Below, in pieces: positions 1-64,000 of a stretch of 64,000 bases of DNA (position 1 is the first letter of the stretch; every line of letters begins with the position of its first letter). The notes beneath the pieces are model-generated. The model ran no database searches, was not told the DNA's origin, and worked only from the letters and a program-made list of their open reading frames with translations. The translations under genes and the position numbers were made by a program. The DNA comes from Escherichia phage BYEP02, in sequence record OR757454.1; one strand, 5' to 3'.

Positions 1-2
1 AG

Positions 3-341
3 CCAGGTTGTCAAATTGGATGGGCTCATGATACTTTGCTTGAAGCAGTAGATGCTGCTCAAAAATTAGGATATAAATATGTAGAGATTGTTCAACTACC
101 ATCAGGAACAGTTATTACTCTTGAAGAGTTCAATAACATTAAACCAAACTTTTTACTTTTTGCAGGTGATAATTATTATCCTCGTGGTGGATATGCTGAT
201 TTAATCGCGAAAGCCGCTACTGAAGATGAACTTCGTGATATTATCAAAGAAAATGAAAACAAACCGATGTATGGTTCTAATCGCTTTGATTGGTGGCAAA
301 TTGTAAATGCCCATACTCATACTATTGTTGATGAAGGTTGA
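3..341 (+). CDS. hypothetical protein, 5' partial (frame open to window edge)
   Basis: Frame open from position 3, stop TGA 339-341; next gene starts 3 nt later. Confidence 0.5.
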   Translation, partial: PGCQIGWAHDTLLEAVDAAQKLGYKYVEIVQLPSGTVITLEEFNNIKPNFLLFAGDNYYPRGGYADLIAKAATEDELRDIIKENENKPMYGSNRFDWWQIVNAHTHTIVDEG

Positions 342-343
342 TA

Positions 344-631
344 ATGATTCTTTATGCTAAAGTATCATCCATTGAAAATGGATATAAATATGATCAAGAA
401 GCAGTTAAAGCCTTGATTGATGATTATGGCATTTTAACATGTTTTGAAGTTGAAAAGGTTTATGTTGACCGTTCATCTTCTCAAGTTAAATTAGTGAAGG
501 AAGACCGTAAATTTAATACAGTAAATTTTGATTTCTTTATTGAAACAGAAAAAGGTCCTCTTGAATATGATATTTTCAAGAATCCTTTGGGTCTTGAATG
601 CATCGTAAATATGTATTATCATAAATGGTAA
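344..631 (+). CDS. hypothetical protein (95 aa)
   Basis: ATG 344 just after upstream stop; ORF to TAA 629-631. Confidence 0.5.
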   Translation: MILYAKVSSIENGYKYDQEAVKALIDDYGILTCFEVEKVYVDRSSSQVKLVKEDRKFNTVNFDFFIETEKGPLEYDIFKNPLGLECIVNMYYHKW

Positions 632-782
632 ATATGCTTTAAGAATTATTTGTTATTATTAACTCATATCGCACTGATTAATACCCTCTATCATCAAGGG
701 TTCTTTAAATATGCTTTAAGAATTATTTGTTATTATTAACTCATACCGCACTGATTAATACCCTCTATCATCAAGGGTTCTT
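629..782. repeat. 77-bp tandem duplication (629-705 / 706-782), 1 mismatch, intergenic
   Basis: Two adjacent near-identical 77-nt units read directly. Confidence 0.9.
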
Positions 783-818
783 GTTTGAGAGCCTTTGTTA
801 ATAATTGGGAATCATATT

Positions 819-1427
819 ATGGATACTAAATTAGCTGAAATTTTTGAAGGAAAACATCCAAATTTTAGTACAGGAAAGCTGAAAGATAAAATAATAAAAG
901 AAAATATTTTTCCATATGAGTGTGCAATTTGTAAAATTTCAAAATGGCAAAATAAGCATATTGTTCTGCAATTAGACCATATTGACGGAAATAACAAAAA
1001 TCATCTTAAATCAAATTTAAGATTATTATGTCCAAATTGCCATTCGCAAACTGATACTTTTGCTGGTAAAAATATTAAAAATAATAAAAAGCGTTATAAT
1101 GTTAGTGATGAAGAAATTTTAAACGCATTATTAAATTCTGCTACTATATCATCTGCAATTACTTCATTAGGTTTAAGTAAAGGCGGAAACTATAAAAGAT
1201 TCATTAAAATTGCTAATGATAATAAATTATATCATTTACTGGTAAATATTAATGAAAACATTTTAACTGATGAAATTTACGAAGAATTAGTTAAAATTGA
1301 TTATTCTAAATTTGGATGGGTTAGTAAAGCTGCTAAAATAATAGGTATAAGCCCACAAAAAGCTAGAAAATGGATAGAACGAAAGTGTCCAGAATTGATA
1401 GAACAATCTTTTTCACGTAATAAATAA
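819..1427 (+). CDS. HNH-family homing-type endonuclease
   Basis: HNH core in translation (LDHIDGNNKNH...LRLLCPNCH); C-terminal helix-rich segment; lies immediately 5' of tRNA cluster. Confidence 0.7.
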   Translation: MDTKLAEIFEGKHPNFSTGKLKDKIIKENIFPYECAICKISKWQNKHIVLQLDHIDGNNKNHLKSNLRLLCPNCHSQTDTFAGKNIKNNKKRYNVSDEEILNALLNSATISSAITSLGLSKGGNYKRFIKIANDNKLYHLLVNINENILTDEIYEELVKIDYSKFGWVSKAAKIIGISPQKARKWIERKCPELIEQSFSRNK

Positions 1428-1433
1428 TATAGA

Positions 1434-1520
1434 GCGAGAATGGTCAAATTGGTAAAGGCACAGCACTTAAAATGCTGCGGAATGATTTCCTTGTGGGTTC
1501 GAGTCCCACTTCTCGCACCA
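1434..1520 (+). tRNA. tRNA-Leu (anticodon TAA), long variable arm, CCA encoded
   Basis: Acceptor gcgagaa/ttctcgc, anticodon loop ctTAAaa, T-arm gggttcgagtccc. Confidence 0.85.
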
Positions 1521-1525
1521 AATTT

Positions 1526-1752
<227 letters not shown>

Positions 1753-1762
1753 TATGGAGACT

Positions 1763-1852
1763 GGAGGCGTGGCAGAGTGGTTTAATGCACCGGTCTTGAA
1801 AACCGGCAGTCGCTCCGGCGACTCATAGGTTCAAATCCTATCGCCTCCGCCA
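1763..1852 (+). tRNA. tRNA-Ser (anticodon TGA), class II long variable arm
   Basis: Acceptor ggaggcg/cgcctcc, anticodon loop ctTGAaa. Confidence 0.85.
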
Positions 1853-1962
1853 GTTTTGCTGATTTAGCTCAGTAGGTAGAGCACAGTCGCTCCGGCGACT
1901 CATAGGTTCAAATCCTATCGCCTCCGCCAGTTTTTGCTGATTTAGCTCAGTAGGTAGAGCAC
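1808..1962. repeat. 77/78-bp tandem duplication (1808-1884 / 1885-1962) across the Ser-Thr junction, one 1-nt indel
   Basis: 3' part of tRNA-Ser plus spacer plus 5' part of tRNA-Thr repeated. Confidence 0.9.
1858..1929 (+). pseudogene. chimeric tRNA-like element: tRNA-Thr 5' half fused to tRNA-Ser 3' half
   Basis: Thr acceptor/D-arm (gctgatttagctcag...) followed by Ser variable arm/T-arm/acceptor at the duplication junction. Confidence 0.7.
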
Positions 1963-2011
1963 CTCACTTGTAATGAGGACGTCGGCGGTTCGATTCCGTC
2001 AATCAGCACCA
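1936..2011 (+). tRNA. tRNA-Thr (anticodon TGT)
   Basis: Acceptor gctgatt/aatcagc, anticodon loop ctTGTaa, CCA encoded. Confidence 0.85.
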
Positions 2012-2012
2012 A

Positions 2013-2087
2013 GGCCCTGTAGCTGGAAGGTTCAAGCAAGCGACTCATAATCGCCAGATGGTGGTTCAATTCCACCCAGGGCCACCA
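2013..2087 (+). tRNA. tRNA-Ile/Met-type (anticodon CAT)
   Basis: Acceptor ggccctg/cagggcc, anticodon loop ctCATaa; T4 tRNA-Ile uses a CAU anticodon. Confidence 0.8.
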
Positions 2088-2096
2088 AATTAATTT

Positions 2097-2183
2097 GGGG
2101 AGTTATCCCGTAGAGGTAGCGGTGTGGACTGTAAATTCATTGTCATTGCGACTCGGGTGGTTCGACTCCACCACTCCCCACCA
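2097..2183 (+). tRNA. tRNA-Tyr (anticodon GTA), class II
   Basis: Acceptor ggggagt/actcccc, loop ctGTAaa, long variable arm, T-arm ggtggttcgactccacc. Confidence 0.7.
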
Positions 2184-2187
2184 ATTT

Positions 2188-2262
2188 GGATGTGTAGCTC
2201 AATGGCAGAGCGATCGCCTGTTAAGCGATTGGTTATAGGTTCGAATCCTATCACGTCCGCCA
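2188..2262 (+). tRNA. tRNA-Asn (anticodon GTT)
   Basis: Acceptor ggatgtg/cacgtcc, anticodon loop ctGTTaa, T-arm ataggttcgaatcctat. Confidence 0.75.
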
Positions 2263-2376
2263 AATTTGTGACAACTGTCACATTAATATCTACTTGACGC
2301 GATTATAGGGGTTGAACTGATCACTCTTCTCTTAATTTCGTGTGAAGACATCTTGATTGTTGGAGTAGGTATTAAT

Positions 2377-2452
2377 GTGGCCGTAGTTCAGTTGGTAGAA
2401 CTCGAGATTGTGATTCTCGTAGTCATGGGTTCGACTCCCATCGGTCACCCCA
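2377..2452 (+). tRNA. tRNA-His (anticodon GTG)
   Basis: Acceptor gtggccg/cggtcac, anticodon loop ttGTGat. Confidence 0.75.
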
Positions 2453-2456
2453 ATTA

Positions 2457-2532
2457 CGGGGCATAGCTCAGAAGGAAGAGCAAGGACCTTCTAAGTCCTA
2501 GGTCGTAGGTTCGATCCCTACTGCCTCGACCA
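2457..2532 (+). tRNA. tRNA-Arg (anticodon TCT)
   Basis: Acceptor cggggca/tgcctcg, anticodon loop ctTCTaa. Confidence 0.8.
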
Positions 2533-2550
2533 ATTATAAGTGAGGAAAAT

Positions 2551-2901
2551 ATGAAAGGTAATGTTTATTTAGTAGTTCATGATTTAACATTTTACTTCAA
2601 TGAATATGAAAAACATATCTCATTTCGTGAAATTAATTTACTTTATCAACATGCGGATTATATTTATATTCAAAACGAATTTGGTCATTGGCAATTTCTC
2701 AAAAATCGTTCATTTGGCTTAGATGGTTACGAATACTTTGAACGTAAAGACCTTTTAGATAAAATTCCGTTATCTACGCAATATCAAAATCACAAATCTT
2801 TATATAAATGCCGTCCAATTCGAAATGTTGAATCCGCGTATGAAGCAATTGATTTATGGCGTGAACGCCGTAAACAGATTGATGCTTTAAAAGAATATTA
2901 A
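2551..2901 (+). CDS. hypothetical protein (116 aa)
   Basis: ATG with GAGGA RBS directly after tRNA-Arg. Confidence 0.5.
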   Translation: MKGNVYLVVHDLTFYFNEYEKHISFREINLLYQHADYIYIQNEFGHWQFLKNRSFGLDGYEYFERKDLLDKIPLSTQYQNHKSLYKCRPIRNVESAYEAIDLWRERRKQIDALKEY

Positions 2902-2904
2902 GAA

Positions 2905-3160
2905 ACCGGGTCGCTACCGGTAAGTCGTCGGACTGATGTTCCCTGAGTAAGGAATTGCGTTAATAATCTTTGCGTTTATTGATGCCCTCTTACATCACAG
3001 CAGAAACGGCGCACCGAATTATCGATTCGAGGAAATATCTTTGCCGTAAGCCGAGTAGCGTTTTTGACGGAACGTTCGGATATGGTCGAGATATGGCCTT
3101 TTAAAAATATTGAGTAGCGTCAACTGCTTAATAACCGGGTTCGAATCCCGGCGTTTCGTA
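2905..3160 (+). ncRNA. possible small stable RNA(s) distal to tRNA cluster
   Basis: Non-coding GC-rich stretch with tRNA T-arm-like element (ccgggttcgaatcccgg); position matches where T4 has small stable RNAs. Confidence 0.3.
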
Positions 3161-3210
3161 CAAACACTTGCCTTAGCAGGTGGAACCCCGACAAGGTTGC
3201 CGCAAGGCTT

Positions 3211-3239
3211 AGCCCCGACCGAAAGGTTGGGGCTTTTTG
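3211..3239 (+). terminator. intrinsic terminator, 10-bp stem, GAAA loop, T-tract
   Basis: agccccgacc-gaaa-ggttggggct followed by ttttt. Confidence 0.7.
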
Positions 3240-3291
3240 GTATAACACTTGCCTTAGCAGGTGGAACCCCGACAAGGTTGCCGCAAGGCTT

Positions 3292-3320
3292 AGCCCCAGC
3301 CGAAAGGTTGGGGCTTTTTA
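3292..3320 (+). terminator. intrinsic terminator (second repeat unit)
   Basis: agccccagcc-gaaa-ggttggggct followed by tttt. Confidence 0.7.
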
Positions 3321-3321
3321 G

Positions 3322-3329
3322 TATAAATA
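3322..3329 (+). promoter_or_regulatory. T4-type late promoter TATAAATA
   Basis: Exact TATAAATA ~37 nt upstream of ATG 3366. Confidence 0.55.
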
Positions 3330-3365
3330 AGTATATTAAATCTACAAATTAAAACAGGAAATAAG

Positions 3366-3839
3366 ATGAAATCATATGCTCAATTTTTAAATGAAGCGGT
3401 GTTAAATGAAGCATCTAGCACTGAAATTCAAGCTGTTGCAAAAGCTGCCATTGCCGCGGGTAAATATTCCTATAAAGATGCTTCCGATGAATCACGATTC
3501 CAATTTGCTCGTGATATGAAAGCCGAAGGATTTACAGGGAATGCAGTTAGTATGGCTTGGAAAAGTTTAGTTGCTACTGGAGCTGCTTTTGCAAAGGCTT
3601 CAGGTAAACCTGCTCCTAAGGCTGACCCTAAAGCAGCACAAGAAAAAAATATTGCTAAAGGAATTATCTCTAGGTATGAAGCAATTCTTAAAGAACTTTT
3701 GATAATTAAGACCGAAGGCCAGAAACTTGCGCGTGCTTATAGTTTCAAAGATAATCCACATGCTCATGACCTAGAGTATGTTGAAGACCTCCAAAAAATC
3801 ATCAAAGACCGCATTTGGTCTGCTAAACAAATCAAATAA
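3366..3839 (+). CDS. internal head protein (IP-like) with N-terminal capsid targeting sequence
   Basis: N-terminus MKSYAQFLNEAVLNEASSTE resembles T4 IP targeting sequences; flanked by repeated terminators. Confidence 0.65.
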   Translation: MKSYAQFLNEAVLNEASSTEIQAVAKAAIAAGKYSYKDASDESRFQFARDMKAEGFTGNAVSMAWKSLVATGAAFAKASGKPAPKADPKAAQEKNIAKGIISRYEAILKELLIIKTEGQKLARAYSFKDNPHAHDLEYVEDLQKIIKDRIWSAKQIK

Positions 3840-3846
3840 CATTCTT

Positions 3847-3875
3847 AGCCCCGACCAAAAGGTTGGGGCTTTTTG
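3847..3875 (+). terminator. intrinsic terminator, third copy of the agcccc...ggggct hairpin
   Basis: agccccgacc-aaaa-ggttggggct followed by tttt. Confidence 0.7.
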
Positions 3876-4007
3876 GTATCTAGGCCTTTCCGGGCCTCTC
3901 TAGGCATCATTTAGTTTATACCCTTTATAATATATTATCCTACCTTTTAATTGCCCCTCCTGACCCTAGAATTCCCTAAAACTTTTTAAAAATTTTTTCA
4001 CAAAACT

Positions 4008-4037
4008 GTTTACATCCCTGTTCTTCCATGGTACTAT
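4008..4037 (+). promoter_or_regulatory. T4 early-type promoter (GTTTAC, 18 nt, TACTAT)
   Basis: Upstream A/T tract, -35 gtttac, -10 tactat; same architecture recurs across the window. Confidence 0.6.
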
Positions 4038-4080
4038 ACAACTATCAACTACTGATACAGAAAATAACTTGGAGAATGAA

Positions 4081-4421
4081 ATGGATAATTACGGCGAACT
4101 GTTCAACTTCTTTATGAAATGCGTTTCAGAAGATTTCGGTCGTACAGTGAATGATATTAAAGTCATCGGTCCTGACCATCCAACTTCTTTATGAAATGTG
4201 TTTCAGAAGATTTTGGTCGTACAGTGAATGATATTAAAGTTATCGGTCCTGATCATCCGATGTTTGAAACTTACGCAGTAATGGGTAATGAAGATGGTCA
4301 GTGGTATACTGTAAAGGTTGTGATTAACATGTTCACTGCTGAAGGTTATGTTAAACTGTCTTCTAAAGTTTACCATGATAACGATGAAATCGCAGAAGAA
4401 TATTTCAATAATATGAAATAA
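4081..4421 (+). CDS. hypothetical small protein, frameshifted by a 77-bp duplication
   Basis: ATG 4081; copy 1 gives premature stop; intact sub-ORF 4191-4421. Confidence 0.5.
4104..4257. repeat. 77-bp tandem duplication (4104-4180 / 4181-4257), 4 C/T mismatches
   Basis: Read directly; offset 77. Confidence 0.9.
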
Positions 4422-4451
4422 GTTTACACAGGCTCATGATTGAGATATTAT
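4422..4451 (+). promoter_or_regulatory. T4 early-type promoter (GTTTAC, 18 nt, TATTAT)
   Basis: Motif spacing as at other early promoters. Confidence 0.55.
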
Positions 4452-4477
4452 GAGCCTATAACTTTGAGGAGAACATT

Positions 4478-4813
4478 ATGAAACGTAACTTTAGTAAAGC
4501 TTTTTGTAATAGAAATTATTATCCTGAAGAGCTTTTTGAATCTAAGGACTTTAAAGAGTTTAACGAACGTTCTCAAAACATGCCTGTACAATGGGTGTTA
4601 GATTATGCCAAACGTATCTTTGAAGGTGTACGTTGGTTCAGTCCTGATGATGAAGCCCCATATTTTCAAAGGGCATGGTCTATAGTCAATCAAGCTTATA
4701 TTGATGCTTTAGAAAATATTAATATTATGGATGATGATGATGCTTTGTTAATCATCGATGAGTCTATTAATAGTAGTATCGATAAATTTATTGATGAATT
4801 GGACGAAGAATAA
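4478..4813 (+). CDS. hypothetical acidic protein (111 aa)
   Basis: ORF with RBS; acidic C-terminus. Confidence 0.5.
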   Translation: MKRNFSKAFCNRNYYPEELFESKDFKEFNERSQNMPVQWVLDYAKRIFEGVRWFSPDDEAPYFQRAWSIVNQAYIDALENINIMDDDDALLIIDESINSSIDKFIDELDEE

Positions 4814-4843
4814 GTTTACAAACTCTTGGGAGTAGAGTATAAT
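4814..4843 (+). promoter_or_regulatory. T4 early-type promoter (GTTTAC, 18 nt, TATAAT)
   Basis: Consensus -35/-10. Confidence 0.55.
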
Positions 4844-4888
4844 ACTCCCACGGATTATAAAAACCCTTAATTAACTAAAGGAAATGCT

Positions 4889-5482
4889 ATGAACATGCTG
4901 AAGAAAATTGTTGAGTTTATTCGCACTAAACTTGGTTCTGCTATGGCTAAAAATTTATCTGTTGAAGAACAGTATACTGCTGCGGCAGCAAAACTACTTG
5001 ATAAGATTAAAGATCTAAAAACTGCTTCTGTTAAATCTATTAATGAAGAAAAACGTATTCGTGAACTTATTGTCGAAAAGAATCGACAGGCCGAATCAAA
5101 AGAGCGTGAAATTCGCAAGCTTCTTTCTGAAGGTCAAGATGTAACAATGCATGCTAAACTCGGCTTGCTATATCGTCGAACAGCTGAACAGTTGACTACT
5201 AAAGCTGATGGTTATGCTGAAATGCGAATTGAAATCGCCAAGAAAGTAGTTGAATTGGATGATGCTCGCCAAGAACTTGCAGTTAAATTGGAATATATCC
5301 GTGAAACTCGTGCAGCAAATGCCCTTGGAATTAGTACTGCTGATGATGTAGTTGAAATTGCAGCGCTAACTAAAGTTGATATTGAAGATACTCTCGCCCG
5401 AGTTGAAACCTTTAATGGTAATATTTCTGGGGTTGAAACTACCTCTGCCGATGTTCAGGAATATATTAATTCTCTGAAATAA
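4889..5482 (+). CDS. coiled-coil protein (197 aa), loosely PspA/IM30-like
   Basis: Heptad-rich, charged helical sequence; assignment by composition only. Confidence 0.5.
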
Positions 5483-5487
5483 TGATA

Positions 5488-5510
5488 AGGGGCTTCGGCC
5501 CCTATTACTT
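5488..5510 (+). terminator. intrinsic terminator, UUCG tetraloop hairpin
   Basis: aggggcttcggcccct. Confidence 0.65.
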
Positions 5511-5523
5511 GGAGTAAGTAGGA

Positions 5524-6132
5524 ATGAAAATGCAAAGTGATTTCAATTCAATGTTTGAAGAGTTCCAAAGACAGGTTGATGTTCCAGATCAATTATTAAA
5601 TGCTCTTAAACGTATGGCAGAAGGACGTAATTATTATTGGGGTTCTTCATATGAAACTGATGAAAGTCTTTCTAGAGGATTTTCTAGAGGTAAAAAGTCT
5701 TTAATACGTCCTGGAATACTTATTAACAGTATTGAATCAATTCATTTATTAACATGCGATTTTGACGTTGAATTTACTGATTTTGTTTCTCCTGAATGGA
5801 CGGTCTGTTATTTAAACGACGATTATGATTATCTTGGCGTTTATAGTTTAAGTGATGCACGGTTTAAACGTAATTTACAAAAGTCAAATTTATTTTATAT
5901 TGATACTACTGTAAAATTTCAGGGCAAGAAATATTTCTTTACTCTTATAGTTGATTCTGAAACGAAGCATGAAAATAAACGTATTCTTAGTAAAAAGAAT
6001 ATCTTGAATATTGTTGATGATCTTTTTGATAAATTCGTAGAAAATCTCAATTTTGAAAGCGATTTATTATTAGAAAAATTTGTTAAGGAATGTAGAGAAT
6101 ATGTCAAAGCCATCAATGTATCTTCCAAGTAA
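5524..6132 (+). CDS. hypothetical protein (202 aa)
   Basis: ORF with upstream GGAG. Confidence 0.5.
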   Translation: MKMQSDFNSMFEEFQRQVDVPDQLLNALKRMAEGRNYYWGSSYETDESLSRGFSRGKKSLIRPGILINSIESIHLLTCDFDVEFTDFVSPEWTVCYLNDDYDYLGVYSLSDARFKRNLQKSNLFYIDTTVKFQGKKYFFTLIVDSETKHENKRILSKKNILNIVDDLFDKFVENLNFESDLLLEKFVKECREYVKAINVSSK

Positions 6133-6463
6133 ACCGTTGAAGTATGAATTAAAGCGCCAGCTAATTTCTACTGATGTATTAATAGGTCCTGTAATAGCTG
6201 TATCATTTGTAATTCTACTGGGGGTTGGAATAGTTATAGATGTTATGACTGATATTGAATCTAATATAATATTTGCGTCAACATTAATTCTTCCAATGAT
6301 AGTTCCATTTTTATTAGTACCTGTAAATTGGGTAGGATACTGGTATCAAGGAAGACATTATCGTAAACGTGTACGTGAATGGAAAGCTCAGTGTAAAAAG
6401 ATTAAAAAGGAACACCAGCTTAAACTTGCTGCGTATGAATTTGATGAAATTATGAAATTATGA
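6101..6463 (+). CDS. small membrane protein (2 predicted TM segments)
   Basis: ATG 6101; hydrophobic core, basic C-terminus. Confidence 0.5.
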   Translation: MSKPSMYLPSKPLKYELKRQLISTDVLIGPVIAVSFVILLGVGIVIDVMTDIESNIIFASTLILPMIVPFLLVPVNWVGYWYQGRHYRKRVREWKAQCKKIKKEHQLKLAAYEFDEIMKL

Positions 6464-6482
6464 AATTTGTTAAGGAATCACG

Positions 6483-6922
6483 ATGCAAAAGCCAAAACTA
6501 AATAAAGTCAAATATTCGCTTCCTGAGTCATTTTTAATTTTTGCTGTGGCGTTGGCTGTAGCTCTTGCTGGTAGTCTTATTGGATTAATGATTGACTGTA
6601 TTATTTTAAACATCGATGGCACAGTAATTATAACAGATGTTTGGAGTGAACTTCGTTTTACTATAGCGATTTCATTATTTTCATTCTTTGGTACCATGTT
6701 ATATTTTCATTATGATAATTTTAAAATAAATTGGCAAAGAAAAAAGGATTACAAAATACAATTAAAAGAATATAATAATATTTTCATTATGATAATTTTA
6801 AAATAAATTGGCAAAGAAAAAAGGATTACAAAATACAATTAAAAGAATATAATAACTACATGTCTTATATTGAAAATGAATCAATGGAAGAGTTTGTGAG
6901 TGATTGTAGGAAAATTAAATGA
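6483..6922 (+). CDS. membrane protein, frameshifted by a 77-bp duplication
   Basis: Frame from ATG 6483 restored after removing 77 nt (121 codons). Confidence 0.5.
6704..6857. repeat. 77-bp tandem duplication (6704-6780 / 6781-6857), 1 mismatch
   Basis: Read directly. Confidence 0.9.
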
Positions 6923-7403
6923 TTTTAAAAACTCGCTGGTATGATTTAGATGATGGGGATGATGGCATTTCAGTTGATAGAGTTGACTGGAATGGTTGTT
7001 CCGAAGATATGAAAAATTTGTTGATTAGGGAGTTTAGAATGGGATATCAACCAGTTAAGCCATCTACTATAACAGATGATAAGTTCGTATGTATTCATAA
7101 TGGTCGCGCTAAGTTAACGAACGCTAATTGGTTCACAGATAAAATTATGATTCTGTGGTACATTATTAGTTTTCCTGTGACATCATTTGTATTTTGCTTC
7201 TTTGGAGAAAGTCCAGTAGGCAGAACGGAAGATTGGATTCTTTTAATTATACTTGTTAATATTTTTACAGCAGCAATATTATCTGGGATATGGTACACGT
7301 TCATTGAAATGCCATGGCGGCTACGCAGACAACAAAAGATTTTTGATGAAAAGAAATACACTCAAAATTTAAATAACTTTATCACTGAATGCAGGAAATT
7401 AAA

Positions 7404-7407
<4 letters not shown>
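6919..7407 (+). CDS. membrane protein (162 aa)
   Basis: ATG overlapping upstream stop; hydrophobic segments. Confidence 0.5.
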
Positions 7408-8802
<1,395 letters not shown>

Positions 8803-8803
8803 T

Positions 8804-8833
8804 GTTTACTTCCTCCAAGGACTTTGATACTAT
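8804..8833 (+). promoter_or_regulatory. T4 early-type promoter (GTTTAC, 18 nt, TACTAT)
   Basis: Consensus motifs upstream of denV. Confidence 0.55.
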
Positions 8834-8860
8834 ACATTCATCAACTACTTGGAGGAAATT

Positions 8861-9277
8861 ATGACTCGTATCAATTTAACACTTGTTTCTGAACTGACCG
8901 ACCAACATCTTATGGCTGAGTATCGTGAATTGCCGCGTGTTTTTGGTATAGTTCGTAAACATGTGGCAAATGGTAAGCGGGTTAAAGATTTTAAAATATC
9001 TTCCGAGTTTATTTTAGGCTCTGGTCATGTTAAGTTCTTTTACGATAAGTTAGAATTTTTGCGAAAGCGTCAATCAGACATTATAACGGAATGCTTAAAA
9101 CGTGGGTTTAGTATAAAAGATACTGAAGTTCCTGACATCAGCGATATTCCAGCAGAATGGAAAAATGATTATAATCCATGCAAATCAGCTATTAAATTGA
9201 GTCAACAACGACTCGATGAAAAAATTTTAATGAAGCCACACTGGTACAAGTATTACGGCAAAAATATTTACATTTAA
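8861..9277 (+). CDS. denV: endonuclease V (pyrimidine-dimer DNA glycosylase)
   Basis: Translation [29 protein letters not shown]... matches T4 endonuclease V. Confidence 0.95.
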
Positions 9278-9286
9278 AGGAAACAT

Positions 9287-9760
9287 ATGAAAACATATCA
9301 AGAATTTATCACTGAAGCAGCTATTAATTCTCAAATTATTGCTGAATCTTTTACTGATCTTTTGAAATTTAAAAAAGGTCAAAAAATTACTGCTGTATTG
9401 GATGATGGTACAGAAGTTGAGATGGATGTACAGGGATATAATTATGCAGTAGATGGAAAACTGTATAATAAATCCCATGCTAAATTTGATTCATTTGACG
9501 ACTTTGTTAATACAGTTGAAGATGAAAAAACTCGTAGATCAATTTCAACTGGTGATGCTAAGGTTCTTATGGCACACGGTCATGAACGTATTCGCGCTAA
9601 ACAGAATAAAATGGGTGAAGATAATTTCGCATTAGTTGGTTATCAATCTGGTAAACAAACTTATGGCTATCAGCGTACTGCTACCATGTATAATAAAAAT
9701 GGTAAAATCGCTTTCGTGAATAGTAAAGGTTCTATTCAGTACGTCAAATCATTCAAATAA
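9287..9760 (+). CDS. internal head protein (IP-like) with capsid targeting sequence
   Basis: N-terminus MKTYQEFITEAAINSQIIAE is the T4 IP-type targeting sequence. Confidence 0.65.
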   Translation: MKTYQEFITEAAINSQIIAESFTDLLKFKKGQKITAVLDDGTEVEMDVQGYNYAVDGKLYNKSHAKFDSFDDFVNTVEDEKTRRSISTGDAKVLMAHGHERIRAKQNKMGEDNFALVGYQSGKQTYGYQRTATMYNKNGKIAFVNSKGSIQYVKSFK

Positions 9761-9865
9761 GCAAATAAGAAATATGGGAACAAGCTGGACCTCATGATTC
9801 TGTGAGGGATTCCCGCCAACCTGTAATAAGGTCGAGCCCAAGTGCGGTAATGGGTAAATACAGAA

Positions 9866-10530
9866 ATGGACAATTCATGCGCCATGGAATGGCCCAAATT
9901 TAGAGAGAATAAAATGAGAACATTTTTAACTGGACCTTATCTATCCCTGATGAATGCTTTTACACACCATTCTGATGCTAGAGTAGAAGAAATTTGTAAA
10001 AACGATTATATCCCACCATTTGAAGACTTACTCAAACAGTATTGCACACTTCGACTAGATGGTGGACGTCAATCCGGTAAATCAACTGCCCGCCATTTGA
10101 AGAATTACTTAAACAGTACTGCACACTTCGACTAGATGGTGGACGTCAATCTGGTAAATCAATTGCTGTGACTAACTTTGCTGCTAATTGGTTGTATGAT
10201 GGCGGAACAGTTATTGTTCTTTCTAATACTTCAGCTTACGCTAAAATTTCTGCAAATAACATTAAAAAGGAATTTTCGCGTTATTCTAATGATGATATAC
10301 GTTTTCGTTTATTTACTGATTCTGTGCGCAGTTTTATTGGTAATAAAGGAAGCAAGTTCAGAGGTTTATCGCTTTCGCGAATTTTGTATATAATCGATGA
10401 GCCTGTTAAATCTCCTGATATGGATAAAATTTACGATATTCATATTGAAACTGTGCACCACTGTTGCAATAGTAAATGCTGCATTGGTGGTATTACTCGT
10501 CCACAGTTTTTCATAATCGGAATGCAATGA
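9866..10530 (+). CDS. P-loop protein (GGRQSGKS), frameshifted by a 77-bp duplication; true start may be ATG 9914
   Basis: Walker-A-like GGRQSGKS duplicated with the repeat; frame restored on removing 77 nt. Confidence 0.45.
10018..10171. repeat. 77-bp tandem duplication (10018-10094 / 10095-10171), 5 mismatches
   Basis: Read directly. Confidence 0.9.
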
Positions 10531-10856
10531 TGACAGACACGCAACTTTTCGAATATCTTTATTTTTCGCCAAAAACTATTAAAAATAAATTGGTGAATCA
10601 TTTTGAAATTTTGGCAAATAACAACGTCTTGAGCGAATTTTATCCTAAGCAATACAAATTACAAAAAGGCGTATTCAAAGGATGCAGAGTTTTGTGCACT
10701 GCTCCTAATGCAAGATTAATGAATAAAATTCCATATTTTACCATGGAATTTATTGATGGGCCTTTTAAAGGACTAATTACCCAAAGTTTAATGGCATATG
10801 ATTCTGAGCCATTTTTAATTAAAGAGCAATCTTGGATAAATTTATTTTCTAATTGA
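10527..10856 (+). CDS. hypothetical protein (109 aa)
   Basis: ATGATG start overlapping upstream stop. Confidence 0.5.
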
Positions 10857-10864
10857 GAGGTTAT

Positions 10865-11227
10865 ATGAAAGCATATCAAATTCTTGAAGGCACGCATAAA
10901 GGTACTATTTATTTTGAAGACGGTATTCAAGCACGAATTATTGTCTCTAAAACCTTTAAAGAGGACTCTTTTGTAGACCCAGAAATTTTCTACGGTTTGC
11001 ATGCCCGTGAAATTGAAATTGAAACACAACCTACAGTTAAAATTGAAGGTGGTCAACACTTGAACGTTAATGTTCTGCGTCGTGAAACTCTGGAAGATGC
11101 AGTTAAGCATCCGGAAAAATATCCGCAGCTGACCATCCGTGTATCCGGTTATGCAGTTCGCTTTAACTCTCTGACTCCGGAACAGCAGCGCGACGTTATC
11201 GCTCGTACCTTTACTGAGAGTTTGTAA
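10865..11227 (+). CDS. autonomous glycyl-radical cofactor (GrcA/YfiD-like)
   Basis: C-terminal half ...[57 protein letters not shown] carries the RVSGYAV glycine-radical motif. Confidence 0.8.
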
Positions 11228-11525
11228 TGGCAAAGATAATTATTGAAGGTTCTGAAGATGTGCTAAATGCTTTCGCCGAATGGTTTAGTAATTCAGGCGA
11301 ACAGCAATTTAATGAAGCGTGGAAGGTTCTAAAGATGTGCTAAATGCTTTCGCCGAATGGTTTAGTAATTCAGGCGAACAGCAATTTAACGAAGCATGGA
11401 ACATGGGTGATATTAATGGAATTTATCCTACTACAGAAATTTCTGTTCAAGGATATGGCATTCATGAACCTATTCGTTTAGTTGAATACGATTTATGTAC
11501 TGGTGAGGAAGTCAAATATGATTGA
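11227..11525 (+). CDS. hypothetical small protein, frameshifted by a 77-bp duplication
   Basis: ATG 11227 overlapping upstream stop; 74 codons after removing 77 nt. Confidence 0.45.
11245..11398. repeat. 77-bp tandem duplication (11245-11321 / 11322-11398), 3 mismatches
   Basis: Read directly. Confidence 0.9.
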
Positions 11526-11784
11526 AGATATTAAAGGTTATAAGCCACATACCGACGAAAAAATCGGTAAAGTAAATGCTATTAAAGACGCTGAAGTTCG
11601 TTTAGGACTTATCTTTGATGCTTTATACGATGAATTTTGGGAAGCACTAGATAATTGTGAAGACTGTGAATTCGCGAAGAATTATGCTGAAAGCCTCGAT
11701 CAGTTAACCATTGCTAAAACGAAACTCAAAGAAGCCAGTATGTGGGCTTGTCGTGCTGTGTTCCAACCAGAGGAAAAATATTAA
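11518..11784 (+). CDS. hypothetical protein (88 aa)
   Basis: ATG with GAGGAAG RBS. Confidence 0.45.
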
Positions 11785-12062
11785 TGGCTCAATTAAGCGC
11801 AGGGTTTGGTTATGAGTATTATACTGCCCCTCGTCGTGTATCTGTTGCTCCTAAGAAAATTCAAAGTCTTGATGACTTCCAGGAAGTAGTCCGTAAAGCT
11901 TTCCAGGACTATGCACGTTATCTTAAAGAAGATTCACAGGACTGTCTCGAAGAAGATGAAATTGCTTACTATGAGCAACGTCTTGAACAGCTCAAAAACC
12001 TACATGAGGTTCGTGCAGAAGTTTCAAAGTCTATGAATAAATTGATTAGATTTAAAGAATAA
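11785..12062 (+). CDS. hypothetical protein (92 aa)
   Basis: ATG directly after upstream stop. Confidence 0.45.
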
Positions 12063-12064
12063 CT

Positions 12065-12094
12065 GTTTACTTTTCCTCTTGACTGTGGTATAAT
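12065..12094 (+). promoter_or_regulatory. T4 early-type promoter (GTTTAC, 18 nt, TATAAT)
   Basis: Upstream of regB. Confidence 0.55.
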
Positions 12095-12121
12095 TTTTCT
12101 ATCAGTTAAGAGGAGAATAAC

Positions 12122-12583
12122 ATGACTATCAATACAGAAGTTTTTATCCGTCGAAATAAGCTCCGTCGTCACTTTGAGTCGGAGTTTCGTCAAATTAACA
12201 ATGAGATTCGTGAGGCATCAAAAGCAGCAGGGGTCTCATCGTTTCATCTAAAATATTCTCAACATCTTCTTGATCGTGCAATTCAACGGGAGATTGATGA
12301 GACATACGTTTTTGAATTATTCCATAAAATAAAAGACCATGTTTTAGAAGTTAATGAATTCCTGAGTATGCCTCCGCGTCCTGACATTGACGAGGATTTT
12401 ATTGATGGGGTTGAATATCGTCCTGGACGTTTAGAAATCACAGATGGAAATCTTTGGCTTGGATTTACAGTTTGTAAACCTAACGCGAAGTTCAAAGACC
12501 CGTCACTTCAGTGTAGGATGGCAATTATCAACAGTCGTCGTTTACCGGGAAAGGCTTCTAAAGCAGTAATTAAAACTCAATGA
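12122..12583 (+). CDS. regB: RegB sequence-specific endoribonuclease
   Basis: Translation MTINTEVFIRRNKLRRHFESEFRQ... matches T4 RegB as recalled; 153 aa. Confidence 0.85.
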   Translation: MTINTEVFIRRNKLRRHFESEFRQINNEIREASKAAGVSSFHLKYSQHLLDRAIQREIDETYVFELFHKIKDHVLEVNEFLSMPPRPDIDEDFIDGVEYRPGRLEITDGNLWLGFTVCKPNAKFKDPSLQCRMAIINSRRLPGKASKAVIKTQ

Positions 12584-12590
12584 GGTAAGC

Positions 12591-13136
12591 ATGAGAAAAG
12601 CACTACTCGCTGGTCTATTGGCCATTTCAATGATGGCACATAGCTCCGAGCATACTTTCAGTAATGTCCAACTCGATAACATGCGTTACGCGTATCAATT
12701 CGGGGAACAATTTTCTAAGGATGGAAAATATAAAACACACAAAAATATCCACAAGAGCGGATTGGGTCATATAATGGCTGCTATTTTATGGCAAGAAAGC
12801 TCTGCCGGAGTTAATTTAAAATCTAAACCAAAGCATCATGCCTATGGAATGTTCCAAAATTATTTGCCGACTATGCGAGCAAGAGTTAAGGAACTTGGTT
12901 ATAATATGACCGATGCTGAAATAAAAAGAATGTTGAATAAACGGTCCAATTCAGCTTCATGGGCGTACATTGAACTTTCTTATTGGTTAAATATACATAA
13001 GGGCGATATAAGAAAGGCAATATCCTCTTATAATTCGGGATGGAATGTTAAAGCAGGTTCTAAATATGCTTCTGAAGTCCTAGAAAAGGCTAATTACCTT
13101 AAAAATAATAAACTTTTGGAAATAGTAAATGACTAA
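12591..13136 (+). CDS. secreted protein, possibly lytic-transglycosylase-like
   Basis: Signal peptide MRKALLAGLLAISMMAHS; WQESS motif resembling a transglycosylase catalytic Glu-Ser. Confidence 0.5.
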   Translation: MRKALLAGLLAISMMAHSSEHTFSNVQLDNMRYAYQFGEQFSKDGKYKTHKNIHKSGLGHIMAAILWQESSAGVNLKSKPKHHAYGMFQNYLPTMRARVKELGYNMTDAEIKRMLNKRSNSASWAYIELSYWLNIHKGDIRKAISSYNSGWNVKAGSKYASEVLEKANYLKNNKLLEIVND

Positions 13137-13470
13137 AATTTTGGTTTTATGTATAGGATTAATTTCATTTTCTGCGTTAGCAAATACATCATACACTGAA
13201 ATTAGAGAGTATGTAAACCGTACTGCCGCGGATTATTGTGGGAAAAATAAAGCATGCCAAGCTGAATTTGCGCAGAAATTAATATATGCATATAAAGACG
13301 GAGAAAGAGATAAATCAAGTAGATACAAAAATGATACTTTATTAAAACGATATGCTAAAAAGTGGAATACCTTAGAATGTTCAGTTGCGGAGGAGAAAGA
13401 TAAAGCCGCTTGTCATTCAATGGTTGACCGTTTGGTAGATTCTTATAATCGAGGATTGAGTACTAGATGA
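13129..13470 (+). CDS. secreted/periplasmic protein (113 aa)
   Basis: Signal peptide MTKILVLCIGLISFSALA; four Cys. Confidence 0.5.
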   Translation: MTKILVLCIGLISFSALANTSYTEIREYVNRTAADYCGKNKACQAEFAQKLIYAYKDGERDKSSRYKNDTLLKRYAKKWNTLECSVAEEKDKAACHSMVDRLVDSYNRGLSTR

Positions 13471-13581
13471 TTGTAAAATATATCAAGGGCGATATTGTCG
13501 CCCTCCGTTTGGTAGATTCTTATAATCGAGGATTGAGTACTAGATGATTGTAAAATATATCAAGGGCGATATTGTCGCCCT
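13428..13581. repeat. 77-bp tandem duplication (13428-13504 / 13505-13581), identical; spans a gene junction, both genes intact
   Basis: Read directly. Confidence 0.9.
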
Positions 13582-14011
13582 TTTCGCTGAAGGTAAAAAT
13601 ATTGCGCATGGATGTAATTGTTTTCACACGATGAAAGCTGGAGTCGCAGGTCAATTAACTAAAGCTTTCCCTAAAATTTTGGAAGCTGATAAATTACAGA
13701 CAGAATGGGGCGATGTAACTAAACTCGGTTCTTACTCAGTCTATGAAAAATACTTTAGGACTCATAAAGCTTACTGCTTCAATCTTTATACTCAATTTCA
13801 ACCGGGGCCAAATTTTGAGTATTCCGCTTTAATGAATTGTATGTTAGAATTAAATGAGTTTGGTGAAAATAAACTGATTAAACCTACAATCTATATGCCT
13901 AGGATTGGTGCAGGCATAGGTAAAGGGAACTGGGATATTATTGAGGGGATTTTAGATACATATTCCTCTAAATTAGAAATTGTGATTGTTGATTGGGAAC
14001 CGTTATTATGA
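13544..14011 (+). CDS. macro-domain-like protein (ADP-ribose binding/processing fold)
   Basis: N-terminal KGDIVAL...AHGCNC...MKAGVAGQL follows the macro-domain pattern; C-terminal PRIGAGIGKGNW. Confidence 0.5.
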   Translation: MIVKYIKGDIVALFAEGKNIAHGCNCFHTMKAGVAGQLTKAFPKILEADKLQTEWGDVTKLGSYSVYEKYFRTHKAYCFNLYTQFQPGPNFEYSALMNCMLELNEFGENKLIKPTIYMPRIGAGIGKGNWDIIEGILDTYSSKLEIVIVDWEPLL

Positions 14012-14220
14012 ATATACATTATCCACATCCGTATGACCCAAAGAATAAGGCAGTAATTATTCGTCAATGGGAACGCATTTGCCGTACTAAATGTCCAATT
14101 AATAGTCCACATGATGTAGATAAAGACTACATTGGAACATTCGTTGAATATACCTTTATTGATAAGAAAGGTCGTAAACAACATGTAGAAGAATATTGCT
14201 TAAAGGTTACATGGTTATGA
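14008..14220 (+). CDS. hypothetical protein (70 aa)
   Basis: ATGA overlap with upstream stop. Confidence 0.45.
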   Translation: MNIHYPHPYDPKNKAVIIRQWERICRTKCPINSPHDVDKDYIGTFVEYTFIDKKGRKQHVEEYCLKVTWL

Positions 14221-14423
14221 GCCAAACTAGTATTCTTAAAAATGCCCACTGCGAAAAGTGTAAGTGGCCGGTTGTTTTTGCTTTATGCAACGATGAAATG
14301 ACTTGTGATTTCGATTATTGGTGCTATTGTTCTAATAAAGGATGCATCAATCATAAAGGTGAAGGATTTTATTCAGGATTTTATCCTTATCCTGATTTCG
14401 TTAAAGAAGGTAAACCAAAATGA
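14217..14423 (+). CDS. Cys-rich small protein (CxxC ... CxC ... C)
   Basis: CEKCKW...CNDEMTCDFDYWCYCSNKGC. Confidence 0.45.
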   Translation: MSQTSILKNAHCEKCKWPVVFALCNDEMTCDFDYWCYCSNKGCINHKGEGFYSGFYPYPDFVKEGKPK

Positions 14424-14596
14424 ATGATGATTTAAAATATCAATTATTACGTGAACTTGATGTTTTGATTAAACTTTCTGCGCAAAAAGGATTTATAATT
14501 GGATCAGGTCAAAAAGACCCCAACGGTCATTCAATCGTAGCAGTTATGAATCAGAAACGAGTCATTTTAAAACTTTTGGGGATTGACATACTGTGA
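14420..14596 (+). CDS. hypothetical protein (58 aa)
   Basis: ATGA overlap; not in supplied ORF track (below its length cutoff). Confidence 0.4.
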   Translation: MNDDLKYQLLRELDVLIKLSAQKGFIIGSGQKDPNGHSIVAVMNQKRVILKLLGIDIL

Positions 14597-14778
14597 GCCT
14601 AAGCAAAGAACAAAAAGATAAATTGTTTGAGCTTATCCATGAACTTCTAGATGAGCATACAGAAGCAAACACCTTTTATGATGAATACGGCCCGCTATCT
14701 CCTGAACAGCAGGAAGAATTTGCTGATCGGTTTGATAAGAAAGAAAATGAATTAATAGCTTATGTGAATACGCTTTAA
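14593..14778 (+). CDS. hypothetical acidic protein (61 aa), GTG start
   Basis: GTGA overlap with upstream stop. Confidence 0.45.
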   Translation: MSLSKEQKDKLFELIHELLDEHTEANTFYDEYGPLSPEQQEEFADRFDKKENELIAYVNTL

Positions 14779-14787
14779 GAAGGTGAT

Positions 14788-15369
14788 ATGGCGAGTTTAA
14801 TTTTTACTTATGCAGCAATGAATGCTGGAAAATCTGCTTCTCTTTTGACTGCTGCGCATAATTATAAAGAACGCGGAATGAGTGTATTAGTTCTTAAGCC
14901 TGCTATTGATACTCGCGATTCTGTCTGTGAAGTCGTTTCTCGCATTGGAATTAAGCAGGAAGCGAATATTATTACGGATGATATGGATATTTTTGAGTTC
15001 TATAAATGGGCTGAAGCACAAAAAGATATTCATTGCGTATTTGTAGATGAAGCTCAGTTTTTAAAAACTGAACAGGTGCATCAATTAAGCCGAATTGTTG
15101 ATACATATAATGTTCCTGTTATGGCTTATGGGCTAAGGACTGATTTCGCTGGAAAATTATTTGAAGGTTCTAAAGAACTTTTGGCGATTGCAGATAAACT
15201 TATTGAACTAAAAGCAGTTTGTCATTGTGGTAAAAAAGCTATTATGACAGCTCGATTAATGGAAGATGGAACACCAGTTAAAGAAGGTAATCAAATCTGT
15301 ATTGGTGATGAAATTTATGTTTCTTTGTGTAGAAAACATTGGAATGAATTAACTAAAAAGCTCGGTTAG
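14788..15369 (+). CDS. tk: thymidine kinase
   Basis: Translation MASLIFTYAAMNAGKSASLL... with P-loop; matches T4 Tk. Confidence 0.95.
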   Translation: MASLIFTYAAMNAGKSASLLTAAHNYKERGMSVLVLKPAIDTRDSVCEVVSRIGIKQEANIITDDMDIFEFYKWAEAQKDIHCVFVDEAQFLKTEQVHQLSRIVDTYNVPVMAYGLRTDFAGKLFEGSKELLAIADKLIELKAVCHCGKKAIMTARLMEDGTPVKEGNQICIGDEIYVSLCRKHWNELTKKLG

Positions 15370-15378
15370 TGCAAAAGT

Positions 15379-15386
15379 TATAAATA
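15379..15386 (+). promoter_or_regulatory. T4 late promoter TATAAATA
   Basis: Exact TATAAATA ~26 nt upstream of ATG 15412. Confidence 0.5.
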
Positions 15387-15411
15387 GGTTTATCTAACTA
15401 AAGGGGTATAT

Positions 15412-15624
15412 ATGCTACAATTAACTGAAAAGCAACTTCGCAATCTTACTGTTCTTCAATTAGATGAAATTCGTAGGGAAGTTGGAAATATCATTTCAGC
15501 TTTGCGTCGAGAAGTATCACTCAACCAATCTCCGGCAGACTATACTAGATTGCGAAATTTTGAAAAATACCTTGATAGAGTTAAGGCCGTGCATCGGCAT
15601 AAAGTAAATACAGGACAAAAATGA
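15412..15624 (+). CDS. hypothetical protein (70 aa)
   Basis: ORF with GGGG RBS. Confidence 0.5.
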
Positions 15625-15636
15625 TAGGAGGCCTTT

Positions 15637-15930
15637 ATGGCCTTAAAAGCAACGGCACTATTTGCCATGCTAGGATTGTCATTTGTTTTATCTCCATCGA
15701 TTGAAGCGAATGTCGATCCTCATTTTGATAAATTTATGGAATCTGGTATTAGGCACGTTTATATGCTTTTTGAAAATAAAAGCGTAGAATCGTCTGAACA
15801 ATTCTATAGTTTTATGAGAACGACCTATAAAAATGACCCGTGCTCTTCTGATTTTGAATGCATAGAACGAGGCGCGGAGATGGCACAATCATACGCTAGA
15901 ATTATGAACATTAAATTGGAGACTGAATGA
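15637..15930 (+). CDS. rI: RI lysis-inhibition regulator (antiholin)
   Basis: Translation MALKATALFAMLGLSFVLSPSIEANVDPHFDKF... matches T4 RI; signal-anchor N-terminus. Confidence 0.9.
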   Translation: MALKATALFAMLGLSFVLSPSIEANVDPHFDKFMESGIRHVYMLFENKSVESSEQFYSFMRTTYKNDPCSSDFECIERGAEMAQSYARIMNIKLETE

Positions 15931-16390
15931 AATTCAGCGACTTTTCACAAAGTGGAAAACCTTCAAAGGCAGATGAATACTTAGGTTTATTAATGGCTGC
16001 ACAAGCTTATTTTCATTCTGCTCACAAAGTGGAAAACCTTCAAAGGCAGATGAATACTTAGGTTTATTAATGGCTGCACAAGCTTATTTTCATTCTGCAC
16101 ATTTTGAAACTAAAAGTTATGCTAGACACAAAGCATACGATTTTATTTTCTCCGAGTTGCCAGATTTGATTGATAAATTTGGTGAGCAATATTTGGGGTA
16201 TTCTGGTAGAAAATACACACCTTCAATTCCAGATGCTAGTAAACTTCCTACCGACACAATTAAAATGATTGATCGCATACTAGACCAATCTAACAGCATT
16301 TATAAAGAAATGCCTCCAGCCATCCAAAGCACGATAGATGATATTACTGGAATGTTTTACCAGAGTAAGTATCTTCTTTCCCTCGAATAA
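15927..16390 (+). CDS. hypothetical protein, frameshifted by a 77-bp duplication
   Basis: ATGA overlap with rI stop; 129 codons after removing 77 nt. Confidence 0.5.
15946..16099. repeat. 77-bp tandem duplication (15946-16022 / 16023-16099), 0-1 mismatch
   Basis: Read directly. Confidence 0.9.
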
Positions 16391-16395
16391 CGTTA

Positions 16396-16417
16396 GTCTC
16401 CTTCGGGAGACTTTTTT
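16396..16417 (+). terminator. intrinsic terminator, UUCG tetraloop hairpin
   Basis: gtctccttcgggagac followed by tttttt. Confidence 0.7.
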
Positions 16418-16427
16418 CATTTTACCG

Positions 16428-16457
16428 GTTTACTTTCCATTTGAGCTGTGATACTAT
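16428..16457 (+). promoter_or_regulatory. T4 early-type promoter (GTTTAC, 18 nt, TACTAT)
   Basis: Consensus motifs. Confidence 0.55.
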
Positions 16458-16485
16458 ACAACCATCGGATAAAGAGGAGAACATC

Positions 16486-16674
16486 ATGAAAATTGAAGCA
16501 CTCAATCAAGAAGGAAATATCTACGTCATCATTAATGGTGATTTTTTCGTCGACATGGATGAAGTTACTAGTGAAGAACTTGTAGAACTTCTTAAGAAAC
16601 GTTATAATATGTGTGATGAAGTTGCAACTCACATGGCGTGTGCAATATTCTCTCTTTCATATGTGGTGGAATAA
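16486..16674 (+). CDS. hypothetical small protein
   Basis: ATG with GAGGAG RBS. Confidence 0.45.
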
Positions 16675-16877
16675 TGATTAGTATCGAACAAGCTGATAAA
16701 ATTAAGGAATTGGTAGCTTTAATTCGTAAAGCAGACGAGGAGCGCATTAACTTTGCTTGGTATTCATCGGGTATTTCGAATAAAGGCATTAAAGACTTTG
16801 AAACTAAAGTGGATAATGCTTTAGAAGCGTTAGATATGTTTCTTGATGAAATTATCGATCATAATACGAGAGTTTAA
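16674..16877 (+). CDS. small protein, member of a 4-gene local paralogue set
   Basis: N-terminus [23 protein letters not shown] resembles those of the ORFs at 16880, 17064 and 17402. Confidence 0.45.
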   Translation: MISIEQADKIKELVALIRKADEERINFAWYSSGISNKGIKDFETKVDNALEALDMFLDEIIDHNTRV

Positions 16878-16879
16878 GT

Positions 16880-17074
16880 ATGCTAACACGCGAACAGTTT
16901 GAAAAAATCATTAAATTAGCACGTGATATTGAAATAGATTCATATCAATTAGCAGTTGAGCATTGTGAAGGATATTCATACGACGGTATAGAAGCAGCTA
17001 AAAAGGATTTGGATAAATCTAAAGCTAAGTTAGTTCAATATCTTGAAATGATTAGGTGGAATAATGAAAACTGA
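16880..17074 (+). CDS. small protein, paralogue set member
   Basis: MLTREQFEKIIKLARDIEIDSYQLA. Confidence 0.45.
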   Translation: MLTREQFEKIIKLARDIEIDSYQLAVEHCEGYSYDGIEAAKKDLDKSKAKLVQYLEMIRWNNEN

Positions 17075-17237
17075 AAAGCAGATGTTTTTAATGAAACTAA
17101 TTGAAGAATATGCTAATGCAGTTTCTGACTATGAGTATTCTGCTCGGGAAAGAGGTACAGCTTTCGCAAAAGAAGAAATGAAAATCATGGTTGATGCTCA
17201 CACAAAGCTTCAGAATTTTATTGAAAACGTCATTTAA
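17064..17237 (+). CDS. small protein, paralogue set member
   Basis: MKTEKQMFLMKLIEEYANAVSDYEYS; not in supplied ORF track. Confidence 0.4.
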   Translation: MKTEKQMFLMKLIEEYANAVSDYEYSARERGTAFAKEEMKIMVDAHTKLQNFIENVI

Positions 17238-17239
17238 TG

Positions 17240-17269
17240 GTTTACAAGTTGGCAAGGTTATGGTATAGT
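17240..17269 (+). promoter_or_regulatory. T4 early-type promoter (GTTTAC, 18 nt, TATAGT)
   Basis: Consensus motifs. Confidence 0.5.
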
Positions 17270-17401
17270 AATCTTGTCAACTGCCAAGGAGAAGAGAATG
17301 AAAGTTTTGTTTGTTGTGTATGTGATGATTCAATATAATTACCCAATGTTTACTTATAATCTGGTGAACAACATTATTGATATTATTCAAAGGAGTATGT
17401 A

Positions 17402-17587
17402 ATGACAAGTGAGCAGGCTTTTAAATTAAGAGAATTAATTGAGACGTATAGTAAAGCTGTTCATACATCAACAATTATTGATGAATCAGCTTTCTCCGGA
17501 CATGCTAACAAGATTAAATACAAAACTCTTATGGAAGAAGCTAAAGTAAATCTTGATTCTTATATTGAAACTTTAATTGGTGAATAA
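17402..17587 (+). CDS. small protein, paralogue set member
   Basis: MTSEQAFKLRELIETYSKAVHTS. Confidence 0.45.
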   Translation: MTSEQAFKLRELIETYSKAVHTSTIIDESAFSGHANKIKYKTLMEEAKVNLDSYIETLIGE

Positions 17588-17588
17588 T

Positions 17589-17855
17589 ATGAGTTTTCCT
17601 AAATTAGAAGTAGGTGACTTAGTTTTAACAAAATTATGGAATGGTGTTCAATCAGTAGAAATCTGCCAATATCGTGGAGCAACAGGTAATTTGATGTACA
17701 CGATTTATAATCCAGAAATTTTGTTAGAGTGTCATTTGGAACGCTTTATAAAAGACACCGATAGTATGCCTTATAGTGTATCAATTGTACGTAAATCTGA
17801 TACAAAGGAATACTCTAAAATTTTAGAACAAATCAGCGCAAATAAAAAGGATTAA
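17589..17855 (+). CDS. hypothetical protein (88 aa)
   Basis: ATG after upstream stop. Confidence 0.45.
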   Translation: MSFPKLEVGDLVLTKLWNGVQSVEICQYRGATGNLMYTIYNPEILLECHLERFIKDTDSMPYSVSIVRKSDTKEYSKILEQISANKKD

Positions 17856-17856
17856 T

Positions 17857-18467
17857 ATGAAACGATTAGTATTAGAAGTTAGTTCATTTTTTGGTGAATT
17901 GGCTATAGAAAAAGTAAATAATATGTATCGTTTGACGCAAGAAGACGATATGCTATATTTTACGCCTAGCGAAATTATTCATTTAACCCAAATTGAAAAA
18001 CCTTACACTGATAAAATTGTAAGCATTAATGATGAGCATAAAATTCATTTCTATTCTTTATGCCCAGGATTTAACATTGAAAGCGAGTCAATATGCTTAT
18101 CAGTTATCCATTGGGATAGTTTTATAGCTAAGATTAAATATTTTTATTATTCTAATGAAAGAAAACATAGTTTAAAATGGCTCAAAAATTGCAATGCTAT
18201 TATTACTAACGCTTGCAATCAGAATGATGAAACTGTTTTAAACATAGTTTAAAATGGCTCAAAAATTGCAATGCTATTATTACTAACGCTTGCAATCAGA
18301 ATGATGAAACTGTTTTAAATGTATCAAAATGTTATGAAGATGGAGATGTCTTAACTATTCGTCAAATTGATGATTTTCGAGCGCATATTGTCACATTTAC
18401 CAAAGACGAAGCTATTGCGTTAAAGACTTATCTTGATTCTGTCATTCCAACTATGATTTCAAAGTGA
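17857..18467 (+). CDS. hypothetical protein, frameshifted by a 77-bp duplication
   Basis: 178 codons after removing 77 nt. Confidence 0.5.
18164..18317. repeat. 77-bp tandem duplication (18164-18240 / 18241-18317), identical
   Basis: Read directly. Confidence 0.9.
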
Positions 18468-18473
18468 GGAAAT

Positions 18474-18995
18474 ATGTTTATTTCAAGTGGAAGCGGTTTA
18501 ATTCGTGTTGAATTTAAAAATGACATCTTTCTTAGTCAAGGAGATGATATTATTAAAATGAGTTATGACGAAATCAAGAAAATTTGTCATGCTCTTGAAA
18601 GTCATGGAAAGGAAAATGCTACTATCGATATAGGTGATTTATGGGTGACACTTTATGAAGTATCCGAAGGATTTAACATTGAAGATGAAAACAACATTTT
18701 AGCTATTGATAAAAGAAGTGATTTGTTTGATGTATTAAAAGTTTATGAACAGTCAAATGGTGGAAGAAAAGCTGTATTGATTTATCAAAAACCACATTCG
18801 TGTGGAACTGCTTCAATCATTTCAAATATTGAAGATGAAACTGATACTTATATGTGTGTTTTAAAAGCCGGTGGTGACCGTCATCCGGATTTTATTTCTA
18901 TTCGTCAAAACAATGGAGAAATTTCATTATCAAAATCAGAAGCTGAAGCTATGATTAAGTATTTAACAACCGTTACGCCTTCAATGAAAGGATGA
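18474..18995 (+). CDS. hypothetical protein (173 aa)
   Basis: ATG with GAGGAAA RBS. Confidence 0.5.
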   Translation: MFISSGSGLIRVEFKNDIFLSQGDDIIKMSYDEIKKICHALESHGKENATIDIGDLWVTLYEVSEGFNIEDENNILAIDKRSDLFDVLKVYEQSNGGRKAVLIYQKPHSCGTASIISNIEDETDTYMCVLKAGGDRHPDFISIRQNNGEISLSKSEAEAMIKYLTTVTPSMKG

Positions 18996-19465
18996 TTATA
19001 ATTATGATTATTAATGAAAACTCTTGGCACTATAAATTATTCAAATTGTTTAACGATGAATGGCAACGACCTAAGACACTGTGCGCGTATTTTTGGTCTA
19101 TTGTTATTCCTACATTTTTCGTTTCTTTTTTCGGATGTACTATACTCGTAGGTCTAACTATTATCTGCGCAGAAATCATGCAGAAATGGCTTATTTTTGG
19201 TAGTTTATGGACTCTTATTCCATCAGCATTTATACTTGCCATTTTGCTTGTTTTACTTATTATCGGTTCATTTGTTATTCCTGCACAACTGCGTGAAAAA
19301 TATAAAGATTATAAATGGAAAAAGGATTATGCTTTACACGTAGAAAATATTGATAGGGCGTATAAAGGTTTACCTCCTATTCAACCTAAGAAATCGATTA
19401 TCGTCGAATTTTTAAAAGCTCGTAAAGCTAAAGTATGTCCTGTTATTGAATATAAGGCTGAATGA
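18992..19465 (+). CDS. membrane protein (157 aa)
   Basis: Multiple hydrophobic segments. Confidence 0.5.
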   Translation: MIIIMIINENSWHYKLFKLFNDEWQRPKTLCAYFWSIVIPTFFVSFFGCTILVGLTIICAEIMQKWLIFGSLWTLIPSAFILAILLVLLIIGSFVIPAQLREKYKDYKWKKDYALHVENIDRAYKGLPPIQPKKSIIVEFLKARKAKVCPVIEYKAE

Positions 19466-20552
19466 TGAAAACAGTAATGAAAAGCTATTTTGGTAGTCAT
19501 CTTTATGGAACTTCTACTCCAGAATCTGATGTAGATTTTAAAGAAATCTTTGTTCCTCCTGCTCGTGATATTCTTATTGGAAATGTTAAAGAGCATATGA
19601 GCAAAAACACTAACAACACATCATCTAAAAACACTAAAGATGATATTGACCATGAACTATACAGTCTTAAGTATTTCTTTAAATTAGCAGCAGATGGTGA
19701 AACTGTAGCATTGGATATGCTCCACACTCCACCTGAACTAGTCTTAAATATTTCTTTAAATTAGCAGCAGATGGTGAAACCGTAGCATTGGATATGCTTC
19801 ACACTCCACCTGAACTAGTGGTTAAATCTGATTTGCCTGATGTGTGGAAGTTTATTCAAGACAACCGTTCTCGTTTTTATACGACTAACATGAAATCCTA
19901 TTTAGGATATGTCCGTAAGCAAGCTTCTAAATATGGCGTCAAGGGTTCTCGTTTGGCTGCATTACGTGATGTATTGAAAGTAGTTAATCAAATCCCTGAG
20001 CAATGGATTGATTACCAAGAAGATGGTTCTATTAAGCAGCGTCGTACTAAAGTTGAAGATATTAAGCATCGTCTTCCAGAAAACGAATTCTGTGAATGGG
20101 TGTTCCATAATCATGAGAAAACAGGCCCACAAACGTTCTACACTGTGTTGGGTCGTAAATATCAGACAACGCTTTCTCTTATTGAGCTTAAGCAGTCACT
20201 GAACAAATTAGATGCTGAATACGGTGAACGCGCTCGTAAGGCCGAAGCCAATGAAGGCATTGACTGGAAAGCTCTGAGCCATGCCTGCCGTGGTGGACTC
20301 CAACTATTGGAAATTTACAAAACTGGTGACTTGGTTTATCCACTCCAAGATGCTCCATTTATTCTCGACGTGAAGTTGGGTAAACACCCATTTAAAACAG
20401 TTCAAGAGTTTTTGGAAGATGTGGTCGATCAAGTAGAAGCAGCATCTACTGAAGCTTCTAAGAACGGTATGCAGCAAAAAGTAGACATGGGTTTCTGGGA
20501 TGACTTCCTTGAGAAGGTTTATCTTGAAAACCACCGAAGCTATTATAAATGA
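19462..20552 (+). CDS. nucleotidyltransferase-fold protein, frameshifted by a 77-bp duplication
   Basis: N-terminal FGSHLYGTSTPESDVDF fits the GS...D.D minimal nucleotidyltransferase signature; 338 codons after removing 77 nt. Confidence 0.55.
19664..19817. repeat. 77-bp tandem duplication (19664-19740 / 19741-19817), 3 mismatches
   Basis: Read directly. Confidence 0.9.
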
Positions 20553-20554
20553 TA

Positions 20555-20579
20555 GGGAGCCCGAAGGCTCCCTTTTTTT
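20555..20579 (+). terminator. intrinsic terminator hairpin with T-tract
   Basis: gggagcccgaaggctccc followed by ttttttt. Confidence 0.7.
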
Positions 20580-20603
20580 ATTTCAAAAATTTTTCACAAA
20601 ACT

Positions 20604-20633
20604 GTTTACAAGCATAAAGCTTTATGGTACTAT
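20604..20633 (+). promoter_or_regulatory. T4 early-type promoter (GTTTAC, 18 nt, TACTAT)
   Basis: Consensus motifs with upstream A/T tract. Confidence 0.6.
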
Positions 20634-20669
20634 ACAACTATCAAAACAAACACTTAAACGGAAAACAAA

Positions 20670-20818
20670 ATGAAAATTACACCAATTGAAGTAAAAAAGT
20701 TGATTGATACAGAAGAAATTTCAGAGTGTTTTGAAAGTTTCTTAGAAGACGCAACTGAAGATAACGCGGTTTATCTCGCCCAGAAAATTATCGAAACTTA
20801 TTTGGAGAAGAATCAATG
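20670..20818 (+). CDS. hypothetical small acidic protein (49 aa)
   Basis: ATG downstream of early promoter; not in supplied ORF track. Confidence 0.35.
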
Positions 20819-21079
20819 ACAGTTTACGTAGATGTTTTAATGAATCATGGATGGAAACTTCGCGGTCATCCAACTAAAAATTGTCATATGTTCACTGATG
20901 GAGATATTGAAGAGCTTCACGAAATGGCAGAAGCAATAGGAATGAAACGTTCTTGGTTTCAAGATAAACGCATTAAACATTATGACTTACGTGCAAGTCG
21001 TCGTCAAAAAGCTATAGAACTTGGCGCCGTAGAAGTATCGAGGCGAGAAGCAGTAAAAATTTGGCGAAAATTAAAATAA
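20816..21079 (+). CDS. hypothetical protein (87 aa)
   Basis: ATGA overlap with upstream stop. Confidence 0.5.
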   Translation: MTVYVDVLMNHGWKLRGHPTKNCHMFTDGDIEELHEMAEAIGMKRSWFQDKRIKHYDLRASRRQKAIELGAVEVSRREAVKIWRKLK

Positions 21080-21082
21080 ATT

Positions 21083-21112
21083 GTTTACATGGTCTGTAGT
21101 TGTTGATACTAT
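21083..21112 (+). promoter_or_regulatory. T4 early-type promoter (GTTTAC, 18 nt, TACTAT)
   Basis: Consensus motifs. Confidence 0.55.
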
Positions 21113-21150
21113 AGACCTATCAAAACAAATGAGTAAATTGGAGATACAAA

Positions 21151-21351
21151 ATGACTACTTTGAATAAACGTTTCGGTAAAGCTAAATCTGGTTGTGCAGC
21201 TGAACGTCGTTATGTTTTCGCTCAGTTAGAAGATGTAGAGTATCAGATTAATCAAGTTCACATTACTGGTATCGAGCCTATGTGTGGCCTTGAAGCTCTT
21301 CGTGAAGTTCGTGACGGGTATCGTCGTGACATCGAAGAAATGTCAAAATAA
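21151..21351 (+). CDS. hypothetical protein (66 aa)
   Basis: ORF with GGAGA RBS. Confidence 0.5.
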   Translation: MTTLNKRFGKAKSGCAAERRYVFAQLEDVEYQINQVHITGIEPMCGLEALREVRDGYRRDIEEMSK

Positions 21352-21381
21352 GTATACAAACTGATAGGACTATGTTATAGT
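21352..21381 (+). promoter_or_regulatory. early-type promoter variant (GTATAC -35, TATAGT -10)
   Basis: Same spacing as other early promoters. Confidence 0.45.
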
Positions 21382-21408
21382 AGTCCTATCAAATCATTGG
21401 AGAATAAA

Positions 21409-22454
21409 ATGAAAACTGTAACTATCAATAAGGGTATCTACTTCGGTAAAGAAATCTCTGGAACTTTTGAGCTCTTAGGCGAATGGTTCCCAGATAATGC
21501 TCCGGTAGATGCACAAGGAGATGGTAAAGTTTTTGTTGAAATTGACGGTAAACGTCGCGGTGTTTGGGTTTACAAATCAGACATTTCATATGATGGTGTA
21601 AAAGTTGAAGAAGTTAAAGAATCGTATGAAGATATGAAAACCCGCATTAATAAAAGATTTAATGTTATGGGAATGATGACGAATGGTATTATTAATGGAA
21701 ACATTCGTTCATTAATTATCTCTGGTGCGGCGGGTATTGGTAAAACGTATTCTTTAGATAAAGCTTTGAATAAAGCAAATGATAATGGATACATTGAATA
21801 TAAAAGCATTAACGGTAAAATCTCTGGTATTGGTCTTTATGAGCAGCTTTGGAATAATCGTGAAGAGAATTCTGTCCTTTTGATTGATGATGTGGATGTT
21901 TTCTCTGATATGGACATTCTTAATCTTCTAAAAGCCGCTCTGGACACTGGAGAGACCCGTAAAGTCTGCTGGAGCACTGCATCTTCTTACTTAGAAGAAA
22001 AAGGCATTGAGCGTGAGTTTGAATTTAAAGGAACGATTGTTTTTATCACAAACGTTGACATTGACCGCGAATTAGACCGTGGTACTAAACTTGCTCCACA
22101 CTTACAAGCATTAGTGTCCCGCTCAGTTTATTTGGATTTGGGTGTTCATACTAATGAAGAAATTATGGTCAGGGTTGAAGATGTTATTCTTTCAACTGAC
22201 ATGATGCAAAAGCGCGGTCTTTCTACACTAATGAAGAAATTATGGTCAGGGTTGAAGATGTTATTCTTTCAACCGACATGATGCAAAAGCGCGGTCTTTC
22301 TGATGAAGAAACTTATAAAGCATTATCATGGATGAAAGTCAATGTTAACCGTTTACGCAATGTTTCACTGCGTACTGCACTTTATCTTGCTGACTTTATT
22401 ATGACCGACAAAAACGGCTGGCAAGAAATCGCTGAGGTTACTCTTCTGAAATAA
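21409..22454 (+). CDS. P-loop ATPase (AAA-like), frameshifted by a 77-bp duplication
   Basis: Walker A GAAGIGKTY, Walker B LLIDDVD; 323 codons after removing 77 nt. Confidence 0.6.
22148..22301. repeat. 77-bp tandem duplication (about 22148-22224 / 22225-22301), 1-3 mismatches
   Basis: Offset 77 between repeated ATG-containing segments. Confidence 0.85.
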
Positions 22455-22555
22455 TTCATAAGAGGACTTCTATGACAAAAAGGCAGTTCAGAAATAGATT
22501 ATATGGACTGCCATCAAAAAGATGATTAGAATTAAACTGGTAAATGGAGGTAGTG

Positions 22556-22858
22556 ATGTTATACTCAAAGGCTCGTGAAATTTACGAAACTAAAATTAAA
22601 GACGCGGTTCATCAGTTCGCAACGACAATGCGTTGGACAAATGACTGGGAATACTCCAAGAATCATAAGAAGCCCTTGGTGACAAGAAAGGCTCATGTGT
22701 TAGTGTTAATAGACCGTGAGCAGATTAAAGCCCGAGAAGCCCTCCAGAATCATAAAAAGGCTGCCTTTGAATGGTTTATGGATAACACTGCTCCTGAGAC
22801 TAAGAAAGCAGTGAGTGCGTGGTTCAGTGGAAAAAATTGTGAAAGAAGTTTCTTTTAG
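22556..22858 (+). CDS. hypothetical protein (100 aa)
   Basis: ATG after GGAGG RBS. Confidence 0.45.
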   Translation: MLYSKAREIYETKIKDAVHQFATTMRWTNDWEYSKNHKKPLVTRKAHVLVLIDREQIKAREALQNHKKAAFEWFMDNTAPETKKAVSAWFSGKNCERSFF

Positions 22859-22860
22859 TT

Positions 22861-22890
22861 GTTTACAAGACCGTTCCTCTGTGGTACTAT
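22861..22890 (+). promoter_or_regulatory. T4 early-type promoter (GTTTAC, 18 nt, TACTAT)
   Basis: Consensus motifs. Confidence 0.55.
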
Positions 22891-22918
22891 ACAACTATCA
22901 ACTACGGAGGAACACAAA

Positions 22919-23233
22919 ATGAACGCTAAAGATATTTTCAACTTGGTAAATTACAACGATGGTAAATTTAAATCTGAAGCACAAAGCAAGTTCTTTAATG
23001 ACATCTCAATCGGAGGTGAAATCACTGTTGATGGAGGACAAATTTACAAATCCCGTTGGAATTGGATCGTTATTATTGATGAGATCGGTATTGTAGAAAT
23101 TTACAAAAATACGAATAAAAATCGTACATTGCACTGGTCTCGTGATACTAACGAACAGTACAAAAAGGATAAAGCATCTAAATTATCTCGTGTAACTCAA
23201 GAAGATATTGAGTTCATCAAGAAGATATTTTAA
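22919..23233 (+). CDS. hypothetical protein (104 aa)
   Basis: ATG with GGAGG RBS downstream of promoter. Confidence 0.5.
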   Translation: MNAKDIFNLVNYNDGKFKSEAQSKFFNDISIGGEITVDGGQIYKSRWNWIVIIDEIGIVEIYKNTNKNRTLHWSRDTNEQYKKDKASKLSRVTQEDIEFIKKIF

Positions 23234-23445
23234 TGTATGATAACTTAATTGCTGAAGAGCAAGCTGTTATTGATAAATTTGACGAGATTAAAGCTTCTCG
23301 TGAAATTCCTGATTTTATGAAAGAATCAGTAAATGAACGATACACTCTCATTTCAGAGCGTATTGAAACTTACAAAAAGCAAAGAGCTGAACGCCAAAAT
23401 ACTCTTCGGAAGTTTGAAGAACGGTTAAAGACGGTACTCGCATAA
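23233..23445 (+). CDS. hypothetical protein (70 aa)
   Basis: ATG overlapping upstream stop. Confidence 0.45.
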   Translation: MYDNLIAEEQAVIDKFDEIKASREIPDFMKESVNERYTLISERIETYKKQRAERQNTLRKFEERLKTVLA

Positions 23446-23497
23446 CCGCTTTATACCAAGGATGGTATAATGGTTCTAAGCCCTTTTAATTGAGATT

Positions 23498-23884
23498 ATG
23501 AAACAGTTGATAATTAAAAGATTGAATTTATTGATATGTTGTTTATGTGTAGTAGTTGCATACGGTTATTATGCTATTAATGATTATATGCATTATAAAG
23601 ATTATGATGTTACTGTAGTTAATACCATTACAGGAACACAAGGAAAAGGGTCTAGTTTATCGTTTATTGCCGTATATGAACTCAAAGACGGTTATAGATT
23701 TAGTGAATATATTTCCCCAGAGATGTATTCTTCAATAGAAAAAGGTGATAATATTACTGTAAGTTTACGTCCTTTCGACGTAAAACAGACACTGTTTGAT
23801 AATATTGTTTGGTTCTTTGGAATGGTATTAGTTCAATCTGTGTGGTGCTTATATAGTCTGTTCAATCATATTCTGTATATTTAG
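23498..23884 (+). CDS. membrane protein (128 aa)
   Basis: Hydrophobic N- and C-terminal segments. Confidence 0.5.
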   Translation: MKQLIIKRLNLLICCLCVVVAYGYYAINDYMHYKDYDVTVVNTITGTQGKGSSLSFIAVYELKDGYRFSEYISPEMYSSIEKGDNITVSLRPFDVKQTLFDNIVWFFGMVLVQSVWCLYSLFNHILYI

Positions 23885-23912
23885 TAAAATTGAAATTGAG
23901 TGAGGAAAATAT

Positions 23913-24884
23913 ATGTCAGCAGTAATTAATAATGTCAATGCAGTAATTAAATCTTTAGTTAATAAAAAAATGATGAATGAATGGACTGTATTTCGTCGTG
24001 GAGAGCCAGATAAATTTTTTCATAGATTTAACCCAACTTTGGATTTGAATGTTATCGACAAAGATGTTCATGCTGAAATTTTAGATAAGTTTAAAGTTGA
24101 TATTGGATTTGGATTAGAAAAACATCTACAGCGAACAAATGGGTCTGGAATGAGTTTATCTAATCGCATTATGAAAGCCCTTAATAAAATTGGAGCATTG
24201 TCTCGTATTAAGCGAACAAACGGGTCTGGAATGGGTTTATCTAATCGCATTATGAAAGCCCTTAATAAAATTGGAGCATTGTCTCGTATTAATGCAAGTG
24301 AAATTCTTCGCAATTATAATAAAGGCTATGATCTTTACGGTCGACTAATGCCGAAATTATCATTTGACCAAATGATCGCAGATTTGTGGGAAAATCAACG
24401 ACGATTATTAGCATTAGGCGCTCGATTAGCTAAAGGTCTAGATAAACAAATGATTTTTAAGACCAATAATACAGAAGACCTTAAATGCTTTAAATTTAGT
24501 ATTCGCGGCGATGATTATTACGTCAGAGCTCGCTCTACAGATTATGTTAATATGGGGCATCATCTCTGTTTAGCTTTTGAAGTTTTAAAAGAAGCCGGAA
24601 CATTAGAATATGTGTCTGGTGCTAAATGCCCGATTGGTTCAAGTTGTATTTTAATTTATCGCCCGGATGAATCCAGTTTAACTAAATTGCCTACAAAACC
24701 TGTACCAGTTCGCAGTAATGAAAAACATTCTGAGCAAATTGATTATTTTAATAAGCAAATTGAAGAGCTGAATATTTCTATTCAACAGTATGACGATGAA
24801 ATTTTCAGACTATCTGGATTGAGTAGTAAAGCTAAATCTGAGCGTGAAAAATTAATTAAAATTGTTGATTTACTTAAATCTTAA
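23913..24884 (+). CDS. hypothetical protein A of a 4-gene tandem set; contains an in-frame 27-aa tandem repeat; C-terminal coiled coil
   Basis: ORF intact through 81-bp repeat; C-terminus heptad-like. Confidence 0.55.
   Translation: MSAVINNVNAVIKSLVNKKMMNEWTVFRRGEPDKFFHRFNPTLDLNVIDKDVHAEILDKFKVDIGFGLEKHLQRTNGSGMSLSNRIMKALNKIGALSRIKRTNGSGMGLSNRIMKALNKIGALSRINASEILRNYNKGYDLYGRLMPKLSFDQMIADLWENQRRLLALGARLAKGLDKQMIFKTNNTEDLKCFKFSIRGDDYYVRARSTDYVNMGHHLCLAFEVLKEAGTLEYVSGAKCPIGSSCILIYRPDESSLTKLPTKPVPVRSNEKHSEQIDYFNKQIEELNISIQQYDDEIFRLSGLSSKAKSEREKLIKIVDLLKS
24131..24292. repeat. 81-bp in-frame tandem repeat (24131-24211 / 24212-24292), 3 mismatches
   Basis: Encodes RTNGSGMSLSNRIMKALNKIGALSRIK / RTNGSGMGLSNRIMKALNKIGALSRIN. 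Confidence 0.9.
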
Positions 24885-24892
24885 GGAACACC

Positions 24893-25918
24893 ATGAAAAC
24901 TCGTTCTCAAATTGAAGATATGGTTCGTAATGCCAGCTATACTCGTGATGTTATGACATTTTTGTGCCAAAATAATTTAGACCCTGATAAAGTTAATCGT
25001 GATATTCACTTTAAGTATATGAATAGCAGTGAATGGTTACGTCATTTTAGTAAAGCTGGGTATATTACACAAATGACTGCTCGTGAGCAGCTCACCGATT
25101 TCTGTAAAACTATTGATTATAAAAATCCTCTATTTGTTCAAGGCGTTGGTCAAAGTAAGGTTGATTTATCATCTGGATTTTTCAATCCAAATCATTATCG
25201 TCTTGAATGGAGATTTATTGCTCTATTCCGTAAACAATTAAAGCAAATTTTGTCTACTGCTAGTCGATTAAAAGGTTCTGATATTAACTTAAAGAACCTG
25301 AAATTTGATGGTTATACTCTTCAGATGGAAGTAAGACCGTTAAAAGAAAATAATAGAACTGCACGAATTAGCTTTAAACCTAATACAAAAAATTCTCTTT
25401 CAATTTGTGAATGCCTTAAATCACAGTTGACAGAAGCATTTAAGTATATGGATGTTGTTGCTGCTGTTCAATCTAAGATTTTACCTCGTTTTGAACGATT
25501 TAAGTTAGATACAACATCATATGAACTTGATATGATCGTTTCATTTAAATATGAATTTTTGAGAAAGGACGAAGTCCCGCAAGAGAAAAAGCAGGAAGTA
25601 CAAGATAACTTAAATTTAAATTTATCCAATTACTTATCAAACGATCCTAAATTTTGGATGTATAGTTCAGGTAATAAAGATGCATGGAAATTCAATAAAG
25701 TGAATTTTCTTCCTGTTGAAAATCCGAGTCTTAAACCTGTTGAAAAATGGCACGCGGATGCGATTGAGAAGTCTCTTAAGGCAGTAGATGATGAACTCGT
25801 TAAAGCAACTAATGAAGTGCTAGAAGCTGAAAAGGTGTTAAAACAAGCTCAGTCAAGGGTTCAAAATCTGACAAAGCAACGTTCTAAACTGAACAATGCA
25901 CTAAATGCACTGAACTAG
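24893..25918 (+). CDS. hypothetical protein B of tandem set (341 aa); C-terminal coiled coil
   Basis: Similar size and architecture to neighbours. Confidence 0.55.
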   Translation: MKTRSQIEDMVRNASYTRDVMTFLCQNNLDPDKVNRDIHFKYMNSSEWLRHFSKAGYITQMTAREQLTDFCKTIDYKNPLFVQGVGQSKVDLSSGFFNPNHYRLEWRFIALFRKQLKQILSTASRLKGSDINLKNLKFDGYTLQMEVRPLKENNRTARISFKPNTKNSLSICECLKSQLTEAFKYMDVVAAVQSKILPRFERFKLDTTSYELDMIVSFKYEFLRKDEVPQEKKQEVQDNLNLNLSNYLSNDPKFWMYSSGNKDAWKFNKVNFLPVENPSLKPVEKWHADAIEKSLKAVDDELVKATNEVLEAEKVLKQAQSRVQNLTKQRSKLNNALNALN

Positions 25919-25975
25919 TTTACTTTGCCACAAGGATGTGGTATAATGTTCTTACTTTCTACTGAGGAGATTAAT

Positions 25976-26977
25976 ATGACTCGTAACGAATATATCAAAT
26001 CATTCAATAGCGTTATTGATGATAAAGCTATACCGATGTTTGGTCAAAATATCGTTCTTTCTATTATCAATCAATGGCTCAATAGTGTTGATGCAAGTAT
26101 TGTTTCTTCTACTAAATTTATTCATGAAATTCGTAAAATTTCTAGTCGTGTAGATAAAGATGTTATCAAGAAAACCTTTAAAGAGTCTCGTCTTCTTTCA
26201 TATTTGGTTAATCGGGATATTCTTGGTAATTTTGGGAAAGAAATTAAACGAACTAAAGATGTAGTAGGATATAATTGGTTCGGTGATGTTAATTCTTATC
26301 ATCTTAATAATAAAGAAGACCCTGAGAATATTTTTACTCGTCGTTGGATTAGTAATTTCAGACTTTTCAAAGGACAGATTCTAAAATCAGCTTCTAAATT
26401 ATGTTATGGCGATTATCGTCAAATTCATCCTTTGGCTTCTGATATGATTATCGTAAAAGAATATGAACTTGATAAAAATAAAGTATCTATTTTTGTGAAT
26501 TATGGATTTTTTACACCAGAAACTAACCAAAAGAATATTAATAAATTTTTCTCAATTGCTAGCACTATAACTCGTCAATTAGAGACCGCATTACTTTGTA
26601 TGGAAACAGTAGAAAATATTCATACTTATCCTTTTAAGAATATATGCGGTTGGGAAGGATATAAAATTGTAATTAGTCTTCGTGAAGTGAAATGTGCTTA
26701 TTCACCTACTGATAAAGAAATTTACCAACAAAAATGTGATGAAATTGTGAATACTCCTAAAGAAGAAACTACCCTTGAGGAACTAATGGAATGTCTTGAC
26801 GATTCACCTGAACCGGTAGAAATTCGTCCAGAAGTTATTGCACTAGAAAAAGCTTATAAAGAAGTTCTAGAAATTTCTAATAAAGCGCAGAAAGAATATG
26901 AGAAGGCTAAAAGGATTTGGGAAGAATCTGTTAATCGCCTTGATCGTTTGGAACAAGCTTTACAGTTAATTAAGTAA
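25976..26977 (+). CDS. hypothetical protein C of tandem set (333 aa); C-terminal coiled coil
   Basis: ATG with GAGGAG RBS. Confidence 0.55.
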   Translation: MTRNEYIKSFNSVIDDKAIPMFGQNIVLSIINQWLNSVDASIVSSTKFIHEIRKISSRVDKDVIKKTFKESRLLSYLVNRDILGNFGKEIKRTKDVVGYNWFGDVNSYHLNNKEDPENIFTRRWISNFRLFKGQILKSASKLCYGDYRQIHPLASDMIIVKEYELDKNKVSIFVNYGFFTPETNQKNINKFFSIASTITRQLETALLCMETVENIHTYPFKNICGWEGYKIVISLREVKCAYSPTDKEIYQQKCDEIVNTPKEETTLEELMECLDDSPEPVEIRPEVIALEKAYKEVLEISNKAQKEYEKAKRIWEESVNRLDRLEQALQLIK

Positions 26978-27083
26978 TTTAAAGCCAAGGATGGCTCGGA
27001 GTATAAGTTAATCGTCTTGATCGTCTGGAACAAGCTTTACAGTTAATTAAGTAATTTAAAGCCAAGGATGGCTCGGAGTATAA
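26930..27083. repeat. 77-bp tandem duplication (26930-27006 / 27007-27083), 2 mismatches; gene 3' end and intergenic
   Basis: Read directly. Confidence 0.9.
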
Positions 27084-27106
27084 ATCATTAACCAAGTGAG
27101 AAGAAC

Positions 27107-28036
27107 ATGAAAACTCGTAAACATTATATTGATTATTTTGACAGTCTTATTACTAAACACCGTAATTATCAGATCGGACACAGAGCAGTAATCAATAATA
27201 TTCTTCGTGATTTCCTTCAATATGTTGGCCAGGAAAATCATATCTGTAAAGATACTCAAAACGCTTATTCTCATTCGTTGGGCAATTTGCTTCAATGGTT
27301 TAAACGTTCTCGTATGTTATCTTCTACTGTAGCTCGCGATAACATTAAAAACTTTATGAAGCCGAGCTTTATTAAATCTGAGACATCTATAACTGATTTG
27401 GTTGAATTTACTATTGTTAACGATGTTAAAAAGACCCATTTGGCTGATTGGTTATCTACCATTCCTGAAACTAAATTTGCTGATAAATTTGCTTGTCAAT
27501 TCAATGACCAAGTGAATATGCTTTTTAAGCATGCTCGCAAACTATTTACCGCGGGCGATGACCGTACAAATACAGTTCATGTTAAGGATTGGGTTATTGC
27601 TGATGAAGTAACACACAAGCCAGGTGGTTCATCAGTATTAATTAATATCCAGGTTCCTTATTATTACTCACGTAATCTCGGCACCATGAACTCTAGAGAA
27701 ATTAATAAGCACAACAAAACTATTCGTTCGTTATCTTATAAACTCCGCATGATGTTAAAAATCATGGACGTAGTAGAAATGTATGACGAAACCGAAGATA
27801 ATGGTTCAATGTTATACAGTTCACGCATTTTAATTAAACTGAAGAACCCTAATACATATAAGACAGTTGTAAAAGAGCCTAAAGTAGAAAAGATTGATAA
27901 CTTGAGCGAAGAACGTGAATACCTCAAATCTCGACTAGTTGAAGTTGAAGCTCAGATTGCCGAACACACTAAATTGTTAAAAGCTCTTAATGCAAAAGCA
28001 AATGGTTTACGTAATGCTATTGAGGTATTGAAATGA
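27107..28036 (+). CDS. hypothetical protein D of tandem set (309 aa); C-terminal coiled coil
   Basis: Begins MKTR like protein B. Confidence 0.55.
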   Translation: MKTRKHYIDYFDSLITKHRNYQIGHRAVINNILRDFLQYVGQENHICKDTQNAYSHSLGNLLQWFKRSRMLSSTVARDNIKNFMKPSFIKSETSITDLVEFTIVNDVKKTHLADWLSTIPETKFADKFACQFNDQVNMLFKHARKLFTAGDDRTNTVHVKDWVIADEVTHKPGGSSVLINIQVPYYYSRNLGTMNSREINKHNKTIRSLSYKLRMMLKIMDVVEMYDETEDNGSMLYSSRILIKLKNPNTYKTVVKEPKVEKIDNLSEEREYLKSRLVEVEAQIAEHTKLLKALNAKANGLRNAIEVLK

Positions 28037-28422
28037 AAAAGCGTCTATTAGAAGATATTGCAGCTTCAAGTAATTCCAGTCTAATTAAAATTATTATGGC
28101 TGGTGAAGAAGACGATCTGGAAATGCGCGGAAAGATTCATGGTTGTGATGATTTAGATTTTAAACCTCCAGCCTGGGATGCTATTATGGTTATGGTTAAA
28201 CGTCGCGAAAGGGCTTCTAAAAACGTTCCTAATTGTCCTGAATGCGGTACTGAACAAGTTCAATTGATTAACTGGCGTAAACCGGAACTTGAATATAAAT
28301 GCCGTCATTGCAAACATAAATTTAGTAAGCATGCTCCGGAAATGGTTAAATTACCTGACTCTACTGAGTTCTTTAAAGAACTTGCGAGTGTTCAACCAAT
28401 GCCTAATAATATTTTGGATTAA
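28033..28422 (+). CDS. zinc-ribbon protein (129 aa)
   Basis: CPECG...CRHCKH. Confidence 0.5.
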
Positions 28423-28424
28423 AA

Positions 28425-28667
28425 ATGACCAAGCGTAAAGAATATATGGAGACTGCTGAAAAGGCAGTCCGTGAATTAGCAATAGCTTATTATAATGAAC
28501 ACGGTAAATTTCCTGATAGATACAGCGTGCTTAAATCTGCTTTAACTCGTTCATATAAAAATATGCTATCAGAAGTAAGTGATATTATATACAAACATAA
28601 AGAACAAACGGGCCAAAGTCTTGATTACGACGAGACTTTTAAACAAGTACTAGGAATTAAGGAATAA
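28425..28667 (+). CDS. hypothetical protein (80 aa)
   Basis: ATG right after upstream stop. Confidence 0.5.
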
Positions 28668-28668
28668 T

Positions 28669-28932
28669 ATGTTTAAAGTATATGGTTATGATAGCAACAT
28701 CCACAAATGTGTGTATTGCGATAATGCAAAACGTCTTTTGACAGTGAAGAAACAACCGTTTGAATTTATCAACATTATGCCGGAAAAAGGTGTTTTTGAT
28801 GATGAGAAAATCGCTGAGCTTCTGACTAAACTAGGTCGTGATACTCAAATCGGCTTGACAATGCCCCAGGTATTTGCTCCTGATGGAAGTTATATTGGTG
28901 GATTTGACAAATTGCGGGAATACTTTAAATGA
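28669..28932 (+). CDS. nrdC: thioredoxin/glutaredoxin-like NrdC
   Basis: Translation MFKVYGYDSNIHKCVYCDNAKRLL... with CVYC active site matches T4 NrdC. Confidence 0.9.
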   Translation: MFKVYGYDSNIHKCVYCDNAKRLLTVKKQPFEFINIMPEKGVFDDEKIAELLTKLGRDTQIGLTMPQVFAPDGSYIGGFDKLREYFK

Positions 28933-29144
28933 TTCTCGAAGGAACTGATTATATCCATGACTACCGCGGAAGCGCGGTATATGTAGGTGATGAGGTTGCA
29001 GTTTATTACGGGTATGGAACTTTGATGACAGCCAAAGTTATTCAAATTAAAAATAACCGTGCTAAACTCGAAGTTTATTATTCTAACGGTGAAAAGTCTA
29101 TTTCTAAATGGAAATATGGCGATTGTATGGTCAAACTGGGGTAA
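28929..29144 (+). CDS. hypothetical protein (71 aa)
   Basis: ATGA overlap with nrdC stop. Confidence 0.45.
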   Translation: MILEGTDYIHDYRGSAVYVGDEVAVYYGYGTLMTAKVIQIKNNRAKLEVYYSNGEKSISKWKYGDCMVKLG

Positions 29145-29146
29145 AT

Positions 29147-29317
29147 ATGATTTACGATATTAGTGTATCAAGAACTCCGTCAATGGTTACTATTCCAGCC
29201 GAAGAACTAGATCGTCTTCAGAAAATTGAAGAACTTCTTTGGGAAATTGAATCTGATTTGCCATCAGGACTAGAATCCTGGATTGATTATGAAGAACTTA
29301 ATAAGCTTCGGGGTTAA
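29147..29317 (+). CDS. hypothetical acidic protein (56 aa)
   Basis: ATG 3 nt after upstream stop. Confidence 0.4.
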   Translation: MIYDISVSRTPSMVTIPAEELDRLQKIEELLWEIESDLPSGLESWIDYEELNKLRG

Positions 29318-29395
29318 AGGAAATTGAATCTGATTTGCCATCAGGACTAGAATCCTGGATTGATTATGAAGAACTTAATAAGCTTCGGGGTTAAA
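29242..29395. repeat. 77-bp tandem duplication (29242-29318 / 29319-29395), identical
   Basis: Read directly. Confidence 0.9.
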
Positions 29396-29516
29396 CCTTG
29401 GTGGGCGGTTAGATGGGAAACTGTAGAGCCAGAGCCGGAAGAACCGGTTTACACTGATGAAGAAACAGTATATAATGAACCAACGATAAATGACTTAATT
29501 GATATGGAGATGGGAC

Positions 29517-30002
29517 ATGATTACAGTAGATAAGTGGTTTAGAATTAATCGTGCTGATACAGGGCTGTGTAATTACTGGCCGGAACTTAGTGCAGGTACT
29601 GTCTTTAAAGTTCGTGAACTTGCAAAAGAATGTGAAGATGATATAGAGCCTGATACTGGAATTATTGAAATTGAACTTTCCGACGGAAAGATTATTAACA
29701 TCTATGATAAGCCAATTACGTATTGGTGCTTGTGGAATACTGAATCAGTAGAAAATGGCGAAATTGAAGAAGTTGTAGAGCGAACTAATCAAGTTGTTCA
29801 GAAGCCTAAAGCCGATTTTCAAGGTGAACGTATTTCATACGCATTAGCTAAATTAGCTGCACAAGAAAATAACGATGGTTATGAAGGAAATTTGATGCAA
29901 GCTGCGGCAGAATATATTGAATGGCTTGAAACTCAAATTTCTTTTTCTGACCAAAAGATTCGGCAATATAAGCGATTGAATCAAATGTTTTACAATACTT
30001 GA
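29517..30002 (+). CDS. pin: Pin-like protein (protease inhibitor), by position between nrdC and 49
   Basis: 161 aa ORF in the T4 pin position; identity not confirmed by motif. Confidence 0.55.
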   Translation: MITVDKWFRINRADTGLCNYWPELSAGTVFKVRELAKECEDDIEPDTGIIEIELSDGKIINIYDKPITYWCLWNTESVENGEIEEVVERTNQVVQKPKADFQGERISYALAKLAAQENNDGYEGNLMQAAAEYIEWLETQISFSDQKIRQYKRLNQMFYNT

Positions 30003-30086
30003 AAATAATGCTGCGGCAGAATATATTGAATGGCTTGAAACTCAAATTTCTTTTTCTGACCGAGCGTTTTAATACTTGAAAATAAT
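29901..30086. repeat. imperfect direct repeat: 109-bp unit (29901-30009) then 77-bp variant unit (30010-30086) sharing a 52-bp identical core
   Basis: Second unit looks like the first with a ~32-bp internal deletion. Confidence 0.8.
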
Positions 30087-30121
30087 AAATACCCTTATCT
30101 ATTTAAGGTAAGGGTTTTATT

Positions 30122-30672
30122 ATGTTATTGACTGGCAAATTATACAAAGAAGAAAAACAGAAATTTTATGATGCACAAAACGGTAAATGCTTAATTTGCC
30201 AACGAGAACTAAATCCTGATGTTCAAGCTAATCACCTTGACCATGACCATGAATTAAATGGACCGAAAGCTGGAAAGGTGCGTGGATTGCTCTGTAATCT
30301 TTGCAATGCTGCGGAAGGTCAAATGAAGCATAAATTTAATCGTTCTGGCTTAAAGGGACAAGGTGTTGATTATCTTGAATGGTTAGAAAATTTACTTACT
30401 TATTTAAAATCCGATTACACCCAAAATAATATTCACCCTAACTTTGTTGGAGATAAATCAAAGGAATTTTCTCGTTTAGGAAAAGAGGAAATGATGGCTG
30501 AGATGCTTCAAAGAGGATTTGAATATAATGAATCTGACACGAATTTTCTCGTTTAGGAAAAGAGGAAATGATGGCCGAGATGCTTCAAAGAGGATTTGAA
30601 TATAATGAATCTGACACAAAAACACAGTTAATAGCTTCATTCAAGAAGCAGCTTAGAAAGAGTTTAAAATGA
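30122..30672 (+). CDS. 49: endonuclease VII (Holliday-junction resolvase), frameshifted by a 77-bp duplication
   Basis: Translation MLLTGKLYKEEKQKFYDAQNGKCLICQREL... matches T4 gp49; 157 aa after removing 77 nt. Confidence 0.9.
30464..30617. repeat. 77-bp tandem duplication (30464-30540 / 30541-30617), 1 mismatch, inside gene 49
   Basis: Read directly. Confidence 0.9.
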
Positions 30673-32563
30673 CAATTGAAAAAGAAATTGAAGGATTGAT
30701 TCATAAAACTAATAAAGACCTTTTGAACGAGAATGCTAATAAAGATTCTCGTGTTTTTCCAACTCAACGGGACCTTATGGCTGGTATTGTGTCTAAACAC
30801 ATTGCCAAAAATATGGTCCCGTCTTTTATTATGAAAGCGCATGAAAGCGGAATTATTCATTTCCATGATATTGATTATTCCCCTGCTCTTCCATTTACTA
30901 ATTGCTGTTTAGTAGATTTAAAAGGAATGCTTGAGAACGGATTTAAGCTTGGTAATGCACAGATTGAAACTCCTAAATCAATTGGCGTTGCTACTGCAAT
31001 TATGGCACAAATTACTGCACAGGTTGCTTCCCATCAATATGGCGGAACGACTTTTGCGAATGTAGATAAAGTACTTTCTCCTTATGTTAAACGCACATAT
31101 GCAAAACATATTGAGGATGCAGAAAAATGGCAAATCGCTGATGCGTTGAATTATGCTCAATCTAAAACAGAAAAAGACGTATACGATGCATTCCAAGCTT
31201 ATGAATATGAAGTAAATACTCTCTTTAGTTCAAACGGGCAAACACCTTTTGTAACAATTACATTTGGTACGGGAACTGACTGGACTGAACGAATGATTCA
31301 GAAAGCAATTCTGAAAAATCGTATTAAAGGTCTTGGTCGTGATGGGATAACTCCTATTTTCCCTAAGCTTGTTATGTTTGTTGAAGAAGGTGTTAATCTT
31401 TACAAAGACGATCCGAACTATGATATTAAGCAGCTTGCTCTAGAGTGTGCAAGCAAAAGGATGTATCCTGATATTATTTCAGCTAAGAACAATAAAGCTA
31501 TCACTGGTTCATCTATTCCTGTTTCTCCAATGGGATGCCGTAGTTTCTTGAGCGTATGGAAAGATTCGACTGGCAATGAAATTCTTGATGGACGTAATAA
31601 TCTTGGTGTTGTAACACTGAATCTTCCTCGCATCGCGTTAGATTCTTATATTGGAACACAGTTCAATGAACAGAAATTTGTTGAATTATTCAATGAACGA
31701 ATGGATTTGTGTTTTGAAGCTTTGATGTGTAGAATTAGTTCCTTAAAAGGAGTTAAAGCTACTGTTGCTCCTATTCTTTACCAAGAAGGTGCATTCGGGG
31801 TTCGTCTTAAACCTGATGACGATATAATTGAGTTATTTAAAAACGGTAGAAGTTCAGTCAAGAAGGTGCATTCGGGGTTCGTCTTAAACCTGATGACGAC
31901 ATAATTGAGTTATTTAAAAACGGTAGAAGTTCAGTGTCCTTAGGATACATTGGTATTCACGAATTGAATATTCTTGTCGGTCGTGATATTGGACAAGAAA
32001 TTTTAACTAAGATGAATGCTCATCTTAAACAGTGGACCGAAAGAACCGGTTTTGCTTTTAGCTTGTATTCTACTCCTGCTGAAAACCTTTGCTATCGCTT
32101 CTGTAAACTTGATACTGAAAAATATGGAAGCGTAAAAGATGTTACTGATAAAGGTTGGTACACTAATAGTTTCCATGTTTCAGTAGAAGAAAATATCACT
32201 CCGTTTGAAAAGATTTCTCGTGAAGCACCATATCATTTCATTGCGACAGGTGGTCACATTTCTTATGTTGAACTTCCTGATATGAAAAATAACCTAAAAG
32301 GTCTTGAGGCTGTATGGGATTATGCTGCACAACATTTAGATTATTTTGGTGTTAACATGCCAGTAGATAAATGTTTTACGTGTGGAAGCACTCATGAAAT
32401 GACTCCTACTGAAAACGGATTTGTTTGTTCTATTTGTGGAGAAACTGATCCTAAAAAGATGAACACAATAAGAAGAACATGCGGCTATCTTGGAAACCCG
32501 AACGAACGCGGATTTAATCTCGGCAAAAATAAAGAAATCATGCATAGGGTTAAACACCAATGA
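30669..32563 (+). CDS. nrdD: anaerobic ribonucleotide reductase NrdD, frameshifted by a 77-bp duplication; no intron
   Basis: 605 aa after removing 77 nt; both halves read as T4 NrdD. Confidence 0.9.
31782..31935. repeat. 77-bp tandem duplication (31782-31858 / 31859-31935), 1 mismatch, inside nrdD
   Basis: Read directly. Confidence 0.9.
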
Positions 32564-33030
32564 ATTATGATAGATTTTATCCTTGCGATTTTATTAATGG
32601 TCCTGGCTGCAGGACCGTTCTTTTCGTTACAGGTTGTTTGCATAAATGTGAAGGGTGTTATAATAAATCAACATGGAATGCTAGAAATGGTATTCCATTC
32701 ACTGGTGAAACACTAGAGCAATTAATTGAATGTTTGAATAATGATTATATAGAAGGATTGACTATAACTGGAGGTGACCCTCTCTATCCTGATAACCGAG
32801 ATGTTATTCATTGCATTGTTCAAACAGTAAAAAATCTTTATCCCAATAAAAGCATTTGGTTGTGGACAGGATATAAGTTTGAAGATATTAAACAACTAGA
32901 AATGCTTAAATATGTTGATGTTATTATTGATGGGAAGTATGAGAAAAATCTTCCGACCAAAAAGCTGTGGCGAGGTTCAGATAATCAGCGACTTTGGTCA
33001 AATACCGATGGGGTGTGGAAACATGATTAA
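32560..33030 (+). CDS. nrdG: anaerobic RNR activating enzyme NrdG (radical SAM)
   Basis: Cys cluster CLHKCEGC; ATGA overlap with nrdD stop; 156 aa. Confidence 0.9.
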   Translation: MNYDRFYPCDFINGPGCRTVLFVTGCLHKCEGCYNKSTWNARNGIPFTGETLEQLIECLNNDYIEGLTITGGDPLYPDNRDVIHCIVQTVKNLYPNKSIWLWTGYKFEDIKQLEMLKYVDVIIDGKYEKNLPTKKLWRGSDNQRLWSNTDGVWKHD

Positions 33031-33144
33031 ACTGAATTATATTATTGATACTATAAATGATATGATTTTTCATTTTGGTCCAGAATTTTATTCGCAGTAT
33101 AGTTTAGTACTTATCAATGCTTGGTTAATCAATTAAGGGTAAAT

Positions 33145-33434
33145 ATGTATAAATTTCGTAAAGGTTTAGCTGATTTTCTTACAACTGTAACGTTCTTTTT
33201 GTTTATGGCAGTTGGAGCTATTTTCCTTATTCCTTTTATTGCTATATTTTTCGTGATTAGCTTAATTTCTCCAGAAAAAGGCTTATCTTCTAGGCTATTT
33301 TCCTTATTCCTTTTATTGCTATATTTTTCGTGATTAGTTTGATTTCTCCAGAAAAGGGCTTATCTTCTAGTGAGTTCAATGAGCGTCTGGATAAAATTAC
33401 TAACAAGCTGAATGCTGCTCTTAGTAAGGAATAG
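33145..33434 (+). CDS. small membrane protein, frameshifted by a 77-bp duplication
   Basis: 71 codons after removing 77 nt. Confidence 0.45.
33218..33371. repeat. 77-bp tandem duplication (33218-33294 / 33295-33371), 3 mismatches
   Basis: Read directly. Confidence 0.9.
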
Positions 33435-33436
33435 TT

Positions 33437-33745
33437 GTGAAACAAAATAAGATTGAAGTCTATGGAATTCCAGATGAAGTTGGTCGTTGTCCTGGATGTC
33501 AATCAGTTACAAAACTTCTAAAGGAGCTCAATGCTCCTTTTACTTTCTATAAAGTTCTTACAAATAATGGTAAGATTGAGTATGATCGTCCACTGATTGT
33601 ATCTCTTGCTAAACGCGCTGGATTCACATCTCTTAACATTCGTTATCCAGTCATTTTCATCAATGATTCCAGACAAAAGAACATTAAACACTTCAAAGAA
33701 ACTCTCATTTCACTTGGATATGATAGAGATATCATAGAAGACTAA
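33437..33745 (+). CDS. nrdH: glutaredoxin-like NrdH
   Basis: CPGC active site; GTG start; 102 aa. Confidence 0.8.
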   Translation: MKQNKIEVYGIPDEVGRCPGCQSVTKLLKELNAPFTFYKVLTNNGKIEYDRPLIVSLAKRAGFTSLNIRYPVIFINDSRQKNIKHFKETLISLGYDRDIIED

Positions 33746-33843
33746 GACGGGCCCTCTGGGCCTTTCTTTCTCGCATTCTGTATATTACCATTCTAAGCTA
33801 TCGTTCCTTTCTTATCATTCCCTAAAATAATTTTCACAAAGTT

Positions 33844-33873
33844 GTTTACAACGAGCTCAAACTGTGGTATTAT
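33844..33873 (+). promoter_or_regulatory. T4 early-type promoter (GTTTAC, 18 nt, TATTAT)
   Basis: Consensus motifs. Confidence 0.55.
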
Positions 33874-33903
33874 TAACATATGAATTGCCTTTGAGGAATT
33901 GAT

Positions 33904-34086
33904 ATGGTTATGGTTGATAAAGAAATTAAAAAGGGACAGTATTATCTCATTAATGGTAATGCTGTTCGTGTTACTCATGTAAATAGTTTTGAAGTTTGCT
34001 ATATTATACTCAAGTTACATAAACGCATGATTTGTGATCGTGCTGTATTTAGTTCAGTTGCTAAGGAAATTAAACTCCATGGGTAA
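33904..34086 (+). CDS. hypothetical protein (60 aa)
   Basis: ATG after GAGGAA RBS. Confidence 0.4.
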   Translation: MVMVDKEIKKGQYYLINGNAVRVTHVNSFEVCYIILKLHKRMICDRAVFSSVAKEIKLHG

Positions 34087-34372
34087 AACGTATCGTCGTA
34101 AAGACTTAAAAGTGCGTGATTATGACTATTTCGGAAAGCGTAAAGCTCCTGATGGGGTAAGTCATAAAGATATGGTTGAAAACATTTTTCGCTCAGATAA
34201 ATGGCGTAGAATGAAAGGCATTGATTCAGAAGTTAAAGATGAGCTAAATCGTCAATTACGCGGTGAAGTAAGAAAGTTGAAAAAATCAGTTTACATTGAC
34301 GATGATTTTGATTACAATACTTCTCAACGAGTTGCTAAGCGTAAATCAAACGAGTGCTATCGTTACAGCTGA
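34079..34372 (+). CDS. hypothetical basic protein (97 aa)
   Basis: ATG overlapping upstream 3' end. Confidence 0.45.
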   Translation: MGKTYRRKDLKVRDYDYFGKRKAPDGVSHKDMVENIFRSDKWRRMKGIDSEVKDELNRQLRGEVRKLKKSVYIDDDFDYNTSQRVAKRKSNECYRYS

Positions 34373-34379
34373 GGAAAAT

Positions 34380-34511
34380 ATGAATATCAAACGCATGCTT
34401 TTTAAACAAGGATTATACACTTTAAATATTGCTCCAAAAGGCGATACGACCAAGTGGTCAGTAAATGACTGGATTAAATTTATTGATGAAAACGGTAACT
34501 GGAAAATTTAA
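34380..34511 (+). CDS. hypothetical small protein (43 aa)
   Basis: ATG with GAGGAAAA RBS. Confidence 0.35.
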   Translation: MNIKRMLFKQGLYTLNIAPKGDTTKWSVNDWIKFIDENGNWKI

Positions 34512-34712
34512 ATGAATCCTGAATCTAAATTATCACAACGAATTGCCGAAGCTCGTCGTCAGTTCTTTGAAAATATGATAGCCCAAGGTATTGATGACGA
34601 AGTTTTTCTGAACTGGTTTTGGAATCACAAATATTCAAGTTGCTCAGGAGCAATATTAATATCAGCCGCAATGATGTACGAAGGCTGGAAGGGTGCCAAA
34701 AAGTTTAGCTAA
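34512..34712 (+). CDS. hypothetical protein (66 aa)
   Basis: ATG directly after upstream stop. Confidence 0.45.
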   Translation: MNPESKLSQRIAEARRQFFENMIAQGIDDEVFLNWFWNHKYSSCSGAILISAAMMYEGWKGAKKFS

Positions 34713-34729
34713 GGGCTTCGGCCCTTTTT
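34712..34729 (+). terminator. intrinsic terminator, UUCG tetraloop
   Basis: agggcttcggccct followed by ttttt. Confidence 0.65.
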
Positions 34730-34764
34730 GGATAATAAAATTTTAACGTAATTGAGGATAATGT

Positions 34765-35091
34765 ATGACTATTCAAATTAAAAACGTCATTAATTCTTAC
34801 GCATATGATAAAGTAGTTTCTTTGCTAGAAAAAGGCGATATTGTAACTCCTCAAATTTTGGATAAATGGGAAAAAGAGCTTCATCAAATGATGAAACAGA
34901 ATGATCAGAAGATTGGACGCAATACTGTCCGTGAATTGTTGGTTCAATATATCTTGTCAGAATTTGATGTTAAAGTTTTTGGTGTAGAATCTAAAGCTTA
35001 TCAAAAGCATGAAATTTCCGATAAAACTATTCGTCGCATGAAAAATCAACGCAAGAAAAAATTTGCAGACCGGAAAATTGCTAAGGTATAA
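34765..35091 (+). CDS. hypothetical protein (108 aa)
   Basis: ATG with GAGGA RBS. Confidence 0.5.
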   Translation: MTIQIKNVINSYAYDKVVSLLEKGDIVTPQILDKWEKELHQMMKQNDQKIGRNTVRELLVQYILSEFDVKVFGVESKAYQKHEISDKTIRRMKNQRKKKFADRKIAKV

Positions 35092-35093
35092 TT

Positions 35094-35309
35094 ATGAACG
35101 AAGCTCTTATTAACGATTTGCGTCTTGCTGGATATGAAGTAAATACAAATGGCATTGGTTTAACTCAAATTGAAGGAAATGGATTCATCCTTGAGTATGA
35201 ATTTAGCCAATGGTGGTTATACGCTAATTACGGCGAATTGATTGAATACGTTGACCAATTTGATTCACTAGATGCAGCTCTTGAAGCGGCTAAGTTGATG
35301 AATGCATGA
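35094..35309 (+). CDS. hypothetical acidic protein (71 aa)
   Basis: ATG 3 nt after upstream stop. Confidence 0.45.
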   Translation: MNEALINDLRLAGYEVNTNGIGLTQIEGNGFILEYEFSQWWLYANYGELIEYVDQFDSLDAALEAAKLMNA

Positions 35310-35575
35310 AATTAATTAATATTTCTATTGCTATTGAAAATTTTGGTATTTTCTATGTTGACCAATACATGAAAATTTCATTTTTCCCAAATAAGATTGG
35401 TGTTGGATATTGGGAAAGCCATGTTTCTGAATTAAATGAAAGTAAATATTCTAACACCCATAAAAAGTTTTTAGACTTTTTATATCGTGCTGATATTAAT
35501 GATCATTACATAGATATTCATGAATTTAAAAAGATGATGGAGAAAGTATTCCAAGCATACTGTTTACTTAGATAA
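35306..35575 (+). CDS. hypothetical protein (89 aa)
   Basis: ATGA overlap. Confidence 0.45.
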   Translation: MKLINISIAIENFGIFYVDQYMKISFFPNKIGVGYWESHVSELNESKYSNTHKKFLDFLYRADINDHYIDIHEFKKMMEKVFQAYCLLR

Positions 35576-35653
35576 CTGATATCCTCTATGCTTTAAGATA
35601 GATCTTCAAATATTATGATATAATAGATCTATGAATTGAGCTAAGAGGTGAAA

Positions 35654-36211
35654 ATGTCAGAAACTAAGCCTAAATATAATTACGTAAACAATAAAGAGCT
35701 TTTACAAGCTATTATTGATTGGAAAACAGAATTAGCAAATAATAAAGACCCAAATAAAGTAGTTCGTCAGAATGATACTATCGGATTAGCCATTATGCTT
35801 ATTGCAGAAGGCTTATCTAAACGTTTCAACTTTTCAGGATACACCCAATCCTGGAAACAAGAAATGATTGCAGATGGTATAGAAGCTTCTATTAAGGGGC
35901 TTCATAATTTTGACGAAACGAAATATAAAAACCCACATGCATATATAACTCAAGCTTGTTTTAATGCATTCGTCCAACGTATTAAAAAAGAACGTAAGGA
36001 AGTTGCAAAGAAATATAGTTACTTCGTTCACAATGTCTATGACAGTCGTGACGACGATATGGTTGCGTTAGTAGATGAAACTTTTATTCAAGACATCTAC
36101 GATAAAATGACGCATTACGAAGAATCAACCTATAGAACACCGGGGGCTGAAAAGAAAAGTGTTGTAGACGATTCTCCTAGTTTGGATTTTTTATATGAGG
36201 CTAACGATTAA
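35654..36211 (+). CDS. 55: late-transcription sigma factor gp55
   Basis: Translation [24 protein letters not shown]... matches T4 gp55; 185 aa. Confidence 0.9.
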
Positions 36212-36413
36212 CCTCTCCGGATTCTTGGAAGAAATACCTGAAGTTGAAGCTATTCCCTATTTACTTAAAATGTATCTCAGGGAAGTTTTAGCTCTTGACA
36301 TTGATATTGATCCAGAAAATCCGTATGATACCGCTTTTAAATCTAATGGTGTAGAATTAAACTATCGGTATCATTTAACAGATGATGATTTTTATTTTAT
36401 ATTAGAGAAATAA
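36195..36413 (+). CDS. hypothetical protein (72 aa)
   Basis: Overlaps gp55 3' end. Confidence 0.45.
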
Positions 36414-36414
36414 T

Positions 36415-36732
36415 ATGACTGATAAACCCGAAATTAATGATGAAGTGGAAAAGCTTATTTCTTCTATTGAAGAAAAGAACCGTCTTGAAGCAGAAAGAAA
36501 AGCAAATAAGTTATTGTCTAAAAATAAACGCGAACTGAACCGTCTTTATAAGCACGCTCAGATTGCAGCTGAAAATAATAATTTTGCTCAATACGAATAT
36601 GCTATCAAGAAAAGTCGGGATATTCTAAAACAGCCATATAACGATGAACTCATTAGTATTCTTTGGAAGACTACTAGATCGCAGATTGAGGATATGATTG
36701 ATGCTTACACACGTAAAATTCAAGCGTCTTAA
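36415..36732 (+). CDS. hypothetical coiled-coil protein (105 aa)
   Basis: ATG 2 nt after upstream stop. Confidence 0.5.
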   Translation: MTDKPEINDEVEKLISSIEEKNRLEAERKANKLLSKNKRELNRLYKHAQIAAENNNFAQYEYAIKKSRDILKQPYNDELISILWKTTRSQIEDMIDAYTRKIQAS

Positions 36733-36904
36733 AATTAATGCAGGATTTACTGAATCTTTGAATGGTCATCTTTGTGTGAAAATTTCTGAAAAAGAATACC
36801 ATGATAGTTCAATTAAAGAAGTTAATCCTCCTATTGTAAGAGCAGACCCTAATATGAAAGTGTGGGTTGATTCTTATCAAGTCAAAAAATGGTGGCAACT
36901 GTGA
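36701..36904 (+). CDS. hypothetical protein (67 aa)
   Basis: ATG overlapping upstream 3' end. Confidence 0.45.
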   Translation: MLTHVKFKRLKINAGFTESLNGHLCVKISEKEYHDSSIKEVNPPIVRADPNMKVWVDSYQVKKWWQL

Positions 36905-37049
36905 AAGATGAACACCCAGACTTCTGAAATAGATTATAATAAAATTCGTTCCTCTAAAGTAGAAATGATGAGCAACTGTGAAAGATGAACGCCCAGACTT
37001 GTGAAATAGATTATAATAAAATTCGTTCCTCTAAAGAGGAAATGATGAG
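36896..37049. repeat. 77-bp tandem duplication (36896-36972 / 36973-37049), 4 mismatches
   Basis: Read directly. Confidence 0.9.
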
Positions 37050-37157
37050 ACGCTTTAAAGAGTCTCATGATAAAGCTAAAGCAGAAGGAACTATAACATA
37101 TAAGCGCATAAAATTTAAAAGTTCTAATGAGCCTCTGTATGGCGTATTATGCGGATA

Positions 37158-37175
37158 GGAGCTTCGGCTCCTATA
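37158..37175 (+). terminator. UUCG tetraloop hairpin, weak T-tract
   Basis: ggagcttcggctcc. Confidence 0.45.
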
Positions 37176-37224
37176 TTGCTTTATAAATTTTTGATAAAAT
37201 AAACCAAAACAAAGAGGATATTAA

Positions 37225-38427
37225 ATGAAAGTATGTATTTTTATGGCTCGAGGTCTTGAAGGTTGTGGTGTAACTAAATTTTCTCTTGAGCAACGTGATT
37301 GGTTTATTAAGAATGGTCATGAAGTAACTTTGGTTTATGCTAAAGATAAATCATTTACTCGTACAAGTTCTCATGACCACAAATCATTTTCAATTCCAGT
37401 TATTTTAGCTAAAGAATACGATAAAGCACTTAAGCTGGTAAATGATTGTGATATTCTAATTATTAATTCTGTTCCTGCTACTTCCGTTCAAGAAGCCACG
37501 ATTAATAACTATAAAAAACTTTTAGATAATATTAAACCTTCTATTCGTGTTGTAGTTTATCAGCATGATCATTCTGTTCTTTCTTTGCGTCGAAATTTGG
37601 GATTAGAAGAAACTGTTCGTCGAGCTGATGTTATTTTTAGCCATTCTGATAATGGTGACTTTAATAAAGTTTTGATGAAAGAATGGTATCCGGAAACTGT
37701 TTCTCTGTTTGATGATATTGAAGAAGCACCGACCGTATATAACTTTCAGCCTCCTATGGATATTGCGAAAGTTCGATCAACCTACTGGAAAGATGTTTCT
37801 GAAATTAACATGAATATCAATCGTTGGATTGGTCGTACGACTACATGGAAAGGTTTTTACCAGATGTTTGATTTTCACGAAAAATTCTTAAAACCTGCTG
37901 GTAAATCCACTGTAATGGAAGGTCTTGAACGTTCCCCTGCTTTTATTGCAATTAAGGAAAAAGGTATTCCGTATGAATATTACGGTAATCGTGAGATCGA
38001 TAAAATGAATCTCACGCCGAATCAACCGGCACAAATCCTAGATTGTTATATTAATAGTGAAATGCTTGAACGAATGAGTAAATCTGGCTTTGGATATCAG
38101 TTGAGTAAACTTAACCAGAAATACTTACAACGCTCACTAGAATATACTCATCTTGAATTAGGTGCTTGCGGTACAATTCCTGTTTTCTGGAAATCTACTG
38201 GCGAAAATTTAAAATTCCGTGTTGATAATACTCCTTTGACCTCGCATGATAGCGGTATCATTTGGTTTGATGAAAATGACATGGAATCAACATTCGAGCG
38301 TATTAAAGAACTGTCATCTGACCGAGCTCTTTATGACCGTGAGCGAGAAAAAGCATATGAATTTTTGTATCAGCATCAAGATTCAAGCTTCTGCTTTAAA
38401 GAACAGTTTGACATTATTACAAAATAA
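37225..38427 (+). CDS. a-gt: DNA alpha-glucosyltransferase
   Basis: 400 aa; translation MKVCIFMARGLEGCGVTKFSLEQRDWF... matches T4 alpha-gt. Confidence 0.9.
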   Translation: MKVCIFMARGLEGCGVTKFSLEQRDWFIKNGHEVTLVYAKDKSFTRTSSHDHKSFSIPVILAKEYDKALKLVNDCDILIINSVPATSVQEATINNYKKLLDNIKPSIRVVVYQHDHSVLSLRRNLGLEETVRRADVIFSHSDNGDFNKVLMKEWYPETVSLFDDIEEAPTVYNFQPPMDIAKVRSTYWKDVSEINMNINRWIGRTTTWKGFYQMFDFHEKFLKPAGKSTVMEGLERSPAFIAIKEKGIPYEYYGNREIDKMNLTPNQPAQILDCYINSEMLERMSKSGFGYQLSKLNQKYLQRSLEYTHLELGACGTIPVFWKSTGENLKFRVDNTPLTSHDSGIIWFDENDMESTFERIKELSSDRALYDREREKAYEFLYQHQDSSFCFKEQFDIITK

Positions 38428-38445
38428 AGGGCTTCGGCCCTTTAG
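38428..38445 (+). terminator. intrinsic terminator, UUCG tetraloop
   Basis: agggcttcggccct followed by tt. Confidence 0.6.
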
Positions 38446-38466
38446 CTTTATACGGAGTTTGATATA

Positions 38467-38607
38467 ATGATATTTCTTGGATATGTGATACTTTTTCTTG
38501 CATTTTATCTATTCACTAGAGCATGTTGGATTGGGTTCTTTAGCACTCCAGATGGATTTATTTCAATAATTTTATTTTGCATTTCAATGACGGTTCTTGA
38601 TATATGA
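38467..38607 (+). CDS. possible small membrane protein (46 aa)
   Basis: Hydrophobic ORF overlapping gene 47 start; not in supplied ORF track. Confidence 0.3.
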   Translation: MIFLGYVILFLAFYLFTRACWIGFFSTPDGFISIILFCISMTVLDI

Positions 38608-39623
38608 AAATTTTAAATTTAGGTGATTGGCATTTAGGCGTTAAAGCTGATGATGAGTGGATTCGCGGTATTCAAATTGATGGAATTAAGCAAGCGATAG
38701 AATATTCTAAGAAAAACGGAATTACTGTATGGATTCAATATGGTGATATTTTTGATGTGCGAAAAGCGATCACGCATAAAACTATGGAGTTTGCTCGCGA
38801 AATAGTTCAAATGCTTGATGACGTTGGAATCACATTACATACTATTGTAGGAAATCACGATCTCCACTATAAAAATGTAATGCATCCAAATGCTTCTACT
38901 GAGCTTTTGGCTAAATACCCTAATGTTAAAGTATATGATAAGCCTACTACAGTAGATTTTGACGGATGTTTGATTGATTTAATTCCTTGGATGTGTGAAG
39001 AAAATACCGGTGAAATTCTTGAACATATTAAAACTTCATCTGCTTCTTTTTGTGTCGGTCACTGGGAACTGAATGGATTTTATTTTTATAAAGGAATGAA
39101 ATCTCACGGTCTTGAACCTGATTTCCTTAAGACTTACAAAGAAGTGTGGTCTGGTCACTTCCATACTATCTCTGAGGCTGCTAACGTTAGATATATTGGG
39201 ACACCATGGACACTAACTGCAGGTGACGAGAATGACCCTCGCGGGTTCTGGATGTTTGATACAGAAACAGAACGAATGGAATTTATTCCAAACAACACTA
39301 CCTGGCATCGTCGAATTCAATATCCATTTAAGGGAAAAATTGACTATAAAGATTTTACAAATCTATCAGTACGTGTTATAGTAACTGAGGTAGACAAAAA
39401 TCTGACGAAGTTCGAATCTGAACTAGAAAAAGTTGTGCATTCATTACGAGTTGTGTCAAAGATTGATAACTCTGTCGAGTCAGATGATAGTGAAGAAGTT
39501 GAAGTTCAATCTCTTCAGACGTTGATGGAAGAATACATTAATGCAATTCCAGACATCACTGATTCTGACCGCGAAGCACTTATTCAATATGCAAATCAGT
39601 TATATGTAGAGGCAACACAATGA
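38604..39623 (+). CDS. 47: recombination nuclease gp47 (Mre11-like)
   Basis: 339 aa; phosphoesterase motifs LGDWH and GNHD. Confidence 0.9.
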   Translation: MKILNLGDWHLGVKADDEWIRGIQIDGIKQAIEYSKKNGITVWIQYGDIFDVRKAITHKTMEFAREIVQMLDDVGITLHTIVGNHDLHYKNVMHPNASTELLAKYPNVKVYDKPTTVDFDGCLIDLIPWMCEENTGEILEHIKTSSASFCVGHWELNGFYFYKGMKSHGLEPDFLKTYKEVWSGHFHTISEAANVRYIGTPWTLTAGDENDPRGFWMFDTETERMEFIPNNTTWHRRIQYPFKGKIDYKDFTNLSVRVIVTEVDKNLTKFESELEKVVHSLRVVSKIDNSVESDDSEEVEVQSLQTLMEEYINAIPDITDSDREALIQYANQLYVEATQ

Positions 39624-39883
39624 CTTTTGATGAATTTAAAAATGTTATGATGAGTCAGCATTTTGAATGCGAAGTAAAAGATGATATTGGGCATAAAGAA
39701 ATTATTGAATACTGGTTTGAACCACTAGAGGTTGAAGATAATTGTATTAAAAAGGTCACAGTCTGCACTGACTGGGCTGTATCTTTTAACTTCAACATTT
39801 TAGATAATGACACACCTAAATCATTACAAGATATGGCTGTATCTTGTATTAAGGATGCATACTGTGAAGTTTTCGACATTTGA
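39620..39883 (+). CDS. hypothetical protein (87 aa)
   Basis: ATGA overlap with gene 47 stop. Confidence 0.5.
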   Translation: MTFDEFKNVMMSQHFECEVKDDIGHKEIIEYWFEPLEVEDNCIKKVTVCTDWAVSFNFNILDNDTPKSLQDMAVSCIKDAYCEVFDI

Positions 39884-40070
39884 CATTAACGATGAATTCA
39901 TAGCAAATATTGAATACACCGAAGAAGATTCTAGATATGTTGGAATAATTTATATCACATCAAAAGCAGCACAAGGTGTTGTTTGCATGGCTGAATTTGA
40001 TGAATACTTTTTAGATTATGATGATATGATAGAATGGTCTAAAAGATACATTAAAAGGAATCTTTTGTGA
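39855..40070 (+). CDS. hypothetical protein (71 aa); start uncertain (ATG 39855 or GTG 39864)
   Basis: ORF ending at gene 46 start. Confidence 0.4.
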   Translation: MHTVKFSTFDINDEFIANIEYTEEDSRYVGIIYITSKAAQGVVCMAEFDEYFLDYDDMIEWSKRYIKRNLL

Positions 40071-41826
40071 AGAATTTTAAACTTAACCGAGTTAGGTATC
40101 AAAATATAATGTCAGTAGGTGGAAATCCTATTGACATTCAACTAGATAAGGTTCAAAAAACTCTTATTACTGGACGAAATGGCGGTGGTAAGTCTACTAT
40201 GCTAGAATTGACATTCAATTAGATAAGGTTCAAAAAACTCTTATTACTGGACGAAATGGCGGTGGTAAGTCTACTATGTTAGAAGCCATCACATTCGGGC
40301 TTTTTGGCAAGCCATTCCGTGATGTAAAGAAAGGCCAATTAATAAACAGTACAAATAAGAAAGAACTTTTAGTTGAACTGTGGATGGAATATGACGAGAA
40401 AAAGTACTATATCAAAAGAGGACAAAAACCAAACGTTTTCGAAATCACCGTTAACGGTACACGTCTTAATGAATCTGCCAGCAGTAAAGATTTCCAAGCA
40501 GAATTTGAACAGCTTATCGGAATGTCATATGCCAGTTTCAAGCAGATTGTTGTCCTTGGTACAGCAGGGTATACCCCTTTCATGGGTTTGTCGACCCCTG
40601 CGCGAAGAAAGCTTGTGGAAGACCTGCTCGAGGTAGGAACATTAGCTGAAATGGATAAGCTTAATAAAGCACTAATACGTGAATTAAATTCACAAAACCA
40701 AGTGCTTGATGTTAAAAAAGATAGTATTATCCAGCAAATTAAAATATATAATGATAACGTTGAACGCCAGAAAAAATTAACTGGTGATAACCTTACTCGT
40801 CTACAGAATATGTATGATGATTTAGCAAAAGAAGCTAGAACGCTAAAATCGGAAATAGAAGAAGCTAATGAAAGATTAGTTAATATTGTTTTGGATGAAG
40901 ACCCGACTGATGCATTTAATAAAATCGGTCAAGAAGCATTTTTAATTAAATCAAAAATTGACTCGTATAATAAAGTCATTAATATGTATCACGAAGGTGG
41001 ATTATGTCCAACCTGTTTGTCACAATTAAGTTCTGGTGATAAAGTTGTTTCTAAAATTAAAGATAAAGTTTCTGAATGTACGCATTCATTTGAACAGCTT
41101 TCAACACATCGTGATAATTTAAAAGTTCTTGTTGACGAATACCGAGATAATATTAAAACCCAGCAGACGTTGGCAAATGATATTCGCAATAAAAAGCAAT
41201 CTCTAATCACGACTGTAGATAAAGCTAAAAAAGTTAAAGCAGCTATAGAAAAAGCATCATCTGAGTTTATTGACCATGCTGATGAAATAGCACTGCTTCA
41301 AGAAGAACTTGATAAAATTGTTAAGACAAAAACTAATTTAGTAATGGAAAAATACCACAGAGGAATTTTGACTGATATGCTCAAAGATTCTGGTATTAAA
41401 GGTGCTATTATTAAAAAGTACATTCCATTATTTAATAAGCAGATTAACCATTATCTTAAAATAATGGAAGCGGATTATGTGTTTACATTAGATGAAGAAT
41501 TTAATGAGACAATTAAATCCCGTGGTCGTGAAGATTTTAGTTATGCTTCATTTAGTGAAGGTGAAAAAGCACGAATTGATATTGCTCTTTTATTTACTTG
41601 GCGTGATATTGCTTCTATTGTATCTGGTGTTAGTATTAGTACATTAATTCTTGATGAAGTGTTTGATGGGTCATTTGATGCCGAAGGTATTAAAGGTGTA
41701 GCTAATATTATAAATTCAATGAAAAATACTAATGTTTTTATAATTTCGCATAAAGACCATGACCCGCAAGAATATGGTCAGCATCTTCAAATGAAGAAAG
41801 TTGGTCGATTTACTGCAATGGTTTAA
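40067..41826 (+). CDS. 46: recombination ATPase gp46 (Rad50/SbcC-like), frameshifted by a 77-bp duplication
   Basis: Walker A GRNGGGKST (duplicated by the repeat); 560 aa after removing 77 nt; GTG start. Confidence 0.9.
40131..40284. repeat. 77-bp tandem duplication (40131-40207 / 40208-40284), 2 mismatches, inside gene 46
   Basis: Read directly. Confidence 0.9.
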
Positions 41827-41881
41827 TTTATAAGAGATTATGCTTTAATTTATTAGAGTATAATCTCTATGGAGGAAAAAC

Positions 41882-42070
41882 ATGGAATATTCAACTGGAC
41901 AGCATCTATTAACTATTCCTGAAATAAAACGATATATTCTGAGAAATAATTTTTCTAATGAAGAGCATATAGTTACTGAATCTATGCTTAAGAATGCATT
42001 TAAATCAGAATATACGAAAATAATGTCCAACAGAAATGAAGCTTGGACTGTTACTGATTATTATGACTAA
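41882..42070 (+). CDS. hypothetical protein (62 aa)
   Basis: ATG with GGAGGA RBS. Confidence 0.45.
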   Translation: MEYSTGQHLLTIPEIKRYILRNNFSNEEHIVTESMLKNAFKSEYTKIMSNRNEAWTVTDYYD

Positions 42071-42079
42071 AGGTGTATT

Positions 42080-42546
42080 ATGACTAAAATTACTGTGAAT
42101 TATACTGTTGATGTAAAAGATATTCAGCCAAAACACGTGCGTTCTGATTCAAATCCACAAAACCAAAATAAAATTCGTCGAGCATGGGTTTTGTCTCTTT
42201 CTGATAACGCAATGGAAGTTATTCAGAACAAAATTAAATCTGCACCTGCTCGTCATGCGTATTATGAAGCTATCGATCGTGAAGTAAGTAATAAATGGAT
42301 TGAACTAATGCGCAAACATACTACAGAATCCCTAAACGCCGGTGCTAAATTTATTATGACTTCATGTGGTGAACGCCTTGAAGATGACGCAAACATACTA
42401 CAGAATCCCTAAACGCCGGTGCTAAATTTATTATGACTTCATGTGGTGAACGTCTTGAAGATGATTATTGCGGTAATGCAGATGAACGTCTAATTGTTGC
42501 TGCTCAAATTGTTGCGGAAACAATTGCGGCTGATTTTAATCGTTAA
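42080..42546 (+). CDS. rpbA: RNA polymerase binding protein RpbA, frameshifted by a 77-bp duplication
   Basis: 129 aa after removing 77 nt; sits between 46 and 45 as in T4. Confidence 0.7.
42313..42466. repeat. 77-bp tandem duplication (42313-42389 / 42390-42466), 1-2 mismatches
   Basis: Read directly. Confidence 0.9.
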
Positions 42547-42699
42547 TTGCTTTATTAAATTAGTTATAAAATTAAATCTCATTTGAATTGAAGGAAATTA
42601 CATGAAACTGTCTAAAGATACAATTGCTTTATTAAATTAGTTATAAAATTAAATCTCATTTGAATTGAAGGAAATTACATGAAACTGTCTAAAGATACA
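42546..42699. repeat. 77-bp tandem duplication (42546-42622 / 42623-42699), identical; duplicates the gene 45 promoter, RBS and first 7 codons
   Basis: Read directly. Confidence 0.9.
42624..42649 (+). promoter_or_regulatory. possible MotA-dependent middle promoter (TTGCTTTA box plus TATAAA)
   Basis: ttgctttattaaattagttataaaat ~30 nt upstream of gene 45 ATG. Confidence 0.4.
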
Positions 42700-43365
42700 C
42701 TGAATATTTTGAAAAATTTCGCTACTATTAACTCTGGCATTATGCTTAAATCCGGTCAATTTATTATGACTCGCGCAGTTAATGGTACAACTTATGCGGA
42801 AGCAAATATTTCTGACGTTATTGATTTTGATGTAGCAATTTACGATTTGAACGGTTTTCTCGGTATTCTGTCTCTAGTTAATGATGATGCAGAAATTTCC
42901 CAGTCAGAAGATGGAAATATTAAAATTGCTGATGCTCGTTCAACAATTTTTTGGCCAGCAGCCGATCCGAGTACAGTAGTTGCTCCTAATAAACCAATTC
43001 CATTCCCGGTAGCATCTGTTGTTACTGAAATTAAAGCTGAAGACCTTCAACAACTGTTGCGTGTATCTCGTGGTCTGCAAATTGATACAATTGCTATCAC
43101 GGTAAAAGAAGGTAAAATCGTAATTAACGGTTTTAATAAAGTAGAAGATTCTGCTTTGACCCGTGTTAAATATTCTTTGACTCTTGGTGATTATGATGGT
43201 GAAAATACATTTAATTTCATTATCAATATGGCAAATATGAAAATGCAACCAGGAAATTATAAACTTCTGCTCTGGGCAAAAGGTAAACAAGGTGCTGCTA
43301 AATTTGAAGGTGAACACGCGAATTATGTAGTAGCTCTTGAAGCTGATTCTACCCACGACTTTTAA
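42679..43365 (+). CDS. 45: sliding clamp gp45
   Basis: 228 aa; translation MKLSKDTLNILKNFATINSGIMLKSGQFIMTRA... matches T4 gp45. Confidence 0.95.
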   Translation: MKLSKDTLNILKNFATINSGIMLKSGQFIMTRAVNGTTYAEANISDVIDFDVAIYDLNGFLGILSLVNDDAEISQSEDGNIKIADARSTIFWPAADPSTVVAPNKPIPFPVASVVTEIKAEDLQQLLRVSRGLQIDTIAITVKEGKIVINGFNKVEDSALTRVKYSLTLGDYDGENTFNFIINMANMKMQPGNYKLLLWAKGKQGAAKFEGEHANYVVALEADSTHDF

Positions 43366-43367
43366 TA

Positions 43368-43386
43368 AAGGGCTTCGGCCCTTTAT
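43368..43386 (+). terminator. UUCG tetraloop hairpin
   Basis: aagggcttcggccctt. Confidence 0.55.
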
Positions 43387-43416
43387 AATTTACACTAAAA
43401 CTTGAATGAGGAAATT

Positions 43417-44453
43417 ATGATTACTGTAAATGAAAAAGAACACATTCTTGAACAGAAATATCGTCCATCTACTATCGATGAATGTATTCTTCCCGCCTTT
43501 GATAAAGAAACCTTTAAATCTATTACAAGTAAAGGTAAGATTCCACATATTATTCTTCATTCTCCTTCTCCAGGAACAGGTAAAACAACCGTAGCAAAAG
43601 CATTGTGTCATGACGTAAATGCTGATATGATGTTTGTGAATGGGTCAGATTGTAAAATTGATTTCGTTCGTGGTCCTTTGACTAATTTTGCTAGTGCAGC
43701 TTCATTTGATGGTCGTCAAAAAGTAATTGTTATTGATGAATTTGACCGTTCAGGGTTAGCAGAGTCTCAAGTGCAGCTTCATTTGATGGTCGTCAAAAAG
43801 TAATCGTTATTGATGAATTTGACCGTTCAGGGCTAGCAGAGTCTCAGCGACATCTTCGTTCATTTATGGAAGCTTATAGTTCAAACTGTAGTATTATTAT
43901 TACTGCTAACAATATTGATGGTATTATTAAACCGCTTCAGTCACGCTGCCGAGTTATTACATTCGGTCAACCGACCGATGAAGATAAAATTGAAATGATG
44001 AAGCAGATGATTCGTCGATTGACTGAAATCTGCAAGCGTGAAGGAATTGCTATAGCTGATATGAAAGTTGTAGCAGCTTTGGTTAAAAAGAATTTTCCTG
44101 ATTTTCGTAAAACTATTGGCGAGCTTGATAGTTATTCATCTAAAGGTGTTTTGGATGCTGGTATTTTATCACTGGTTACTAACGATCGTGGTGCTATTGA
44201 TGATGTTCTTGAATCTCTCAAAAATAAAGATGTTAAACAGCTCAGAGCTTTAGCACCAAAATATGCAGCTGATTATTCGTGGTTCGTAGGTAAACTTGCC
44301 GAAGAAATTTATTCACGTGTAACTCCGCAAAGTATTATTCGTATGTATGAAATTGTTGGTGAAAATAACCAGTATCATGGTATTGCAGCTAATACTGAGT
44401 TACATTTAGCATATCTTTTCATTCAATTGGCATGCGAAATGCAGTGGAAGTGA
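43417..44453 (+). CDS. 44: clamp-loader large subunit gp44, frameshifted by a 77-bp duplication
   Basis: Walker [11 protein letters not shown]; 319 aa after removing 77 nt. Confidence 0.9.
43694..43847. repeat. 77-bp tandem duplication (43694-43770 / 43771-43847), 3 mismatches, inside gene 44
   Basis: Read directly. Confidence 0.9.
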
Positions 44454-44454
44454 T

Positions 44455-45018
44455 ATGAGCTTATTTGAAGATGATATTCAATTAAACGAGCATCAAGTTG
44501 CTTGGTATTCAAAAGATTGGACAGCTGTCCAATCTGCTGCTGATTCTTTTAAAGAAAAAGCTGAAAATGAATTTTTTGAAATAATTGGAGCTATTAATAA
44601 TAAAACTAAATGCTCTATTGCTCAAAAAGATTATTCAAAATACATGGTTGAGAATGCATTATCACAATTTCCAGAGTGCATGCCAGCTGTATATGCTATG
44701 AATTTAATTGGATCAGGTTTAAGTGATGAAGCTCATTTTAATTATCTGATGGCTGCTGTTCCTCGGGGTAAAAGATATGGTAAATGGGCAAAACTGGTTG
44801 AAGATTCCACCGAAGTATTGATTATTAAGTTACTTGCTAAACGGTATCAAGTTAATACAAATGATGCAATTAACTATAAATCAATTCTTACTAAAAATGG
44901 AAAACTTCCTTTAGTATTAAAAGAACTAAAAGGTTTAGTCACGGATGATTTTTTGAAAGAAGTGACTAAGAACGTAAAAGAACAGAAACAACTCAAAAAA
45001 CTAGCATTGGAATGGTAA
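44455..45018 (+). CDS. 62: clamp-loader small subunit gp62
   Basis: 187 aa immediately after gene 44. Confidence 0.9.
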
Positions 45019-45019
45019 A

Positions 45020-45388
45020 ATGATTGAAATTACTCTTAAAAAACCTGAAGATTTTCTGAAAGTAAAAGAAACTTTGACTCGTATGGGAATTGCTAATAAT
45101 AAAGATAAAGTTCTGTATCAGTCCTGCCACATTCTTCAGAAAAAAGGACTATACTATATCGTTCATTTTAAAGAAATGCTTCGTATGGATGGCCGTCAGG
45201 TTGAAATGACAGAAGAAGATGAAGTTCGTCGTGATTCGATTGCATGGCTGTTAGAAGATTGGGGACTGATTGAAATCGTTCCTGGTCAAAGAACTTTTAT
45301 GAAAGATTTAACTAATAACTTCCGAGTTATTTCTTTTAAACAAAAACACGAATGGAAACTCGTTCCTAAATATACGATTGGTAATTAA
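45020..45388 (+). CDS. regA: translational repressor RegA
   Basis: 122 aa; translation MIEITLKKPEDFLKVKETLTRMGIANN... matches T4 RegA. Confidence 0.9.
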   Translation: MIEITLKKPEDFLKVKETLTRMGIANNKDKVLYQSCHILQKKGLYYIVHFKEMLRMDGRQVEMTEEDEVRRDSIAWLLEDWGLIEIVPGQRTFMKDLTNNFRVISFKQKHEWKLVPKYTIGN

Positions 45389-45391
45389 GCA

Positions 45392-45410
45392 AGGGGCTTC
45401 GGCCCCTTAT
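45392..45410 (+). terminator. UUCG tetraloop hairpin
   Basis: aggggcttcggcccct. Confidence 0.55.
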
Positions 45411-45466
45411 TTGGAGTATAATATATCAAGAGCCTAATAACTCGGGCTATAAACTAAGGAATATCT

Positions 45467-48240
45467 ATGAAAGAATTTTATATCTCTATTGAAACAGTCG
45501 GAAATAATATTGTTGAACGTTATATTGATGAAAATGGAAAGGAACGTACTCGTGAAGTAGAATATCTTCCGACTATGTTTAGGCATTGTAAGGAAGAGTC
45601 AAAATACAAAGACATTTATGGTAAAAATTGCGCTCCTCAAAAATTTCCATCAATGAAAGATGCACGAGACTGGATGAAGCGAATGGAAGACATCGGTCTC
45701 GAAGCTCTTGGTATGAACGATTTTAAACTCGCTTATATCAGTGATACATATGGTTCAGAAATTGTTTATGACCGAAAATTTGTTCGTGTAGCTAACTGTG
45801 ACATTGAGGTTACTGGCGATAAATTTCCTGACCCAATGAAAGCAGAATATGAAATTGATGCTATCACTCATTATGATTCAATTGATGATCGTTTTTACGT
45901 CTTTGATTTGTTGAATTCAATGTACGGTTCAGTATCAAAATGGGATGCAAAGTTAGCTGCTAAGCTTGACTGTGAAGGTGGCGATGAAGTTCCTCAAGAA
46001 ATTCTTCAGTATCAAAATGGGATGCAAAGTTAGCTGCTAAGCTTGACTGTGAAGGTGGTGATGAAGTTCCTCAAGAAATTCTTGACCGAGTAATTTATAT
46101 GCCATTCGATAATGAGCGTGATATGCTCATGGAATATATCAATCTTTGGGAACAGAAACGACCTGCTATTTTTACTGGTTGGAATATTGAGGGATTTGAC
46201 GTTCCGTATATCATGAATCGCGTTAAAATGGTTCTCGGTGAACGTAGTATGAAACGCTTCTCTCCAATCGGTCGGGTAAAATCTAAACTAATTCAAAATA
46301 TGTACGGTAGCAAAGAAATTTATTCTATTGATGGCGTATCTATTCTTGATTATTTAGATTTGTACAAGAAATTTGCTTTTACTAATTTGCCGTCATTCTC
46401 TTTGGAATCAGTTGCTCAACATGAAACCAAAAAAGGTAAATTACCATACGACGGTCCTATTAATAAACTCCGTGAGACTAATCATCAACGATACATTAGT
46501 TATAACATCATTGACGTAGAATCAGTTCAAGCAATTGATAAAATTCGCGGGTTTATCGATCTAGTTTTAAGTATGTCTTATTATGCTAAAATGCCTTTTT
46601 CTGGTGTAATGAGTCCTATTAAAACTTGGGATGCTATTATTTTTAACTCATTGAAAGGTGAACACAAGGTTATTCCTCAGCAAGGTTCGCATGTTAAACA
46701 GAGTTTTCCGGGTGCATTTGTATTTGAACCTAAACCAATTGCTCGTCGATATATTATGAGTTTTGACTTGACGTCTCTGTATCCGAGCATTATTCGTCAG
46801 GTTAACATTAGTCCTGAGACTATTCGTGGTCAGTTTAAAGTTCATCCAATTCATGAATATATCGCAGGAACAGCTCCTAAACCGAGTGATGAATATTCTT
46901 GTTCTCCGAATGGATGGATGTACGATAAGCATCAAGAAGGTATCATTCCAAAGGAAATCGCTAAAGTATTTTTCCAGCGTAAAGATTGGAAAAAGAAAAT
47001 GTTCGCTGAAGAAATGAATGCCGAAGCTATTAAAAAGATTATTATGAAAGGCGCAGGGTCTTGTTCAACTAAACCTGAAGTTGAACGATATGTTAAGTTC
47101 AGTGATGATTTCTTAAATGAACTATCGAATTATACTGAATCTGTTCTCAATAGTTTGATTGAAGAATGTGAAAAAGCGGCTACACTTGCTAACACAAATC
47201 AGCTGAACCGTAAAATTCTTATTAACAGCCTTTACGGTGCTCTTGGTAATATTCATTTCCGTTACTATGATTTGCGAAATGCTACTGCTATCACAATTTT
47301 CGGTCAAGTCGGTATTCAGTGGATTGCTCGTAAAATTAATGAATATCTAAATAAAGTATGTGGAACTGATGGTGAAGATTTCATTGCCGCGGGTGATACT
47401 GATTCGGTATATGTTTGTGTAGATAAAGTAATTGAAAAAGTAGGTCTTGACCGCTTTAAAGAACAAAATGATTTAGTTGAATTCATGAATCAGTTTGGTA
47501 AGAAAAAGATGGAACCTATGATTGATGTTGCATATCGTGAGTTATGTGATTATATGAATAATCGCGAGCATCTGATGCATATGGACCGTGAAGCTATTTC
47601 TTGCCCTCCACTTGGTTCAAAGGGCGTTGGTGGATTTTGGAAAGCGAAAAAGCGTTATGCTCTGAACGTTTATGATATGGAAGATAAACGATTTGCTGAA
47701 CCGCATCTAAAAATCATGGGTATGGAAACTCAACAGAGTTCAACACCAAAAGCAGTGCAAGAAGCTCTCGAAGAAAGTATTCGTCGTATTCTTCAGGAAG
47801 GTGAAGAGTCTGTCCAAGAATACTACAAGAACTTCGAGAAAGAATATCGTCAACTTGACTATAAAGTTATTGCTGAAGTAAAAACTGCGAACGATATAGC
47901 AAAATATGATGATAAAGGTTGGCCAGGATTTAAATGTCCGTTCCATATTCGCGGTGTGCTAACTTATCGTCGAGCTGTTAGTGGTCTGGGTGTAGCTCCA
48001 ATTTTGGATGGAAATAAAGTAATGGTTCTTCCATTGCGTGAAGGAAATCCATTTGGTGACAAGTGCATTGCTTGGCCGTCGGGCACAGAACTTCCAAAAG
48101 AAATTCGTTCTGATGTACTATCTTGGATTGACTACTCAACTTTGTTCCAAAAATCGTTTGTTAAACCGCTTGCGGGCATGTGTGAATCGGCTGGTATGGA
48201 CTATGAAGAAAAAGCTTCGTTAGACTTCCTGTTTGGCTGA
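45467..48240 (+). CDS. 43: DNA polymerase gp43 (family B), frameshifted by a 77-bp duplication
   Basis: 898 aa after removing 77 nt; exo and polymerase motifs present (e.g. YGDTDS-like GDTDS). Confidence 0.95.
45930..46083. repeat. 77-bp tandem duplication (45930-46006 / 46007-46083), 1 mismatch, inside gene 43
   Basis: Read directly. Confidence 0.9.
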
Positions 48241-48252
48241 TAGAATAAATCT

Positions 48253-48274
48253 AGGGACCTCCGGGTCCCTTTTT
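48253..48274 (+). terminator. intrinsic terminator hairpin with T-tract
   Basis: agggacctccgggtccct followed by tttt. Confidence 0.65.
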
Positions 48275-48357
48275 CATACAAGTAATATAAATCTATACTT
48301 AGGAAAAATAGATGATTCTAGGTCCTGTAAATTCATTAAAAATTTTTTCACAAAACT

Positions 48358-48387
48358 GTTTACAAGACTGTTCCTCTGTGGTACTAT
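48358..48387 (+). promoter_or_regulatory. T4 early-type promoter (GTTTAC, 18 nt, TACTAT)
   Basis: Consensus motifs with A/T upstream element. Confidence 0.6.
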
Positions 48388-48421
48388 ACAATTATCAACT
48401 AATACGGATTTGGAGAATAAA

Positions 48422-48658
48422 ATGAAAATTGTTATGGGATGCTTAGCAGTTTGTTTAGTTGCATTAGCAGCAGTTCCATTTGTTAGTGTTGAAAATGATA
48501 CTCAACCTGTGATTGAATCTAGCACCGTTATTCACACTAATGGTAAAATATCAGTTAAAATTGATGATAATCTTCATGTGAATACTAATGGAACGCTGGG
48601 TGTTCAATTAGGTAATATCTGTGTAAGCACTACTGGAGTAATTACTACTTGTATTTGA
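48422..48658 (+). CDS. small secreted protein (78 aa)
   Basis: Signal-peptide-like MKIVMGCLAVCLVALAAVPFVSV. Confidence 0.5.
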   Translation: MKIVMGCLAVCLVALAAVPFVSVENDTQPVIESSTVIHTNGKISVKIDDNLHVNTNGTLGVQLGNICVSTTGVITTCI

Positions 48659-48668
48659 GGAAATTATT

Positions 48669-49049
48669 ATGAAAATCGCTATTTTGGTTATTGCATTAGG
48701 TCTTACTGGTTGTGTAGCTCAAGGACCGGTAGTAAATCAGTCTGATGCAGGAAAAATTGTAAACTGTTCAAGCAAATTTTATAATCCTAATGTCAAGTGT
48801 TATAAAGAAGCTCCAAAGCAAACAGTCGAACAAATGCAGGCGAATTTTGACGAAGCTATTCGTCCAGATGAATCTGCTCAAGCATATCGTAATTCTGATG
48901 TAATTACACGCGAAGAAAAAATTGAAAACTACTGCGCCGAAATTTGGGCTAATTGGGCTAATAATTACCAATGGCGTACTGGTAAAAATGCTCCGATGGA
49001 GTATGTAGTGAATTCTTATAATTCATGCGTAAAAAATTTGACTAAGTGA
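48669..49049 (+). CDS. lipoprotein (126 aa)
   Basis: Lipobox LGLTGC after signal peptide. Confidence 0.55.
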   Translation: MKIAILVIALGLTGCVAQGPVVNQSDAGKIVNCSSKFYNPNVKCYKEAPKQTVEQMQANFDEAIRPDESAQAYRNSDVITREEKIENYCAEIWANWANNYQWRTGKNAPMEYVVNSYNSCVKNLTK

Positions 49050-49056
49050 GGAAAAC

Positions 49057-49308
49057 ATGGAAACTTTAGTAGCAGGTTCAATTTTTATGGTTTTAGTATC
49101 AGGCGTGTTGGCTATTATTATATACATGCTTCCATGGTTTATCGCCTTGATGCGTGGGTCAAAATCGACAGTAGGAATCTTTTTCACATCTTTACTGTTT
49201 AACTGGTCAATTATTGGTTGGTTTATTACATTTATTTGGTCAATTGTAGGTGAAACTAAAAAGTCTGCGCAGCCAAATCAGGTAATTATCATCAGAGAGA
49301 AGGAATGA
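49057..49308 (+). CDS. imm: Imm superinfection-immunity membrane protein
   Basis: 83 aa, two TM helices; between 43 and 42 as in T4. Confidence 0.8.
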   Translation: METLVAGSIFMVLVSGVLAIIIYMLPWFIALMRGSKSTVGIFFTSLLFNWSIIGWFITFIWSIVGETKKSAQPNQVIIIREKE

Positions 49309-49454
49309 AAAGCAAAATTATAGCAGTGTTGCTTTTAATCTTGATGGTTATAATAAGTATATACTATAGTGTAACGGTTCCTCTTATGATTCCAACTATT
49401 ATTTTAGGTTGGAGTTTATTACTGTTACAAATTAAATATGAATGCATCAATTGA
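49305..49454 (+). CDS. possible small membrane protein (49 aa)
   Basis: ATGA overlap with imm stop; hydrophobic; not in supplied ORF track. Confidence 0.35.
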   Translation: MKSKIIAVLLLILMVIISIYYSVTVPLMIPTIILGWSLLLLQIKYECIN

Positions 49455-49461
49455 GGTTTAA

Positions 49462-50279
49462 ATGATTAACGATTATATGACAGTTGAAGAAATCCGTCTT
49501 GATTTGGGTCTTGCATTAAAGGAAAAAGATTTCGTAATTGATAAAACCGGGGTTAAAACTATTGAAATTATTGGTGCATCATTTGTAGCAGATGAACCTT
49601 TTATTTTTGGCGCTCTTAATGATGAATACATTCAGCGTGAACTTGAATGGTATAAATCTAAGAGCTTGTTCGTTAAAGATATTCCAGGTGAAACACCGAA
49701 GATTTGGCAGCAGGTAGCATCTTCTAAAGGCGAAATTAACTCGAATTATGGTTGGGCTATCTGGTCAGAAGATAACTATGCTCAGTATGATATGTGTTTA
49801 GCTGAACTTGGTCAAAATCCTGATTCTCGACGTGGTATCATGATTTATACTCGTCCATCCATGCAATTTGACTACAATAAAGATGGTATGTCAGATTTCA
49901 TGTGCACGAATACAGTACAGTACCTGATTCGTGATAAGAAAGTCAATGCAGTGGTTAACATGAGAAGCAATGATTGCTGGGCAGGCTATCGTAATGATTA
50001 TGCATGGCAAAAATACGTATTAGATAAATTAGTATCTGATTTGAATGCAGGCGACCCATCGCGGCAATATAAAGCAGGTTCTATTATATGGAACGTTGGA
50101 AGTCTTTAGTATCTGATTTGAATGCAGGCGATTCAACTCGTCAGTATAAAGCAGGTTCTATTATATGGAATGTTGGAAGTCTTCATGTATATTCTCGTCA
50201 TTTTTACTTGGTTGATCATTGGTGGAATACTGGCGAAACTCATATTGTGAAAAAAGATTATAACGGTGAGTGGAAATGA
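49462..50279 (+). CDS. 42: dCMP hydroxymethylase gp42, frameshifted by a 77-bp duplication
   Basis: 246 aa after removing 77 nt; thymidylate-synthase-like fold sequence. Confidence 0.9.
50031..50184. repeat. 77-bp tandem duplication (50031-50107 / 50108-50184), about 7 clustered differences (GDPSRQY vs GDSTRQY)
   Basis: Read directly. Confidence 0.9.
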
Positions 50280-51118
50280 TTCAATTCGTAATTCCAAGCT
50301 ATCAACGCGTAGGGGCAGTTTCTGCCCTTGATATGTTTCCGACTGATTATGAACCACATATTGTAGTGCGTGAACACGAAGAAAAAGCTTATTATGATGC
50401 TTATGGGTCTAGAGCTAAAATTGTAACTATTCCTGATGATGTTAATGGAATTGCCGGTACTCGTAAAGCAATTACTGATATGTATGCAGGTCAACGAATC
50501 TGGATGATTGATGATGATACTACTATTCGTATGAGTTCAATACGAAAGAGAGACGATAAACGGCGCGTAGATAAAATTAATCAATTAACTCGTGAACAGT
50601 TCTATGAATTAATTCAATACGTTGAGGATGCTATGGATTGCGGGTATTATCACGGTCATGCTCGTCTACCAATTTTTAAAATTACTTCATCTTGGGGTAA
50701 TTATCGTGAAAACTCATATGGATTCACGAATACATGGTATGACCTCGGAAAACTTACGACAGAACAAATTGGGTATGGAAAAATTGATTTATGTGAAGAT
50801 ATGTACGCATTTCTCAATTTAATTAATCAAGGTTATCCGCATTTGGCCTTGTTCAAATATCTAGTTGTATCTGGAAAATCACACGCTCCCGGCGGGTGCA
50901 GTTCAATTCGTAGTAATTCTAAACATAATAGAGCGCTTGAACAAATCAATAGAGAGTTTCCAGAGCAAGCTCGTTGGAAAACTTCTAATATTGAAAAACG
51001 AAAATCGTTGGGTGAAGAAGACGAGCCATTAAAGGTTCTTCGCATGTGTGTTTCTCGTAAAGAAAAATCAGAAGCATTTCATAAGTTTAATGCTATTCAT
51101 CCAATAGCAGTTGATTAA
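50276..51118 (+). CDS. putative glycosyltransferase in the beta-gt position but unlike T4 beta-gt (possibly T2/T6-type beta-glucosyl-HMC alpha-glucosyltransferase)
   Basis: 280 aa ORF between 42 and uvsX; family assignment by position and size only. Confidence 0.5.
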   Translation: MIQFVIPSYQRVGAVSALDMFPTDYEPHIVVREHEEKAYYDAYGSRAKIVTIPDDVNGIAGTRKAITDMYAGQRIWMIDDDTTIRMSSIRKRDDKRRVDKINQLTREQFYELIQYVEDAMDCGYYHGHARLPIFKITSSWGNYRENSYGFTNTWYDLGKLTTEQIGYGKIDLCEDMYAFLNLINQGYPHLALFKYLVVSGKSHAPGGCSSIRSNSKHNRALEQINREFPEQARWKTSNIEKRKSLGEEDEPLKVLRMCVSRKEKSEAFHKFNAIHPIAVD

Positions 51119-51195
51119 TGCCTAAATTTATTGTGTTATAATTACTCTATCTTTAACCAGTGAGGAAAATATAATGATGCCTATGGAAAAAATGA

Positions 51196-52377
51196 ATGTC
51201 TATTGCAGATTTAAAATCCCGTTTGATTAAAGCTTCCACTTCTAAAATGACTGCTGAACTGACTACATCTAAATTCTTTAATGAAAAGGATGTAATTCGT
51301 ACAAAAATTCCAATGCTTAATATTGCTATTTCTGGTGCGATTGATGGTGGTATGCAGTCTGGTTTAACTATTTTCGCAGGGCCTTCTAAACACTTTAAAT
51401 CAAATATGTCTTTGACTATGGTTGCGGCGTATTTGAACAAATATCCTGACGCGGTTTGTCTATTCTATGATAGCGAATTTGGTATTACTCCAGCTTATTT
51501 GCGATCCATGGGAGTTGACCCGGAACGAGTAATTCATACGCCGATTCAGTCAGTTGAACAACTGAAAATTGATATGGTGAACCAGCTTGAAGCTATTGAG
51601 CGTGGTGAAAAGGTTATTGTATTCATCGACTCAATCGGTAATATGGCTTCTAAGAAAGAAACGGAAGATGCCTTGAATGAAAAATCTGTGGCAGATATGA
51701 CTCGTGCTAAATCACTGAAGTCATTATTCCGTATTGTTACTCCTTATTTTAGCATTAAAAATATTCCGTGCGTTGCGGTTAACCATACAATTGAAACAAT
51801 TGAAATGTTTAGTAAAACCGTGATGACAGGTGGTACAGGCGTAATGTATTCGGCTGATACTGTATTCATTATCGGTAAGCGTCAGATTAAAGATGGTTCT
51901 GATCTTCAGGGGTATCAATTTGTTCTAAATGTAGAAAAATCTCGTACCGTTAAAGAAAAAAGTAAATTCTTTATTGATGTTAAATTTGACGGTGGTATCG
52001 ATCCTTATTCTGGATTGTTAGATATGGCTCTAGAATTAGGATTCGTGGTAAAACCTAAAAATGGCTGGTATGCTCGTGAATTTCTTGATGAAGAAACCGG
52101 CGAGATGATTCGCGAAGAAAAATCTTGGCGTGCAAAAGATACCAACTGCACTACATTCTGGGGTCCTTTATTTAAGCATCAACCATTCCGAGATGCTATT
52201 AAACGCGCTTATCAGTTAGGTGCTATTGATAGTAATGAAATTGTTGAAGCTGAAGTTGATGAATTGATTAACTCAAAGGTTGAAAAATTTAAATCTCCAG
52301 AAAGTAAAAGTAAATCAGCAGCTGATTTAGAAACTGACCTAGATCAGTTAAGTGATATGGAAGAATTTAATGAATAA
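51196..52377 (+). CDS. uvsX: UvsX recombinase (RecA-like)
   Basis: Walker A GPSKHFKS; translation matches T4 UvsX along its length. Confidence 0.95.
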   Translation: MSIADLKSRLIKASTSKMTAELTTSKFFNEKDVIRTKIPMLNIAISGAIDGGMQSGLTIFAGPSKHFKSNMSLTMVAAYLNKYPDAVCLFYDSEFGITPAYLRSMGVDPERVIHTPIQSVEQLKIDMVNQLEAIERGEKVIVFIDSIGNMASKKETEDALNEKSVADMTRAKSLKSLFRIVTPYFSIKNIPCVAVNHTIETIEMFSKTVMTGGTGVMYSADTVFIIGKRQIKDGSDLQGYQFVLNVEKSRTVKEKSKFFIDVKFDGGIDPYSGLLDMALELGFVVKPKNGWYAREFLDEETGEMIREEKSWRAKDTNCTTFWGPLFKHQPFRDAIKRAYQLGAIDSNEIVEAEVDELINSKVEKFKSPESKSKSAADLETDLDQLSDMEEFNE

Positions 52378-52714
52378 AGATGATTTAGATTTAGATCTAG
52401 AAATTATCGACGAATCCCCCTCTTCGGAGGGGGAAGAAGAAAGAAAAGAACGTCTTTTTAATGAATCTCTTAAGATAATTAAATCTGCCATGGAAAATGT
52501 TATCCAGGAGATTGTCATTAAACTAGAAGATGGTTCTACACACATTGTGTATGTGACAAAATTAGATTGGGTTGATGGAAAAGTCGTAATGGACTTTGCT
52601 GTTCTTGACCAAGAAAGAAAAGCTGAGTTAGCTCCTCATGTAGAAAAATGTATTACAATGCAACTACAAGATGCATTTAACAAAAGGTCAAAGAAAAAAT
52701 TTAAATTCTTTTAA
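52370..52714 (+). CDS. 40: gp40 head-vertex assembly chaperone
   Basis: 114 aa acidic protein between uvsX and 41. Confidence 0.75.
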   Translation: MNKDDLDLDLEIIDESPSSEGEEERKERLFNESLKIIKSAMENVIQEIVIKLEDGSTHIVYVTKLDWVDGKVVMDFAVLDQERKAELAPHVEKCITMQLQDAFNKRSKKKFKFF

Positions 52715-52723
52715 GGAGTAAGT

Positions 52724-54228
52724 GTGGTAGAAATTATTCTTTCTCATCTCATATTTGATCAAGCTTATTTTTCAAAAGTTTGGCCATATATGGATTCAGA
52801 ATATTTTGAAAGTGGTCCAGCTAAAAATACATTCAAATTAATTAAATCTCATGTTAATGAGTACCATAGCGTTCCATCCATTAATGCGTTAAATGTTGCA
52901 TTAGAAAATAGTTCATTTACTGAAACAGAATATTCTGGTGTAAAAACACTTATTTCAAAACTAACCGATTCTCCGGAAGACCACAGCTGGTTAGTAAAAG
53001 AAACAGAAAAATATGTTCAGCAAAGGGCGATGTTTAATGCTACGTCTAAAATAATTGAAATTCAAACCAATGCTGAGCTTCCTCCAGAAAAACGAAATAA
53101 GAAAATGCCAGATGTAGGTGCTATTCCTGACATCATGCGCCAAGCATTGTCAATTTCATTTGATAGCTACGTCGGTCATGATTGGATGGATGACTACGAA
53201 GCACGTTGGCTATCTTATATGAATAAAGCTCGTAAGGTTCCATTTAAACTCAAAATTCTAAATAAAATTACTAAAGGCGGAGCTGAAACTGGAACACTGA
53301 ACGTTTTAATGGCTGGTGTTAACGTTGGTAAGTCATTAGGATTGTGTTCATTGGCAGCAGATTATTTGCAGCTCGGACACAATGTTCTTTACATTTCCAT
53401 GGAAATGGCAGAAGAAGTCTGTGCTAAGCGTATTGACGCTAATATGCTCGATGTTTCTCTTGATGACATTGATGATGGGCATATTTCTTACGCTGAATAT
53501 AAAGGAAAAATGGAAAAATGGCGTGAGAAATCTACTCTTGGACGTTTAATCGTTAAACAGTATCCTACTGGTGGAGCAGACGCTAATACATTTCGATCGC
53601 TTTTAAACGAATTAAAGCTCAAGAAGAATTTTGTTCCAACAATCATTATTGTTGACTATCTAGGTATTTGTAAATCTTGTCGCATCAGAGTTTATTCAGA
53701 AAATAGTTACACAACTGTTAAAGCTATCGCAGAGGAATTGCGTGCTCTGGCTGTTGAAACCGAAACTGTTCTTTGGACCGCAGCACAAGTTGGTAAGCAA
53801 GCTTGGGATTCTTCTGATGTTAACATGAGCGATATTGCAGAATCTGCCGGTCTTCCGCAGCACAGGTTGGTAAACAAGCTTGGGATTCTTCTGATGTTAA
53901 CATGAGCGATATTGCAGAATCTGCCGGTCTTCCAGCAACAGCCGATTTTATGCTTGCGGTCATTGAAACCGAGGAGTTAGCAGCTGCTGAACAACAACTC
54001 ATTAAGCAAATCAAATCACGATATGGTGATAAGAATAAATGGAATAAGTTTTTGATGGGTGTTCAAAAAGGAAATCAAAAATGGGTAGAAATTGAGCAAG
54101 ATTCTACTCCAACTGAAGTTAACGAAGTAGCAGGTTCACAGCAGATTCAGGCTGAGCAGAATCGCTATCAAAGAAACGAATCTACTCGAGCCCAGTTAGA
54201 TGCTTTGGCAAATGAATTAAAATTTTAG
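52724..54228 (+). CDS. 41: replicative helicase gp41 (DnaB-like), frameshifted by a 77-bp duplication
   Basis: Walker A GVNVGKS; 475 aa after removing 77 nt; GTG start. Confidence 0.9.
53780..53933. repeat. 77-bp tandem duplication (53780-53856 / 53857-53933), 2 mismatches, inside gene 41
   Basis: Read directly. Confidence 0.9.
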
Positions 54229-54257
54229 TTTACAAGCTGACAGGACTATGGTATAGT
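54228..54257 (+). promoter_or_regulatory. T4 early-type promoter (GTTTAC, 18 nt, TATAGT)
   Basis: Consensus motifs upstream of dmd. Confidence 0.5.
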
Positions 54258-54286
54258 AGTCTTGTTGGTTAAATGAGGAGATTGTT

Positions 54287-54546
54287 ATGGAATTGGTAAA
54301 GGTAGTTTTTATGGGGTGGTTTAAGAATGAAAGCATGTTTACTAAAGAAATCACAATGATGAAAGAGAATTGGTAAAGGTAGTTTTTATGGGGTGGTTTA
54401 AGAATGAAAGCATGTTTACTAAAGAAATCACAATGATGAAAGATGACGTTCAATGGGCTACTACTCAGTATGCTGAAGTTAATAAAGCATTAGTTAAAGC
54501 TTTCATTGATGACAAGAAAGTATGTGAAGTGGATTGCCGAGGATAA
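54287..54546 (+). CDS. dmd: Dmd (antitoxin against host RnlA/LsoA-type RNases), frameshifted by a 77-bp duplication
   Basis: 60 aa after removing 77 nt: MELVKVVFMGWFKNESMFTKEITMMKDDVQW... Confidence 0.85.
54290..54443. repeat. 77-bp tandem duplication (54290-54366 / 54367-54443), identical, inside dmd
   Basis: Read directly. Confidence 0.9.
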
Positions 54547-54547
54547 T

Positions 54548-54805
54548 ATGCATATTGTTTTATTTAAACCTACTCCGTATAACGTCAGGAAAAATACACA
54601 ATTCAAAGCACTTATTGCAGATACGTGGGAATTGGTATTAGATATTCCAGCAGAAGAAAGTCCTCCATTTGGTCGAGTGGAATTTATTAAGTTTGCTGTT
54701 CGCCCTACGAAGCGGCAGATTCGCCAATGCAAAAGATACTTTCGTAAAATCGTCAAGCTAGAGAAACAGTTTGTAACATGTGATTATGCAAAAGTTTTAA
54801 AATAG
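54548..54805 (+). CDS. hypothetical basic protein (85 aa)
   Basis: ATG right after dmd stop. Confidence 0.5.
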   Translation: MHIVLFKPTPYNVRKNTQFKALIADTWELVLDIPAEESPPFGRVEFIKFAVRPTKRQIRQCKRYFRKIVKLEKQFVTCDYAKVLK

Positions 54806-54807
54806 CT

Positions 54808-54837
54808 GTTTACTTTTGTTGGAAATTGAGATACTAT
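54808..54837 (+). promoter_or_regulatory. T4 early-type promoter (GTTTAC, 18 nt, TACTAT)
   Basis: Upstream of sp. Confidence 0.55.
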
Positions 54838-54863
54838 AAACATAAACTACTGAGGAGATTATC

Positions 54864-55157
54864 ATGAAAAAATTTATCTTTGCTACAATTTTTGCTTTAG
54901 CTTCTTGTGCTGCTCAGCCTGCTATGGCAGGTTATGATAAAGATTTGTGCGAATGGTCTATGACTGCTGATCAGACTGAAGTTGAAACCCAAATTGAAGC
55001 AGATATTATGAATATCGTTGAGCGCGATCGTCCTGAAATGAAAGCTGAAGTGCAAAAACAGCTTAAGTCTGGTGGTGTAATGCAGTATAATTATGTTCTG
55101 TATTGCGATAAAAACTTTAATAATAAAAATATCATCGCTGAAGTGGTAGGTGAATAA
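54864..55157 (+). CDS. sp: Spackle (periplasmic lysozyme inhibitor, superinfection exclusion)
   Basis: 97 aa with signal peptide MKKFIFATIFALASCAAQPAMA; matches T4 Sp as recalled. Confidence 0.85.
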   Translation: MKKFIFATIFALASCAAQPAMAGYDKDLCEWSMTADQTEVETQIEADIMNIVERDRPEMKAEVQKQLKSGGVMQYNYVLYCDKNFNNKNIIAEVVGE

Positions 55158-55783
55158 TGCTCTATCAAATGCACAAGTGCAAAGATACATACAAATATAA
55201 AGGTGCCCAGTGTTATATCATTAATCGTGAAAACGCGGGTCCAGGTCATTCGCATCAATCACGGTTTGTATTCGTTAAAAATAATGAAATTATAGCAGTT
55301 GCTAATTACATGCTTGTGACTAATGATGTTAATCCGGTGCCTTTTACATATTATAATCTAATGGATTTGGCGTACGATTATAATTGGTTTAATCATGACA
55401 CTTTGGCTCATATCGAAGGCGTAGGATTTGACATCTCTTATTCTAGTTACTCGTTGTGTCCTATGAGCCGAGCTCATAAAGAGCCTGAATATTTTTCATT
55501 TCGTCGGCGTGTAGACTTTAAACGCAGTACAGAGTATGTCGGTGGAATCTTTGTTAAAGATAATCGAATTACTCGCATTATTTATCCTTTGGGCTTTGGT
55601 CAAAAAGATATTGATGTCGATTTAGACTTCACTGAAAATATCATTAATCATATTGCTTCTGTGTATTTTGATATTGATCATAAAATTGTAATATGTGGAT
55701 ATGAATTGCCATCTGAAAAACAGTCTAAAGTAAATGTTTCTATTGATGACCAAATTTTTAATGCTTTTATGAATAGAGATTAA
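55157..55783 (+). CDS. hypothetical protein (208 aa); C-terminus shared with next gene
   Basis: Ends SIDDQIFNAFMNRD. Confidence 0.55.
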   Translation: MLYQMHKCKDTYKYKGAQCYIINRENAGPGHSHQSRFVFVKNNEIIAVANYMLVTNDVNPVPFTYYNLMDLAYDYNWFNHDTLAHIEGVGFDISYSSYSLCPMSRAHKEPEYFSFRRRVDFKRSTEYVGGIFVKDNRITRIIYPLGFGQKDIDVDLDFTENIINHIASVYFDIDHKIVICGYELPSEKQSKVNVSIDDQIFNAFMNRD

Positions 55784-56147
55784 TATGTATAGTTCTGAAT
55801 TTTCATATTTAAAAATGGAAAAAATTTCATACGATTTCATAGATGAAAAGGTTTATTACAGTTTCCATGAACCACGTTTTAATAGTGAAGTTGGGTTTAT
55901 TGTAGTAAAAGACAATTTCATTTTAAAGATATATTCGGCATTAAAGGATTTTCACTACGAAAATATTAACCTAAAATTTGATAAAGAAAACGTTCGTAAT
56001 TGTGCAGTAACAATTACAGGAAATAAAGGCACATGTGTTATGATATCTGATGAAATTAATGATTTGCTAAATGATGCCGAAAAGGTTGCTATTCCATCTA
56101 TTGATGACCAAATTTTTAATGCTTTTATGAATAGAGGTTAATATGAA
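55739..56147. repeat. dispersed direct repeat, two ~49-bp copies (55739-55789 and 56097-56147) at the 3' ends of adjacent genes
   Basis: tctattgatgaccaaatttttaatgcttttatgaatagag(a/g)ttaatatg. Confidence 0.85.
55785..56141 (+). CDS. hypothetical protein (118 aa); C-terminus shared with previous gene
   Basis: Ends SIDDQIFNAFMNRG. Confidence 0.5.
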   Translation: MYSSEFSYLKMEKISYDFIDEKVYYSFHEPRFNSEVGFIVVKDNFILKIYSALKDFHYENINLKFDKENVRNCAVTITGNKGTCVMISDEINDLLNDAEKVAIPSIDDQIFNAFMNRG

Positions 56148-56307
56148 AACATATAAAGAATTTATTAAAGAAGATATGGTTGCTGGAGATTCAGGTGGTA
56201 ATCCTGAAAATATCTCTACTGGAACAACGTCAGGTGCTGTAGTAAATAAAGGTCCTGAACAGATTCCTAAAAAGAAAAAAGAGGAATCTAAAGAAAAAGA
56301 AGAGTAA
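56143..56307 (+). CDS. small protein (54 aa) with capsid-targeting-like N-terminus MKTYKEFIKE
   Basis: ATG 2 nt after upstream stop; Lys/Glu-rich tail; not in supplied ORF track. Confidence 0.4.
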   Translation: MKTYKEFIKEDMVAGDSGGNPENISTGTTSGAVVNKGPEQIPKKKKEESKEKEE

Positions 56308-56428
56308 AAATGTCATCAATACCTTGGATTGATAATGAGTTTGCATACCGTAAAAAAGAGGAATCTAAAGAAAAAGAAGAGTAAAAATGTCATCAATACC
56401 TTGGATTGATAATGAGTTTGCATACCGT
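56275..56428. repeat. 77-bp tandem duplication (56275-56351 / 56352-56428), identical; duplicates the gene 61 RBS and start
   Basis: Read directly. Confidence 0.9.
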
Positions 56429-57415
56429 GCATTAGCTCATTTACCTAAATTCACACAAGTAAATAATAGTTCAACTTTTAAATTACGGTTTAGATGTCCT
56501 GTTTGCGGAGATTCAAAAACCGACCAAAATAAAGCCCGTGGATGGTATTATGGTGATAATAATGAAGGAAATATTCATTGTTATAACTGTAACTATCATG
56601 CACCAATCGGAATATATTTAAAGGAGTTTGAACCTGATTTATATCGTGAGTATATCTTTGAAATAAGAAAAGAAAAAGGTAAAAGTCGTCCAGTAGAAAA
56701 ACCTAAAGAACTTCCTAAACAACCTGAGAAGAAAATAATTAAATCTCTTCCGTCATGTGTTAGATTAGATAAACTGGCGGAAGACCATCCAATTATAAAA
56801 TATGTAAAAGCTCGTTGTATTCCAAAGGATAAATGGAAATATCTTTGGTTTACAACCGAATGGCCTAAATTGGTTAATAGCATAGCACCGGGAACATATA
56901 AAAAGGAAATTTCTGAGCCTCGTCTTGTTATTCCAATTTATAATGCTAATGGAAAAGCTGAGTCGTTTCAAGGACGTGCATTAAAGAAAGATGCTCCTCA
57001 AAAATATATCACCATCAAAGCTTATCCTGAAGCAACAAAAATCTATGGAGTCGAACGAGTTAAAGATGGTGATGTATATGTTCTAGAAGGACCTATAGAT
57101 TCACTTTTTATTGAAAATGGTATAGCTATTACGGGTGGTCAATTAGACCTAGAAGTTGTTCCATTTAAAGATAGACGAGTGTGGGTTTTAGATAATGAAC
57201 CTCGTCACCCTGACACTATTAAACGAATGACTAAATTAGTTGATGCAGGAGAAAGGGTTATGTTTTGGGATAAATCTCCCTGGAAATCAAAAGATGTTAA
57301 TGATATGATTAGAAAGGAAGGTGCAACCCCTGAACAAATTATGGAATATATGAAAAATAATATTGCCCAGGGGTTGATGGCTAAAATGCGGCTATCTAAA
57401 TATGCCAAGATTTAA
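56387..57415 (+). CDS. 61: DNA primase gp61
   Basis: 342 aa; zinc ribbon CPVCGDS...CYNCNYH; matches T4 gp61. Confidence 0.95.
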   Translation: MSSIPWIDNEFAYRALAHLPKFTQVNNSSTFKLRFRCPVCGDSKTDQNKARGWYYGDNNEGNIHCYNCNYHAPIGIYLKEFEPDLYREYIFEIRKEKGKSRPVEKPKELPKQPEKKIIKSLPSCVRLDKLAEDHPIIKYVKARCIPKDKWKYLWFTTEWPKLVNSIAPGTYKKEISEPRLVIPIYNANGKAESFQGRALKKDAPQKYITIKAYPEATKIYGVERVKDGDVYVLEGPIDSLFIENGIAITGGQLDLEVVPFKDRRVWVLDNEPRHPDTIKRMTKLVDAGERVMFWDKSPWKSKDVNDMIRKEGATPEQIMEYMKNNIAQGLMAKMRLSKYAKI

Positions 57416-57612
57416 ATTAACCCAACTAAAGCAAATGCTAGATCTACGAATGTATCAAGAGTAACTACTGGAATATTAACACCATGCGCAATTGCAATTG
57501 GTGATAAAATAAAGTTCCAGAGTAAAATTCCTACCATAGCAGAAATAGTAAAAGCTATACGTTTTTTATTACCTTTTATGGCATTAACAAGTGCCATTAA
57601 TTTTTGTACCAT
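57412..57612 (-). CDS. small membrane protein (66 aa), the only minus-strand gene in the window
   Basis: Reverse-strand ATG with GGAGGA RBS 5 nt upstream; two hydrophobic segments; convergent with gene 61. Confidence 0.5.
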   Translation of the reverse strand: MVQKLMALVNAIKGNKKRIAFTISAMVGILLWNFILSPIAIAHGVNIPVVTLDTFVDLAFALVGLI

Positions 57613-57656
57613 ATGTCCTCCTTTAAATTAATATTTATCACAAATTTCATAAATTT

Positions 57657-57686
57657 GTTTACTTTCTCAGCTTGTTATGGTATTAT
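57657..57686 (+). promoter_or_regulatory. T4 early-type promoter (GTTTAC, 18 nt, TATTAT)
   Basis: Upstream of the 57712 ORF and dam. Confidence 0.55.
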
Positions 57687-57711
57687 AAAATAAATTGCTG
57701 AGGATGATATA

Positions 57712-59134
<1,423 letters not shown>

Positions 59135-59188
59135 ACATACTCAAATGATATAATTATTTAACTTATTAATGAATTGAAAGGAAAAATA

Positions 59189-59707
59189 ATGGCTCACTTT
59201 AATGAATGTGCTCATTTGATCGAAGGTGTTGATAAAGCAAATCGTGCATATGCTGAGTATATTATGCACAGTATTGACCCATTGCAGGTTATGCTTGACA
59301 TGCAGCGGCATTTACAGATTCGTTTGGCTAATGATAAGCCAGAAACAAATCGTCATCCTGATTCACTTGAAACTGCAGGAGAAGTTCTTGCTTGGTTGCG
59401 AAACCAAGACGATTATATCGCAGATGAAACTCGCGAGCTATATACTTCTCTTGGTGGTATGAGTAATGGTGAAAAAGAAGCTTCTGCTGTATGGAAACCT
59501 TGGAAGAAACGTTATTCTGAAATGCAATCCAAGAAAATTCAAGATTTATCTCCCGAAGATCAGCTTGAAATTAAATTTGAACTGATTGATCAATTTCACT
59601 TTTTCATGAATAAATTTATTGCTCTTGGAATGTCGGCTGAAGAAATCTTTAAACTTTATTATCTGAAAAATGCTGAAAACTTCGCTCGTCAAGACCGAGG
59701 TTATTGA
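59189..59707 (+). CDS. 56: dCTPase/dUTPase gp56 (MazG-like pyrophosphatase)
   Basis: ~172 aa; MAHFNECAHLIEGVDKA... and position between dam and soc as in T4. Confidence 0.8.
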   Translation: MAHFNECAHLIEGVDKANRAYAEYIMHSIDPLQVMLDMQRHLQIRLANDKPETNRHPDSLETAGEVLAWLRNQDDYIADETRELYTSLGGMSNGEKEASAVWKPWKKRYSEMQSKKIQDLSPEDQLEIKFELIDQFHFFMNKFIALGMSAEEIFKLYYLKNAENFARQDRGY

Positions 59708-59901
59708 TGGCTAGTTTAAATAAACGCCAGCTCAAGAAAGCCCATAAGAAACGTATTGACCAGCTATTTAAAGATTATAACAAAGAGCTCGTGTGTGAGC
59801 TCTTAACTAATCAACTTCGTATGGTTGAAATTATAGAAGGTCCTGACGAAATTTTTGTCAGTGAAGAAGCTTTAAAATTAATTATAGAGCATTCAAAATG
59901 A
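59704..59901 (+). CDS. hypothetical basic protein (65 aa)
   Basis: ATGA overlap. Confidence 0.45.
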   Translation: MMASLNKRQLKKAHKKRIDQLFKDYNKELVCELLTNQLRMVEIIEGPDEIFVSEEALKLIIEHSK

Positions 59902-60107
59902 AATTTGATTTTTATGCATGGCAAAAAGCCGGGAGACCGGCTAGTCGAGCATTTGGTTCTGATGGATATAATATTAGAGCCCATTGGAAATTTAATGCTC
60001 CAGAAGATTATTCTCCGGTAATTATTAACGGCGATGTTGTTATATTAACTAAAATTGGGTATTTTAACGTTCCGCGAGAATTTATTATAAATAATCATGT
60101 AATTTAA
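59898..60107 (+). CDS. hypothetical protein (69 aa)
   Basis: ATGA overlap. Confidence 0.45.
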   Translation: MKFDFYAWQKAGRPASRAFGSDGYNIRAHWKFNAPEDYSPVIINGDVVILTKIGYFNVPREFIINNHVI

Positions 60108-60123
60108 ATAAAAGGAGAATTAC

Positions 60124-60369
60124 ATGGCTAGTACTCGCGGTTATGTTAATATCAAAACATTTGAGCAGAAATTAGATGGAAATAAGAAAATTGAAGGAAA
60201 GGAAATTTCTGTAGCTTTCCCTCTTTATTCTGACGTTCACAAAATTTCTGGTGCTCATTATCAGACATTCCCTTCAGAAAAAGCAGCATATTCTACAGTA
60301 TATGAAGAAAATCAACGTACTGAATGGATTGCTGCAAATGAAGATTTGTGGAAAGTAACTGGTGAATAA
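60124..60369 (+). CDS. soc: small outer capsid protein Soc
   Basis: 81 aa; translation MASTRGYVNIKTFEQKLDGNKKIEGKEISVAFPLY... matches T4 Soc. Confidence 0.9.
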   Translation: MASTRGYVNIKTFEQKLDGNKKIEGKEISVAFPLYSDVHKISGAHYQTFPSEKAAYSTVYEENQRTEWIAANEDLWKVTGE

Positions 60370-60375
60370 ATTCAA

Positions 60376-60399
60376 GGACTCCTTCGGGAGTCCTTTTTT
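60376..60399 (+). terminator. intrinsic terminator, UUCG tetraloop with T-tract
   Basis: ggactccttcgggagtcc followed by tttttt. Confidence 0.7.
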
Positions 60400-60409
60400 C
60401 ATTTAAATG

Positions 60410-60439
60410 GTTTACTTTCCAAAATGAGTATGGTATAAT
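60410..60439 (+). promoter_or_regulatory. T4 early-type promoter (GTTTAC, 18 nt, TATAAT)
   Basis: Consensus motifs. Confidence 0.55.
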
Positions 60440-60465
60440 AGAATTATCTTATAGAGGAGAGCACT

Positions 60466-60672
60466 ATGTTAAATCGCTGGATTAAACCAAATGAAGATTT
60501 AGATATTATCATTTCACGACATGTAATGAAGAAATATGAACTACAGCCATGGTCTACAGAAGTTGTTGTGCATTCATTTATGATGTACGCAGATGGTTCT
60601 GTCGAATTTAATGCAGAGATTCGATATGATTATGGCGAAAAGCAAGTCGAATTCAAGAGAGGCTTTTTGTAA
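60466..60672 (+). CDS. hypothetical protein (68 aa)
   Basis: ATG with GAGGAGAG RBS. Confidence 0.45.
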   Translation: MLNRWIKPNEDLDIIISRHVMKKYELQPWSTEVVVHSFMMYADGSVEFNAEIRYDYGEKQVEFKRGFL

Positions 60673-61004
60673 TGTTTATCTTTAATTGGTTTAAAAGTTT
60701 CTTTACGGATTTTTTCTCTACAACTCCCGGAGAAGGTGTAGTTCCTATTTCAAATGACTACCTCTCTTTAACTGTAGTTGAATATGTTTATATGGGAGAT
60801 GGAACAGTAGAAGCAGTTACTATGACTTATGAAGAAGCCCAAGAATATTATAAAAATCCTTGGCGCTGGTCAGTACCTACTACATCATCTAATACACAGT
60901 CTAGTTCTGATTCATATGATACAAATGTCCCTGTTCATGTATGGGCAGGTGATTCATGCGGAAGTTCTTGTGATTCTAGTTGTTCATCTACATCTTGCGA
61001 TTGA
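60672..61004 (+). CDS. hypothetical protein with Cys/Ser-rich C-terminal tail
   Basis: Ends [18 protein letters not shown]. Confidence 0.5.
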
Positions 61005-61013
61005 GGAAAATTA

Positions 61014-61498
61014 TGGAAGCGATTTTGTTTGAAATGTATATTAGCAGTAATAGCATGTCGTTTGCTAAAGATGTTCCAATTACTGTAGCCGTAGTGATTG
61101 ATAAGGGTTATTGTAACCCTATGTATCTCGTAGAAAATTTCGTTTCAATGCCAGTTCCAGAAGATGTTGAAATAAAACTTAAAAAGATCGGAATTATTGA
61201 AACTGTGCCAAATAGTCCGTTTAGAGCAATTGAAGCATTTACTAAATCCGAATACATTAATGTTAGCGCAGAACAATATAATGGTAATCCTTTATCTTTT
61301 TATTCGTACGATTCAGTATATGACTGGAAAATAAATGAAGGAAATAAATTTATAATTGCGAGTGAAGATGCTTTATCATACTTTATTTATTATGTATGGA
61401 ATAATTTAAAACCAAATTTGCTAAAAATTCATGAATTTGACGATGCTCCTACTATTGTTTTAGGTAAAATAAATGAAAGTTCTGAAGAAGATTCTTGA
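61014..61498 (+). CDS. hypothetical protein (161 aa)
   Basis: ATG with GAGGAAAA RBS. Confidence 0.5.
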
Positions 61499-61676
61499 AT
61501 GGCTCAATAGACCAAACTCAATGTATATTGATGATGGCTGGGTTGAACAAGCAAATAAAGAAATGCAGAACGAATCAGAAGAGTGGATGAAATCTATGAT
61601 TAAAGCTGAGCAAGAAAAGAAATTAGAGCGCTCAGCTCTTAAATTAATGAGAGATATTTACGGTGATAAATCATGA
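61473..61676 (+). CDS. hypothetical protein (67 aa)
   Basis: ORF overlapping upstream 3' end. Confidence 0.45.
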
Positions 61677-61837
61677 GCAAAGATATGACGTTAGAAGAGG
61701 CCAAAGCAAAAGCAAATGAAGCAATGGATTTGCTTCTTAAAATTGGTAGTAAAATGATGGAAGAAAATGAGAAATACATTCAGGAAAACAAAATTCCTGA
61801 CGGTCCATTAGTAGGCAAAAGGAAATCACATGATTGA
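61673..61837 (+). CDS. hypothetical protein (54 aa)
   Basis: ATGA overlap; not in supplied ORF track. Confidence 0.4.
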
Positions 61838-62377
61838 AGTAGCAAAATTATATTCAATAGAATTTATGTCTAAAGAAGGTAAATCAGTAAATACACTTGA
61901 TAAAAAGTGCTCATTAATTATTCCTATTATTCAATAGAATTTATGTCCAAAGAAGGTAAATCAGTAAATACACTTGATAAAAATTGCTCGTTAATTATTC
62001 CTTTAGCAGAAAATCCGGATATTTTAATTAAAGATATAAAAGAAAGAAAATATCCAGAAAATGTTATTCTAATTATAAAGCATACTGAAGATATTTTGCA
62101 GAATACTGATTCACCATTTTCTTCTTCTGAAGCTTTAACTATTAAAGGCTATAAAAGAGCTCATGAATATGGTCTTTTTGACCTGTTTGAAGACGATAAA
62201 GTTAAATTAGCGAGTCAACCTTTTAAAAGTAAAACATTCATTATTGAAGATATTAAAGATATAAATGCATTTGTTAGGATGGTCTGGGCTCATTTTGATG
62301 TTGGACTACGCTGGAGAATGTCCGAAGAAGAAAGAAAGATTGCTGAAGCTAATCGTCATTTTGGTTTTTATCGCTAG
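61830..62377 (+). CDS. hypothetical protein, frameshifted by a 77-bp duplication
   Basis: 156 aa after removing 77 nt. Confidence 0.5.
61849..62002. repeat. 77-bp tandem duplication (about 61849-61925 / 61926-62002), 3-4 mismatches
   Basis: Read directly. Confidence 0.85.
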
Positions 62378-62385
62378 GAATTAAT

Positions 62386-62568
62386 ATGGATTTATTTGAG
62401 ATGTTAGAAGATAATCATTCTACGAATATCCAGAATGATTCCAGTGATTATAAGAAAGAGTACCGTATAGTATTACAGAATTATGGAATTGAAGCCCCAG
62501 ATGCTCTTCTAGAAGAACTAGCTTCATACCATCTTGACCCTCCGCCCTGGGCTCCCTGGGCAAAATAA
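62386..62568 (+). CDS. hypothetical acidic protein (60 aa)
   Basis: ATG after upstream stop. Confidence 0.45.
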   Translation: MDLFEMLEDNHSTNIQNDSSDYKKEYRIVLQNYGIEAPDALLEELASYHLDPPPWAPWAK

Positions 62569-62579
62569 TTCAAAAAGTT

Positions 62580-62609
62580 GTTTACTTTCCTTTCTAACGA
62601 TGATATGAT
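62580..62609 (+). promoter_or_regulatory. T4 early-type promoter (GTTTAC, 18 nt, TATGAT)
   Basis: Upstream of modB. Confidence 0.5.
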
Positions 62610-62635
62610 AGCTTCTGAAGTATATGGAGGCTATC

Positions 62636-63259
62636 ATGATTATTAATCTTGCAGATGTTGAACAGTTATCTATAAAAGCTGAAAGCGTTGATTTTCAATA
62701 TGATATGTATAAAAAGGTCTGTGAAAAATTTACTGACTTTGAACAGTCAATTCTTTGGCAATGTATGGAAGCCAAAAAGAATGAAGCTCTTCATCGGCAG
62801 TTGAATAAAATCATTAAAAAGCATTTAACTAAATCGCCTTATCAGTTATATCGTGGTATATCAAAATCGACAAAAGAACTTATTAAAGATTTACAAGTTG
62901 GAGAAGTGTTTTCAACGAACAGGGTAGATTCATTTACTACTAGTTTACTCACAGCATGTTCTTTTTCTTATGCTGAATATTTTACTAAAATAATATTCCG
63001 CTTAAAAACTGATAAAGCTTTTAATTATTCTGACCATATCAGCGATATTATACTTTCTTCTCCTAATACTGAGTTCAAGTACACGTATGAAGATACTGAT
63101 GGGCTAGATTCAGAGCGTACTGATAACTTAATGATGATTGTGCGTGAACAAGAATGGATGATTCCAATTGGAAAGTATAGAATAACTTCTATTTCAAAAG
63201 AAAAATTACACGATTCATTTGGAACATTTAAAGTTTATGATATTGAGGTAGTTGAATGA
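62636..63259 (+). CDS. modB: ADP-ribosyltransferase ModB-like
   Basis: R-S-EXE type motifs: YRG, FTTS, EQEWMIP; ~207 aa; immediately before modA. Confidence 0.75.
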   Translation: MIINLADVEQLSIKAESVDFQYDMYKKVCEKFTDFEQSILWQCMEAKKNEALHRQLNKIIKKHLTKSPYQLYRGISKSTKELIKDLQVGEVFSTNRVDSFTTSLLTACSFSYAEYFTKIIFRLKTDKAFNYSDHISDIILSSPNTEFKYTYEDTDGLDSERTDNLMMIVREQEWMIPIGKYRITSISKEKLHDSFGTFKVYDIEVVE

Positions 63260-63858
63260 AATACTCAGTAATGCAACTAAAAGATTTTAAAATAAAATCA
63301 ATGGATACATCGGTGCGTGCTTCTATTCGTGAAGAATTACTTTCTGAAGGGTTTAATTTATCTGAAATTGAACTTTTAATTCATTGTATTACTAATAAGC
63401 CAGATGACCATACTTGGTTAAATGAAATAATCAAATCTCGTTTGGTTCCAAACGATAAACCTCTTTGGAGAGGTGTTCCAGCTGAGACTAAGCAGGTGTT
63501 AAATCAAGGAATTGATATTATTACATTTGATAAAGTCGTATCAGCTTCATATGATAAAAATATAGCTCTACATTTTGCTTCCGGTTTAGAGTATAACACG
63601 CAAGTTATTTTTGAATTCAAAGCTCCTATGGTATTTAATTTCCAGGAGTATGCTATAAAAGCTCTACGTTGTAAAGAATATAGTCCGAGTTTTAAGTTTC
63701 CGGATAGCCATCGTTATCGTAATATGGAATTAGTTTCAGATGAACAAGAAGTAATGATACCAGCTGGAAGTGTATTTAGAATTGCGGATAGATATGAGTA
63801 TAAAAAGCATTCAACATACACTATCTATACTCTTGACTTTGAAGGATTTAATCTATAA
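63256..63858 (+). CDS. modA: ADP-ribosyltransferase ModA-like
   Basis: WRG, SAS, EQEVMIP motifs; 200 aa. Confidence 0.75.
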   Translation: MKYSVMQLKDFKIKSMDTSVRASIREELLSEGFNLSEIELLIHCITNKPDDHTWLNEIIKSRLVPNDKPLWRGVPAETKQVLNQGIDIITFDKVVSASYDKNIALHFASGLEYNTQVIFEFKAPMVFNFQEYAIKALRCKEYSPSFKFPDSHRYRNMELVSDEQEVMIPAGSVFRIADRYEYKKHSTYTIYTLDFEGFNL

Positions 63859-63914
63859 TGGAAGGACTTAGATTCATTATACCATGAAAGTTTTAAAGCA
63901 TTTTTCATAAAGTT

Positions 63915-63946
63915 GTTTACAATCTGAAGTAAAAATGTTATAGTAT
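63915..63946 (+). promoter_or_regulatory. T4 early-type promoter (GTTTAC, TATAGT-like -10)
   Basis: Consensus -35; -10 position approximate. Confidence 0.45.
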
Positions 63947-63973
63947 AAGTAGTTAACCGTCCGTGAGAAAAAT

Positions 63974-64000
63974 ATGAAACTGTCTAAAAATCAAATTCGT
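63974..64000 (+). CDS. start of a gene running off the window (MKLSKNQIR...)
   Basis: ATG with GAGAAAAAT RBS downstream of early promoter. Confidence 0.3.

Follow-up and report, generated by a model that had tools for sequence, protein, structure and literature searches.

A conserved Cys-Asp tail in Mrh.1 of T4-like phages and its possible role as a metal ligand

No phage is better studied than T4, and still dozens of its early genes, including mrh.1, are without known function. One of the questions raised by the mrh.1 locus is why a small early protein should end in a stretch made up largely of Cys, Ser and Asp, and what such an end might do for the phage. We looked at this question in a stretch of 64,000 nucleotides from Escherichia phage BYEP02 (record OR757454.1), which is called the window below. 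A preliminary description, made from the DNA letters, had placed an ORF at the locus and had drawn attention to its C-terminal tail. The ORF is real, with an ATG start, 110 codons and a TGA stop (Table 1).

The window is part of the genome of a T4-like phage (Tequatrovirus). The 4 kb surrounding the ORF are 99.2% identical to Escherichia phage slur03 and match more than 600 T4-like phage records. The product scores 94.9 bits against Pfam DUF7206 (PF23836; cut-off 25.6), with residues 3-110 aligned to positions 1-107 of the 107-position profile, and it also matches PHROG 2031 (phrog_2031, E=1.1e-33). Mrh.1 is the annotation of the orthologue both in slur03 and in T4 (NP_049642.1, T4 coordinates 14685-15026). 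The gene order in the window is dam, 56, soc, mrh.2, mrh.1, mrh, srh, modA.x, modA, modB, in which the modA.x genes 3' of srh are modA.4, modA.3 and modA.2, and modA and modB encode ADP-ribosyltransferases; T4 and distant relatives keep this order around mrh.1, in the early-gene orientation. Two motifs of the family are found in the ORF, E-Y-V-Y-M-G-D-G at residues 37-44 and the C-terminal S-C-D at residues 108-110. Taken together, the profile score, the synteny and the motifs demonstrate that the ORF is a member of the T4 Mrh.1/DUF7206 group; it is the known early gene mrh.1 of a T4-like phage and its product belongs to a phage-only family. The identical 110 amino acid protein has already been deposited for this phage (WPK18172.1) and is part of a 90%-identity cluster of 515 sequences, all of them labelled hypothetical or Mrh.1. 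Both the gene and the family are therefore already catalogued, as hypothetical protein, and what is described here is only modestly surprising. The protein is 91-95% identical to those of the T4 clade and shares synteny, motifs and tail with T4 Mrh.1, from which it differs in length (110 against 113 amino acids) by a three-residue deletion (NTQ) in the Ser/Thr linker. It has S32 at a position where most relatives have Pro. The T4 Δ12 dispensable region spans map units 16,280-3,778 (PMC6070864), and by its position the T4 mrh.1 gene falls within it. Our literature search found no paper on Mrh.1, DUF7206, mrh.2 or the mrh-soc intergenic region, and papers on Mrh and MotB (PMC8076793, PMC6070864) deal with genes next to mrh.1 but not with Mrh.1 itself.

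Table 1. Features of the mrh.1 locus, in positions of the window; residue numbers are those of Mrh.1.
Feature	Position	Strand	Details
Terminator-like hairpin after soc	60374..60395	+	9-bp stem (5 GC pairs), then a T run
Candidate sigma-70-type early promoter	60411..60439	+	TTTACT, 17 nt, TATAAT; upstream TG (extended -10)
mrh.2	60466..60672	+	68 aa; phrog_1873; TAA stop overlaps mrh.1 ATG (TAATG)
mrh.1 ORF	60672..61004	+	110 aa plus stop; ATG start, TGA stop
N-terminal amphipathic helix (predicted)	60681..60716	+	residues 4-15 (AlphaFold2); consensus M-I-x-W-L-K-x-L-F
Linear motif P-G-E-G-V-V-P-I	60726..60749	+	residues 19-26; P19 and P25 at least 90% conserved
β-hairpin (predicted)	60771..60827	+	residues 34-52; AlphaFold2 strands 34-40 and 46-52; pLDDT 75-86, the highest of the model
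Near-invariant block E-Y-V-Y-M-G-D-G-x-x-E-x-V	60780..60818	+	E37-V49, within the β-hairpin; YMGDG turn central
Variable Ser/Thr-rich linker	60855..60947	+	residues 62-92; occupancy <40%, pLDDT <50; predicted disordered
C-terminal tail	60948..61001	+	residues 93-110; four Cys (C96, C100, C104, C109)
S99-C100-D101-S102	60966..60977	+	best counterpart of the family-wide upstream S-C-D-S; each residue at least 90% conserved in alignment A2
Terminal S108-C109-D110-COOH	60993..61001	+	most conserved element of the family
mrh Shine-Dalgarno and start	61003..61015	+	GAGG overlaps mrh.1 TGA; mrh ATG at 61013

How unusual is the tail? Its 18 residues read as they were first written down, except that five Cys had been counted and there are four, in the spacing Cx3Cx3Cx4C. 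As a chance background we used the 117 long, mostly non-overlapping ORFs of the window, in which Cys makes up 1.4% and Ser 6.6% of the residues. Stretches of 18 residues with at least four Cys are present in three of these ORFs and about two such stretches are expected by chance, so that the Cys count by itself is unremarkable. It is the composition that stands out: only the mrh.1 tail, among the 117 ORFs, has an 18-residue stretch in which at least 15 residues are C, S or D. The two other Cys-rich stretches are in an NrdG-type radical-SAM Fe-S activase and in a protein with the Pfam 'Phage zinc binding domain'. Beneath the tail, Tandem Repeats Finder detected no tandem repeat in the DNA. The suggestion that such a tail is uncommon in phage early proteins can thus be kept for its composition within the window, but not more widely, as the tail is the hallmark of a family present in hundreds of T4-like phages.

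In order to describe this family, several searches were combined. A single-sequence search together with a full HMMER scan of 1.84 billion representatives returned only close relatives and one protein at 59% identity; loci from IMG/VR contributed homologues of Mosigvirus/Dhakavirus type and from Serratia phages, and a profile search gave 137 proteins, 113 of which are full length (alignment A2). Tails were read directly from protein and DNA sequences, and tblastn masks them as low complexity. The 113 full-length members come from T4-like phages of Enterobacterales only, and the named sources of the family are T4-like phages of Escherichia, Shigella, Salmonella, Yersinia, Citrobacter, Serratia, Erwinia, Kosakonia, Enterobacter, Cronobacter and Edwardsiella. 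No bacterial or archaeal relative of Mrh.1 was found in 185,579 species, each represented by one genome. It was also considered that the tail may be a portable module carried by other proteins, or a mimic of a host tail. A degenerate DNA pattern for CDS-x4-SCD-stop gave no support for this, as it returned the same T4-like contigs in IMG/VR and nothing in the 185,579 species genomes; this is a weak negative, since the pattern fixes the spacing between the two Cys at six residues and also fixes several codons.

The preliminary description had proposed to look for the tail in homologues, and it is present in all 113 full-length members in the form ...S-C-D-S-(S/G/D)n-S-C-D-COOH, rich in Ser, Gly, Asp and Tyr. 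The last Cys (C109 in our protein) is invariant. It is followed at the very C-terminus by Asp in 110 members, by Asn in two and by Glu in one, and is preceded by Ser in 104/113. After the penultimate Cys, 96/113 members have D and 95/113 have D-S. Between the two family-wide Cys there are 4-10 residues, most often six, and these are nearly all S, G or D (5% are T, P, F, V, Y or A). Across the family K, R, H, Q, I, L and M are absent from the last 20 residues, Glu occurs there once, and Cys makes up about 10% of this stretch. In the alignment, conservation by column is highest in the EYVYMGDG block and in the tail motifs (S99-S102 and S108-D110). That the tail is among the two best-conserved parts of the family makes functional thiols plausible. 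We found no earlier description of this family-wide CD...CD-COOH signature, by which an odd-looking tail becomes a precise and testable one: two Cys in every member, each usually before Asp, of which the second Cys-Asp is the C-terminus of a disordered tail.

Exactly two Cys are found within the last 25 residues in 107/113 members; four are found only in the T4 clade and three in two intermediates, and 105/113 have no Cys outside the tail. Two Cys are therefore family-wide, and the T4 clade, including the protein of this window, has gained two more. Which of the T4 Cys corresponds to the family-wide upstream Cys is uncertain because the tail is of low complexity. In alignment A1 it is C104, with Tyr or Ser opposite C96 and C100, and in alignment A2 it is C100, which is the sole T4 Cys with Asp-Ser after it. 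The orthologues with two Cys (JS98, the RB69 group, Karamvirus-like phages, Serratia PS2 and Edwardsiella PEi20) share with the T4 clade the helix, the EYVYMGDG hairpin and the ...SCDS...SCD-COOH end. They carry Tyr, Ser or Gly in place of the extra Cys, and their middle part is a charged helix with a short hydrophobic stretch, whereas the T4 clade has the Ser/Thr linker.

The coding sequence of the tail indicates what is being conserved. In the T4 clade, 13 codon columns of the tail are invariant, four vary only synonymously and one nonsynonymously; the corresponding numbers in the Mosigvirus-like clade are 10, 10 and one. The DNA of the tail varies chiefly at synonymous sites (TGC/TGT, GAT/GAC, TCN/AGY), and even the terminal Cys-Asp codons have synonymous TGC/TGT and GAT/GAC variants. 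At the protein level, the T4-clade members that were read have an identical tail or a single S/G change, and the tail with four Cys is kept in another 14/14 sequences taken from the cluster of 515. Synonymous changes outnumber nonsynonymous ones by far, which demonstrates selection on the peptide and not on a DNA or RNA element.

A model of the whole protein was created in AlphaFold2 with the 113-sequence alignment. It is a low-confidence monomer model, with a mean pLDDT of 59.6. The predicted N-terminal helix has a hydrophobic moment of 0.45-0.81, and its residues W6, K8 and F15 are nearly invariant. G20, G22 and I26 of the linear motif that follows are conserved in the closer clades. In the β-hairpin G44 is invariant, and E37, Y40, G42, D43, E47 and V49 are at least 90% conserved. 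The model also contains a helix at residues 53-61 and shows residues 70-110 as disordered, while residues 55-86 are replaced wholesale from clade to clade. In a model of the JS98 orthologue, a helix at residues 3-8 and a hairpin (strands 28-32 and 38-42) come before a long charged helix (60-81), and the tail is disordered, so the helix and the hairpin were recovered in both orthologues, and in both the pLDDT of the tail is below 50. The predicted plan of the family is then one of three conserved elements, namely the helix with PGEGVVPI, the hairpin and the tail, set on variable, disordered linkers. A profile search of PDB sequences gave no meaningful match (the best, at E=0.19, was a capsid protein), and a Foldseek search of the model against viral structures returned family members only.

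A signal peptide or a transmembrane helix at the N-terminus was considered and rejected, as the Kyte-Doolittle mean over 19 residues reaches 0.88 at most and the N-termini of the orthologues are amphipathic and polar. With no signal peptide and no stretch of transmembrane grade, Mrh.1 is most likely cytoplasmic and perhaps peripherally associated with the membrane. For the same reason the disulfide-rich tail that was first suggested is unlikely, since a protein without a signal peptide presumably stays in the reducing cytoplasm.

Several known systems resemble the tail in some respect. Zinc ribbons and the Phage_zn_bind protein of the window (14211..14423) are, like Mrh.1, small phage proteins in which a short stretch holds about four Cys. 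However, zinc ribbons, treble clefs and Phage_zn_bind are folded around fixed CxxC/CxxH knuckles, whereas disorder is predicted for the Mrh.1 tail, in which there is no CxxC and only two Cys are conserved; no zinc-domain match to Mrh.1 was found in Pfam. Metallothionein-like proteins typically have Cys above 15-30%, arranged as CxC, CxxC or CC, while the Mrh.1 tail has 4 Cys in 18 residues and none of these arrangements. The C-terminal tail of the ribonucleotide reductase α subunit (T4 NrdA, ...DDCAACKL) is also a flexible acidic C-terminus with a Cys pair a few residues from its end, and C104/C109 or C100/C109 of Mrh.1 lie in this layout, within about 10 residues of a disordered end. Yet the NrdA tail has a CxxC and re-reduces the active site of a large enzyme, whereas in Mrh.1 the spacing is 4-10 residues, the rest of the protein is only a helix and a hairpin, and there is no Pfam ribonucleotide reductase domain. 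Finally, precursors of RiPPs (SCIFF/ranthipeptides and the microcin B17 type) share with Mrh.1 a C-terminus rich in Cys, Ser, Gly and Asp and a conserved N-terminal part; they are typically much shorter than Mrh.1, which has no match to their families and no maturase nearby. As the defining features of these groups are lacking, Mrh.1 is not a member of the zinc-ribbon type, the metallothioneins, the RiPP precursors or the ribonucleotide reductase tails.

What, then, could the tail do? The option that we place first, tentatively and at rather less than an even chance, is that it acts as a flexible claw of thiols and carboxylates that chelates a metal ion. Cys thiolates beside Asp carboxylates, together with a free C-terminal carboxylate and amid small flexible residues, are well suited to chelation, and in a flexible chelator the spacing of the ligands can vary. 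In line with this, the residues of ligand type are fixed in the family while the spacers are small and variable, and the T4 clade has gained its extra Cys as a lineage-specific event. The window's other Cys clusters, in the Fe-S activase and the zinc-binding domain, can be seen as a soft prior for metal. Several points weigh on the other side. Only two Cys are conserved, never as CxxC or CxC and with a spacing of 4-10 residues; the tail has no His; no metal-binding match to Mrh.1 was found in Pfam or NCBIfam; and an Asp next to a Cys would raise the pKa of the thiol. A peptide that docks by its carboxylate would just as typically have an invariant C-terminal residue. With no CxxC knuckles and a predicted disorder, the tail is not a classical structural metal site.

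If the tail does chelate a metal, we infer that it would be a soft or borderline one, such as Zn2+, Fe2+ or an Fe-S cluster, or possibly Cu+, held by the thiols and carboxylates. The four-Cys tail of the T4 clade may be self-sufficient as a chelator, while two-Cys tails might complete the site with two chains or with ligands lent by a partner protein. The N-terminal helix and the hairpin could place Mrh.1 at the membrane or on a partner from the host or the phage. The role of such a protein would be an accessory one in host takeover or fitness, as the gene lies in the dispensable region of T4. A tail that binds metal or traps a host protein would give DUF7206 a function and perhaps reveal a new mechanism of host takeover by a small protein.

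Another hypothesis, which we regard as unlikely though worth keeping in sight, is that the tail is a metal-free docking motif whose terminal Cys-Asp-COOH and upstream S-C-D-S fit into a pocket on a protein of the host or the phage. The Cys would then be ordinary contacts or would form a mixed disulfide with the target, and the N-terminal elements would serve for a second contact or for localisation. Many small T4 early proteins work by binding one host protein. The constancy of the terminal Cys (113/113) and of the Asp after it (110/113) would suit such a motif, as would a tail that is disordered in isolation in the AlphaFold2 models and a beads-on-string layout with variable linkers. However, about 20 residues that are nearly all S, G, D, C and Y and offer no hydrophobic anchors would make an unusual motif, and the two extra Cys of the T4 clade fit thiol chemistry more easily.

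Thiol chemistry without a metal is also conceivable, although we find it doubtful. Here the two conserved Cys would cycle between dithiol and disulfide, as in the tail of the class I ribonucleotide reductase α subunit, and host or phage proteins of the thioredoxin or glutaredoxin type would use Mrh.1 as a substrate, a decoy or a relay. T4 encodes its own thioredoxin and glutaredoxin-like proteins, and its NrdA ends in ...KADDCAACKL, with a Cys pair near the C-terminus after acidic residues, much as the flexible acidic tail of Mrh.1 has a pair of Cys in its last 6-12 residues. The likeness is one of layout only, with no sequence homology. Moreover, a loop that varies between 4 and 10 residues is not a tuned redox motif, the adjacent Asp disfavour formation of the thiolate, and Mrh.1 lacks a catalytic body that a relay could serve.

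A more speculative mechanism, to which we would give only a slim chance, joins capture of a protein with thiol or metal chemistry. Mrh.1 would be a disordered 'thiol hook' takeover factor, whose Cys-Asp...Cys-Asp-COOH captures a host protein through a shared metal site or a mixed disulfide. The target could be, for example, a part of the transcription or heat-shock machinery that contains Cys or Zn, with the amphipathic helix at the N-terminus acting as a tether for the complex. Effects on this machinery have been reported or postulated for the neighbours mrh, srh and modA/B.

It is very improbable that Mrh.1 is a precursor with an N-terminal leader and a Cys/Ser-rich core that is modified in the manner of RiPPs by an enzyme of the host or an unrecognised one of the phage, through thioether, azole or azoline formation or other Cys/Ser chemistry. 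The conserved N-terminal elements, the variable linker and the conserved Cys/Ser/Gly/Asp C-terminus recall SCIFF/ranthipeptide and microcin B17-type precursors in layout and composition only. A length of 110 amino acids is long for a precursor, in Pfam the only match is DUF7206, with no RiPP precursor family, and in NCBIfam a spurious match of 11.6 bits is all that appears up to E 1. In T4, slur03, JS98, PS2 and two metagenomic relatives, no radical SAM/SPASM protein, YcaO or other maturase adjoins the gene, and the only radical-SAM-type protein among the Cys-cluster ORFs checked is the NrdG-type activase, 28 kb away. That the tail has no specific function, being the chance low-complexity or slippage-made end of a dispensable ORF, is hardly credible: the region is indeed low in complexity and Ser-rich, 4 Cys in 18 residues are not rare and T4 mrh.1 sits in a dispensable region, but the motif is kept in 113/113 over many T4-like genera while the central part of the protein has been exchanged freely, synonymous far exceeds nonsynonymous change and no DNA tandem repeat is present.

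The surroundings of the gene suggest how it may be expressed. The terminator-like hairpin after soc would form the upstream boundary of a transcription unit of mrh.2, mrh.1 and mrh, and the candidate promoter downstream of the hairpin is positioned so that it could drive all three genes. This candidate matches the consensus at 10/12 positions, which is a consensus match only, and promoter-like sites are in total no more numerous in the region than in shuffled sequence. Rfam gave only a sub-threshold chance match, outside the mrh.1 ORF. The overlap between the mrh.2 stop and the mrh.1 start makes translational coupling of the two likely. We considered Mrh.2 as an obligate partner of Mrh.1 and rejected it, as the coupled upstream ORF is homologous in the nearer clades only; JS98 has a conserved mrh.2 and one metagenomic phage a weakly conserved one, and in more distant phages it is not conserved. 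On the other side of mrh.1, the product of mrh matches PF24070 (T4_MRH) with E=1.2e-41.

P0003, a mosaic Mrh.1 variant of 164 amino acids with 17 members (its sources include phage 235Ecol030PP and Yersinia phage fPS-90), starts with the T4-type N-terminal half and Ser/Thr linker, followed by a Mosigvirus-type middle region (MEEIIRQPEKAGNVG...LNSKKLKEHL...) and then by the four-Cys tail. This order suggests intragenic recombination in which both conserved ends were kept. An ORF of 67 amino acids overlaps mrh.1 in another frame, and the deposited protein P0006 (141 amino acids, from a 175-kb record) is Mrh.1 shifted into that frame; its probable origin is therefore an error in sequencing or assembly, or else a frameshift that occurs naturally, and not a second gene. 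P0008 (150 amino acids, from a 647-bp ENA contig) joins the N-terminus of Mrh.1, in frame, to repeat-like sequence (…REAWRAAIHGVTKSR…); most likely it is a chimera from metagenome assembly.

In the window, residue 32 of Mrh.1 is Ser, while nearly all T4-clade relatives have Pro. At tail residue 103, Ser is found in the window (DSSC) versus Gly in slur03 (DSGC), the closest DNA relative.

The mrh.2 stop and the mrh.1 start share TAATG; at its other end, mrh.1 terminates in a TGA that overlaps GAGG, the ribosome-binding site of mrh. Judged from these junctions, mrh.2, mrh.1 and mrh appear to form a tightly coupled operon. In the T4-like phage JS98, the mrh.1 stop shares TAATG with the start of the next gene, and mrh is absent. 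The T4_MRH family is also matched by modA.3 (E=3.4e-36), only about 400 bp downstream of mrh, which marks modA.3 as a predicted mrh paralogue.

T4 has the homing endonuclease gene segF (247..921 of the T4 locus L014) in the interval from gene 56 to soc; in BYEP02, two small ORFs occupy this interval instead. Besides the mrh.1 tail, only two 18-residue stretches in the window contain at least four Cys, each in one of the two Cys-cluster proteins of the table.

Features in the window of BYEP02
Feature	Position	Strand	Remark
Cys-cluster protein, 70 aa	14211..14423		Pfam 'Phage zinc binding domain'
Cys-cluster protein	32560..33030		NrdG-type radical-SAM/4Fe-4S activase
Two small ORFs	59704..60107		65 aa and 69 aa; 69-aa ORF matches DUF7422
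mrh.2/mrh.1 TAATG	60670..60674		
Mrh.1 residue 32	60765..60767		
67-aa ORF	60829..61032	+	
Mrh.1 residue 103	60978..60980		
mrh.1 TGA/mrh GAGG	61002..61015		
mrh	61013..61498		
modA.3	61907..62377
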